DNA of 64,000 bases from Owenia fusiformis (GCA_903813345.2 CAIIXF020000001.1:7874001-7938000), one strand, 5' to 3'; numbered from the stretch's first letter, positions 1 to 64,000 are shown. The notes: a model not told the origin generated them from the sequence alone. Program-made: numbers and translations.

Positions 1-1218
1 GCACCTTGGGTGCTCCTTGGGCTATTAGAGAACCAATTGGGGTAACTAGGGTGCCAATAGGGGCTACTAGAAAACCAGCTGGGGTAACTAGAACAATACC
101 GGGGGCAACTAGAGAACCAGTTGGGGTAGTTAGGGTGCTATAAGAGGCAACAAAAGAACCAATTTGATAACTAGGGGTCTATTAGGGGCTACTTGAGAAC
201 CAATTGGGGTTAACTAGAGAAATACCAGGGGGGAACTAGAGAACCAATTGGGGTAGTTAGGGTGCTATTAGGGGGAACAAGAGAACCAATTGGATAACTA
301 GGGGTCGACTAGGGACAACTGGAGAACGAATTGGGAACAAGGGTGTTACTAGAGAACCAATGGGGGCAACTAGGGTGCTACTAGAGAACCAATTAGGGTA
401 ACTAGGGTGATAATAGAGGCTACTAGAGAACCAATTGGGGCAATTAGGGTGCTTCTAGAGAACCAATTTGGGTAATTAGGGTGCTATTGGGGCCTACTAG
501 AGAACGAATTGGGGTAACTAGGGTGCTACTAGAGGCTACTAGACAACAAATTGAGGTAGTTAGGGTGCTACTAGAGAACCAATTGAAGTAACTATGGTGC
601 TACTAGAGAACCAATTGGGGTAACTAGGGTGCTATTGCGGCCTACTAGAGAACCAATTGGGGGTAACTAGGGTGCTATTAGAGGCTACTAGAGAACCAAC
701 TGGTGTAACTAGGGTGCTACTAGAGGCTACTAGAGAACCAATTGGGGCACCTAGGGTGCTACTTGGACTATTAGAGAACCAATTGGGGTAACTAGGGTGC
801 CAATAGGGGCTACTGGAAAACCAATTGGGTTAACTAGAACAATACCGGGGGCAACTAGAGAACCAGTTGGGGTAGTTAGGGTGCTATAAGGGGCAACAAG
901 AGAACCAATTTGATAACTAAGGGTCTACTAGGGGCTACTAGAAAACCAATTGGGGTAACTAGAACAATACCGGGGGCAACTAGAGAACCAGTTGGGGTAG
1001 TTAGGGTGCTATAAGGGGCAACAAGAGAACCAATTTGATAACTAGGGGTCTACTAGGGGCTACTTGAGAACCAATTGGGGTTAACTAGAGAAATACCGGG
1101 GGCAACTAGAGAACCAATTGGGGTAGTTAGGGTGCTATTAGGGGGAACAAGAGAACAAATTGGATAACTAAGGGTCTACTAGGGGCTTCTAGAGAATGAA
1201 TTGGGAAACAAGGGTGTT
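1..1218. repeat. Degenerate G-rich minisatellite (core ACTAGAGAACCAATTGGGGTAACTAGGGTGCT, ~30-45 bp units) with higher-order duplication
   Basis: The core recurs about 25-30 times. The block starting at 1 reappears starting at ~747. The array runs off the window start. Confidence 0.95.
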
Positions 1219-2439
1219 ATATATTTGTATTTTTCTTGAAAATCAATATTTTATAAAAATGGGGTAGGGATACCATACTTTATCTGTATTATGAAGTAAT
1301 ATCATTTTGGAGAGACTACATAAACCTATGGTATTTATCTGCTGTTTGCACTTCATTTATTATACTTGGAAGTTTTAGTAATAATCCAGTCACTATAAAT
1401 ACATTTAGTCCTTGGAAAAGAGAATCTTGAATCTTATTTGTATAGTTATTTTACTTCAACAATAGGGCAGGTACCGCATAAATTTGACCAAATGTAATTA
1501 TATTTAGACAAATCATGATAACTATGGATGCTAATTGATCATTACACAATAAAAAATATTACATGTGAGCACTATAAACACCAACCAATATGATAAAAGG
1601 TATTATCTATCATTATTATGTGTATTTTTCTTGAAAATCACTATTTTACCATACTACATCTATAATATGGAATAGTGTCATTTCGTATAGACCAAATATG
1701 ATACCTGTGGTATTAATCTGCTGTTCATATTCCATTAATGATATTTTGAAGTTTTAGTTATAATTCAACCATTACAAGTGCACCTATTGCTATATTTAAA
1801 CAATGCGCAGTTTTATACCGGACGCCAGAAACTGGCCAAAATATGATGAAAACAAGGGAAAAATCAAATCTAAATCATATTGAAATGGCTGTACAGATTA
1901 ATGCCGCAAAGTTCTCAAATTGCATCTGGCAGATTTGAATTTAGGACACCCTAAATATACAGAAAAGTTACAAATATAGCATGCATCCAAAAGTTCCATC
2001 ATTCTTGAAAATATGGCAATATATATTGCAGGACTAATATGCAGATCACTATTGTGCATATTAACATACATGTCTTATATGTCTTATGTAAATAATGCTA
2101 ATATAGCAGAAATATGGAAATACATTAATATTGTATGTATACATTTAAAATACAATTTGTTTATTCTTTATAAACATATGATTTATCCTAAAATGGATTT
2201 TGAATAAAATTAATAGTTCTAGTACCAATATGATATTATTTAAAAAATATTAACTTCACACAGTAAATGAATACATTTGGTTTTAGTGCATTCTGCCCTC
2301 AATCCCTTTAACCTACAAATGCTTTTTCTGGACAAGTCACCAAGAAGGATACTTTTCATACCCATTTATAAGTAGACTCAAACACATTTAAAAGCTAATA
2401 CTCAAATTATTTCTAGCATCAATAATGATATTTAAATAG

Positions 2440-3080
2440 TAGTAATTCTACCAGTTTATTTATAATTATAACTAATATGTTATCATTAATATCAAAAACA
2501 TCTCAAAATTACCTAAACATTGGTTGAAAAAATATAATTATGACATCACAATAAATATGCAAATGAGCAAATAGACATATCTTGTTAATTATGAACAGGG
2601 GGCCTCAATAGCTTCATTTTGGTATATATATCATTAAAATCGGACCAAGAACATATGTACTATGTTCAAAAATATGATTTCTGATTAAATGATTAAATTT
2701 TAAAGTTGCCATGGAAACGGCTGTTTTTAGCTTTTTTCAAACCTTGCAACCAATTTATTTCGAACTCAAATGATGAAACTTAGTTATGTCTACCAATACA
2801 TTTTCAATTACAACTAATGTCTCATTATAATATCAAATATATCACCAAAATACCTCAAATCGGCTCAAGAATCTACTTATGACGTCATAATAGATATGCA
2901 AATTAGCTAATTTGCATATTTTCTTGTTTATAAACAAGGGGGCGTCAATAGCTTCATTTTGATATATGTATCATTAGAATTGGACAGATAACAGGCGTTC
3001 TATGATCCGAAAGGTGATTTCTGATTTATTGATTATATTTTAAATGGTTGCTATGGAAACGGGTGTTTTTGCAATTTTTG
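2440..3080. repeat. Two diverged ~360-bp direct repeat units, probably internal repeats of a non-autonomous element
   Basis: TATGACATCACAATAAATATGCAAATGAGC...TCAATAGCTTCATTTT...TTGCCATGGAAACGG (~2538-2720) is repeated at ~2878-3062. Confidence 0.6.
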
Positions 3081-3392
3081 CCCCAAATTCAAACTTAGGT
3101 ACAAGTGGATTTGAAATGCTGAAGTCCTTAGCTTTACAACGATACCTCATTTGTCCTTTTCCCCTTCGTGTATATTAATCACAATTTTCAGACCTCCATT
3201 CTACTAGCCATTAGTTATTAGTCATAACTATGAAAAAACTAAATATCTAAACTACAAATACTAACTAAGGCAAAAGTACAAAAATATATACGAGATATAC
3301 AAAAACCCAAAATAAAGGTAGTATACATCATGATGAAAGGACAAGGTTACAAGGTTACATTTAAAGTGTGGTGCACATACCCTGCATTCTGA

Positions 3393-4800
3393 CTACAAAT
3401 TCTTAAATGAATGATAAATGAATTTTCCAATGTGTCTTTGTAATGTTAAGTTTTTACTTGAAATGAGATTGACAAATAAATTTTCACTATAGAGGTCAAA
3501 GTTACTTAGAATTTCACGAGCCTTAGTGTACAGTAATTGTCTATGCTCATCATTCTTTGTACAAGTTAAAAGGGAATGACATTCATCCTCTATATGTTTA
3601 CAGGTATTGCATAATCTTTCCTCTCTAGGTTTTGGTTTTGGCTTTGCATGTCCACGGGGTACCATCGAATAATTTTGGCAACGTACCGGAGAATGACATT
3701 TTACTAAGAAATGGCAATAATTTAGCACAATATATTGTTTTAACTAGAGTTCTACTTTGATTTTGACAAAAGTAAGTATTCCATGCAATGGCTATTTCAT
3801 TCATGAGTTTGTAGGAATTCTGTTGGAACCCAGTTCTGATCAAGTACGAAGTTATTGAAATCGGCGCAGTCAGACTTTACTCCGAAAGATGGTTTTTCGA
3901 TTATAACTTTTTACAACATTTAAGTATAGACTTTTGAAAAAAGTACAGAATAGTCCTTATACTATTGAATAATTCTGTTATTTCTGATTCACACGACTCT
4001 GATTTGTTTAATTAAAAAAAAAGTTTAAAAAATATTACTTAGGAACGTAACCGGAGCTGGGAACGTAACCGGAGCAGATCAGTTGAATTATATAATTTAA
4101 AAAAATAAAATATATGATTTAAAGCATATACAGATATATATTAATAAATACGCATTCGAACAATCCCGTATGTTTTTAAATTAGTATATGTGCTTTAAAT
4201 CATATATTTTAATTTTTCTGATTAAATAATTCAACTGATCTGCTCCGGTTACGTTCCCAGCTCCGGTTAGGTTCCTAAGTAATATTTTTAAAACTTTTTT
4301 TTTAATTAAACAAATCAGAGTCGTGTGAATCAGAAATAACAGAATTATTCAAAAGTATAAGGACTATTCTGTACTTTTTTCAAAAGTCTATACTTAAATG
4401 TTGTGAAAAGTTATAATCGAAAAACCATATTTCGGAGTAAAGTCCGTCTGCGCCGATTTCAATAACTTCGTACTGGGTTCCAACAGAATTCCTACAAACT
4501 CATGAATGAAATAGTTATTGCATGGAATACTTACTTTTGTCAAAATCAAAATAAAACTCTAGTTAAAAAATATATTGTGCTAAATTATTGCCATTTCTTA
4601 GTAAAATGTCGTTCTCCGGTACGTTGCCAAAATTATTCGATGGTACCCCGTGATGTCTTCCAGTCTCAATCGCCAATCGATGAAAACTCATTCGAAATCT
4701 ACTTATCGCCAATCTATACTTTTTATTATCTAATTTCAAATATAATTCAATTCTAAAATCTTTTTTGAACAATTTATACGTTCAATAACACTCCATTTAA
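3393..4800 (-). mobile_element. 3' fragment of a non-LTR retrotransposon (LINE) ORF2, C-terminal Cys/His region, interrupted by a foldback element
   Basis: Minus-strand pieces ...YKLFKKDFRIELYLKLDNKKYRLAISRFRMSFHRLAIETGRH and AKPKPKPREERLCNTCKHIEDECHSLLTC... join in frame once 3653-4652 and one TSD copy are removed. The L-x-IETGR...ERLC-x2-C...EDExH-x3-C pattern is typical of LINE ORF2 C-termini. Confidence 0.75.
3653..4652. mobile_element. 1000-bp non-autonomous foldback DNA transposon, CAC...GTG termini, 5-bp TSD ATGTC (Transib/RAG-like signature)
   Basis: Inverted arms of ~480 bp (CACGGGGTACCATCGAATAATTTTGGCAACG... / ...CGTTGCCAAAATTATTCGATGGTACCCCGTG) surround a ~55-bp spacer (~4132-4186). 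ATGTC is present at 3648-3652 and 4653-4657. Confidence 0.9.
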
Positions 4801-4867
4801 GATAAGTAGACATTTTTAAGACTCTCAAAGTTCATCAACAATTACATTGTAAGTTCTTTTGTTTTAG

Positions 4868-7800
4868 CGCACTGGTGACAGCCCCCTTCCACACAGGTCA
4901 AGGTTGACCATAGTGAAGCTTGCAGGTTCTGAGAAGTTGTCAGATGAATCAATTCAATTACGTATGAGAGAGGGACCAACATTAAACAAGTCTGTCGTAG
5001 GATTGAGTCAGTATGTCGCTGCCTTGGCCAATCAGCCTTACCCCGATAGAAATGTCAGCAGCTTGTAAGTCAGGTTTTTATCATCCAACCAATAAATTAT
5101 ATTCTCCGTTACATAAAAATATGATATTTTTCAGATTTTTTCAAATGCTTGTGAAAATGAAAGATTAAGGAACAATTTCTGGGACATACTTTCAGAAAAC
5201 AATTCTTGTTAGAGCATCTAAACCTTGAATATCAACTATTAAGTACAATTTGTTGATTTGACTTTTCTAGTGATGCAAAGTTGCCGAATATTCTAAAAGA
5301 TGAGATTGGAGGTAACTGCAAGACGAGGGCTATTGTTTGCTTGAAGCCGGACTCAGATCCAAACATTCTGACTGGGATACTAAGATTTTGTTCTCAGTTA
5401 TCCCAAGTTGTTAACTTCCCTGTATTGAATGACAGTTTCACTCAGGTAGGTAATCTTAATAATCTATGACCACAATTGGAAAAATCATTTGAATGATTGT
5501 ATAGTTTGCTTTTTCTTTCCATTATTTCTTGCCATTTTAAATAGTGCACATTTTGTGATAGCTATAAGCCTCTAGCATAACTTATAACAGCTAATGTTTT
5601 ATACTGATTGTAGGCCTACCATTAAAATAATAGGATTCTAACTAAAAAAATGCTGAAACTTTGCATTATTATGAATTCAGACATGCCCATTCCGATAAAA
5701 TGGACTGAAATGTTTAATCTCAGCTCGTAATATGCTTTTCCAATGCTAAATGTTCACTGCAAAAAGTTGGAATAGCAAGGTTCTATTTAAAGCATAACAT
5801 ATTTCCATTACAGCAACTAGTGACTCAGTTTAGAGCAAAGATCCTGACTCTGAAGGGAGGTATAGGTCTGGGGGCTGGCCTACCAAACACTTACCAGCTC
5901 GGAGATGTCCAGGATGAGCTCAGGAGAATACAAACAGAAAATGTAAGATGGGACTAATTTAGTGATTAATTGCTCCTACCCTCCCCACTCTATTTCCACG
6001 TCGTCTTATGAATGGGGAGAAGGGACCATGACCCATGTTAATATTAGAAACCTATCAGCCTTACTTCAATAGAAATGTCAGCAGGTTGTAAGTCAGGTTT
6101 TCATCATTCCTATCATCCAACCTGAATTGTACATATGTATTCTATACTAGATATAGGAACAAATACACATGGAATTTTAAAAGTTATTAAGTTCTGAAGA
6201 AGAGGTTCAGAAGAGGTGACATATTGTTATAGTCTGTAGCTTTATTGTGGATGGTGTTTAGCATTTGGAGTTCAGCATCTGTAACAATTTGCGTTTGGCA
6301 TCTGTAAAAATTTACAACTTACATTGGTAATGACATTTGTTAATGCCTAATGTCTTTATCATACCACATACTTCATCTAATTTCATATTTTTGTTGCTTA
6401 TAAAGTTGGAGCTCCGTGACAGGAATGAGAGATTACATGAAAGATTGGAGCAGGTACAAGGAAGATTTGGCAACCTGGCTACCACTAAAACCGACCTGTC
6501 ATCCCAACTATTGCTCTCAGAAGAGGAAAAATTAAAGGTATGACCAGTACCAGTGCTTTCATGAATCACCAGCCTTATCTTTACCAAAGCGTTTATTTCT
6601 GACAAGACCATCTAAAACGGGTGTAAATTTTCAAACAATTTACCATGAGGTTTACATTACATACAAGAAAATATTGTTTCCAAATTATTCTAGTTCGATT
6701 TGTTTAATATGATAAATACGTGTACTGTGACAAATCTTTGAATTTTTATATTTATTCGTTGAATTTTAGGTATCTAAGACTCTCGTTGATCTACAAATTG
6801 AGAACAATAAACTGAAGGAAGAACATGAGAAGGACAAGTTTGAGTTGACAAATAAGGTAGCAATTGAATTTTACTACAAATTAGTGTTATTCAGGATTTA
6901 TTCCTTTTGGCGAAAAATTCTGGTCAAAGTTGGTCAAATCATGCCAATTTCTGTGATGTTTCTATGTTTCAAATATACTCAAATGGGTTTTCAGGATGAA
7001 TGCCTATTTTCAATATTCTCAGGCTGGTGCATCACCTACTTGCTTTGATTCTGGGGAGAATTCATTGTCATTTTTATGATGTCACCACCAGAATTCTCCA
7101 ACTTTCTTGTGGATGATGTTTGGTGGTTGGTATTTGGTGTCTGTAACAGTTGTTGTCTGTAACAAGTGGCAGGTAGTGATATTTTTGGATGTTCATGGAT
7201 TGTGTTACCCATATTGTTATAGGCACCATTTTCATGACCAGCATTTGGCATCTGTAAGAATTGTTACACTTTTACAATTTCAACCAGCAGGTAGTGACAT
7301 TTTGCCATGTTAATGATTTGTATCATTTATGTTGTCTAACCATTTACAAGGCATTTGAGATTCAATATCCTAGATTTTTAATCATGATTGTATGCATGTA
7401 CTGAATGTCTTTTCAAAATTTATTTTGATGTCAAGGCCCTTTAATAGTATTTTTAAGGATCTTCCTAAAAGATGTAATAACTTTACTTCTATCTGAATAG
7501 AAAACATATTTTACATTTTTTGTGTTTAAGATCCTTGCCTTGGAGAATGATCTTTTGGAGGTTGAACTTGAGCGAAACAAATATAAAAGTGAGTCACATA
7601 ATGCCAAAGAGAGGCTTGCAGAAATGGAAAAAGATCGCAAAGATCTTGCTGATGAATACGTTACATTGAAGACAAATTATATAGCCATTAATAAAGACCA
7701 TGAACAACAGGTAAGAAGATTTTATGATTTTTTTTAGATTTATACACAATGTACAATGTACAATGTCAATGGTTTTCCTAAACACTGAAAGGTGGAACTT

Positions 7801-10800
7801 TTGTTTTTTTGTATTTTGTTATTATCCCATCGAACGAAGTTCGGAGGGATATAGGGAACGCCTCCATCCGTCCGTCCATACGTACGTCCGTCCGTCTGTC
7901 CGTCTGTCCGTCCGGGCAATAACTCAAATACCGTTGGCCCGATTTTGTTCATATTTTGTACACATATACCTTATGGGGGTAAAAGTTCTGCTCGAAAGCC
8001 GATTTTCAAAATGGCCGCTCATTTCAATATGGCGGCCATTTTAGTGCCGATTTTACAGTAATTTAGGTGCAATATGTAAAACTGTTATATCAATATGTTT
8101 TAAATGTAAAAAAATTATAAAGGACATTAATAATGCTACAAATGTAGATATTAAAGAAGCACATGGCAGCCATCTTGAAAAATGGCGGCCTTAACTCGTC
8201 ATTTTACGATTTTTGCTATAACTCAAAAAATAGTGGAGCGATTTTATTCATATTTGGTATGTGAATACTATAAGCATGGCACACTGTCCTATGACACTTT
8301 TGGTAGAAGGCGGCCATTTTGAAAATTTTTTTGAAAAATGGCCACCATTTTAACGTATTTTACTATAACTCGAAAAGTAGTGGAGCAATTCTGTTCATAT
8401 TTGATATGTGAATACTTTAAGCATGGCACATTGTCTAATAAAACTTTGGGGAGTAGTCGGCCATTTTGAAAAATGGCCACCATTTTTATGTGTGTTATTT
8501 TACAAGTACGTGTGCGATTTTTCAAAAAATTTAGAGGTGGCTACTGAAAAGCATATTATTTCTTCTGATGACAACTTGGCTAGTGAGCAACCATTTTGAA
8601 AATGGTGGCCTTTCTGGTGTGTTGTTTTATGATATTTGCTATTCGTTTGTAAAAATGCCAGCCATTTCTGTTCGATGGGATTCGCTACGCTTTGGCGTTG
8701 CCGTTGTTCTGGTTGTTATCATTATGTAAAGGGGCCCTAAAATGAAAAATTGCTAAAATGAAAAAATTAACTCATTTTACCTTATATACAATATAGAGTG
8801 CCAAACTTGAAGAGTTGAGCATGGAACTACTGAACCTAGTCAATGCCAAGGCAACACTTCTGCGACAGATGGAAAACATGGAAAGACTCCATGGAATAGA
8901 ACATGAGGACCCTGCGGAAGAAATTGCCAGGGTCCGAGCAGTAGTCACCAGACTATCAAAGAGACCTGGGGTAAGTATATGTTGATATTTTGTAGACATT
9001 CAAATTAATACTCAATATATTCAAAGACATATCATTTCTCTTAAATTTCATCAGTTAGGTGTAACACACTCTTGTTTCAATGCTCGGGAAACCACTGACT
9101 TACTGTGTTTGTCTTTAATTTGGCGCTACTAATTTGATGTTTTGGGCCTACTGGCATCTATTTAATTTGACGGCTTTCAAGTGTCCCCAACATGCTCCTG
9201 TGTGTCCCGCTTCAAGATACTGATTGTCATTATTGTTGATGAACAATTTCTTCAATATTTCTCGTTGTTTATATAAACTTCAATATTTCTTGACCTTGTT
9301 GTTTCTATAAATTTAAATGGCCCAGCTATCTTGGTATCTTGGTAAGAAATGCACTGAATGAAAATCATGTCAAATCCCCGGGGATTTTGCCGACTTTTTA
9401 ATTTGGCGATTTTTTCAATTCGCCAAAAGGAGAACCCCTGATAAGGAGAGCTTTTTAGAAGGACATTGCTTTTAATTCTGGATGTGATCATCATGGAAGT
9501 TTAACACTACATCAGAAATGATCTTAGATATTAGGTGATCTTAGATATTCCCAAAAACAACATGTGTGATATAAAAATTGCTTTTTTAAGAACATTTTTT
9601 GCAAGGCAATGAACTCGTTTTTGGCTCACACAGTGAGCCTATGGGATCGACCATGCGTCCGTCCGTTGGTCCGTCTGTCCGTCAACATTGGCCGCACAAA
9701 TTAAAACTGCTATTCGGATTGAGTCATATCCACATTCATTTTATGCATATCCATAATGCCTATTTGACCTATCATCGCCATTTCCCAAGTTTGCCAGGTT
9801 TCAGAGAAATTGCTGATTTTGACGTCAAAAAGTCAAATTTTCTGTAAATACTTGAAGTTAAATTTGTTGAAGTACAACTTTCAAATAACTCTATAAAAGT
9901 CATTTTCAGGAAACTTTCTCATGTGTAAAGTCAATGGGAGGTTTTGTGATTGACAAGAAGTTTGCCTTATACTTGATCATTTCTTGCAATGAATTACAAC
10001 ATTACTAGATTTAAGCATTCCCTACATATTGCTCAATATATGTCAGCATCAAATTTTTACCGATTTTGAGATATTTGACGTCAAAAAACAGTAAAAATAA
10101 GTTATTTTTCAACTTGCTTCAATTTGACCAAATTTTTTTTGAAAATCATCTACAAGTTCAAGAGTTCAAATCTGACATTAGGTTTAGGATTTGACCTTTA
10201 CTTGACCTTCAGTGACCTTCAAAAGGTCAAAAAAGTTGATTTTTCAAATTGATTTTTGGATGTATATTTTGGTCAGCTTAATCACAAAAGACCTTACTGA
10301 GCTTTGAATAAGTAAAATTTTCAAGGTGAAAGGTCATCAAACTAGGTCACACAACTGTGCTATCTAAATTTCTCAAAGTTCGAGACTACAAATCCAAATC
10401 AATATTTTTGTTTGAAAGTCAGGATATACATTCCTCTGAAGGTTACAAACTGTGTGAGCACAGGACCGTGGGTCCTTTATTTAAGGTTAGACTCTTTATT
10501 TGTGGTTCAAATCTGTGTATGGCCTGATGGGATAGGATCAACGTATCACAGTTGTAAGATACCTATTTATCTGAACTGTTAGAAAATCTATGGGCGTATC
10601 CCTAGAAATATGTTTTTGAGACCTTTTCCACTCATGAGAATGACAGAATAATGAAACCAATTTGTAAAAATTCTCAAAATATATTTTTGGTAGAGCGCCC
10701 ATTGATTTCTTTATGAAAACTAAGACTTTGCTTCATTATGTTACTTAGTCACTTTCTATTTTGCTCGTACAGTAATGGGAAAGTTATTGATTTTAAGCAA

Positions 10801-13800
10801 AATGTAATGGTTAAATATGGAAAATTGAATTTTATCGCTTCACAAAAACCATTCTACAAACGCATGTTTTAATAATTCGATAAAAATATTTCAGGATGTA
10901 TAAATTCACCTCATTTTTAAAAGTATGCTAAAATTTCATGATGATCACTTCCAGAATAAAATAGTTGTGTCCTTCTAAAAAGCTCTCCTTATCGGGGGTT
11001 CTCCTTTGCCAAATTAAAGACAAATGCAGTAAAGTAAGACACAGGGTGAACAATATACAACGCTTATGGCTGGTCCCATGGGTGTTCGGATTAGACAGGT
11101 TTTACTGTAGTATTTAAATATCTAAAATGACCACCTTAAGATATGCCTTCCATGTCCAAAAACTAATCATATCTAGATTTTCATACTTAGAAACATTCCT
11201 GAATTTCAAATCAATTTTCCAGTGGTTTGTTTGAACAAGAAAAGTGAGACATCAACACCTGATGTCTTTTTAAAAAAGTCTTGATTCTGGGAAACAATCG
11301 TTATAAGCGCACATGGGCAAATAAAGCTGTGCTGTCTTAACTTGGGCGTTAGTGTTTCATACATGTCAGATATTTTGATGTGTCATTTCATTAATTTGAT
11401 GTGTCATCTTCAATGATTTATGTATAGTACAATGGAAGTTGAGGGTTCTTGTTGGGGGATGGCAAATTCCTCAACATTAAAATTTTTCAGTTGTTGACAC
11501 AGCTACTGGCATGATAATGATGATATATACATTTAATTATCAATTTTGAGAAAAGTAAAGAAAGAATATTAAAAGATGTTGTTTGGATATTAACCAAATT
11601 ACTGATCCTGATTAGATAATGAATAATCATACTTATATTATCTCAATATGAAACTGTCAATGTCATTCTTATTATTCATTGCACTTAGTTTGAGGTGCAA
11701 ATATCATAATATTTTTTGATAAAAGCAGACAATAGATTTTTTTCAAATTGAATCCACAGTGCATATTTCTGGTCAATATCTTAAAGGCAGAATCTGATCT
11801 ATAGGGGGTGACAAAATTACAAGCAACATGTATAATTGACCTGCCAATCTATTCTTTACAATATCAAATACAAGATCTCCCAAAAGATTCTTAATATGTT
11901 ATAAACTGGTGAAGTTATTAATGATTCAAAGTGCAAAATGAGTGAAAAATGTTTAAATTCTCCCAAATAATAAGAATGGTAACCATTCTTATAAAAAAAT
12001 AATACATTATTGTAAAAATCTTTAGTTTTCCTGGAATAAATTATGCACTTTTGTGATTTTTAGAAAATAGACATGACAAGGAATGACATGAGCCAAAAAT
12101 ATTCTAAAATTGAGACAATTTTTTGTTTAGCCTGCTCGCTATATCTGATTCTCTCTTTAAGTTTTTGATATACATTAGGTTTATATAGTGTTTGAAAGTT
12201 TCCTTCAATGCAACCCTATTCTTTACATGTTTCAATCCCAAACTTGTGCTTTCTCAACAAAGTATGACCATTGTGACAATTCATATTGTCATGTCAATTT
12301 GTAAATCAGTTATTTTTGACAATAGTCAGGAATGTCAAATACACTCATATCTTGAATGCCCTCTTGAAAGCTGGAAAACCGGGTTGTTGATGTTACACCA
12401 TATTCAGCAGTTGCTTCACTTATAGTTGTCACTGTTATAGGGATGCAATCATCAGGTGTTACTGTCATCTCAAAGGCAATATCGTATGCGTCACTCTGTA
12501 GCTTTGCACTCCATGTATTCACCTACAATAAAAGAAAAAACATTAACATTTACTGTAGCATACTTCTATATATATAGCAAACTGAGCTTGAAAGAGAAAG
12601 GCGCCTGTTCATTTAATATTTTTATTTTAACAAAGTGCAGTATTCATGTAATAACTGTTTCATGTTTTCTCTCTATCAGACAAGATTTTTGTAGCTTTTA
12701 AAAGTAAAATCTAACCTTGTATTCGCGAATGTAACTAACGCCTGTCAGCTACCGGATTAACCTACTGTTTTATGGCCAACTCATTTAAATATGAATGGAA
12801 TAGTGGCAGGTTCTATTCATATTTAAAATGAGTTACCCATAGAATAGTAGGTTAAATCCGGTAGACAACAGGCGTTAGTTGCATTCGAGAATACAAGCTA
12901 AGTTTAGTCCAGCAACAGTTAGAAATACCTCAGTCTTGTGGACAGAGTAGCATTTTAAGACACTGAAACTTTGATACATAGATTTGGTTTAAGTTTATAC
13001 GTTAATGCCTTATGGTTAAAGGTCATATAGGACCTCTCCTTGAGAAAGAATTCATTATCTTGTATCAAGTAGAATAATGGGTGCAGTTTTTGCTGAAAGG
13101 AGACAATACTACTGTACTACCGGCTGGTTATTTTTTCATGTAATTTTCAAAATTAGGAGTGAGTTGATGTTTTGTTCGGTGGGACTGCCACTCTGGGGAG
13201 TTGATCTTTTTCAAATTCTTACATTTGTATAGATTGAGGAGCCGCTTTAATGTAACTGCTATCACTGCTACAATACTAACCATGAAATCTTTCCCCAGAT
13301 TTTCTTGTCCCATAAAGCTTGCACTCTCTGGGATGCATCCATCAAAGTGAGGAAAGGCCTGATCGATTACATCACAGGTTCTGCCTGCTTTATTTATATT
13401 GTATTGCTTCTTTGCCACATTATCTTGTATGAACTTTATTTCTGACTTGTGTCCATTCATAGTGAAAATCCCTTCATATGCATTTGTTTTATTCCAACGA
13501 TCAAACCACCAATGGCCATCTAAAAAATTGGCCATACTTTGTCCACTGATAGTGAGGCCTTGAGTCATTCGAATATCCGCCTGCAGGATAAAAAGAAAGT
13601 ACAAAATTATAAATATATACAGGGTGGGCCAAAATTAATAGTCATGCTTAAAATGAAAATACCAGATTGTCAATCTTATATTTTTTGTCAGAGGAACACT
13701 TTTGAGTAGAATGTCCTCAAGCTATTTCCAACAAAAAATGTAATGTTAGCAGTTTCAGATGGGGGGAGGTACATTGGGTGCGTCCACAACCCCTCTGGCA

Positions 13801-16800
13801 TCCCCCAAAAAATGAAAAAAAATTCTTGATGTTGAAACAGTCCTCCTTATTGCCTTCTTTATACAGTGATTAAGATGTCAGTCTGATTTATATATATGCG
13901 GAGGTTGAATAATTTGAAAAAAACTTGATTAACTTGCATTCACCCTTTTTACATTAAACTCATTTATTTAAATACTATAAAAGTCATGCTTATGCCATTT
14001 TAATATCATTTGTGTAATTGACTGTTGTACCTCCTGTGAAAATAGTTTTGAAATCCATGCATTATTGAAATGGTTATTTTAAGAAAAAAAAACATGAATG
14101 TTTTTGGCACACCCTGTACACCCTGTATTGTAAAAGCCACATTTTTTGATCAGCCTTAACAGTCAGCATCAGTGTTTGGAGGCTGTGACAAATTGTTACA
14201 CTTTTGTAATTTGCAATATCTGGCACCAATCAATAGATTTAAAGCAAAATATGTGACCAATTCTCATACTCTTTTGTGAATCCTGCTTATATGCAATTTA
14301 TTGTATTGTTTTTGTACATGTTTTATATTTGTGAATAAAAAAAAATTCTCATACTCTTATACATTTTATGATGGTATGATTGAAGAAATGACTAAAATGA
14401 AAAAGCCTTCGTGCATTTATTAGAACAATTCCTTAGTTCCGGCTGTGTACACTTATCCCAAAATTCTACCTGTAAACCATGAGCAAAAATACTTTTTTAG
14501 AAGTGTGATTTAGTTTAGTTTACAAAACTGATTTTTAACACTGAGTCAAAAAAAATTATAATAGAATAAAGTGCCAAACAATAAAGCATTTACAAACCTG
14601 ATAGAGCTGTGGTGGACAGCATTTTGGAGGGGTCGAGCTTGAACCATTCAATGGATCTGGTGCCACTGCACATGCAGCAAACAAGCCAATTAGTATAAAT
14701 GTTGTGTGCATCATGCTAATCCTGAGGATTAACAATTATTCAACAGCACAATAAGTGATCTATGTATGGAGATTTTTTCTTTCGTGATCCGTTTTAGTCC
14801 CTGTTATTGTCTTATTTAAAGCTGATGGTATATACAAGTGAATTACCAGCTTTGTTAGTAATTTTTCATTTCCCTCTGACAATCATATTAGGAAATACTT
14901 TCAGGCTCATAAATTATTGCCAAAGATATTCCAATGTTTTATAAAAGTTAATTTTCGATCTCCTCATTAATAACTGTCAATCAACAGTTAGATTGATCTA
15001 ATTTACTTGTTTTTTCAATTACATCACCATTATTCATTTAGGTTGAAATTGGGCCTTTAATGAGCATTTCATTAATATGATAGTGACATGATTATTAGAC
15101 AATAATTTTGTTTTTGTCATTGTTACAAATGGGGAATATGATGACGTGTTATTGCCTCTGATTAGATTTATGGCAAGCTGGGTAAATTTCAAGGCAGCTA
15201 TTTTGAGATTCCAACCTTAAATCTTGTCGGTAAAGTCTTGTTGATTGCTTTAATGAAGCACCTGTTGAACAGAATGTCCGTACAAATGCACTCACCTTCT
15301 GTTTGTGCTTTGTATGACATTACATCACAATACATATTTCCAGAAGCAGATAGAATAAGTGCACAGTAGTGCATGTATGGAGGATTAGAGAATGGCTATG
15401 CTGCATTCTGATTGGTTGAGAAACTCAGTTAGAGAATGGTCATGTTTGAATCCCTTCTAACAAAAAACTATACATAATAGCCATAATTTTGCCAATTTTT
15501 AGAATATAAACCCCTCTTGATATTCTATTAAAGGGGGCGATATTTTCATCCTGTGTCTTATTGTTGATATTTCTTGTCAAGAAAAAGCTTGTTTGGATTC
15601 AATTCAGATTTGACAGCTGTTAGATTGAATAGGGGGTAATCTAGAATTATAATATGGCCATTTTTGTCAGAATCAGCCTCAGAAAACCATTTAAAAGAAT
15701 TATTGCATATGCTCATGGTTACAACTTGGTGATCTTGAAATATGTGTTATATTGTAAATTTTAGAAAGATGAACTAGTCAGTGAGCGGGACCGCCAGTCA
15801 GTACAGATGAGTGTAAGTAACATATGAATTCATATTTCTTGGAGATCTGTTTTCTGTACTTACTCTTGATTATACTTATCAAATACCATTAACTAAAAGT
15901 TTGGACTGCTAATAGGAAGAAAATAGTCTCTCAATCCTTATTAAGAGAAATATTGTTACATTCTGTCACTTTCCCCTTGTAAAATAATATTGAACTCAAT
16001 AAATTGCATAATTTCATTGGTGTTATCGAGACCTCATCCTCCCATAACTTTGCTCATGCTTAACTCATTGCTGGCCAAAGCTATATTGAAGGTTTTCTGC
16101 TAGTGACTGGCAATTTTGATGAAAAAATGATCAAAATGGCATGTTTTCATATTAGCATCAAATGGACTGTCTCAACACCCTCTGTGCTATCTTTTACGCC
16201 ATTGTGAAGCCGACGTCAATATATTTCAATTGCACCCAACAGTGATAATTATTGTACAGCATCCCAAGATATCTCAGGTTGGTCAGATACGATTATGACC
16301 TCATACACAAGATATCTCGGGGTTGGTCAGCAATTAGTTAATGATGGGCCTCACTCACATCATGTCTAGCCCCTCGCAAAAGGCAATGTCACCACAAGCA
16401 AATTAATAACACAGTTGAGTCTAGATAGTGCTGTGAATTCTAATTGTGTTTCTGATGTGTATATTGTGTGTATATTGTAGGTATTTGGAGATGAGAAGAG
16501 GTTTAAAGGCAAGATGGACAAAATCCATAACCAATATGACAAACAGCAGAAAACTCTTGAAAACAAAGTGTAAGTTTAAAAGTAAATAATTGATAGTTAG
16601 ATTTCACACTTTCCACATCCTCTTCCAATGGAGTTCCAAAAAAGTAAAGTTTGAGTTGAGAGTAGTCTTTAAGGCCAGACTGCCATTGGACTATGAGAAG
16701 TCCATTGTTACAGCACAGTCATTTATCATATTAACTGCTTATATTGAATTTGACCTGAGAAATGTGCCCAATATATTCATTTCATCTTGGGGATGTCCAC

Positions 16801-19800
16801 TGTGTTTCCATGATCATAGTGATATTCAGAAAAAAGAAAAAAGATTAAAAAAATAGACAAAAGTTTATCAAAGTGCTTTTTGTTTTTCCTGTCATCAAAT
16901 CATGTTTATTGTACATTTTTAAAAACTATGGTGCTCAAAGACTCACTGAATGACAGTTAATGACAAACGACATACAGTGAAGGTAATAAATGTACTTTCA
17001 ATGCATTTTTAGAGCAACAACGAAGAAACACCTGAATGATGCAAGGAACCTAGCAAGAGAAAGGCAGACCACAATATCACAACTAAATGCAGTGAGTTAT
17101 TTTACACATCTAGATTCTCCAAAAATTGTTGTCCTGAACTTGTTCCTTATTTATTGCAGTCTTCATCCCAATATACTCCTACATCTTTTTGTCTTCAAGA
17201 TGACTTCAGGCTTCAGAAGGAAGGATAAGACATGCTTCATTATACATTTATGTTTAGATATTTGTGACTTAAACTTTGGTTTCACTGTATATTCTCTATT
17301 CCTCTCATCAAATTCCATGTTTATTTCTCGCTCCCTCATCTGTGATCTTGAATATGTTATCTGCAATATCAATCACATTATGCCCCTCACCCTCCTTAAC
17401 AGCGAAACCTTCTTGATACATATTACATAATGTGATCATATCATCTTAAAGGGAATTTAATTGTGGAGTTACCTAAGTATCACCAAGTAAAAGAGTTTGT
17501 AAAAAGATTATATGTCATTTTTATCATACCATGCTAGACCTTCATTGGTTACACCAAAATTAAATTTTCAGATAGCATGGTATTTCACTCAATGTTTCAT
17601 TGAGATGTTTTGCTGTAGAGGCCTAGAGGGGATGCATTTGTTTTTTGCTATCCTGTACATTATTTTCTTACTATAAAGAAAGCATGATGCTCAAACATGT
17701 TTTAACTCATTTTAATGTGTCCTCTTCCGTAGCAACTAATCACAGCAAGGAGCAGCAGAGACCAACTGGAGTCAGAGAGGAACAGGTTGCAGCACAAACT
17801 GAAGGACATCAATGAGGAATACAAGAGCAGACTGAACCAGTATGTCAGAGACATTGCAGTAAGTGAACAGAAATCAGAATTCACTCTGTACTTTTCATCT
17901 TGTAAGATGAGGTCAGACATGAACAAATTATTTTTTAGTATTCCATATTCAGATTAAAATTGGCATCTTGTATTGTAAAATAGTCATAAAATCGTGACCA
18001 TTTGAAGAAGACCAATAAAACTTGGTGGATTGAAAGAACATTGGACAAAAATTCAATTGTGCCAAATATGACTAAAACCCATACTCGTCTGGATGACTGA
18101 GTTATTAAGATTTATTTGGGTTACCCTTTTTGGCTCACCCCGCTCCAAACATTGTCTTCAATACACAAATTAATAATATCAAATCCTTTTCAGGAATACA
18201 TTGATAAGCCTGGAAGGGGACAGAAGTTTGGGGAAGATGAAGGTGCAGCTAAAGAAAAACTTACGAAATATGTTCATAGGATGATAAAAGATCTGAGGAC
18301 AGCTCATAAACATCGTGAAGAGCAGCTAAGCCAGGCTGTCCAAACCATGAACAAACAGCTCCACCAGGTCATTAAAAGGCACGAGGGATTACTTATTGCA
18401 TACAGGTATTTGAAGTCGATTTTTGTATTCATCCTAGATTAGTTGTGACCTTATACATTGTTTTATTTTATGGTTACACAAAATTAACTAGCAATATGAT
18501 TGATATGCCATTTTTGAATTCATTGGCCATTTTTTCACTTTTATCATCTGAAACTGTGATTGAAAGAATTAGAAAAACTTTAGAGGAGATAAAACCTATT
18601 ATTATTATATTGGTTAAAGACATGAATGTAGAATTTGCACAAATCTTCTAAAATATTACATTTTTCAGAGATCTTCGGCAACAGGTTGATTCACTGGGTA
18701 TACACGACATAGAACTGGGACCAGATGAAAGTGATTTGCAAATGAAGGACAAAGAGCTCCAATCTCGGCAAGAACAAGAAATATTCCGTCTCAAGGATGA
18801 GCTAGAAAAAATCAAAAGCAGTTATGAAGCAACAAAACTTAGAGTGAGAATATTATGATATTGATCAAGATGAATTAGGCATTTATAATCATGCATTTAT
18901 GCTGTCTGTCTCATAAAATTTATAAACCTTTAGAAATGTATTTGTGTTTTGTTATGCACATATGACAAAACAAATCAAGACTGTTTATATGTTGTGTCGC
19001 TCTTTTCATAAGTGACATCTTTATTAAGACAACAATGATAAACAATAGTGATATATTTTTTTATAAAGCAATAATAGCATCTTTAGTGGACATACACATT
19101 TCAGTCTTAGAGTCAATTAGAGTAGCAAAGGGTTGATATCCATTTGCAAAACTGAAGCCATTTTCCAAAAAACAATAATTCACAATACAGTCAATCAGGA
19201 GAAATCTCTGGTTTCCATAAAATCCCCAAAAGTTAATTCCATACAGCTGTATCCATATATCAATATTTATTAAATTCTTATGAATTACAGTTGAATGTTG
19301 GATTCCATGGAAAGGACAACCCTGCCTTGAATTTAAAGAATGCTTCAGATTCCTCGTAAGTATACAAAACTGTATTTGACCACACTTCCAAGAGTCGCTT
19401 TGTCACAGTATTTGTCAGTGATTGGCTTCATTGAAAGCTATTGTCAAGATTTTCCAAACATGTACAACATTGCATTCTGGTATGCCAGAGCCCCTCTTAT
19501 CTGCCGTTTGCTTTGGAAGGATAAAGACAAAGGGGGCGTGGCTATCGTGGCTATCGCGATGACAGCATTGTACATAGTAAGAAGTTCTACAATTCAGTAT
19601 GAGAAATATGATGTACTTTTGTTATTGAAACTGAATAATTTATTTTGAAACTTATTCATATCCAAAGCCTACTCCATAATTTGTTGTGTAACATATTTTT
19701 TATCATAGTTCTACTTCAGTTCCACCAATTTCATCAAAAGTGAATAGTCCAGTTAATTCTTGTCATTTTTTGAGTGGTGCAAATGTTGCTTAATTCAAAA

Positions 19801-20890
19801 TATGACAGTGGCCAATGTTTGCACAATGAGTGATGTCAATAGTAGGGATAACAATGACACTTGTCAGTAGTTAAAAGTGATTTGCCTCCAAATTCGGTGA
19901 TTAAACAACAAAAAAAACTCTGATAAACACATCCATTTGGATGAATATGTTGAACTAGACCAGCATAAATTTGAGATTCTTTCTTTGTTTGATAAGACAG
20001 AAACTTTTTCGAACTTTGAACCTTCAATTTCAGAAGTCATCTGGAAATTTCAAATTTCTCTTTCAGAATATCCACAGAGGGGAGGCAGGAAGATACATGG
20101 AACAGCTTACGGAAACAGCTGCGTGAGTTTACATTGAACACGCAACAAGAGTTGGAATCAGAGCGAGCAGATCTCATCAGTAAGAACACAATGCTTGAAG
20201 AACAAGTGCACCAGTTACAGAGCTATATAGACACCCAACTTGCCAGGTACCGTACATATTTTGTATTTTTTGTTTCAAATTTTCAACAGTCGTGGAATAA
20301 TGAAGTTAGTTTCATTAGGGTTAGAGAGAAATGATGATTTCATTTGCAAATAGTGTTAATTTCTTTTAATAATTGAGTGAAAGACCCATTTTAAGATTCC
20401 ATTAGATGATGGTAGGGGGGTCAAACCGTAATGAAATTAACTTCGTTTTGCCATGACATCATAATTGGACACCATTCCTCAGTGTGTAGAATAACATTGA
20501 ATTGTTGGTACTTTCAAGGTTGAAGTGTTCATGTGGAATTCCCTGACTGAATCCCACTGAGTCTTGACTTTCAATGAGATTGTTAAAGAACATGTACCTA
20601 AGGTTGATTAGATCTATGCATCAGAAGTATCTCCTTTATAAAACATTGTATTACATTTGTGGCTCCATTTTCATTTCTGTTTACATCTCATAAAGTTACC
20701 AAAGCTCTTTGATATTGGGTTGTGTTACTATAGCATTATTTGAAATCATCCTCTAATATCAAATAAATTCTTAGACTGTTTATTTCGTATATTTTTTCAT
20801 TCATATGGAACCATGATATACTCATAAGAATATAATGATTTCAGGTATGGAGGTGAAAGAACAAGAAGGAAAGGTTATGCAAGGCCTTGA
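4868..20890 (+). CDS. CCDC78: Kinesin-motor-like / CCDC78-like coiled-coil protein, 5'-incomplete, 16 exons
   Basis: Phase-consistent GT-AG exons: 4868-5064, 5271-5445, 5814-5942, 6406-6537, 6770-6856, 7531-7710, 8797-8970, 15765-15812, 16481-16569, 17013-17091, 17733-17858, 18194-18405, 18669-18843, 19291-19355, 20067-20246, 20845-20890 (TGA; the last exon is the least certain). Kinesin-like motifs: LTIVKLAGSE, EGPTLNKS, DAKLPNILKDEIGGNCKT. CCDC78-like motifs recognised from memory: SEEEKLKVSKTLVDLQIENN, WNSLRKQLREFTLNTQQELESERA...LQSYIDTQLARY. Upstream exons lie outside the window or were not found. Confidence 0.8.
7819..8714 (+). mobile_element. Helentron-associated non-autonomous element (HINE/DINE-1-like)
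   Basis: Subterminal inverted repeats ATCCCATCGAAC (7824-7835) / GTTCGATGGGAT (8670-8681), a (GTCC)n microsatellite at ~7868-7913, internal diverged repeats with AAAATGGCGGCCATTTT, and a 3' hairpin at 8684-8701, in T-rich flanks. Confidence 0.8.
9426..11007. mobile_element. TIR-bounded non-autonomous DNA element nested in the MITE
   Basis: AAAGGAGAACCCCTGATAAGGAGAGCTTTTTAGAAGGACA (from 9426) is the reverse complement of TGTCCTTCTAAAAAGCTCTCCTTATCGGGGGTTCTCCTTT (to 11007). GCCA is present on both flanks as a possible 4-bp TSD. Confidence 0.75.
9618..10481 (+). mobile_element. Second HINE/DINE-1-like element, nested
   Basis: subTIRs GCTCACACAG (9624-9633) / CTGTGTGAGC (10450-10459), a CGTC/GTCC microsatellite at ~9657-9683, and a 3' hairpin AGGACC-GTG-GGTCCT (10462-10476). 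Confidence 0.8.
12310..14714 (-). CDS. Ependymin-related protein (EPDR-like), 209 aa, secreted; nested antisense in an intron of the CCDC78-like gene
   Basis: Exons (minus strand): 14598-14714 (MMHTTFILIGLFAACAVAPDPLNGSSSTPPKCCPPQLYQ, a signal-peptide-like start plus CCxPxQ), 13281-13580 (...GRTC...FDGCIPESASFMG...), and 12310-12522 (VNTW...TVTPDDCIP...FSSFQEGIQDMSVFDIPDYC). Both introns are phase 0 and GT-AG. The cysteine spacing and terminal F-D-x-P-x-x-C match the ependymin family. Confidence 0.88.
12713..12900. mobile_element. ~190-bp palindromic MITE in EPDR intron 2
   Basis: CTTGTATTCGCGAATGTAACTAACGCCTGT...TAAATATGAAT pairs with ATTCATATTTA...ACAGGCGTTAGTTGCATTCGAGAATACAAG around a short loop. 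Confidence 0.8.
13620..14116. mobile_element. Tc1/mariner-type MITE
   Basis: TA|CAGGGTGGGCCAAAA ... TTTTGGCACACCCTG|TA. The termini match those of 59588-60172. Confidence 0.75.
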
Positions 20891-23714
20891 CCCCGGGGCC
20901 TCGGCATTACATTGTGCAATGGGACAGTCCTATTAAAGTCCTATTATCATTCCATCTGCAGATTGCTGAGCCAGACTAGCTTTGCTTTAATACCACTAGG
21001 AAATTCCTTTTCACCGAACAATATCATTGAAAAGGATTTTAGAAAAGGTGAATTCATTGTCAAAGTGGATTCTATTTTGAGAATATTTATGTGCATGTAT
21101 CTTCCAATCATAGATTACTGAATGTATCTTCCAATTAAAACATTACTGAGATCAATGTGTTAATAGGGAACACATTTTAATTCCCTATGTGTTAGCAATC
21201 TGTCAATTTCAAATACATTCAATTACCCATGTTTTAGCACATACATGTACTTTATATACCAAGGGATGTTTGTTGAGAAATTAAAACGTTATCTTTCCAT
21301 GACCTCTCACTCTCTGATCTAAAAGAATACATTTGGAGCCGCTAAATAATTAGACATTAGACATAATTAGACATGCAATACATGTTTCTGCAACCCTGTT
21401 TTTGATTTTATTGTCAAAGTTGATAAGACTTGGAATTCAAATACTTTATAGATAGCCTTCATAGTGTATATGTATGTAAAAACACATAAATCCATCATGT
21501 TTGTAAAATGAATATGTATATATTTTATACTTTACTCATAAAGTAGCATTTGCCAGTGAAATATCCGTCCATTTTAAAAACATTTATTTTTGTAAACAAT
21601 TGGAATCCATGGTGATTGTTTACATGATCTCTCTCAAGAGCCATACAATCAAATTCAGACCTGTATATTATTTGGGCATAAACCTTGGTTTAATTTGAAT
21701 TAAACTAAATGATGCATTTTTATGAATTCTTTATTTCTTCATTTTTTATGAAGGCTTAAGTAGGCCTATTTCTATATTTTTACAATTATAAGGAATTAGA
21801 TATAAGCTGTATCTGTATTTTACAATGTTCACTGTCATGGTTTGTTTTTAGTATTTTGAATCCAATGGAGCATTATTCAGCATATGTTTTCATTGTTGTT
21901 GTTTTTCAATATCATTCTATTCATTACAAATGTAATTTGCATGATGTGATATTTTACTCACTGTGCTGTGTTTTGCTTTATATATACTTGGATATTGAAA
22001 AACAATATGATTGGTGTAGTAATTATTTTTACATTAAAATTTTACACTTACAAATAAATGATTGTATTACTTCCATTAACTGTAAATAATATTATTTATT
22101 CATTAATTATTGAAATAAAATATATTGATGTTAGATTAAATGTTCATTTTTTGTTGATTTACAAGTGAAAACACAATTCAATAGACTAGGTGTGAGTAGA
22201 AATGTTCTTGATTTACATCATTAAAAATTCAGTCAAACTGATGTCATATTTCAAATCTACATGTAAAATTACATCTAGAAATGTGGTTTTGAAAAGAGTT
22301 TATCAACTTTGAAAATTTAATTTTCTTTAAAAATGTGACTTCTCAGTCGGGGAGATTCCCCATAGACCCCATGTTGTAAAATCACAAAAAGTGAAATATC
22401 TTTTCTTGTGTTGGGCAGATAACATTTTCCTTGAATGGACATATTTTAATTTGTATAACTATCAGATACATAAGAGTAACATGAAAAGTGAACCACTAAA
22501 ACTGATGAATATTCAAGTTTAAGGGAATTTTGTAATACCCTGCCATGTTATTTCCCCCGAATCAGCCACCTGGTGGCGAAACTGGTAACTACCTACTCGC
22601 ATCTGAGTAATTGGAATCAGATATTATATGAAATGATGTTCAGTGCATCTCACAATAAATAGAGGTTATTAAATGAGAGTTATGAAATATGAATTTTATT
22701 CTGAGTGAAAATATGAATGAAACGAGCCATGTTAGAAATACCACATTGACCAAGGATGATCTAGCCATGATATTTTTCTGAAATATATTTATGTTACAGT
22801 TTTGCCATGTAATAACTAATAGTAATACCTTATTTTTGTTTTTTTCTTTTTTTCAAATTCAGAACCAGTTCAAACATGAAAAAAAATTGAGAGAATTCCC
22901 TGAAAATAGTTCTGATACAGGATCCAATACAGGATCTGATATGGGATTTTGGCTGACATGGGATCCGATACAGGATTTTTTGAATATCAATTCTATTTCC
23001 TGTTTATTTCTCAGGGAAAACATGTTATGGAATAAATACATGATATCCCTTGATTTTTATATTAGAACGAGAGAGCATTCCAAATGAGTGTTGATATTGC
23101 AACAAGTTGGAAATATGAAATCAAGAAGATCTGGAAATATGGACATGTATTTCCAGATTTGAATAAATGAGATAGTGAGGTCCTAAACTAAGCATCTTTG
23201 CACCTTGTCGAAAAGTTAATAAACCGATCAGAGATGTTACAGTATTAACATGAAATAGTATCAATTTAGAGGTTTGAGGAAAAGGTGTTGTTCGGAATAT
23301 TTAAAATTAATTATTCAATTTTCATAGTTCCCTGTCATTGCTATTAAAGCTATAGGCTAGTAAGCTACTAAATTCAATTAACATGAAAGTAAACAACGAT
23401 TGACAAAACTGAAATTGAAGTCATCTATACATCTATACCATTATTCTGGAAAGAAGGATAGTACTGTGTGATCCAGGTATGTTTATGCTGTCCAAAGTCA
23501 GAGAACATTATGATTTCTGGAGGTTGCACGTTTGTGGACTGGTTTGGTGATTCGCAATTAGTCATTAAAGATAAAAATGGGAGCCCTGATTCATATGGTT
23601 GAGTTAGAAGAAGATTGCATTTTAATCCATATATATTTACCCTGGTAAATTTTCCCCGGTAATTTTGCAACTAAAGACGAAAAGCCCCGAACGAAATGCT
23701 CGACGATTGAAAAA

Positions 23715-26700
23715 ATGCAGGTAAATATTTTATACTAACGCTGTTTTCAATGCTTCATCGTGTATTATATCTACCGAGTCATATACTATATAATGCATAA
23801 ACATTTGGTTATTGTGAAAGACTATCGTTGAACGGGTAAATATTGCTTAAATGTATCAAAATTTGGAAATAATATAGAAGTGGGCGATAATAGAGTAATA
23901 ATAATTTTAAATTTCTTTTTATGTCAATAACCACAGTGAACACCATCTATTGATCTCTCTTACTAGAAGTATCTTCTTCCTATAGAGATCAATGTATGGT
24001 GTTCACTATGAATAAAATTCATAGTATCATGCACAAACCAATGTCAACCTTTGCTTTTGGTGGTCTCCGTGAAATATGATATTGCAGGAAAAGACGGGAC
24101 TTTTCCACAAATGTACAGACTCGATAATACAATTATAGTCAGATTCATAATTCCATTGACAAAACTTTGGGGGTTACCAGTTGCCTCATTAGTCTGAATC
24201 CCAATGATCCAAATACCATTCGTCAAAATACCATTGTTCGAATTTTTCTATATTATTGAGATGATTTTTGGAGGTCTTGATACTTGTAAAAGGTTGTAGG
24301 CCTAACACATTTTAACTTTAAATATGTCATATGAACAAATAGTTTCTCTATATCCTAACTTGAGCATCGCCCGGTAGGATAACTACCCACAAGGTCATGT
24401 CCATACTATGATAAGGTTTTCATTAGGTATCATTAGGTTCCAGACAAATCAGATTCGAACTAATTAGACTCAGACCATTGGGATTCGGATGATTGGTATT
24501 CGGATGAATAGGATTCAGATGATTGGGATTTGGACAAATGTGATTTGGACCATTGGGAATCAGATGATTGAGATTCAGACCATTGGGATTCGGACCAATG
24601 GTGTGTCCTCACAACTTTGAATCCATTGACAACTTTGAATCAACAGTTTGGACAATACATAAATTAGTTTTGGATTTGCTGAAATGAGGATTTCCCATGC
24701 TTGAAATAAGAGAATTTTCAAGAGGCCATTCATCAGTGGATGAGAGGGGCACTGGTCAGTATCAAGGGGAGGTAACAGCTGTAACCTTCACATCTAAGAT
24801 GGCAGACAGTACATGTAAGTGTCTATTTCGATATTTTTTGTTTCCATTGAATTAAACCACTTTATAGTTGAGGTAATGCTTTGATATTTGAACTACTTAG
24901 TATATCAGGCTTATATGACACATCACAACTCTGGAGTATGATCATTTGTTCATATATCGTGCGTAGGCACCACAGTTCAACAATATCTTCTACCGCTTAA
25001 GGGAGGGTAACTGAGATTGGTAGAGCCCATGGTTTCACAGATGATAAAATAAGTGGTGATGCGGTAAGTTATGAGAGTTTATAATGGAGAGCTAAGATGT
25101 CCAGTTACCATGTATTTAAAACTAACATGACCGTTACTGTATCATAAATTTAAAGCAGTGGGAGATATTGTTGAACTGTGGCGCCCATGCACGATATATG
25201 AACAAATTATCATACTCCATAGTTCCCTTGTCATATAAGCCTGGTTTGGTTCAAATACCAAAGCATAACATTAACTATAAAGTAGTTTAATTCGATGAAA
25301 ACTAAAAATATTGAAATCGACAATTACCATACGCCATCTAAGATGTGAAGGTTACGGCTATTACCTTCTCTTAATACTGACCAGTGAGAGTATACAAAAT
25401 GTAAAATACATGTACACAAATTTTAGGGGATACAGTGTATGTATCTAGATCAAAAATGGGCTTTCAAACCACCATGATTTGAAAATAATGATACACTAAT
25501 GATAGAATAATTGACTGCTCATTTATTTGTGATCTAAACTGTACTCTCATCCACTGATGTATGGGCTTTTGAAAATCTCTTATTTTTAACATGGGAACCC
25601 TCTCTTCATCAAATCCATGACTAATTATTTATGGCTCAAATTGTAAACAATAAGCAATTAATGGGATTCCGACCAATGGGATTCGGATGATTGGGATATA
25701 TTCGGACGATTGAAATTTGGACCATAGGGATTCAGACGAATGGGATTTGGATGATTGGGATTTGGACCATTGCAATTCAGACCATTGGTATTTCTCATCT
25801 GACGAATGGGGTGACCCCTAATCAAAGAACCACATTGCAATAGTATATGTAGTTAAAACATTGCCTTGTAGACCCAGACAAAGGAAGAGAAGGTGCTTGA
25901 GTCTTCAGTGGAGGCTATTCTACAGAGAGTGCAGGAGGTGAAGTCGGGAATTGTGGCATTCCTCCTCAAGCTAGAACATGAACATCAGACACTTAACTGG
26001 TAGGCCTGGAACTCATTACTAGATAGGATTACTTTCTTAAAGGGACAATCCCAGTCTGTATTTCTTATCCGAAATCACCCCACACTATTTATTTTTTTAA
26101 TTCATAATGATCTGTGAATTGCACCATCTATAGCCTTTTATAGTAACTTGTAACTGTAAATATAATGAAGGTAAAGCTATATATGATTTTTAAGAGACCT
26201 TGTAAGTGAACATGTACTATGTGTATTGTGACCTCCTAGGGACCTACAGTGTATGTACTATTTTCCTTATACTAATAAACTAAACTTTCTCAACAAAAAT
26301 TTAATACTGCAATTTCTTATTTAAGCTGAACATACAAGTATGATACATCCTATCAAATACTTTTTTATTTGCCTGTAGAATATAGCAGTTTCTCGCATTT
26401 GTGCTATTTCTAGCATGAAATATTCAGAATGAGGAGTCTATGGAAATTGCCCAAATGTTTGGATTTGTTACTCTGTAGAGCAGTTGTTTTATACTATTGT
26501 GTTCCAGGCCCAGCATGCTTGACAGCTATGCCTTGTTGTCAGGCCAGATGAACTCTCTCCAGAAACTCTTGAAGAGTGATAAGATGCCAAATCTACGAAA
26601 CCAGATAGTACTTCCTCTAGCCCTGGTGCCTGAAAGAGACCCAGAAGTAGAAGTAAGTTTAATGGTTTCTGCAGACAGTGCAGCAATATGTAATTGTACT

Positions 26701-29700
26701 CAATTGTAAATTGTAGGGGGCTAAAAGAGAGAGGGGTATTGCACAATACACACAAAAATGTATGTCTCTATGTATTTAACATTATGAATAGAAAAATCAA
26801 TCTAACTTGAATTGTAAATAAAATAAAAAATCTTCAGTTTCAGGTTGAAAATAAACATGAAATTTGATTTTGATTTTAGAAAATAACGGAGGGTCGTGTT
26901 ATGGCATTCAACCATGAAGTTGTACCAGACTACCTGAGGACTAAACCTCTCCCAGGGGCAGATGAGAAGCAGCTTCAGATCAGCACAAAGACTGGCATGC
27001 CCCCTCAAGATATAATTCAAGTAAGAGTCCCAGTTTTAATTTGGTTGCTTTTTAATTTAAACAATTAGTGAAAATCATGAAACTTTGAAATCTATTTTAG
27101 TGCACGATTTTTGGGTTGCTTTGATAATGTCGATTGAACAATCAGGGTACATATTTATTGAAGCTTATAAATGGGCATGTTTAATTAGGCAATTATCATT
27201 TAAAGTGGCAACTAAAAACAAGACAAGAGACTGTGTGTTCCTTAGCACAGCCCAAAATTTGATGAAATTATGATAAAACTCATTGTGTAGTTCGTAATTT
27301 GAAATCATCCCAACCTAGCAAACTGATCCAAGTATAGCTAATTAGATTACCTTTGGACTTCTTCATCTGTTATTTATGTGATTTCTGTTGCAGAAGCAAG
27401 TGGCCAATTTGAACAAGATTTCCTCCAACTTGGTTGAGTTGATCACATCCAGCAGGGAAGAGTGGGAGAGTGAACAGAGTAAGGAATAATTATCATTACT
27501 GAATACTGAACATTTAATACATCAAAGACTGAAAAATAGGGGGTTGGATATATTGAAAACTTTTAGTTAATCATAGTCTATTTTATAAGATGACATACTG
27601 GCAATGTATTTGCACATGATGCCCTGAGTAAATGGGTGCTGCAGAACCTATATGATATGAATATTTTTTGCTGAGAGTTATGTTCTTATTTGAGTTTTCA
27701 GAAAAATGAGATTGAAGTTGGAAAAGGATCCTTAGGGTTTTCTCTCTCATTTTGTCTAGCTTATTGCAAGTTGATGTTTCTTACGCTTTTGGATTTTGGA
27801 TCATGTTTCCATCGATTTAAGCGCTTTCATCAGGGATGAGGATTTTGACAAAACTGGATTGTCAAATTCCCTACCCTTGGAAAAACCTAGTGAGTCAGTT
27901 TAACCACCCAGGGAATAACTATAACTGGTCAAATATAGTCAAAATGTCTATTACTGAGAATATGTACAGTATTTCATAAGTCTCTACTCAAGGAACAAAG
28001 TTTTATGACAAAATCCTTCCCCCGGGGACGACGTTTCATGTCAAATTACAGACCCTCCTCACATTGGGGATTTACTTTTGAATGTTGCGTAAATAGATAT
28101 GCTTACTTTAAAAATAAATTCTTATTCAGGGAAATTTTCTCAAAGTTACAATAACAGAATAAGTTGAAATGAGATAATCATTGATTATATCAACACCTCT
28201 GATAATAGAGCTCTTTTAGCTAGTCTATAGTCTCAGTGTTAAGATATATTTTATTTCATAATTCTTATAAAGATGGTGCCACCTCTGTTATTTCTTCATT
28301 TATCGTGTTTGACTTGCAACATTGAACTCTGTCAACTAATGAATATGTTTTATCTAAAATCTAAAATTTCTTAGTTGAAACTCAAGTGCAAGGTGTGTGT
28401 AGTATGTAGTCTACATGTAGGAGCCAAATTCTTAATTAATAATGTATACTCACTTTCGCAGTATTTTCTAGACAATCCATCCCAGGACAATTCATCTGGA
28501 GACAACTCTTCCATAAAACATCGCATTCTACGACAACTCATTCCTAGGATAATTCATTCCAAACCAATTCATCCCTAAGACAACTCATCCCTGTTGTAAA
28601 ATTGATAAATAAGCTTGTCCTGTACATTATTGTTATATATAAGTTGTACTTATGTTTATGTTTCTTTATTTTCACCTTAAAGATGAGTACATAAATTAGT
28701 TAAAATTTTAAAAATTACAACTTGTGTATACAGAACGAGAAAATAAATATGAGAATATAAAATAGGCCCATGACATCGTTATAAAATGCGTATGCACAAC
28801 GCCAAAAACATGAGCAACTACATAGGGTAGGATATCTGGATAATACTATGAATGAACACTGGGACTGCATCCCAAAGCATTAGCTCTCGAATTTAGCATA
28901 TTGCATATGCAAAACATTATTTGAATGTACACACAATAATTTAGGAGATCTGCCTTACCAAGTAATATTTCTACCTTCTCTTGCACACAATGATCATGAA
29001 ATACTATGTTTCTGAACATGACATCTTTATTTGAAGCTCTTTCTTCGGACAATTCTGGACATTCTAATAATTTGCCATTCCACATAAAGGACAGTTGCTT
29101 CTATAGTTCAGAGGCGTGACTCCCGTTAACAATTTCACAATTAATTAAATTAAACATTAATTTGAATGCAAATTAGCTTTAAAGTTCTTAAAAAGATTCA
29201 ATCAAAATAACGAATTTCATTTTTCTACAGCATGGATTATGGAGATTTTAAAGAAATAACCCTATAATTAAAAGCTCTTCTAAATGAGATCTATATTCTA
29301 ATATCCGGCATTTTGAGCAGATTACGGTAATAAGGAAATTGAGATTTAATAGCTTACTGACAAGTTAAACTCAAAATAGAGATAGCATGATGCAAGAGAT
29401 TCTCATGCATCTATAATGTCTTGTTTCACTAAATCATTTCAATATTTACCAAATTAAAATTAACAATCCAAATATATAGAGGATATCCTATGATTTATGA
29501 GTGATATGATATATGCACGAGCGAGCGTAGCGAGAGAGTGCAGATATCAATATCCATGAGTGGATTAAAATCATATCACAAGTAAATCATAGGATTTTCT
29601 TTTTATTCCATATTTAAAGTCATCATCAGAATCGTCGGAAATTAAGTGATTTAATTCGAATTTCCCAAACGATCTGATCTGATCTGATCTGATCTGAAGT

Positions 29701-31694
29701 AGCAAAAATCCATAAACCATCGCATACGGCGCCGTATGTCATGGCTAAAAAACCGTATGCTATGGTTAAGTGAAAATTTGTCAAAAATATCATATTTTAC
29801 CACTGATTACAAAAATACCATTTTTTATTTTCACATGTTATCCTATAAATATCACGCTAACTATGGAATAACTAAAAATATGTGGTGGGTAAAAATGAGA
29901 CACATACATTCTATTTAAAAGAACAGATATGAACCAAGTGTCATAAAAAATTGGGGAGTATAAAGTTTGAACATTTTGGTTCATGTAAGATAAATTTCAA
30001 ATCAAACAATTCCTTTTTTCTATATTTTTTCTTTAAGCACGAATGTGACGCATAATCTTGAAAAACAGGTTTAAAAATTGCAGAACCTTTCATAATTTCT
30101 ATACTTTTAGTTATACAATTCTTTATTTCCCCTTATTTTTCCATCATTTTACTCTTATCTTGCCAAAATATCATTGTTATTTATAGCCAAGACAATCTTT
30201 TCTGATCTCATGTTAAGAATAAAATTGTGACAATACTGATTTTTTAGCATAGAAACTTATGTTTAGTGGGCATCTTGTATGAATTGTTCCAAAAACCCCT
30301 GAAAATAAGGGTTTCATTGAAAGAATGGAACTAAGTTATGATTAGGTTGATTATGGATTGAATATCAAGACAGGTTGAGGTTAGAACGACCCATGAATGG
30401 TAGCAAGCGTTAAGGAAGGCATGCATAATTTACAGAACATGTAATTACTTTTCTGAGATTGAGATCATCTATTATCCTACACTTAGTGCACTAAATGTAT
30501 AATAACATCAAAAAATAAATTTGATATTTATTGGCAAAATGAATAACCGGAGGATATCGTGATGATATACTCCGGGCGGAGGATCTCGTGATGATATACT
30601 CCGGAAACCCCAATATGCGGAGGATATTGTGACGATATACTCCGCTTGTTGATTTCCCGCCAAATTGACTCTATTTGGCAAGAAATTCATTTTGCAATGA
30701 TATTATACATTTAGAACACTCCTTGTAAATGTAGGATAATAAGAACATCCTATGATTTTTTTCAGAATATCATTTTAATCTACTCGGTGATATTAATATA
30801 TGCACTCGTTCGCTTTGCTCTCTCGTGCAGGTATCAATATCACCTCGTAGATAAAAATGATATTCTTCAAAATCATAGGATATCCTATAATTATCACAGA
30901 TACAGAGACAGACATATTAGACATTAGACAGATAACTTTAATATTTCTCTGAAGTATGTACAGTATAAATAAAGATATTTCATGCCCAACCAGCAAAGTG
31001 TGCTAATTGCTGAAATGTATTTGTAATTCGAACATAACTGTATTCACGCCTTCTATAAACCCAGTATTTATTCATACATATAATACTTGGTCTGTTCCAA
31101 GTGTTTCGTTCAGTGCTGAATGTTAAACTGGAAGTAGGAAATAAAGTGATGATTTTGCCAAATTTTAGTGGCATGAATAATATTGTTATGACATGATGTA
31201 ATTTTAGACACAAAATCCCAGCTACCTCAAACAACATCCCAAGATGATACGCATAGTCTCATTGGGGCCACTAATTTTGGTAAAGGCTTAAAGCAGATGG
31301 AAAGACGACGCATGACAGGAGGACCCCAAGGTCCACCCCAGCAACAGTCGCAGCAACCTCCCCCAGGTATTTATTTATTTAATGGGATAGTCACTGTAAT
31401 ATTCTCCCAATGCACCTATTATAACATATATTGGTCACTCTATGTTGGAATTGATCATCGTGTATTAATGTAGTTAGAATTTACATTCTCTTCCAAGTTT
31501 TAAAACCTTTTTCCTCATTGAATTTTATTTTAAATGGTAGTCGTGTTTGATTTTTTATTCAAAAACCAGTGAAATTGGACTTATTTTCTTATTTTTCAGC
31601 TCCTGCACCGACCATCAATGTAAATAAAGCCCCAAGTGCAATTAAAACAAACATTAAGGCTGCATCAAGTTCACATCCATACTCAAGATCTTAG
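23715..31694 (+). CDS. MED8: Mediator of RNA polymerase II transcription subunit 8, 252 aa, 7 exons
   Basis: Exons 23715-23720 (ATGCAG|gt), 25872-25999, 26508-26652, 26880-27020, 27394-27478, 31208-31366 and 31600-31694 total 759 nt in consistent phase. Protein: [62 protein letters not shown]...[21 protein letters not shown]...FGKGL...[22 protein letters not shown], with hallmark MED8 motifs. Confidence 0.95.
24438..24610 (+). repeat. 15-bp degenerate tandem repeat (GATTCGGACCATTGG); related arrays at 25660-25820 (+) and 24190-24243 (-)
   Basis: About 11 units are visible. Arrays end in ATGGTGTGTCCTC / ATGGGGTGACCCC, consistent with remnants of a repeat-bearing MITE family. Confidence 0.75.
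24655..25640. mobile_element. Old inverted-repeat element in MED8 intron 1 containing an inner CAC...GTG foldback (24750-25386)
   Basis: Outer arms: ~24661-24746 vs ~25544-25626 (CATCAGTGGATGAGAG / CTCTCATCCACTGATG). Inner arms: CACTGGTCAGTAT...GTTCAACAATATC (24750-~24995) vs GATATTGTTGAAC...ATACTGACCAGTG (~25150-25386). Confidence 0.75.
29476..30889. mobile_element. Two opposed copies of a ~400-bp interspersed non-autonomous element in MED8 intron 5
   Basis: AGGATATCCTATGATTT...GCACGAGCGAGCGTAGCGAGAGAGTGCA (from 29479) vs TGCACTCGTTCGCTTTGCTCTCTCGTGC...AAATCATAGGATATCCT (to ~30887). Confidence 0.6.
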
Positions 31695-31965
31695 AACTGG
31701 CTTGTCCACAATGTAACATAGTACTCAAGATCTTAGGACTGGGTCATGGTACATGGTACCTAAGATTTTAAGACTGGCTCGCCCCTGTGCATAGTACTTT
31801 GAGAGATCTTAGGACTGACCCATCCCCTATGCACATTATACTCAAGATCTTTGGACCATCTCTTATGTACATAAAATATTGCAAAAATATATCGGGAACA
31901 GGCCATCCCCTATGTGCAAAGTACTCAAGATGTTAGGCCTGGTCTATCTACAATGTACATAGTAC
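31678..31965 (+). repeat. ~40-bp degenerate tandem repeat overlapping the MED8 stop codon and 3' UTR
   Basis: TACTCAAGATCTTAGGACTGG...CATAG-like unit, about 6-7 copies. The first copy contains the codons Y-S-R-S-stop. Confidence 0.75.
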
Positions 31966-32759
31966 ACATTTTTGTGAAATGAGGCATGCAATACACAATT
32001 CAGGTGTTTTGAATCCTATATGTAGAACATAATGTTGAGACTCGATAAACTTGAGATAATGAGGATTTTGTATGTATCCCCATGATGACATACATGATGA
32101 TATGCAGCTGTTAAGTCAGTTGTACTCCTATGTTAAGTCAATACACTTTTGCCGAAATTTTCTCAGTGCTAGTGCTTTCCTGGTGTAACACGGCCATTTT
32201 TTAAGTCAACCAATTGTGACCACTTGAGTGTTGAGAGAACACTTTAGAGAGAATACAGGCTCTTTATTGTGTATTACAGATTACCACATCGAATAGACCT
32301 TTTCAGTGGTTGTTTTGTCAGTCAAGAAGTATGAACTTTTCAGAGGTTATTTACCAGAAGGGATTGAATATGAGATCTGATTCGAGGGATGCGCGACTCT
32401 TCCTTTTAGCGTCTCAGTAAATATGATATTGGTCTAGAGAAATAAAATGCATATTTCATCCCAATGGATATCAAATAATCTTTTTATTATCCCTTGAAAT
32501 GCATCACTGTTTCGTCAATTACAAAACCAAACTTTTCTCAACAAACTTTTTAGCATATTTGAAAATAACAATATTGTACAATTTTAACACCTAAATTCAA
32601 CAATACACAGTAAAACTGCAACAGCATATAGTATAGAGTGTTCTGTTATTTTTATAATATTAAGCTTATTGCTTTAACCTGTTTGTCATAGAGCAGGATG
32701 ATGGAATCACTGCAACTGCCTACATTTAATACATGTAATAGGTTTAGAACAACTCCTGA

Positions 32760-33270
32760 GGATTTACATTATGACATAGCTATATTGAATATTCCCCCAG
32801 ATATATTGTATATTCCATACCTACTGAGGTTCTAGTTATTTACGAGCAGGAATATATAGTGTATCTATGCCAAGGTTCGGGACTGGGATGGATTCAGGCT
32901 GTTTCCATCATCCCGATCCTGCTCCTGAAAAGCAAACTCAATTTATTATGTTTGTTTTTCTTACGCATACAAAAAGTTCTCTAATATATTATATGTGCTG
33001 CATATTTTAAATTTTGATATCAATTCATTGATCTGCTCCTGCAATATATGAGTGTCAAAATCTCACAAATAAAAAAAACTACTTTTTAAGATGAAGAAAT
33101 TGCATATCTTTTTGAATTTAGGAACTTTATGGAACTTTATAGGTATGGAACACATATGCTGTGTACAGTTGGCTATATATGGTCCCTATAGAGATACACA
33201 TATCTTCCTTTGGAAAAACCCTCTATCCAAAACCTCCCAGTACTTATCCCATGGTTACAAGGATATAGTT
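32760..33270 (+). mobile_element. Interspersed repeat; a reverse-orientation copy lies at ~49945-50470
   Basis: Shared blocks: CCTGAAAAGCAAACTCAA, TTGATCTGCTCC-GCAATATATGA-TGT-AAAATCTCACAAA and TATCCAAAACCTCCCAGTAC. Confidence 0.7.
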
Positions 33271-34754
33271 TGAATATCAGGTGAAGATATATTTGATATG
33301 TGGATCAAGATATCATATTTTAGCAAAAAATCCACAAACCATCGAATATCACTTCTCAAACCATCGAATAACACTTCTCAAACCATCGAATATCACTTCT
33401 CAAAAAGTGATATTCGATGGTTTCAAAAGTGATATTCGATGGTTTAGATTTTTTCAATAATTTTTTCTCAAATTTTTTTTCAAGATTTTCTTAAAAAAAT
33501 GTTTTAGATTTTTTCCTTCAAATTTTGTTTTCAAAATCCTTTTTCTAAATCTTTTTTAAACATTTTTTTAAACATTTTTTCGCTTGGTTAAAATTTATGT
33601 ATCAACATTTCAATATTACAAATACTCCTCAGTGTTATTCACCAGGGATGAGAAGTCTCATGGGATAAATAATGATATATGCCAGTACCATTTCTTGACT
33701 GATATCTAATCAACAGGGATTGATAGTTAATGTATAATTATGATGTTATCGTAGTATTCACTAATCATGTTGAACAATAATAAACTGATAAAAAATAAGA
33801 TGCAGAACTCTCTGTCTCTCTACAGATCTTACACAGTAGTAGTGTTTTATGTACCCCAATGGTTATGTTACAATGTCTGTAAGAATACCAATCTATATTG
33901 ACATATGGTACATGTACGTTAGATAGTTTGCCAAAACTTTGAGACAATACTACATCGATAAATCTATCTTCCTGTAGAATTTTAAGCGAATGGACCAAAA
34001 ATGTGATTTTTTACAAAAATGGCTGCTTTTTAAAACAAGGTGACAAATAAATCATTTGTTGACAGACGAATATAATTAAAATGTCCAAGAAGCTATTTCA
34101 CATCAGCTTATAAAATTTGAGCTAAATCTGATAACTACTTCAGTCATTGCCCTGAGACAGGGATAGATGAACTTTTGAACATAGATATCTTGCAATATAG
34201 ATACACTGTCCCATGCTTGAATTTCATTGATTGTGGTGATTAATCTTAATTTATAGCAGTTGAAATAATTACAAAAGCCATACTATATATGATTACTGTA
34301 CAATTAATACCCAGTCACCTGGGAGTTGAACCCAGCCCAAGTATTGTTACATACTTGGTGTGCCCACACGACTGATGGATATGTAACTGTACATCTTTGT
34401 ATTTCTATGTGACAAATTACTTTTGCTGTATCATGGGGGTCATTTTCAAAAATAAGTCAAATTGCAAATATATCATGGATAAGTATAACCAATCTGATAC
34501 AATCAATAGGTTAAATCAATATGAAAAATACTTTGTGAAATCATTGTGTGTGTCACATTGCAAAGTTTTGGCTAAAATCAAGTTCTTGCAAAATTTGTGG
34601 AGACCCAAAATAAAACTGTGAAACCCGGAAGGCTGAAAAGCCCACTCAATTACTAAAATATCTGATTTGGAATCACTATTAATGTTTTATGTTATTAAAA
34701 ACAACAACAAATTAATGTTTTATTTTATTAAAAACAACAACAAAAAGCTGATCA

Positions 34755-35313
34755 CAAAAATGAGGTAAAAGTAGAAGTAATGACTAATGTTTACCAGTAT
34801 GGACCCTCATAAAAAAAGATATGGTATTAATCAATCAAAAATGAGGTAGAAGTAATGACTAATGTTTACCAGTATGGACCCTCATAAAAAAGGTATGGCA
34901 TCAATCAATCAAAAATGAGGTAAAAGTAGAAGTAATGACTAATGTTTACCAGTATGGACCCTCATAAAAAAGATATGGCATCAATCAATCAAAAATGAGG
35001 TAAAAGTAGAAGTAATGACTAATGTTTACCAGTACGGACCCTCATAAAAAAGATATGGCATCGATCAATCAAAAATGAGGTAAAAGTAGAAGTAATGACT
35101 AATGTTTACCAGTACGGACCCTCATAAAAAAGATATGGCATCAATCAATCAAAAATGAGGTAAAGGTAGAAGTAATGACTAATGTTTACCAGTACGGACC
35201 CTCATAAAAAAGATATGGCATCAATCAATCAAAAATGAGGTAAAAGTAGAAGTAATGACTAATGTTTACCAGTATGGACCCTCATAAAAAAGATATGGTA
35301 TCAATCAATCAAA
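34755..35313. repeat. 80-bp tandem repeat, ~7 copies
   Basis: CAAAAATGAGGTAAAAGTAGAAGTAATGACTAATGTTTACCAGTAYGGACCCTCATAAAAAAGATATGGCATCAATCAAT, with period 80 (34910, 34990, 35070, 35150, 35230). Confidence 0.95.
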
Positions 35314-38227
35314 TGATTGGCAGTTTTCTGAGACCGTGTGAGCCAAAATGAAGCAAAAGTGGGCATAGAAGGAATAGAGTCGTGATTTCAGAATTTTATT
35401 CCCAGTTTCATTTTTAACAATACCTCATATTTACATTTGATAAATATGTCATATTTTTTACTTCTCAATAGGTGGGCCCTTTCAGACCCCCCCCCCCCCC
35501 ACCTCTTAGTCAATTCACAGATCCATCATTAAACAATATGAACACAATTAATTAAATTAATGAATATGGAGACTTAAGTTATGATTGGTCCCTTATGTTT
35601 CTGCATATCATAATACAACAATGCCTCTAAACATACATATTGACAATAACAACATGATCCAAAGACCTTTTCACATATTTGCCCTGAGGTATATCATCAA
35701 TACTGAATATCAGGTATACAAGACATTTGTAATTACCGACAATTCCATACATAGTTGTCATAGATTATTAATTAGAGAGGATCTTTGTTTCCCTGCAGGA
35801 CCTTTTGTATATTTCTAACGCATTATATCTAATTGAAAGTGGTTCATGTGAAGCTGTACCACATGTTCCCTTACCAAACACTGATGAATCATGATATAAC
35901 AATTACAGAAGCTATAGACAGCAGATATTCTTAGCTTCCTTATGTCACCATATCACATGTTCACCAGACAGGATGAGCCTCCCATTTTAGTTTTAGGTCA
36001 CAGCTTTCAAACTGAGCCTTAAACAATAGCATTTTCTTCATACCATAAAACAATACATGGCTGAATTTCCATCAAAATCCCCATTGCCTGTTAACCTTTC
36101 TCATCCCAATTGATTGGCCTCTCTCTGTATATTGGGCCCATGTGGTCTAGGGAAAAAATGCTCATTTCCTGCGCGGTCATACCATGGTTTGACTCCCGTC
36201 TTATCCGAAATGATCTTTTATTTTTTGTTGTGCTTTTATTCTGCACTGGAAATACTGTTATTAACGATGTCATTTTAATATATAGGTATTCATAATCTTG
36301 TCAGTTGTTCAATTTATAAAAATAAAAATACATCCAAATATTGCGTTTTACATAAAGATCAGACTTTAAGAGAAAACAATGTTGAATTCGGTTCATCATT
36401 TGGTTACCAATCCTTTTGATCTTTCAAATATTGTCCTTAAATGTCATATTGAATGTGCCATTTAAATGGTTTAGCAAAAACGTTGCACCTAAAGTGACAT
36501 CATTGTGATGTCATTTAGGGTGCAAAATTGTTTTGAATAAAATGCAATTTTTTTTCTATGTCACACTTTCCTTTAAATGTTAATCTTTTTAAATAATCAA
36601 ATGTTGATTGTCTAACTAAGTTGAAAAGAAAAAAATATTTTGCTTTTAAAATTTTGAAATGCATTTCTCTGAACTACTTCCATGCATGGATGAGTTAATT
36701 TCTTGCTTATTTATCAACCAATTTTCTTAATTTTTTCGACAAAAGACACATGAGGATGAATATTATGCATTGTTCTGATTTACTGGTTAATTAAAGATAT
36801 GTCCTTTAAAAACTACTTTTTGAAATTTAAAAAAGATGTTTCACATATTACATTTTGATAACATTGGATACGACTTCAATATAAGCCAAAATGGTTTAAA
36901 CTTTATATAGGGCCTTTAAACATGAAAACATTAAAAATTGTAGCCAGAAGGGAAAATTGAGCCTTTAGTGCCACGTAATATACCAAACACTGCAAGATAA
37001 GGGAGTCAACCTGGTGTGAAATGCAATCTCAAATGGTTTTTGGTATAAATGTCCCATCAATAGGCAATGGTATGGGTTTAATGTATATAAATCATTAATG
37101 AAGTGGTACACCACTCTCAGACTACAAAGTTATTACATGAAAGCCCAATCCACTTTATTCTATAATGAATATTTCCATTTGTACATTCCTATTTAATGTA
37201 GCACAGAATTGCTGACTGATTCATTGCTATTTTATATTCTACAGCTCTCATTACACTTGACTGGTGGTGTAATTACTTTCTCTGCCAAGGTCATAGCTTC
37301 ATGTTTCAGGTTTGAACATTCTTTGATAACTTTGTAGATCAAAGATATTCATATTATCTTTTAAGTGTCCAGGGAGCCATGTGACGAGCAAGAATTAATA
37401 AGAGAAAGATTGTACTATGTCTACATAGGCACTCATTGCTACTTGACATGACAGCAATCTAATGAGCAAATTGTCATTTTGATTTGCTAACTGATATTAT
37501 GGGGACATGGAATAAAATGTTTGTAATAAAGTTTATACCCAAGCAAAACTTGATGTTAAAATAAGTCAATAAACACAGCCTGTCTAACAATCAAATTATT
37601 TTAAAACTGGCATTTTCAGTTGAAGAGGCAAGCCACAAGATTTCAAGGCATATAAAACTGATGCAGGTAGAAGTAAACATTACTTTAATCACTGCAATTA
37701 GTAACACAATAACCCAACTTTCATAAATAAATGTCATAAATTAATGTTTTTATCCCAATTTATTTAAACCTGCGCCTTTCTTTAAAACGCAATATTTGGA
37801 CATATATTATTTTTACATTTACATACAAGTGAAAAGATTATGAATACTTAAATATTAAGTCAATGTAGTAATAAATTGGTTTTCTGTGTTATATCAAAGC
37901 ACAATCATTGAGTTAAAAAAAGAACAAGCTGACGACAATATTGTAACTTTTTTTAGGTACAATAAAAACGTTTGGACTTATAGAACCTTTAGATCCCCCC
38001 GTAGTTTAAGATCATCTAGTTTCACCTATGGACTGATATTCAAACCACCAAAAGCCTCTAGACAATGCCATTAATACAGATTATGGATTTAAAATGGCCA
38101 TTTGACTCTGTGAGAAGAATTGAAATGCTTTTCATTTTGACATATATGAAGACAAACTGATGTCTGAAATCAATTAATTTATCAGTTGGTAGAGTCGCTA
38201 AAGTAAATGCTTACAGTTTAGCGCAAA

Positions 38228-38373
38228 GCTTTATACGAATGTGAAAGTATAAGTGAGATTATACTGCAAGTGAAACTAAGTTATTATACAATATATTTAT
38301 GAATTTGTTTTATACGAATGTGAAAATATAAGTGAGATTATACTGCAAGTGAAACTAAGTTATTATACAATAT
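38228..38373. repeat. 79-bp tandem repeat, left part (split by the LTR element)
   Basis: About 1.8 copies of TTATACGAATGTGAAAATATAAGTGAGATTATACTGCAAGTGAAACTAAGTTATTATACAATATATTTATGAATTTGTT. Confidence 0.9.
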
Positions 38374-39257
38374 TGTGGGAAATTTAGAAATTCCCCACTT
38401 ATTTTTTATTTTAATTAAAATGTAATAATCTTTGGTCAATTAAGAAGTTTGTTTTTATATGTCAGTAACACTTCATGTGCTAAGAGTAAACTAAGAGTAA
38501 GTGCAAATCTCAAAGAGTAACTTAGGAGTAACCATGAACTCAAGGAGTAAGCTGGGAGTAAGAGTAAGAGTAACCTTACTCTTTGCTTGTGCGGGAACCC
38601 TTGCCCTGGAATTGGTCAACCCATAGGAGAAATAGGCCACATGGTTATGAGTCATCAGCAATTAGAAGCTACTTGATTGACATTGCCATGGTGATTTCCC
38701 ACAATGCATCACCAAATGCAGTAAACACACCAGCTTAGTCCAGCTGTAGCCAATCAGATCGCTTCCTTATGCATCTCATTAGAGGGTTGAGACAGCACAT
38801 GATCTGATCACCTGATGTTAGTCTGGCTGGAGTAGTTGAAGTGTAAGGACCTGTAGTGTCATTTACAGAAGCTGGCTCAAGAAGTTGATGGAAGATTGTG
38901 ATTTTCCTGGTGGAATTGATGTCAATTCAAGGAGTGTTGAACTCTCAAAAGGAGGATAGAGTTTAACCAAGTGACGGACGGAGTTTATTGGATTATTTCA
39001 CACTGTTTGTGGCTGAAACAGACAGTGACACGTGGATATTTAGCCATTTGGCCAGAGATGTTATTGGCGTCCAGGGAGAGCTGCTAGGGAGATTGCAGTC
39101 TAGAGGCGCTTAGAGGACGTTTGTCAGAGTTTGTGAGTGTTAATCTAGTTTTATAATTCCTTTTTGTGATAGAATTGAAAGGTTTTAACTTGATTCTTTG
39201 TAATTCAGCGTTGATGTTGGCGGTTGCATCATACAGTTCCCACAATCCCTTGAAAGC

Positions 39258-39324
39258 CCGCCATCTTGGATGACTTCCGGTCCACGTGTAATTCCGCCAT
39301 CTTGTATGACTTCCGGTTCACGTG
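39258..39324. promoter_or_regulatory. Duplicated 36-bp module with YY1-like, ETS-like and E-box motifs inside the LTR (also 45444-45510)
   Basis: CCGCCATCTT-x-ATGACTTCCGGT-y-CACGTG occurs twice. Motif matches only; function untested. Confidence 0.45.
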
Positions 39325-39589
39325 TGGCTCAAGTCTAATCTCAGAATTTGATTGACATTCTTGAGTCTCACCAAGAGCAAGTCTATTTGTGGGGTAGCAG
39401 ATTTATTTCCATGTGACTGGTAATTTGGGTCTAATCTCATAATTTGATTGATATTCCCGAATTACTTGTCTGGAGGAGTGTTTTTGGAACAACAGGGATT
39501 CCAACTGAAGTGATCGTTTTATTTCCTTTGAGGGCAGATAGTTGGGTCTAATCTCAGAATTTGATCGATATTCCCAATCTATTCGCCAA

Positions 39590-40900
39590 GAGGAGTAAAG
39601 AGGAGTAATCCAGAGGAAAGAAGAGTAGCCTGGGCTGAAGAAGAGTAACCCTGAGTAGAGCAGACGAAGGAAGAGTAAATCGGAGTCCTCATCGCAGAGT
39701 AGAGGCGAGCGGAGTAAAGAAGAGTAACCCAGGCTGAAGAAGAGTAACCCTGAGTAGAGCAGACGAAGGAAGAGTAAATCAGAGTCCTCATCGCAGAGTA
39801 GAGGCGAGCGGAGTAAAGAAGAGTAACCCAGGCTGAAGAAGAGTAACCCTGAGTAGAGCAGACGAAGGAAGAGTAAATCAGAGTCCTCATCGCAGAGTAG
39901 AGGCGAGCGGAGTAAAGAAGAGTAATCCAGGCTGAAGAAGAGTAATCCTGAGTAGAGCAGAGCAGAGTAAAGAGTAAAGCAGAGTGGATAGCAGAGACGA
40001 GGGTAGAGCAAAGAGTAAGCAGAGCAGAGCAGATTAAAGAGTAACCAGGGCAGAACAGAGTAAACCAGAGCAGAGCGGAGTAAAGAGTAAGCAGAGCAGA
40101 ACCAAAAGGAGTAAAGAGTAACCAGAGCAGAATAGAGAGAAAGCAGAACAGAGCAGATAGGAGTAGAGAGTAACCAGAGCAGAGAAGATAGGAGTAAAGA
40201 GTAAGCAGAGCAGATAGGAGTAAAGAGTAACCAGAGAAGATAGGAGTAAAGAGTAAGCAGAGCAGATAGGAGTAAAGAGTAACCAGAGCAGAATCTGAGT
40301 AAGCAGAGCAGATAGGAGTAAAGAGTAAGCAGAGCAGAGCAGATAGGAGTAGAGAGTAATCAGAGCAGAATCCTGAGTAAGCAGAGCAGAGCAGATAGGA
40401 GTAAAGAGTAAGCAGAGTAGAATAAAGAGTAAGCAGAGCAGAACAGGGGAAAGAGTAAGCAGAGCAGTGCAGAGTAAAGAGTAAGCAGAACAGAATAAAG
40501 AGTAAGCAGAGCTGAACAGGGGAAAGAGTAAGCAGAGCAGAACAGAAAGGAGTAAAGAGTAACCTGAGCAGAACAGAGTAAATCAGAGCAGAGAGGAGTA
40601 AAGAGTAACCAGAACAGAATAGAGAGTAAGCAGAGCAGAGCGGAATAAAGAATAACCAGAGCAGACCAGAGTAAAGCAGAGCAGAGCGGAATAAAGAGTA
40701 ACCAGAGCAGAACAGAGTAAAGTAGAGCAGAGCGGAATAAAGAGTAACCAGAGCAGAATAAAGAGTAAGCAGAGCAGAACAGAGTGAAACTAAAGCAGAG
40801 TAAATGATGTCAGAGAACAGAAGAGTAAAGCAGAGTAACCCCTGAGCAGAGTGAAGAAGAGTAAAAGTAGAGCAGAGTGCAAACAAGAGAAGAGCAACAA
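39590..40900 (+). repeat. Purine-rich GAGTA/GAGCA low-complexity array inside the LTR, including three 99-bp units (also ~45776-47086)
   Basis: 99-bp units start at 39643, 39742 and 39841, followed by ~950 bp of AGAGC/GAGTAA permutations. Confidence 0.9.
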
Positions 40901-41148
40901 GACAACTCAGAGTTATTTATTACATGGACATTTGTGTTTTATTTGTTTTCAAAATTAAAGTGTTAATAAATTATAAAACCTGTATATTTGAATTTTGTAT
41001 ATAAATGTGTAACCACCTCCCCTTTCAGTGAAAGCAGTACCACCAAACCAGGTCTGCGCCCACATAAAACCAGTGAGAATCCCATATTAAATAAATTGTT
41101 CGTGACCCGACCACAACCACACTACCAGATTTTGGCCAGGTCCGACAT

Positions 41149-41167
41149 TGGTGGCAGCGGTGGGATT
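41149..41167 (+). other. Primer binding site complementary to the tRNA-Leu 3' end
   Basis: TGGTGGCAGCGGTGGGATT, 1 nt after the 5' LTR, is the reverse complement of AATCCCACCGCTGCCA-CCA, the 3' end of animal tRNA-Leu(AAG-type) as recalled. Confidence 0.85.
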
Positions 41168-41203
41168 ATTTGCTGACGGGGAACAAAGAGCCGAAAGAAG
41201 AAA

Positions 41204-44119
41204 ATGGCTTCTAAACAAGTAGAAGGCACTGATAATGTGGTCTCCAAGATGGAAGGAGGAAGACAGGAAGAGGAGTCTGGGTTCTTCAAGGGGGACTATA
41301 CCCAAGTGGACATGGAACTAGATGACACAGTGCCAGGGTTTTGTGGAGTAGAATCTACAAGACAAGACGAAGAAAATTCACTTGGTGCAAGGTTCAAGAC
41401 TGGATCTGCCAGACACGGAGTAGACAGTGGAGTGATGTCGTTGACATCCAGTGTGCTGGAGGGCAGGTCTCCAGGAGTAAAAGTACTAATGGAACAGGAG
41501 CTGCAGAGTCAGCAACTCCAGATGTCTGTGTTCAGCAGCCAGATGAAGGCACAAGCACTGCAGAACAGAACTATGTATGAAGACCTGAGAAGAGAAGTGT
41601 ACTCGGGGCAGGAAGACCTCCGAAGAGAAGTACATTTGAGTAAAGAGGAGATACAGAAACAGATAGAGAGGCTGAATACAATCCAACAAGAGGCGCATCA
41701 AGAATTCAAGAGCTTCCTGTCTGAAATAGTACAGCGCCTCCCTGCTGCTAAAGTTGACAGTCGCTTGACTCCTGAGAACTTGGAGAAGGAGCAAATGATG
41801 AGTAGCAGAAATACGGTGACTGCAAACTTGGAGCCAGAGCAAAAGAGTAGAGTAAGTTCACCGGCCCATGGAGAAGTGTGCTCTGGAATTTATATGAAGA
41901 AACCCTCACTACAGAGACAAGATGGATACAGTGGGAAAGAGTTGGCATCACATCTCGAAAGGGCATGGGTACCAGATGCTAAGATGGGGGGTCATAGAGG
42001 GTTGGTATCAGAGGAGCGCCGGACAGGTTCCCATGAGCCATTGAGAGAGCCGGGAAGGTCTACTCCATTACTCCCTGCAGAGAGACAGAAGAGTACAGAA
42101 CACATCTCTAGGGCGCAGATGTCCCAGGGAGGAGATGGGGAGTACTATGTTACTGGAGACGTTGACAAGGGTTGGCAAAGGAGTAGATGCCATCTGCAAC
42201 AGCAACCTGCAGAGTCATATCTTGGACAGCTGGATGAAAGAAAACGAGATGACCTCACAGATTATGTTCCTGGGCTAGATTTGGATGAAGATAATGGACT
42301 TAGGCATCAGTCCAGAGTACTATTAGATGAAATTGGTACAAGACAGCGTTCAATAATGCAGGAAGATTCCCAGCCAAGTGGAAAGGTAGAAGATGGGTCA
42401 AGTTCAATGCTCATGGCCAAGCTGGTGGACATGTGTTCGAAGTTGATAGAGTCTACCAAGAGTTCTAATACTCGAACAAGAATAAAGCCCACGCAGACCT
42501 TTGATGGCAGTGTGTCATGGGAAGATTACAGGGCCTACTTTGCAACCTGTGTGGAGAATAATGGTTGGACTGCACAAGAGAAGAGGCAATATCTGGCCAC
42601 AAACCTCAGAGGAGATGCACAACAGTTGGTCCTGGAGCTGGATGAAGGATACTTCTATGAAGATTTACTCCTGGCATTGGAAAAGAGGTTCGGCCCTGGT
42701 GGGAAGGCAGATGTTTATGAGGCTGAGCTATGCAGTCGCGTCAGGAAGCCAAAAGAATCTCTTCAGAGTCTGGGACAAAGCATTCGACGCTTGACTACAC
42801 TAGCCTACCCAGAGATGAGCAGGAAGGCCCAAGACCGTCTGGCCAGAAGAAGCTTCGAACAAGCCATACCAGATGATGATCTACGACAGGCCATCCACAG
42901 AAAGGATCCAGAAACCCTTGACAAAGCTATTGAAGTAGCTATAAAAGAAGAAAGCTACCAAGAGTCTGAGAGGATCCGAAGAAACCTCAGACAAAAGAGG
43001 GATCACAAAATCTTGCAGGTTGACGAGAAAGATGATGGTAGTACTACATTGGAGAAAATGCTGGAGCTAATGGAGCAGAAGCTTGAAAAGATGAGTAAAG
43101 AAATAGATGCCATCGCAAAAAGAGGATCTTCAAAACGTGTATTCACCTGTAGAAAATGTGGAGTGGAGGGACATATCGTTAGACGGTGTCCCATGATAAC
43201 ATGTTACAATTGTAACCAACCTGGACATTTGTCATATGACTGTCCATTACCAGAGAAACCAAGAAGAGAGAGGCATCCATCGGGCACAGACAACATAAAC
43301 TCTATGAGTTCCGTGAGGTTCTTGGCTGATTTCAAGACCCAAGAGGAGAAGAATACAACACCTGATGTAGAAGAAATTATGCTGTGCTCCTCCAGCCAAC
43401 CACAGAAGAAGAATTGCTCACTAAAGAGTAAGCATACTCAGAGCAGGGATTTGGAGCAGAGGAGGAAGGAGGTGTTGTCTACTCCAAGTAAACAGCTTCA
43501 AGAGAGTAATTTCCGAAGTTGTACTCTGGGGAAGCAACCTCAAGTGAGGAGAGTTACTCAGAGTAACAAGGAGAGAGGAGTGCCTACTCAGACTAAGATG
43601 TTGCAAGGGAGAAAGAGAAGACAACCTCCTAGAAGTTATAACATGCAGAGTGAAATGAAGAAGGTTACTCCAGCTCCTGAGTCAGCAAGGAGTGATTATG
43701 ATGATTCTACTCATAGAAGCCCCCAAAAGAGTAAAAATCAGAGATGGCTGTTCAACAGGAGTAGAGCAAATGGGTGGATGAATAGAGAAGATGACTTGGG
43801 GAAGAGTAAAGATTCTAAGAGTAAGAAGTTGCCACCCAATGGGGAAGAAGGGATATTTTCAGTCCATGGATCCCGGGTGAGTAATAGAAGAAAGTCTATT
43901 TTTCGGGGAGAGGTGCCGATGAGTAAAATGAAGATGCCAAGATTGAAACGTGAAGGGATTGGTCTTACTTTGAGGAATAAGGAAGGAAGAGCAAGAGACA
44001 ACAGAGATGGGAGAAACCTCCAGGGTCCATCAAAGGAGCTAGTGGTCACTACGAGTACACAGACCGGCCGAGGAACAAAAACTTCTGCACCAGCCCATTG
44101 TGTGTGCCATAGAAAGTGA
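41204..44119 (+). CDS. gag: Gag-like protein, 971 aa: N-terminal coiled coil, capsid-like core, two CCHC zinc knuckles, long basic C-terminal tail
   Basis: Uninterrupted ORF with good start context (AAAATGG). Gypsy-Gag-like core IKPTQTFDGSVSWEDYRAYF...NGWTAQEKRQYLATNLRGDA...LEKRFG...RKPKESLQSL. Knuckles CRKCGVEGHIVRRC (43148-43189) and CYNCNQPGHLSYDC (43202-43243). Confidence 0.9.
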   Translation: MASKQVEGTDNVVSKMEGGRQEEESGFFKGDYTQVDMELDDTVPGFCGVESTRQDEENSLGARFKTGSARHGVDSGVMSLTSSVLEGRSPGVKVLMEQELQSQQLQMSVFSSQMKAQALQNRTMYEDLRREVYSGQEDLRREVHLSKEEIQKQIERLNTIQQEAHQEFKSFLSEIVQRLPAAKVDSRLTPENLEKEQMMSSRNTVTANLEPEQKSRVSSPAHGEVCSGIYMKKPSLQRQDGYSGKELASHLERAWVPDAKMGGHRGLVSEERRTGSHEPLREPGRSTPLLPAERQKSTEHISRAQMSQGGDGEYYVTGDVDKGWQRSRCHLQQQPAESYLGQLDERKRDDLTDYVPGLDLDEDNGLRHQSRVLLDEIGTRQRSIMQEDSQPSGKVEDGSSSMLMAKLVDMCSKLIESTKSSNTRTRIKPTQTFDGSVSWEDYRAYFATCVENNGWTAQEKRQYLATNLRGDAQQLVLELDEGYFYEDLLLALEKRFGPGGKADVYEAELCSRVRKPKESLQSLGQSIRRLTTLAYPEMSRKAQDRLARRSFEQAIPDDDLRQAIHRKDPETLDKAIEVAIKEESYQESERIRRNLRQKRDHKILQVDEKDDGSTTLEKMLELMEQKLEKMSKEIDAIAKRGSSKRVFTCRKCGVEGHIVRRCPMITCYNCNQPGHLSYDCPLPEKPRRERHPSGTDNINSMSSVRFLADFKTQEEKNTTPDVEEIMLCSSSQPQKKNCSLKSKHTQSRDLEQRRKEVLSTPSKQLQESNFRSCTLGKQPQVRRVTQSNKERGVPTQTKMLQGRKRRQPPRSYNMQSEMKKVTPAPESARSDYDDSTHRSPQKSKNQRWLFNRSRANGWMNREDDLGKSKDSKSKKLPPNGEEGIFSVHGSRVSNRRKSIFRGEVPMSKMKMPRLKREGIGLTLRNKEGRARDNRDGRNLQGPSKELVVTTSTQTGRGTKTSAPAHCVCHRK

Positions 44120-44546
44120 TGAGTAATGAACTCTTAATTTAGTTGCACTGATAGATCGGTGTTTACAAATTGAGGAGTAAAAGTTAAAATGGGTATATTT
44201 AAGTGATGTAGTTGTATATTAACAGTGATAGACAGGAGTATAGGAGTGATTTTAAGATGTTTGCCTGTAAAACATGTGTTTTTGTATGAATATTAGTGGC
44301 AAAGGAGCAGTTTTATTTAGAAACCTGTAGTTTATTGTAATGGTATTTTAATATGTGATAATTTTATGAAGAGATATTTAAGCTTTTTGAGTTAATGTAA
44401 GGTGATGATGAGTAATTGTAACATCATACACTCTGAGATGTTAAATGTTCGAATATGTTGTTTTTGTAGTTCATGGAATTGTGGATTAAGAAAGTTGGTT
44501 ACTCATTAGTTGAATAAAGAGTAGCAATGCGAGGGCACATTGAGTT

Positions 44547-44559
44547 AAGATGGGGGGTG
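44547..44559 (+). other. Polypurine tract
   Basis: AAGATGGGGGGTG lies immediately before the 3' LTR start TGTGGG. Confidence 0.8.
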
Positions 44560-47333
44560 TGTGGGAAATTTAGAAATTCCCCACTTATTTTTTATTTTAA
44601 TTAAAATGTAATAATCTTTGGTCAATTAAGAAGTTTGTTTTTATATGTCAGTAACACTTCATGTGCTAAGAGTAAACTAAGAGTAAGTGCAAATCTCAAA
44701 GAGTAACTTAGGAGTAACCATGAACTCAAGGAGTAAGCTGGGAGTAAGAGTAAGAGTAACCTTACTCTTTGCTTGTGCGGGAACCCTTGCCCTGGAATTG
44801 GTCAACCCATAGGAGAAATAGGCCACATGGTTATGAGTCATCAGCAATTAGAAGCTACTTGATTGACATTGCCATGGTGATTTCCCACAATGCATCACCA
44901 AATGCAGTAAACACACCAGCTTAGTCCAGCTGTAGCCAATCAGATCGCTTCCTTATGCATCTCATTAGAGGGTTGAGACAGCACATGATCTGATCACCTG
45001 ATGTTAGTCTGGCTGGAGTAGTTGAAGTGTAAGGACCTGTAGTGTCATTTACAGAAGCTGGCTCAAGAAGTTGATGGAAGATTGTGATTTTCCTGGTGGA
45101 ATTGATGTCAATTCAAGGAGTGTTGAACTCTCAAAAGGAGGATAGAGTTTAACCAAGTGACGGACGGAGTTTATTGGATTATTTCACACTGTTTGTGGCT
45201 GAAACAGACAGTGACACGTGGATATTTAGCCATTTGGCCAGAGATGTTATTGGCGTCCAGGGAGAGCTGCTAGGGAGATTGCAGTCTAGAGGCGCTTAGA
45301 GGACGTTTGTCAGAGTTTGTGAGTGTTAATCTAGTTTTATAATTCCTTTTTGTGATAGAATTGAAAGGTTTTAACTTGATTCTTTGTAATTCAGCGTTGA
45401 TGTTGGCGGTTGCATCATACAGTTCCCACAATCCCTTGAAAGCCCGCCATCTTGGATGACTTCCGGTCCACGTGTAATTCCGCCATCTTGTATGACTTCC
45501 GGTTCACGTGTGGCTCAAGTCTAATCTCAGAATTTGATTGACATTCTTGAGTCTCACCAAGAGCAAGTCTATTTGTGGGGTAGCAGATTTATTTCCATGT
45601 GACTGGTAATTTGGGTCTAATCTCATAATTTGATTGATATTCCCGAATTACTTGTCTGGAGGAGTGTTTTTGGAACAACAGGGATTCCAACTGAAGTGAT
45701 CGTTTTATTTCCTTTGAGGGCAGATAGTTGGGTCTAATCTCAGAATTTGATCGATATTCCCAATCTATTCGCCAAGAGGAGTAAAGAGGAGTAATCCAGA
45801 GGAAAGAAGAGTAGCCTGGGCTGAAGAAGAGTAACCCTGAGTAGAGCAGACGAAGGAAGAGTAAATCGGAGTCCTCATCGCAGAGTAGAGGCGAGCGGAG
45901 TAAAGAAGAGTAACCCAGGCTGAAGAAGAGTAACCCTGAGTAGAGCAGACGAAGGAAGAGTAAATCAGAGTCCTCATCGCAGAGTAGAGGCGAGCGGAGT
46001 AAAGAAGAGTAACCCAGGCTGAAGAAGAGTAACCCTGAGTAGAGCAGACGAAGGAAGAGTAAATCAGAGTCCTCATCGCAGAGTAGAGGCGAGCGGAGTA
46101 AAGAAGAGTAACCCAGGCTGAAGAAGAGTAATCCTGAGTAGAGCAGAGCAGAGTAAAGAGTAAAGCAGAGTGGATAGCAGAGACGAGGGTAGAGCAAAGA
46201 GTAAGCAGAGCAGAGCAGATTAAAGAGTAACCAGGGCAGAACAGAGTAAACCAGAGCAGAGCGGAGTAAAGAGTAAGCAGAGCAGAACCAAAAGGAGTAA
46301 AGAGTAACCAGAGCAGAATAGAGAGAAAGCAGAACAGAGCAGATAGGAGTAGAGAGTAACCAGAGCAGAGAAGATAGGAGTAAAGAGTAAGCAGAGCAGA
46401 TAGGAGTAAAGAGTAACCAGAGAAGATAGGAGTAAAGAGTAAGCAGAGCAGATAGGAGTAAAGAGTAACCAGAGCAGAATCTGAGTAAGCAGAGCAGATA
46501 GGAGTAAAGAGTAAGCAGAGCAGAGCAGATAGGAGTAGAGAGTAATCAGAGCAGAATCCTGAGTAAGCAGAGCAGAGCAGATAGGAGTAAAGAGTAAGCA
46601 GAGTAGAATAAAGAGTAAGCAGAGCAGAACAGGGGAAAGAGTAAGCAGAGCAGTGCAGAGTAAAGAGTAAGCAGAACAGAATAAAGAGTAAGCAGAGCTG
46701 AACAGGGGAAAGAGTAAGCAGAGCAGAACAGAAAGGAGTAAAGAGTAACCTGAGCAGAACAGAGTAAATCAGAGCAGAGAGGAGTAAAGAGTAACCAGAA
46801 CAGAATAGAGAGTAAGCAGAGCAGAGCGGAATAAAGAATAACCAGAGCAGACCAGAGTAAAGCAGAGCAGAGCGGAATAAAGAGTAACCAGAGCAGAACA
46901 GAGTAAAGTAGAGCAGAGCGGAATAAAGAGTAACCAGAGCAGAATAAAGAGTAAGCAGAGCAGAACAGAGTGAAACTAAAGCAGAGTAAATGATGTCAGA
47001 GAACAGAAGAGTAAAGCAGAGTAACCCCTGAGCAGAGTGAAGAAGAGTAAAAGTAGAGCAGAGTGCAAACAAGAGAAGAGCAACAAGACAACTCAGAGTT
47101 ATTTATTACATGGACATTTGTGTTTTATTTGTTTTCAAAATTAAAGTGTTAATAAATTATAAAACCTGTATATTTGAATTTTGTATATAAATGTGTAACC
47201 ACCTCCCCTTTCAGTGAAAGCAGTACCACCAAACCAGGTCTGCGCCCACATAAAACCAGTGAGAATCCCATATTAAATAAATTGTTCGTGACCCGACCAC
47301 AACCACACTACCAGATTTTGGCCAGGTCCGACA
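44560..47333 (+). repeat. 3' LTR (2774 bp)
   Basis: Near-identical copy of 38374-41147. Candidate polyA signal AATAAA at 47151-47156. Confidence 0.95.
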
Positions 47334-47925
47334 ATATATTTATGAATTTGTTTTATACAAATGTGAAAATATAAGTGAGATTATACTGCAAGTGAAACTA
47401 ATTTATTATACAATATATTTATGAATTTGTTTTATACGAATGTGAAGATATAAGTGAGATTATACTGCAAGTGAAACTAAGTTATTATACAATATATTTA
47501 TGAATTTGCTTTATACAAATGTGAAAATATAAGTGAGATTATACTGCTAGTGAAACTAAGTTATTATACAATATATTTATGAATTTGCTTTTATGAATGT
47601 GAAAATATAAGTGAGATTATACTGCATGTGAAACTAAGTTATTATACAATATATTTATGAATTTGTTTTATACGAATGTGAAAATATAAGTGAGATTATA
47701 CTGCAAGTGAAACAAAGTTATTATACAATATATTTATGAATTTGCTTTATACAAATGTGAAAATATAAGTGAGGTTATACTGCAAGTGAAACTAAGTTAT
47801 TATACAATATATTTATGAATTTGCTTTATATGAATGTGAAAATATAAGTGAGATTATACTACAAGTCTCTTGAAAGCCCATGGTGAAACTAAGTTATCAT
47901 ACAATATATTTATGAATTTGTTTTG
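47334..47925. repeat. 79-bp tandem repeat, right part (~7.5 copies)
   Basis: Same unit as 38228-38373, period 79 (47393, 47472, 47551). It resumes in register after the TSD. Confidence 0.95.
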
Positions 47926-49944
47926 CTATTGTAGACAGTACACGAGAATGAAGCATTGACTGAATGTCTTTCACCTAAGTCTATTCTACATATTGTAGAT
48001 AGAATACTAATATTAAATAAATTTCATAAGTACTCGTACTATCGTAATTTATGACCAAGAAATGTGTCAAAACAAATGGAAAACTCACTTGTAAATCAGA
48101 TTTTATGAGGGAACTTACATATTTATGCAACAAGTGGTGATGTAGGCTAGTATTCAATTCATAAACATACTAGCAACCTAGCCATTCGAGTTTATCCCAT
48201 AAACATTGACCTTGACATTAGAATGACCTTCATCTCTGGCCTTCTTTGAATACCCATTGACCCACTTATGTTGACCAAGTATGATGACCCAAGATTAAAC
48301 TGTCAATTGGGATGTCTGGACAGACAAAGAGACATAGAGACGGAAGACTGTGTTTTATAGTGAGAAGAATAAACTGTAATAAGGAGATTTATCAACACCC
48401 AATTTCTCACTATTATCTGGCACATATAAATGAATGGGTATCACATCAACTTAAGGGAGTCATCAGGATTGTGCATGATACTGTCCAAGGAATTCCCATG
48501 ATATCCAAGAGAACTGTCTTTAATTCATCAATTTAAAACCCAGAAGACCAGATAAATGCAAGTAATCATTATGTTATTCTGGTCAAATGCCCAATAGCAT
48601 CATCAGTTATACTAACTTATTACAGCTTATTTCTAAAATCTATTACCACTAATGTGATAAAAATCTAGTTGGTTTATATAATTGTTGCTGATTAAAATGA
48701 AGCTTTCCTATTCCATATTGCTTTGTGCAATGAATGTCTTAAGGTACAACCAATGTCCAATAGAAATCCTCTGAGAAGTCAATGTCGCACCACCAGACCA
48801 CATATATCTCCAATCACTGACTAAGGGATCAATGCTTAATATACAAGGAAGCCTGGGAAAGTAATATAGTTGTAGTAGTTGGATGTTTAGGAAGTCACGG
48901 GAATTAAATGCATCAAATAGTGCAGATGGCATATAGGTTTGACGCTACATCGCGGGGAGAATAAGAAATAACTTAGGATTACTCTGGACAATCTGGTGAG
49001 TGTATGCACAAAGAGCAACATTAAAGACAAAATATCAAATAAAAATACATACATTTTTGATAAATTAAAAATACTACTTACTGCATATTTTTAATTTAAT
49101 TTTTGATATATCAAGATTTTTTATATATCAGATAGTTTTTTTATCATTTTATTTCGCCTAAAAGTGACATTTACTTAAGTATATTTAGTTATATAATATT
49201 TATATTTGATTAAGTTATATATAAATACCCGAAATAGGAATAAAATTGGGTTTCAAAGGTTTCATTTAAGGAATACCTGGGAAAGGATTATTTTCAAAAT
49301 ACAACTACGTACTTATTTTAATTATGTCTTTCCTGCTAATCAGATGATGAACATTGGATACAAATATAGATATATGAATATTATTAGATACAAATTACAA
49401 TTATTTTAAATTTTTTCTTTATTTAGCAGAAATTACCACTATATTTATGATGATTCAACTTAGCTGAACTGACTCAATATTTTCAAAAATAACCTTATAA
49501 TTTCTCATTTCCCATTAACAAGTATTTATCAATAATAACAATTAAAATAAATCCCTTTATTATTGTCTATGAATAATTCTAGATAAATTATATATATTTA
49601 AGAATTCATGCACAAATTTGCTTTGCCTGTGAAATATGTCACTAGTTTATGAATCGAGACTGTAGATCGAGGTTTAAAGCTAACATACGATTATAAAAGT
49701 AATATATCATACACAAATCCTAAGATTAAATCCTTTTTTACACATTGGAAAACAGTTTCATATAAATAAATACAATTCAACTACAGCAAGGTAGGAAGGC
49801 CGCTTTGAGATCTTGCTGGCAACAAGTTTCTATAAGGCTGTTCCAGAAGTGTACATTCTCCTTCTAAATCTAACTCTTATTTTATTTGTGCTTTGATACT
49901 CTATTAGCTTAGAAGGAAAATCATAAATTGTCCACCCTTATGAT

Positions 49945-50470
49945 ATATAAGGGTTATGTACTGGGAGGTTTTGGATACAGGGCTTATCCCAAGGAAAGTA
50001 CGTGTATGGACATATTTCCCGTGGGATAAATCCTGTATCCAAATCCGACCATGCATAAGAGATATATTCTATACCTCCTGAGGTTCCAGGTATATTATAC
50101 CTTATAAAGTTCCAAAATTCAAAAATGTACTTGAGGTACACATTTTCTTAAAAAGTAGTTTGAAAAGTTTGTGAGATTTTCACATTCATATATTGCTGGA
50201 GCAGATCAACGATATTAAAATCTTAAATATACAGCATAAGTTTGCAATATAATGATCTTTATTTCATAAATTGAGCAAAACAAAATTTGAGTTTGCTTTT
50301 CAGGAGTGGGACTGAGATGGATACAGCATGTATTTTATCCCAGTCCCAGACCTTAGTGATAGGTCCCTAAATGTATATTTCCACTCGTTATGTACCTTCA
50401 ACCTCAATAGGTATGGAATACATATATACTGGTATATATACCTAATTTCGTCTGCTTTTTGGATAAATGT
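49945..50470 (-). mobile_element. Interspersed repeat, reverse copy of 32760-33270
   Basis: GTACTGGGAGGTTTTGGATA, TTTGTGAGATTTT, GGAGCAGATCAA and TTGAGTTTGCTTTTCAGG are reverse complements of blocks in 32760-33270. Confidence 0.7.
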
Positions 50471-52233
50471 TCTCGTACTCCACAATTGTGCCCTTATTCA
50501 CTAAATCTAGGCGAAGGCCAAAATAGCCATTCATATGTTGTACAAATATAGAATGGCTAATGTGTTTGAATTGGTCAAAAAGTGATATTATAGTGCCCAG
50601 CTATGTGTGAAGCTATTAGAACATTAATATATTTATGTGTACTGAATCTGTAGATGTATGTTTGTTGTCTCATCCCAGGATCTCTTTGACAATTGTTTAG
50701 TATGAATTCAATTTGTTTTGGTATAATCAAAGGTTTAAAAGAAAAATACCATGGTGAAGTTTATATGCTCCATAGAGACTTTCCTTTTATGCTTTTGCAA
50801 TGTCATACTTTGCGATTCCCCACTTCGCCACTTTTGGTTCAGCTTAATTGGGCATATTAAAACCAATTTTCCGCTTTTTTGTTCTGATGTTTATACCCTT
50901 ATTCACGTCTGGATTAACTTCCTGTCTACAGTAAAACCTGTATATCCAAACACCTCTCTAATCTGGACTACTCTCAATGCTTTTTGTCCCATTTTTAAAT
51001 CTACCATAGCCCTATAGACTTTTACAGATAAAAAACTTCAAATGTGAACACCTGCCAATCAAAACACTTTTGGCCGATGTAAATGACATTCAGATAAGAC
51101 AAGTTTTATGTTTTTGTAAAAGGGTGGTACTCCAGATTCTGATTCAGCCCTAACTATAAAAGCAACCATAAAACTAGGATAACATTTGTAGTAGTGATAT
51201 TTGATTAATGACCCATCATGAGTCAGATTGATCCACTTACAAAGAAAAAAGCTAATTCAAGGATTATACAATCATAAATAATGGTCGTTTTGCAGCAAAT
51301 GGATTAATAAAGTAAATTTTATGTAACCATAGCACCAGAGGAATGATGTCTTTAAACATTCTGCATAGCAAAGATATTGCCTGTTGTCTGACTGAAATCC
51401 CTATTAAATGGAAATTGGGAACTAGAAAATGGTAACTTTGCCAGCAGCAAATTCAACATCCATGATTTTGAAGGACAGAGAAAAAGACATGACTTACCAT
51501 GATGACTTATTCTCTCATAACTTGTATGATATTGTATATTACCCTGATCTTTGTGTGTATGCAAGGGTGGCTTTGGGAGTCCATCTGGGGGTTCAAAATA
51601 GGAATGGTACTTTATGGATCCTTTTTGCAAAACTGTATAGTAAAGATCAGGGAAAATTGGCTTGGATCCTTAAAATAAGGCTCTTTAGTTTGGGTCTACC
51701 TCTGGGTAATTCATATATATTTGGGTGACCACTTTTCCAAGCTTTGTACACCAATAACCATTAGCATGGGCTTGAAAGCCCATGCCATTAGGCATTAACA
51801 TATTTGTAAATATCTAAGCACAAGTACCAATGGGAGAGGACCAGAAACTGTAAAGAAAGCTAGCAAGAAAAGCAAACTTAAAGTGTCAACCTGTCATAAG
51901 AAAAATAAACATTATGTATCCCAAAGCCATGATCTAATGTGAAAAGAAATAATGTCTGAGACCCTCCTCCCCCATCAACCGAGAGCCAATATCACAATCC
52001 AGAACCAGAACACCAAGGGACATTTTATTCATAGTAAAGTCATTACAATATATCTTGAAGAAAAAGCTGATCACCAATACTCATGACATCAAAAATAGTT
52101 GTAGATACTAGTACTCATAAAATGATGTTAGATAAACGGAACCCAGTTCCGAACTCCATAGGCAATTCAAAGGGACAACATTCATTCGCACAGTCATCGC
52201 TATAATCCATAAAACACAATAATTTACAAACTA

Positions 52234-52345
52234 TTGTAAAACCTGTATAGGGGATATACTTTTGATCCCTTTAAAAAGTGCACTTACAGAGGTTCATGCA
52301 ACAATAAGCCCACGGGACTTTGATCCACTATACAGGTTTTATTGT
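52234..52345. mobile_element. Short Tc1/mariner(pogo)-type MITE; related ends at ~50927 and ~11095
   Basis: GTAAAACCTGTATAG ... CTATACAGGTTTTATTGTA inverted ends. Confidence 0.5.
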
Positions 52346-55300
52346 ACACTTTTATTTCATACCTTCCATTTGTGTATAATAAAAAAAATACAACATACAG
52401 GCCCATTCATTTAATAAAGTATTTATGATCTCAAATGAAAAAGGCATCAAACTGAGAGAGTATTTGTCTAAAATGATATATGTGGAATATAGCAAGACGT
52501 CACACCTTGAACAGGCCTATGAGTCAAAATGCAATTTTAATTGGAATATACTTTTATCTTGAATTAAGTGAGAAAATGAGTGAATGACCATCATTTTTGG
52601 AAGGAGTAACCATTCAAAAAATAATGGATGATCCTACCAAATAAGTCAAATAGATGATTGAGAACTTCACTTTCTCCTACTCAATCTCTTTTTATTAGAA
52701 TAACATTTGGAGATAATTCAATTTAGAAGCTGATCCAATATAGATGGAGTGAGGCGCCACAGGGTAATGAGAGGAGATACAGAATCTGTCAAAGTCAACC
52801 CATGAATCCATTGTTCCTTTAAAGGTCATATCTGGTACAAGTTAATTGCTAGTTTTTAATAATGCTTCAAGACTCTTAGTTATAAAGGCAACCTCAATAA
52901 TTACCAACCTGTATAGACTTTAGCTTCAACTTGTTGATGTAATAAAATGAGAACAATTAGAAAAGTGGCACCAGGCTGTTCAGAATGCCACTTCTGTTTA
53001 TCCAATTTTAATGAATTTCTGTAAAAGTAATTGATTTGAAACAGTAGAGTGGAGGTAGGCGGTAGCTCAGTAATATCTTCTAGCGATTTTGTAAAATACA
53101 ATACAAATTGATGCCATTGGCTTGATTAATTTTTTGTTACAATTTTCAATTTTAGATTTATCCAGACAAACTGAAGCTACAGAATTGAGATTTTCAGCAA
53201 ATATTCTAAATGCTCTTTCCAGTTGCATGTCTGCTTGGACTAACCAAATTGAATCTGAATTTATTCACTCTGTGGTTTCTGATTAACCAAATCTTTCCAA
53301 AATGAAGTGAAGACACTTTGACCTTATATTGGACTTGGTTGGTGTCTAATGATCAGTCACATGAGTCAAAGTAAAATATGGGATTGATATGACATTTTTT
53401 CATTTATTCCAAAATTCCTACAGCTCAATTTAAGTTGGTTACAAACCCTTTCCAAAAATGTCAAGAAACTTTAGAATACACAAAGGGCAATATTGGAGAA
53501 ATACATGAACATCAACCCATGTGCTACATAATGAGATATGCAGACTATATTGAATCTTGTTAATCCTTTAAATCTAAACTATTTTGAGGGCATGAATATG
53601 TTAACTTGGCGATTCTTCAAGAAATCGTCATATCATATAAAATATTGCAACCCTGATTCTGCAGAGTTTGACAACAGGAATGTGATATTCCCCGGAGTAA
53701 TAATTAGAGGTGTTTATATTCTATTCACTTACGTAAATCATTAGAGCAATTCTTCAAATCCATCTGTTGATGTAATACATTTATTGTAGATGATGCTGTG
53801 GCATTGATGAAGCTAGATGAATATACGGAATATAAACCATTCAACATGAAAGAACGGATGACTCTATTTAGGAACTTAACCCGACAATGCTGACAAAAAC
53901 TGACATAGTTACAATTGTGTATGGGAAATTTACAAATATCTTGTAAGTTGTAAGGACACTAATTAACAACAGCTTGATTCTGAAGGAAAGCACCTCCATT
54001 CCATCCTCATTGAATGTCCAACAGATACTACAACACAACACAATATACACACTGAACAACCATCCAAGATGGCCGCCTCAGGGAGAGCTGGAAGATCTCA
54101 CTCCAAAGTTACAGCAGGGATGTTAGGTGCTCAGTATGAGGTATGTAGGCTCATCTCTATCTACTACCTTAGGTATTAAATCTTATGCTTATGTAACATC
54201 TCACTCAGGTAGACCAAGGACGAATGAGACATTCAGTTAATTAACATTTTGTCCTTTAATATGTGGACTCCGGGTGCCATGTCAAATTACATTCTTAGGA
54301 ATGGAACATTATAGGACATGGTAATGAAGTAACAATATTTTGACAGGTGGCAATTTACACAACATGAGGATCTACATATACTGATTTAAATGGTTAGACA
54401 ATGCATCATAGGGAATGGGGTGGTTCACATCATTGTATTGGTATGCACATACCCTAGCTATCTCTGTTACTTCATCATGACCAGCATGGAGGGCAGAGAA
54501 ACTCACCGATTTTTCTAAAGAATATTCTATTGATTTAGGATTAGTTGTATAATAGAGAAGTTTGAAGGTTTTAATTTTGAAAGTTTAATTGTTTCATTCA
54601 TGAATTGGTTTATTAGACCTGTAGTATAGTATGTCTTGAACAAATGACATAATCATTTCACTGTCATATTCCCCACTCTCTCATTGGTCTTACATAACAT
54701 AACATATGCATAAAAATAAAGACATATTCAACACCCATGCCTGTGGCATCAGAAAAAGGGCATTTTCAATAGGCGTATTCACCAGGTGTGGCGTTTTGTC
54801 CAGTGTAAATCTGAAATGATACGAAAAGAATCTTAATCATTCTTGTTTTGTTAGAGATTCCCAATAAGAGTGGTGAATATAAAAGTGAATAACGAATAAT
54901 ACAAATATTTCATACTATTTTAAGTGAAATACACCTTGCTTTAATCATTGAACGTGCAACAGGTGTTCAACTCAGTTGTATGAAATATTTGTTTAGTATT
55001 TTGTTGCATATAATTTGGATAAAAAATATAATTGCAAACATGTAGTTTTTTACTGATGGAATGATATAAGTTGAGTAGATGTTTTGCCAATTGACATCCT
55101 AAGAATTGTTAGGTGATAATGTATTTGTCATCTATGCTACATCTCATGCTACAACTGAACTCATGAAAATTGAATTAAACAAGATCAACTATGAACATGT
55201 TAAAATAACACGTAAAATACCTCTTAACTGAAAGTTTATACGAGCACCACAAACTACAAACTACACAATATGCAACCAAAAGAAAGAAGGTGGACATATT

Positions 55301-56155
55301 TCTACTGGTTGAGGCAAAATCAACCAATGTTCTTCTGAGAAAATTAGAATTTCAACAAGGGTGTTTTAACAGAACATTGGTATCTCAGAACATATATTTC
55401 AGAATATTGGTTGATTGACTCTCAACCATTAAATGTAACTGTACAGGAGTTGCCTCCATTTTGGTTGGAACGCAGTGCAGCCTCGTTTCGAACAGCTAAG
55501 CGTGGCTGCGCTGCGTCACATCTGTCCACCTTGAAACAAATACTTGTAACATATTAGATTCCATCAGGATGAAATAAGATATTTTCATGTGTTAACCTTG
55601 TGAATATATATTGAATAACAACAAAAAAAATATCCAGATTATGCACTTTTATTCTTGAAAGAAGACTCCTTAATGTCATCATCAGTTTTATACTCAACAA
55701 GACTTCCTACTCTCTAAATTCATCCTGATGGAATGTAAATGCAATCATTCTGTGGCGTGTGTCATTTCCTATTTGATTATAGTGTCATTAAATACTTGGA
55801 TGGTTATCTAGGGAGATTCATAAACAATATTTACCTTAATAAAGGTTCCACTTCATCTTCATAATAAGCTACAAGTATTATCCTGTGTTACAGGGTACAT
55901 AACACATAATAATGCTATGTAGGTAAAAGTAATACTTCATAATTATATACAAATACTTCATTCTTTTTTCGATGAGTACATGATGATCTTTCACAATTAA
56001 GCGATATTCCACAGTCTCTGGAGTATCACATTGTGAATGGGCAATGGATATAGAAATATGTGTAAGCCTTGTGAATTTAATCATACTGTATATGTATATA
56101 GCCACACTGATGTATAAGATAATCATGCTCATGTCAGACACCATATGCATATATA

Positions 56156-56873
56156 CAGGGTTGACCATACTTTTATTTGCTATAACTTTTTAATAGAAGG
56201 ATTTCTAATATATTTTCACAGGAGATGCAGCAATAAGGTAAACAATCAATCCAAAAATGGCACAATTATATCTATAAATGTATATGAATGAATAAGTTTA
56301 ACAGTCAATATGGGTATGAATGTAAACACCCGGTCTCAAGGTAATGTTTGATATTACAATTTTACTGTGATTTTAGTTATACCCCATATATTGGAACCAG
56401 ATGCACGTCTTATACACATTATGATTTGTGCTACAATATTGCAACAACAATTATTCAGGGGTAAAAGTTAAAGCATTTGGGAAGGCCGTGAAACCAAGAA
56501 AGATTAGATGAAATGGTTCAAAATCAAGAAAAACAGAACTCTTATGGTGAGACTAGCAAAGTATTAATCTGAGTCCTAAACATTGAGTTTTATTATAATT
56601 TGTGGGCTTAATCTAGCACCTTACTGAATATTCCTTACTATAACAAAGATCTACTGGTTAAGTATTTCCTATTAAGGCAGACTTTGTTGGTTTCTCTTCT
56701 TTTTAGACTTGCACCTCATATTTATCTGGGCAAATTTCAGAATATCCAAAAATCCTACCTTAGGTTTATTTATCCAATTTAAGAAATAATAGCATGAATA
56801 ATTATTACATATTTATCAAAAATATTTTTCAAATATTTGCATTGTCTAAAAGGATGTTTTTTGGCACACCCTG
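56156..56873. mobile_element. Degenerate Tc1/mariner-type MITE
   Basis: TA|CAGGGTTGACCA ... TTGGCACACCCTG|TA. Confidence 0.5.
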
Positions 56874-57084
56874 TAATATTTAATTTCCTCCGAAGCTTAA
56901 TAGTTACAGAAAAATAATCATTATAGGAGAGGGAACACTTCTATAACTTCTCCCCTGTGTGTATAATTGTACATCAAGCACATAATCTTACAGATATCTG
57001 TTAAAAAACAATAGAAAAACAGGAATCCATTGAGGGGAAAATTACATTGTATTTATGATATTATATAATAAAGATGTATTGAGA

Positions 57085-57252
57085 CAGGCCCATACCCAGG
57101 ATTTGCCAAGGGGGGTTCACTTTTTGAAAAATTCCAGGGGGGTTCACTTGTGACAATATTGGTCCAAAAATGGCCCAAATCACTTAAAAAGTGGTCAGAA
57201 TGGTGAAAAACTGCATGATTTTGAAAGATGTTTGGCCCTGGCTACAAGCCTG
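57085..57252. mobile_element. 168-bp MITE with CAGG termini and 5-bp TSD TGAGA
   Basis: CAGGCCCATACCCAGG / CCTGGCTACAAGCCTG imperfect TIRs. TGAGA at 57080-57084 and 57253-57257. Confidence 0.65.
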
Positions 57253-59587
57253 TGAGATATATTCTATTCATAACTGTCAAACAAAAAACTAATAGTACAT
57301 ATCAGTATGGGCATAAAATCGTTAATTCCATGATATCATCAAACTTCAATTCAATACATGCAGTATATAATGATTAACTGTCAATTTATTGCACAACTCA
57401 TAAAGCTTTTGATGACACTAAAACAATCAATACTTTTCACCTAATGTTATTTTTGACATTTCTTGCCAAATTGCAATTAAGAAACCTGTTTCCAGCATCT
57501 TCAAATTTTACAAGTGTACTCAAGATAGCCTCAAAGTCAATAGTTAAAAGATATGATGAATGTTACTTGTAAGTGGTTTCAACACATTTGTTCGCCATTA
57601 GACACTCATGAATTGTCATGGGAATTTCTGATTTCAAAATTAGTTTTTCCATACAAAGCTTTGTCTTGTTTTTTCATGTGTAGTCTATTATTATGTTGAA
57701 GTTGAACATGTTGGAAGTCTCATATAAATACATGTATTTTCTTCAATTATAAGGTTAGTTGCAGCATTAAAATATGGACACAGACATCCCTGAAAATTAT
57801 CAAAATGAAGTTCTGTAGGAACAAACAACAAAGACATTTGATTCTCCAACAGGAAACTGGGAGATACACCTTGTGTCTTTCAGCTAAAACATGTAAAAGT
57901 ATATCCATATATTTATTCACAATTTCACAATCTTTTAATAACCCATATGTTGTCATGGTAGTCTAGTTTACTATTTATTCTAGTCATTTCAGCACTATAG
58001 GTCACTCGGGATCAATGCTTTATTTTAGTGATTGATTAGATTTTGATATCTAAAATAAAATATTATGATTGGAGGACTTTTCTTTTTTCTTTATGTCATA
58101 GAATTTTTTGATTCTACTTGCCATGGATATCAGATTCAGTCAGAAGATATAGTACAAACTATTTAGCATGTCATGATTTCCACATTAATACATTATACAC
58201 TATAGTATAAATGACACAACCTTACATAATAGGATAATAGCTGATTTAATACAGCATTTCATTATAGAGACAATTTCATTTCAAAATATTTTAGACCATG
58301 TCATTGCTCATAGTACAACTGCATGCCTGATCAACCTTGATATAACAGTCATAATCAATCACTATAAACGATGTTTTCACGCAATAAACTTCTAGATGGT
58401 AATGAAGATGGAAAAAATAATATTAACCAGAGTAGCCAGTTAAGGTAGTTCTTCAATAAGATATCACTCAGATTCATTGACAGACATAGTTTGCTTATTA
58501 AAGGCATGTCATGTTCATGTCAAATGTTATCTTTGCTGATTTATTAGATGGATATCAATTCTTCAAAGGCTTCAAAAGGCAATGATCCTGGCCCCTTCTC
58601 AACTTAGATCTTGCAGTTTTGAGTCTTCAGGATGAGCACCAGACAATCATATGAATGGATTTTTGTCACATATTTTATGGTCATATAATTAGGTTTAACG
58701 ACTAACCATTAGGATTTAATTATTCATGTTAGGCCTATTCGTCATTTGTGAAGACTGGCCTATTGTTTTACATGTACTACACTAAACATGTAAAGTAAAG
58801 TAAATATAATGGTTATGACACCAATCGAAGTCAATAACTTGTCATTTTGCTGAATCCAGATGAGAATGGTGACATATTTGTATATTTGTATCTGTATAAG
58901 TACCCAGAACACTACAGCTTTATAGAAGCATTTGGGTGACCATTTAGGAGTTTCAAAAGCAAACAAATCATAAAGACATTTACAATATTTGAGATCTAAT
59001 ATAACATGATGTAACCATACTTTGAATAGATCTCCTAGTAATAGCAAATTCCTGTTCTTGACAGCCATTTTGAATTTTCTGAGGCACGAATCAGAAAAAC
59101 AATACCATAGTTGTGATCTAGTCTAAACTTCCTTCTATTTGAGAAAAATATAGCCATACTTTGAAGAGATCAGAAAATTATTGCAAAATTCCACATTAAG
59201 CAGCCATTTTGAATTTTAAGAGCCCCAATCAGAAAAAAATTATATATTATAGTTCTAAATTGCCTTAAATCGTAAGATCTCAAAATTAATCAAAATTTCT
59301 GTTTTCCCGATCCCCCATCTACTGCCCCTGGGGGTGGGGGTGAAAAACATGGCACATGTGTGAAATAGATAAATGTTGTGAATATACTACCAACATTTCA
59401 AAAAAATAATATTAATTACTTTAGTTTAAAATGAAAAACTTCTAAAGCAGTAGGCATCTTGAATTTGTTTGTTATTCACCAATATACATCTTTCCACCAA
59501 ATATGAAGAAAATCTGTTTGCTAGTATTCAAATTATCTTCCAGATGGATGGATAAACTGACTGACAGATGGACAGACAGCTTCACTA

Positions 59588-60172
59588 CAGGGTGGGCCAA
59601 AAAAACGCCACTTTTTTTTCAAAATGCTATAACTTTTTTAATTTTTGGTACAAAATCATAATTTGCATACCAAATGAAACTTAAAGTTGTTATCTAGCCA
59701 TGCATTGTACACTTTTACTTGAATAAAATATGTCACCAGCGTCTCACTTAAACATGTGGTGTGCCATGAGAAATAAGCATAATTTGTAAAATGTTCCTGA
59801 ACTGATATGGCCTGATGACTGCCAACCCCAGTGAGTTTAGGGTATGGGAAGGTCCCCAGGAGATTGTATGAAGGCACTCAATCTAGAACATTGCTCAATA
59901 AAGCTGGCAATTAAGACATGTTGAAAGATTTTTAGTTAACATTCCATTGATACTGCTATATCAGCAAGGCGACTAAAACTAAAATCTATCATCAAATAGG
60001 GTGGCAGACCAATTGAACTCCTCTTTTAGATCAAATATTATCCAAGTTGAAGGACTCGTTACATTATATTATTACTAAGGACCCCTGACACTATATAACT
60101 GCAAAGTTTGGGGTATGTAGGTTGGAAAATAAAAAAGTCTTGAAAAAAAGTGGCGTTTTTTGGCCCACCCTG
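59588..60172. mobile_element. 585-bp Tc1/mariner-type MITE
   Basis: TA|CAGGGTGGGCCAAAAAAACGCCACTTTTTTTTCAA ... TTGAAAAAAAGTGGCGTTTTTTGGCCCACCCTG|TA. Confidence 0.9.
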
Positions 60173-60937
60173 TATATCGCTACCTAACTTCATTTGTTGG
60201 GATATTGAAATTTCAGATTGAGCAGAGGTAAGCATTTTTCTGGAGCTTGGACTACAAGATTAATATGGCATGATACAAGAATGGTGAAACATATGAAGCT
60301 TACACAAAGCCTTATATAGAGGGTCATAGAGCTCATATGGATGGGTACTGTCCTCAGTCAGAGAGACCTGAGCCAAAACAATAGGTCCCATATGGCCTTA
60401 TATGTCAATATAGGAGCATCATAAGACATATTCAGTCCTGCATTAGTCACTTTGTACCCCAGCTTCAAATACAAAATCATCATATTTCCCTACTAACACA
60501 CATCTATTATTCCACTGAGAGTTACAATTTGATACCAAGATGTCTGACTGTAAAGTATACAGTCCCACAGGGACAAGTGAATAATGAGCTATTTAGATAC
60601 CGAATTAAAAGCTTCCGGCTTCATATCACTGAAACAAATATTACATATTGTTGGTTATTGACAATTCACAACTAAGACTAGAGTTTAATATGTGCATAAT
60701 TGTGTATGAATAAGTGCAAACAGAAAGACCAAAGAAAATTGCACAACTTTAAAGGAAACTTAAAACCTAAACCTACACATGAGGAAAATGAACCCCTAAT
60801 ATAAAAAAATATGATCTAATGTGCAAAGAAACGATATCTAATAGCCTAACTAATGTTCTCCTTTCCCCATCAATCAAGAATTAATATCACAATCCAAAAC
60901 CACAGCACCATGGGGAAGTACTCCGTTCCTCAAATCA

Positions 60938-61455
60938 AAACACATGTTGAAGAACACATCTCACTCCAATCACAACACATGTTGAAGAACACATCTCACT
61001 CCAATCACAACACATGTTGAAGAACACATCTCACTCCAATCACAACACATGTTGAAGAACACATCTCACTCTAATCACAACACATGTTGAAGAACACATC
61101 TCACTCCAATCACAACACATGTTGAAGAACACATCTTACTCCAATCACAACACATGTTGAAGAACACATCTCACTCCAATCACAACACATGTTGAAGAAC
61201 ACATCTCACTCCAATCACAACACATGTTGAAGAACACATCTCACTCTAATCACAACACATGTTGAAGAACACATCTCACTCTAATCACAACACATGTTGA
61301 AGAACACATCTCACTCCAATCACAACACATGTTGAAGAACACATCTCACTCCAATCACAACACATGTTGAAGAACACATCTCACTCCAATCACAACACAT
61401 GTTGAAGAACACATCTCACTCCAATCACAACACAAGTTGAAGAACACATCTCACT
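60938..61455. repeat. 35-bp tandem repeat, ~14.5 near-identical copies
   Basis: Unit AACACATGTTGAAGAACACATCTCACTCCAATCAC, head-to-tail with no spacers. Confidence 0.97.
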
Positions 61456-63218
61456 GCGAGTCAAAAATACGCTTTCACCAAAAACATTTGGGTCACATAT
61501 TGAACTTATGCATGTTTGAACAAATAATGAATACTATTTCAAAATTATGTGAGATAATATTTTATATGATGATCAGGACAATGCTTTAAACTCATGTGAA
61601 AGACACATTTGTATAGGAAAATGAATGCTTATATATAAAGTTATCCAAAAAGTAAAATTATTACATTTGAATTAGTTCTACAGGCAAACTGTCTACAAAG
61701 CAATCATCTAAGTTACACAATACAATTTCCCCTAACCTAAATGTATTAACTTTGATCCAAGTTATGAATAATTTCTCCTATTTAAACATACCAGAAATCT
61801 ACTATGAATCAAAGCCAATAACTATTGTCAATATACTGTGGATCTACATATCCATATCTTTTCCATAAATCAATAACATATTTTGAACATATTGCTAGTG
61901 GCATTTTTATTCCACATAAAATTCCAGCCTTTGAGATTAAACGTTAATCTCCATATAATCCTAATATTTATGATCCAAGGGTAAAAAGCTAGGATCAATG
62001 TTCCCATTTGTTAGCAGAGAGCTCGTTCTGAGCTTTGAAATGATTGCAATGTCACTACAAGTATAGTTTGAAACAACAATCAGTTATTAGTATGGAATAA
62101 TTTATTTCATTATGTTTTATACAATCAAGGCTTTAATAGTCTTTCACAAATCAAATTAAGTCACATATTATTTCCTGACAATCAAGGGATTTGATGATGA
62201 AATCAAACAAGACCACTATAAAATCACAGTTGCAATGGGGAAATGAGGATCCACAGCCCTGTGCTCACACAGTAGAATTTATCCACATTATGTTTGGAAA
62301 GAATTAACTTTGTGCAGAAAAAATCTTTTTGTCCAAATTACAGTCGGTTACAAGGTCATTAAGTTACTCTGACTTAGACTTAGGTAGGTTTGTTACTGAG
62401 TAAGTCCAACGACCACCGAGCGGTCAGTGTTTTCCACTGGTAGCCTCAAAACAGGGTTTGAAGAAAATGTGTAAAAGACCGACCATATCATGTAAAAGAC
62501 TGAACATATTTGTAGCCTTAAAATATTAATAATTTGATTTTGAATGTCAATCGTTGGACTAGGCAACGTTTTTTACCGATTTTGTACCTTGCAACGAATG
62601 GAAAGCAAACAAATTGGTCATGACCGTCTCCTCTCGATTAATTGTCCTGCCTTAGGTCCTAACCTATCATTAACCAACCTATCGTTTCTACGGGAATCTA
62701 TCCTAATTCTTTACTGAAATTTAACAATTTCGAAACAAAAATGATTTGTTATCGTCATAGCCTATACTGAATACTGAACACGATATAATGTTACATGCGT
62801 TCTCTTATCGGGATTAAAAGTGACTTACCATTTCAGTACACCATTAGAAAGCTTTTTTGTCATATCAAATGTAGTTTTTACCAGTTGACGTTTAACAACT
62901 GAGAAATCAAACATAACGTTACGACGTCAACATCGACGATGTTTGTGTGTTTTTGTTATTGCGTTTCATATGAATGAACTTAATGCAATGTTATGTGCGT
63001 TTTTTTTTCCAAAGTGACTAACCAGGATGAAACTGGTCTTCTAACAACTGAAACATCACTTAAAAATATGACATTACACACCACGACGATGTAACGTTTT
63101 CATCGTGATTTGAAATTGATTAATTATACGTTTTTAAATCACGACCTAGTAAAGGTACTATAGTCATTGGATTCCCAGTTTTAGTTTTACTTCTAATTTT
63201 GCAATTTTTCATCTTTAT

Positions 63219-63311
63219 GTAAAAGACCGTCAGCCGACCACCGACCACATGTACCCAACTGTGGAGAGTGACTGGTCGGCGGTTGGTGGTCGGCGGTCGG
63301 TGTTTTTCGTA
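63219..63311. mobile_element. Small palindromic MITE-like element
   Basis: AAAAGACCG...CCGACCACCGACCAC pairs with GGTCGGCGGTTGGTGGTCGGCGGTCGGTGTTTT. A related fragment lies at ~62408-62435. Confidence 0.5.
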
Positions 63312-64000
63312 AACCCTTTTCAACCACAAAACCTGCCATTAACTTTATATTATGAGAAAGTTCCCTGAAAATGAAATCCTACTTTTTCTTAAATGTTATA
63401 GAATAAACATTGAATTCCAAGTCAACTATGTGAGCACAGATGAAAAGAAACATAGAAAAATACAACCATTTTAAAACCGTTTAACCGTTCCGTTTAATGG
63501 AACAGCTCCCTACATTCTAAACAATGATCCAACACATGAAGACATGAAATGTTGAAAAACTTCAATAATGAAAAATATATTTTCCTTCTTAATTACATTG
63601 TGTTCATCATACTGTAACTGCTGTCACCCTACATACAAACATCATTTGACCAATAATTAGGCCTGCCATAATGGTATTCTGGTGATGTCCTGAAATCATT
63701 TACAATAATGAACATCCTCATTTTTACCAAGTAGTACTTTAAATCAGAATCCTAAGGGACAATTTGACATGTTTACTGAGCATTGCTTCTAACACTTTTC
63801 CATTCTGCTACTGAAGACTTTCTCTGCCTTGCAAATGAACTGATGTGATCTCTCACACTGTGATTCTACATACTCTCTATCCTTAGTGGCCACCTTAAAT
63901 GTGGGGGCAGATTATGATTAATTCAAATTATTGACAATAATTTCATTTATGGCAATGTGAGAGTCGGTTAAGGTTTAGGTATGAACAAGCCCTAAGAAGA

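Follow-up and report, generated by a model that had tools for sequence, protein, structure and literature searches.

Some animal retroelements are without part or all of the retrotransposition enzymes and are mobilized by relatives, among them ETn/MusD and deleted IAP elements of the mouse and HeT-A of Drosophila. ETn is noncoding, deleted IAPs retain parts of pol, and HeT-A is a gag-only non-LTR element devoid of LTRs; we liken them to the element reported here by description only. Among LTR elements, keeping gag and losing pol is a known way of life; as a class, such elements are recorded chiefly from plants (TR-GAG), descriptions from animals are rare, and no animal family of gag-only LTR elements was described in the literature that we searched. 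In the portion of the TR-GAG report drawn on here, the elements are short (<4 kb) and occur in plants and in a brown alga, the model applied by its authors predicted none in Drosophila, and no full-length autonomous partner was found for TR-GAG1 (PMC4350172).

We analyzed a gag-bearing LTR element in a 64,000-nucleotide stretch of the Owenia fusiformis genome (GCA_903813345.2 CAIIXF020000001.1:7874001-7938000), referred to below as the window; positions are counted from its first letter, and the features of the element lie on the plus strand. Overall, the explanation that we favor, by a modest degree of confidence, is a recent gag-only insertion derived from a Ty3/gypsy element, mobilized by Pol in trans, whose gag-only form has propagated as a small subfamily.

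A very recent insertion with intact cis signals

The element is 8960 bp long and is bounded by a 5' LTR (38374..41147) and a 3' LTR (44560..47333) of 2774 bp, which together make up 61.9% of its length. In an ungapped comparison of the two LTRs at an offset of 6186, 2773 of 2774 positions were identical; the sole mismatch, T at 39926 versus C at 46112, falls within a 99-nt tandem repeat. Each LTR begins with TGTGGG and ends with TCCGACA and thus has TG...CA termini. The 99-nt repeat is present in 3.7 copies (39613..39985, with its 3' LTR counterpart at 45799-46171) and is accompanied by a degenerate purine-rich array of about 32 copies of a 26-nt base unit (40005..40800, counterpart at 46191-46986). 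The LTR also contains long ORFs in antisense orientation, of up to 445 aa from stop to stop, which were dismissed as by-products of the purine-rich tandem repeats.

The insertion target was a 79-bp tandem array detected by TRF, of which 1.9 units lie to the left of the element (38230..38373) and 6.8 units to the right (47334..47866). Comparison of the flanks revealed ATAT on both sides (38370..38373 and 47334..47337), and when the flanks were joined minus one ATAT, the resulting 34-nt string was found verbatim in the intact neighboring 79-bp unit at 47635. Because the rebuilt empty site equals this intact unit, the boundaries and the 4-bp target site duplication (TSD) are exact and do not represent a chance match. 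The preliminary description had claimed TG..CA LTRs with a single difference in 2774 bp, an LTR share of 62%, and a 4-bp TSD, and our computations agree with it on each of these. We conclude that the element inserted very recently. As a clean and very young insertion it changes nothing in what is known about retrotransposition; its age and exact boundaries recommend it as a polymorphism marker and as a starting point for family annotation. Within the 79-bp array flanks, short reads cannot separate the empty site from the adjoining array units.

Since the family is multicopy and tandem repeats abound in the LTRs, reads from several family members might have been collapsed or misjoined, giving rise to a spurious gag-only interior or to LTRs that look nearly identical. 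However, the two ends of the element meet the 79-bp array in such a way that an intact unit is exactly recovered and a 4-bp TSD is seen, the ORF is unbroken across the would-be join, and an independent run contains contigs over every interior bin. An assembly artifact is therefore very unlikely.

Following a 1-nt spacer from the 5' LTR, we found a 19-nt primer-binding site (PBS; 41149..41167) able to pair with the 3' terminus of tRNA-Leu(AAG), CCA included, by comparison with published tRNA fragments. Over its first 18 nt, the site matches without exception the reverse complement of a tRNA-Leu-AAG 3' fragment that is human and not from the host (PMC9161985, Table 1), and the 19th base also agrees with a 22-nt fragment in PMC12025293. 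A tRNA scan of the 64-kb window returned no tRNA genes, and an Rfam search of the whole window returned no matches. At the other end of the interior, inspection of the sequence identified a polypurine tract (PPT), AAGATGGGGGGTG, at 44547..44559, directly adjoining the 3' LTR. Both the tRNA-Leu PBS and the PPT had already been proposed, and both stand.

From motif positions, we placed a putative promoter-to-poly(A) segment at 40998..41095, with TATATAA at 40998 and AATAAA at 41090; the pair implies a putative U3 of about 2.65 kb, an R of about 80 nt, and a U5 of about 40 nt. Seven RNA molecules in the RNA reads begin at 38879, and transcription start at this position was set aside, as a matter of preference, in favor of the putative TATA and AATAAA motifs close to the LTR's 3' terminus.

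Gag, its C-terminal tail, and the absence of pol

ORF calling yielded a single ORF of 971 aa plus a stop codon (41204..44119). A phmmer search with this ORF gave 6889 matches at an E value of ≤1e-3, 112 of them at ≤1e-30, and the best stretches lay between residues 360 and 741 in all 150 matches listed. The ORF is thus intact as previously claimed, but Gag is recognizable by phmmer only at residues ~415 to 685 and not over the entire 971 aa. The N-terminal region (residues 1 to 414; 41204..42445) is an acidic orphan with a pI of 5.3 that holds the best stretch of none of the 150 phmmer matches listed; relatives often have long N-terminal extensions, which are mutually unlike in sequence. The capsid (CA) region (42446..43147) adopts in the AlphaFold model a two-lobed, all-helical fold with a long helix (pLDDT, 85.6, with a 61-sequence alignment that replaced a poor single-sequence model with a pLDDT of 47), and its best Foldseek matches were the capsids of PNMA2 (E = 6e-5), murine leukemia virus (MLV CA), Arc, dArc1, Ty3, and Copia. 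It is followed by a nucleocapsid (43148..43243) with two CCHC zinc knuckles at residues 649 to 662 and 667 to 680. In Pfam, only zf-CCHC exceeded its cutoff over the ORF, Ty3_capsid (E = 0.046) being below its own, and a word-indexed protein search with the core region at near lengths returned nothing. Residues ~415 to 685 are nevertheless a real Gag, with a retroviral/Arc-type capsid fold and two CCHC knuckles, which is the combination found in Gag of the Metaviridae type.

The long intact ORF, its capsid fold, and the nearest solved structure, that of the domesticated PNMA2, would also suit a host gene domesticated from gag, of the Arc, PNMA, or RTL type, rather than a mobile element. To our knowledge, domesticated gag genes have no LTRs, whereas here near-identical LTRs, a TSD, a PBS, and a PPT surround the ORF and indicate recent retrotransposition, and the family is multicopy instead of a fixed single-copy gene free of LTRs. 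We regard domestication as extremely improbable.

Homologues of this Gag place the element near Ty3/gypsy. An aspartyl protease (PR) follows Gag in 6 of 10 long homologues scanned; Pecten maximus XP_033761565 continues into PR, reverse transcriptase (RT), and RNase H (RH), and Mytilus edulis CAG2245062 carries PR and an integrase (IN) C terminus. The Ty3/gypsy affinity of the element itself is deduced solely from such Gag homologues carrying PR, RT, RNase H, and the integrase C terminus. The bivalve single-ORF Gag-Pol elements of P. maximus and M. edulis share with the Owenia element a homologous CA and CCHC region (30 to 37% identity by tblastn) and the general plan of LTR retrotransposons, but they run on into PR, RT, RNase H, and integrase, whereas the Owenia element does not.

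The slot in which relatives carry PR-RT-RH-IN, arranged after Gag as is typical of Ty3/gypsy, is occupied by an orphan basic tail (residues 686 to 971; 43259..44116) with a pI of 10.7 and a net charge of +33. Its frame contains no stops in 286 codons, versus 14 and 28 in the other two frames, and none of 20000 shuffles remained open; the openness of the tail is far beyond chance, and such a tail would seldom result if a deletion had joined sequences at random. Pfam assigned no family to a 271-aa tail segment alone, a word-indexed protein search at shorter lengths detected no homologue of the tail, and the ESM Atlas gave no usable match. BLASTP alignments running past the zinc knuckles to residues 743 to 746 were low-similarity extensions and were not used for breakpoint placement. 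Between the stop codon and the 3' LTR lie 440 bp of noncoding DNA, and the region ahead of the PPT (44120..44546) is AT rich and C poor (6.6% C); the preliminary description had likewise given ~440 bp of AT-rich noncoding sequence.

That description had also reported no pol in the interior, and every search that we made upholds this. Pfam detected no pol families in the ORF, the tail, or 19 other-frame ORFs of at least 40 aa. Furthermore, when 24 homologues of at least 600 aa, six of them with PR, RT, RH, or IN parts, were used as tblastn queries against the whole window, they matched only at 42437-43441, apart from four chance-level matches (E = 0.5 to 0.9). No trace of the PR-RT-RH-IN set of Metaviridae was thus seen in any frame. 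Since the element lacks these enzymes and yet inserted recently, its reverse transcription and integration used enzymes made elsewhere; judging from its anatomy, it must be nonautonomous, with Pol help presumably given in trans.

The element retains all the cis signals that helper enzymes would need, namely, the LTR ends, the tRNA-Leu PBS, and the PPT. With these kept and pol absent, packaging, reverse transcription, and integration would be accomplished with Pol supplied in trans. In such a scheme, a promoter close to the 3' end of the giant U3 probably drives an RNA coding for a capsid-nucleocapsid protein that is extended at both termini in lineage-specific ways, but for no protease, reverse transcriptase, RNase H, or integrase. 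After packaging, the Pol proteins of a related autonomous element would copy this RNA into DNA from a tRNA-Leu primer and insert the product, duplicating 4 bp of the target. We infer that the element's own Gag is used in this mobilization and that the gag-only form itself has propagated as a small subfamily. The runs and sequence collections searched revealed no autonomous partner. Exact patterns for the U5 end plus PBS and for the PPT plus LTR start gave 0 matches each in metagenome contigs, and a single-protein query of viral contigs detected no relative.

Family copies in sequencing runs and the origin of the gag-only form

We mapped reads and contigs over 36500-44620 (left flank, 5' LTR, and interior) from a deep DNA run (X1), two raw-read DNA runs of one other sample (X16 and X17), and an RNA run (X13). 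In X16, X17, and X13, depth was 50 to 75 over LTR parts and 10 to 30 over the gag core, compared with about 1 to 4 over the flank. A multicopy, diverged family sharing the LTR and gag therefore exists under the same species label. RNA reads of X13 mapped to the LTR and to gag as far as 43545, with the first mate mostly on the minus strand; assuming a stranded library of the common kind, this corresponds to sense orientation. Of the 26 gag variant sites listed, 13 were synonymous, against 21% expected for random changes; the excess, based on a selected subset of 40 listed out of 661 variant rows, is compatible with selection on Gag among family members.

The three runs X16, X17, and X13 had a depth of 0 over 43546-44358, save for 0.24 in one bin, which implies that the tail is not common to all family members at ≥90% likeness. 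Members without this tail may be the pol-bearing partner or may merely have diverged by more than 10% there. Besides, none of the 12 matching runs contained half or more of the interior's words (best share, 0.40), no RNA run was listed among the matches, and none of the 12 contained a near-identical sibling copy, so that current activity rests on one insertion.

These observations accord with a one-off deletion, in which a Gag-Pol parent lost PR-RT-RH-IN by template switching during reverse transcription of this copy, or by internal deletion soon after insertion, and the product never propagated. In that case, the tail would represent what is left, in frame, of a poorly conserved 3' coding end of the parent, or else a fused fragment. 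Such an origin would account for the many LTR and gag copies in X16, X17, and X13 that lack 43546-44358 and for the missing sibling; the relatives are single-ORF Gag-Pol elements, and similarity to them ends just ahead of their protease. Deletion variants are common in LTR families, according to the part of PMC3286476 that deals with them, and an in-frame fusion, with a prior of about 1 in 3, would explain an open tail without selection. On the other hand, no frame of the tail shows likeness to a pol domain, and X1 contigs cover every interior bin, with at least 90% likeness across the tail and 3' untranslated region (UTR), whereas gag contigs among those listed are 5 to 8% diverged from the window copy. 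Depths over the tail are like those over gag and several times that of the flank: interior depth is roughly 2.5 to 4.7 times flank depth, and the summed depth over the tail and 3' UTR, which is not a copy number, reaches 225 to 308, including a contig at 44339 with a depth of 164; the flank contig has a depth of 66. A deletion confined to this young copy would scarcely account for such coverage, unless the parent has the same tail. We consider a one-off deletion plausible but less likely.

The X1 interior coverage with its 5 to 8% divergence fits a propagating gag-only lineage, the reading that we prefer. None of the X1 contigs listed bridges the gag-to-tail junction, the pieces ending at 43242 and 43463, and the tail coverage could therefore stem from another element with that sequence. 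The preliminary description had proposed a mobilized gag-only lineage that borrows Pol; its nonautonomy and need for help in trans are backed by the anatomy, whereas a lineage, as opposed to a one-off deletion, is not demonstrated by a tail that has multiple depth in X1 and is missing from X16, X17, and X13. Only tentatively do we extend the preferred reading to a self-sustaining animal Ty3/gypsy lineage with subfamilies about 6% apart, which would keep its own capsid and a new basic, disordered 286-aa tail under selection and would parasitize only the Pol of a partner sharing its LTR ends, tRNA-Leu PBS, and PPT.

Comparison with known nonautonomous elements

If the gag-only form has propagated, it would offer an animal system for asking why a parasite of a parasite keeps its own capsid (preferential packaging of its own RNA versus interference with the helper), as well as a way to study the addition of a new disordered tail to Gag. 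A private Gag could, if the account holds, let the element compete with its helper for packaging.

Among the systems compared, as far as the cited portion of PMC4350172 describes them, LARD and TRIM elements resemble the Owenia element in being nonautonomous and reliant on a partner, and LARDs are likewise large; however, LARDs combine long LTRs with an interior lacking coding capacity, whereas the Owenia element has an intact 971-aa ORF (PMC4350172). BARE-2 of barley forms a two-component system with an autonomous partner, as we propose here, but in the opposite sense: by the same partial account, BARE-2 has no functional Gag and borrows it, whereas the Owenia element keeps Gag and lacks Pol (PMC4350172). 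TR-GAG elements, as characterized in that portion of the report, are alike in having LTRs, a PBS, a PPT, a single Gag ORF without pol, and presumed mobilization in trans (PMC4350172). Unlike these elements of <4 kb, the Owenia element measures 8960 bp, has 2.8-kb LTRs, and resides in an animal genome, and its Gag is of Ty3/gypsy affinity with a 286-aa orphan tail, which sets it apart from TR-GAG as described there (PMC4350172). Thus, the Owenia element has the single Gag ORF and lacks pol in the manner of TR-GAG while exceeding the TR-GAG size range, and, if its gag-only form has propagated, it would be an animal counterpart of the plant TR-GAGs with giant, repeat-filled LTRs.

Boundaries, signals and age of the element

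A direct-repeat search and ungapped comparison (offset, 6186) delimited the LTR pair at 38374-41147 and 44560-47333, i.e., two 2774-bp repeats starting with TGTGGG and finishing with CCGACA, which make up 61.9% of the 8960-bp element. The sole mismatch (T at 39926 versus C at 46112) falls in a 99-nt tandem repeat, C being the consensus base at that position. This divergence of 1/2774 bp (K = 3.6e-4) corresponds to an insertion age of roughly 18,000-180,000 years if a rate of 1e-9 to 1e-8 per site per year is assumed, and the near-identical giant LTRs and very young age claimed in the preliminary description thus held. All 63 BLASTN rows fell inside the element, which thus has no pieces in other parts of the window.

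TRF revealed that the element is directly adjoined on both sides (38230-38373 and 47334-47866) by a 79-bp tandem array, an AT-rich repeat of at least 8.7 units with 93-94% matches that was the insertion target. ATAT is present at both element borders, and joining the flanks minus one ATAT gave a 34-nt core found verbatim in an intact neighbouring array unit at 47635. Since the rebuilt empty site equals an intact unit, the element boundaries and the 4-bp duplication, as originally proposed, are exact; we consider it very improbable that the structure is an assembly artefact. In a deep DNA run (X1), one contig has a joint at 38326/38248 where it steps back 79, a sign that the array varies in copy number.

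The primer-binding site (PBS; 41149-41167, 19 nt), one base past the 5' LTR, and the polypurine tract (PPT) AAGATGGGGGGTG (44547-44559), abutting the 3' LTR, were both located as previously noted. The first 18 nt of the PBS are exactly reverse-complementary to the sequence of human tRF-Leu-AAG in Table 1 of PMC9161985, and the 19th base also pairs according to the 22-nt fragment in Appendix A of PMC12025293; the reference for the tRNA-Leu assignment is the human tRNA-Leu-AAG fragment. A tRNA scan detected no tRNA genes in the window.

Near the LTR 3' end we noted TATATAA at 40998 and AATAAA at 41090, and the layout read from these motifs would be classical, with a giant U3 (~2.65 kb) followed by short R and U5 segments. 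At odds with such a layout, seven molecules of the RNA run X13 start at 38879, ~505 nt into the LTR. Further short direct repeats occur in U3 at 39220-39580 and its counterpart in the 3' LTR: two copies of a ~45-nt unit containing GCCATCTTG, CTTCCGG, and CACGTG, and three copies of GGGTCTAATCTCAnAATTTGAT. We take these motifs to resemble YY1, ETS, and E-box sites. Antisense stop-free frames of up to 445 aa (39403-40916 and 45589-47102, minus strand) run across the purine-rich LTR tandem repeats and were set aside as genes, being read as by-products of those repeats. Elsewhere in the window (GC content, ~33%), a 168-aa stop-to-stop ORF at 13131-13634 (minus strand) matches Ependymin below threshold (E=7.8e-5; 23.3 bits versus a cut-off of 32.3) and may be a host-gene exon; this weak match and the GC content are in keeping with an invertebrate animal.

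A Gag ORF with an orphan tail and no pol

The interior is filled by a single 971-aa ORF (41204-44119) followed by 440 bp of non-coding sequence (44120-44559), in agreement with the preliminary description; the latter part is AT-rich and C-poor (6.6% C versus 18% in the ORF). Pfam identified two CCHC knuckles above the cut-off and a sub-threshold Ty3_capsid match (E=0.046). Besides, phmmer against 1.84 billion representatives returned 6889 matches at E<=1e-3, of which the 150 listed have their best stretches all within residues 360-741, with a top identity of 48%. An AlphaFold model built from 61 aligned sequences reached a pLDDT of 85.6, and its best matches among solved structures are capsids, namely PNMA2 (E=6e-5), MLV, Arc, dArc1, Copia, and Ty3. 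Together, these results indicate that the core (residues ~415-685) is a genuine CA-NC Gag. With near-identical LTRs, a target-site duplication, a PBS, and a PPT around it, the ORF is scarcely credible as a host gene. The N-terminal region (414 aa; acidic, pI 5.3) contains no best-match stretch among those 150 matches, and N-terminal extensions are long but dissimilar in several relatives too.

The named relatives of this Gag are from bivalves. When ten long homologues were scanned for domains, an aspartyl protease was predicted 45-95 aa past the knuckles in six, followed by RVT_1 and RT_RNaseH_2 in XP_033761565 (Pecten maximus), and CAG2245062 (Mytilus edulis) carries integrase C-terminal domains; the predicted order is that of Ty3/gypsy. 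Recognisable similarity between the element and these relatives stops at the knuckles. No protease, reverse transcriptase, RNase H, or integrase family was detected by Pfam at E<=1 in the whole ORF or the tail alone, nor any pol family in 19 other-frame interior ORFs of at least 40 aa, whose single sub-threshold match was to DUF237 (E=0.0025). Matches in tblastn with 24 homologues of at least 600 aa were likewise confined to 42437-43441, save four at chance level elsewhere (E 0.5-0.9), so the absence of pol claimed at the outset survived these checks.

Where the relatives' protease begins, the element has an orphan C-terminal tail (residues 686-971), 286 aa long and basic (pI 10.7; net charge, +33), for which we found no Pfam family, no homologue in a protein search at shorter lengths, and no match in the ESM Atlas. 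No stop interrupts its reading frame, whereas the two alternative frames contain 14 and 28, and the frame remained open in none of 20000 composition-preserving shuffles. Thus, the tail codes for protein or has only very recently ceased to do so.

Family members in public sequencing runs and the origin of the gag-only structure

Public runs were compared over 36500-44620 (left flank, 5' LTR, and interior). Among the 12 runs with shared words, from four studies, none contained as much as half of the words of the interior (top share, 0.40). A flank contig of X1 (36977-37725; depth, 66.4) has only 2 other letters and 3 gaps, and this near-identity indicates that the sample is of the same species as the window. 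All 12 interior bins are covered in X1, with a summed contig depth, which is not a copy number, of 225-584 up to 44358 (225-308 over the tail and 3' UTR, including one contig alone at depth 164 at 44339) and ~1300-27000 in the LTR bins. Over 220-564 nt, its listed gag contigs have 13-36 letters unlike those of the window copy (5-8%), and none of the pieces listed bridges 43242-43600. This suggests that X1 contains a few copies of a diverged subfamily, tail included.

The raw-read DNA runs X16 and X17, from one other sample, have short inserts with adapter in the loose ends, and most reads aligned only in part (4714/4784 and 4470/4550, respectively); 3702 and 3455 reads are only 90-95% alike to the window copy. 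Their depth is ~1-4 in the flank bins at 37042-37583, ~50-75 in the LTR, ~2-30 in gag, 0 over 43546-44358 save 0.24 in one bin, and 8-15 in the last bin (44359-44620). That sample therefore has family members without the tail at a likeness of at least 90%, which carry either other sequence in its place, pol being the obvious candidate, or merely a more diverged tail. X13 reads whose first mate lies on the minus strand cover the LTR and gag to 43545 at a depth of 0.2-6.8 and then drop to 0; in a library of the usual stranded type, this orientation would mean sense transcription. The runs thus show the family to be multi-copy, diverse, and transcribed.

Two other repeats also appeared in the left flank. 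A very high-copy short repeat at 36500-37041 (core, ~36878-36919), present in RNA too, reaches a depth of ~160-170 in each orientation in X16 and X17, and its summed depth in X1 is ~141,000. Loose ends flank its ~42-nt core, and it probably represents a dispersed fragment resembling a SINE or MITE. The second, just left of the 79-bp array (37784-37820 / 37584-38125), has a DNA depth of ~15-35, RNA reads whose first mate is mostly plus-strand, and, in three of the runs, loose ends at 37784 and 37820.

Although the element has no means of copying itself, its reverse transcription and integration are recent. Lacking enzymes of its own, it must have taken those for both steps from another element, and to this extent the earlier proposal of mobilisation by borrowed Pol stands. 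The lineage itself, in which the copied RNA was already without pol, is the reading to which we lean slightly, because the tail is non-randomly open and is covered in X1. The possibility that pol was lost in the very event that made the window copy is less probable but a serious one, kept alive by relatives without the tail (X16, X17, and X13) and by the lack of a near-identical sibling among these runs. The variants give only a hint of selection on gag: 26 of the 40 variant rows shown are in gag, of which 13 are synonymous versus 21% expected for random single-base changes (4/12 in the N-terminal region and 9/14 in the core), and these 40 were selected from 661.

Comparison with known non-autonomous elements

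Trans-mobilised deletion derivatives are common, and the element should therefore not greatly surprise a specialist. No described animal gag-only LTR family was found in the literature searched, although absence there is not proof. The element has the plan outlined for TR-GAGs in PMC4350172, i.e., LTRs, PBS, PPT, and a gag-only ORF, whereas its size lies outside the TR-GAG criterion given there and its genome is of animal type. It also resembles LARDs in its giant LTRs, but differs from them in having kept a coding gene.
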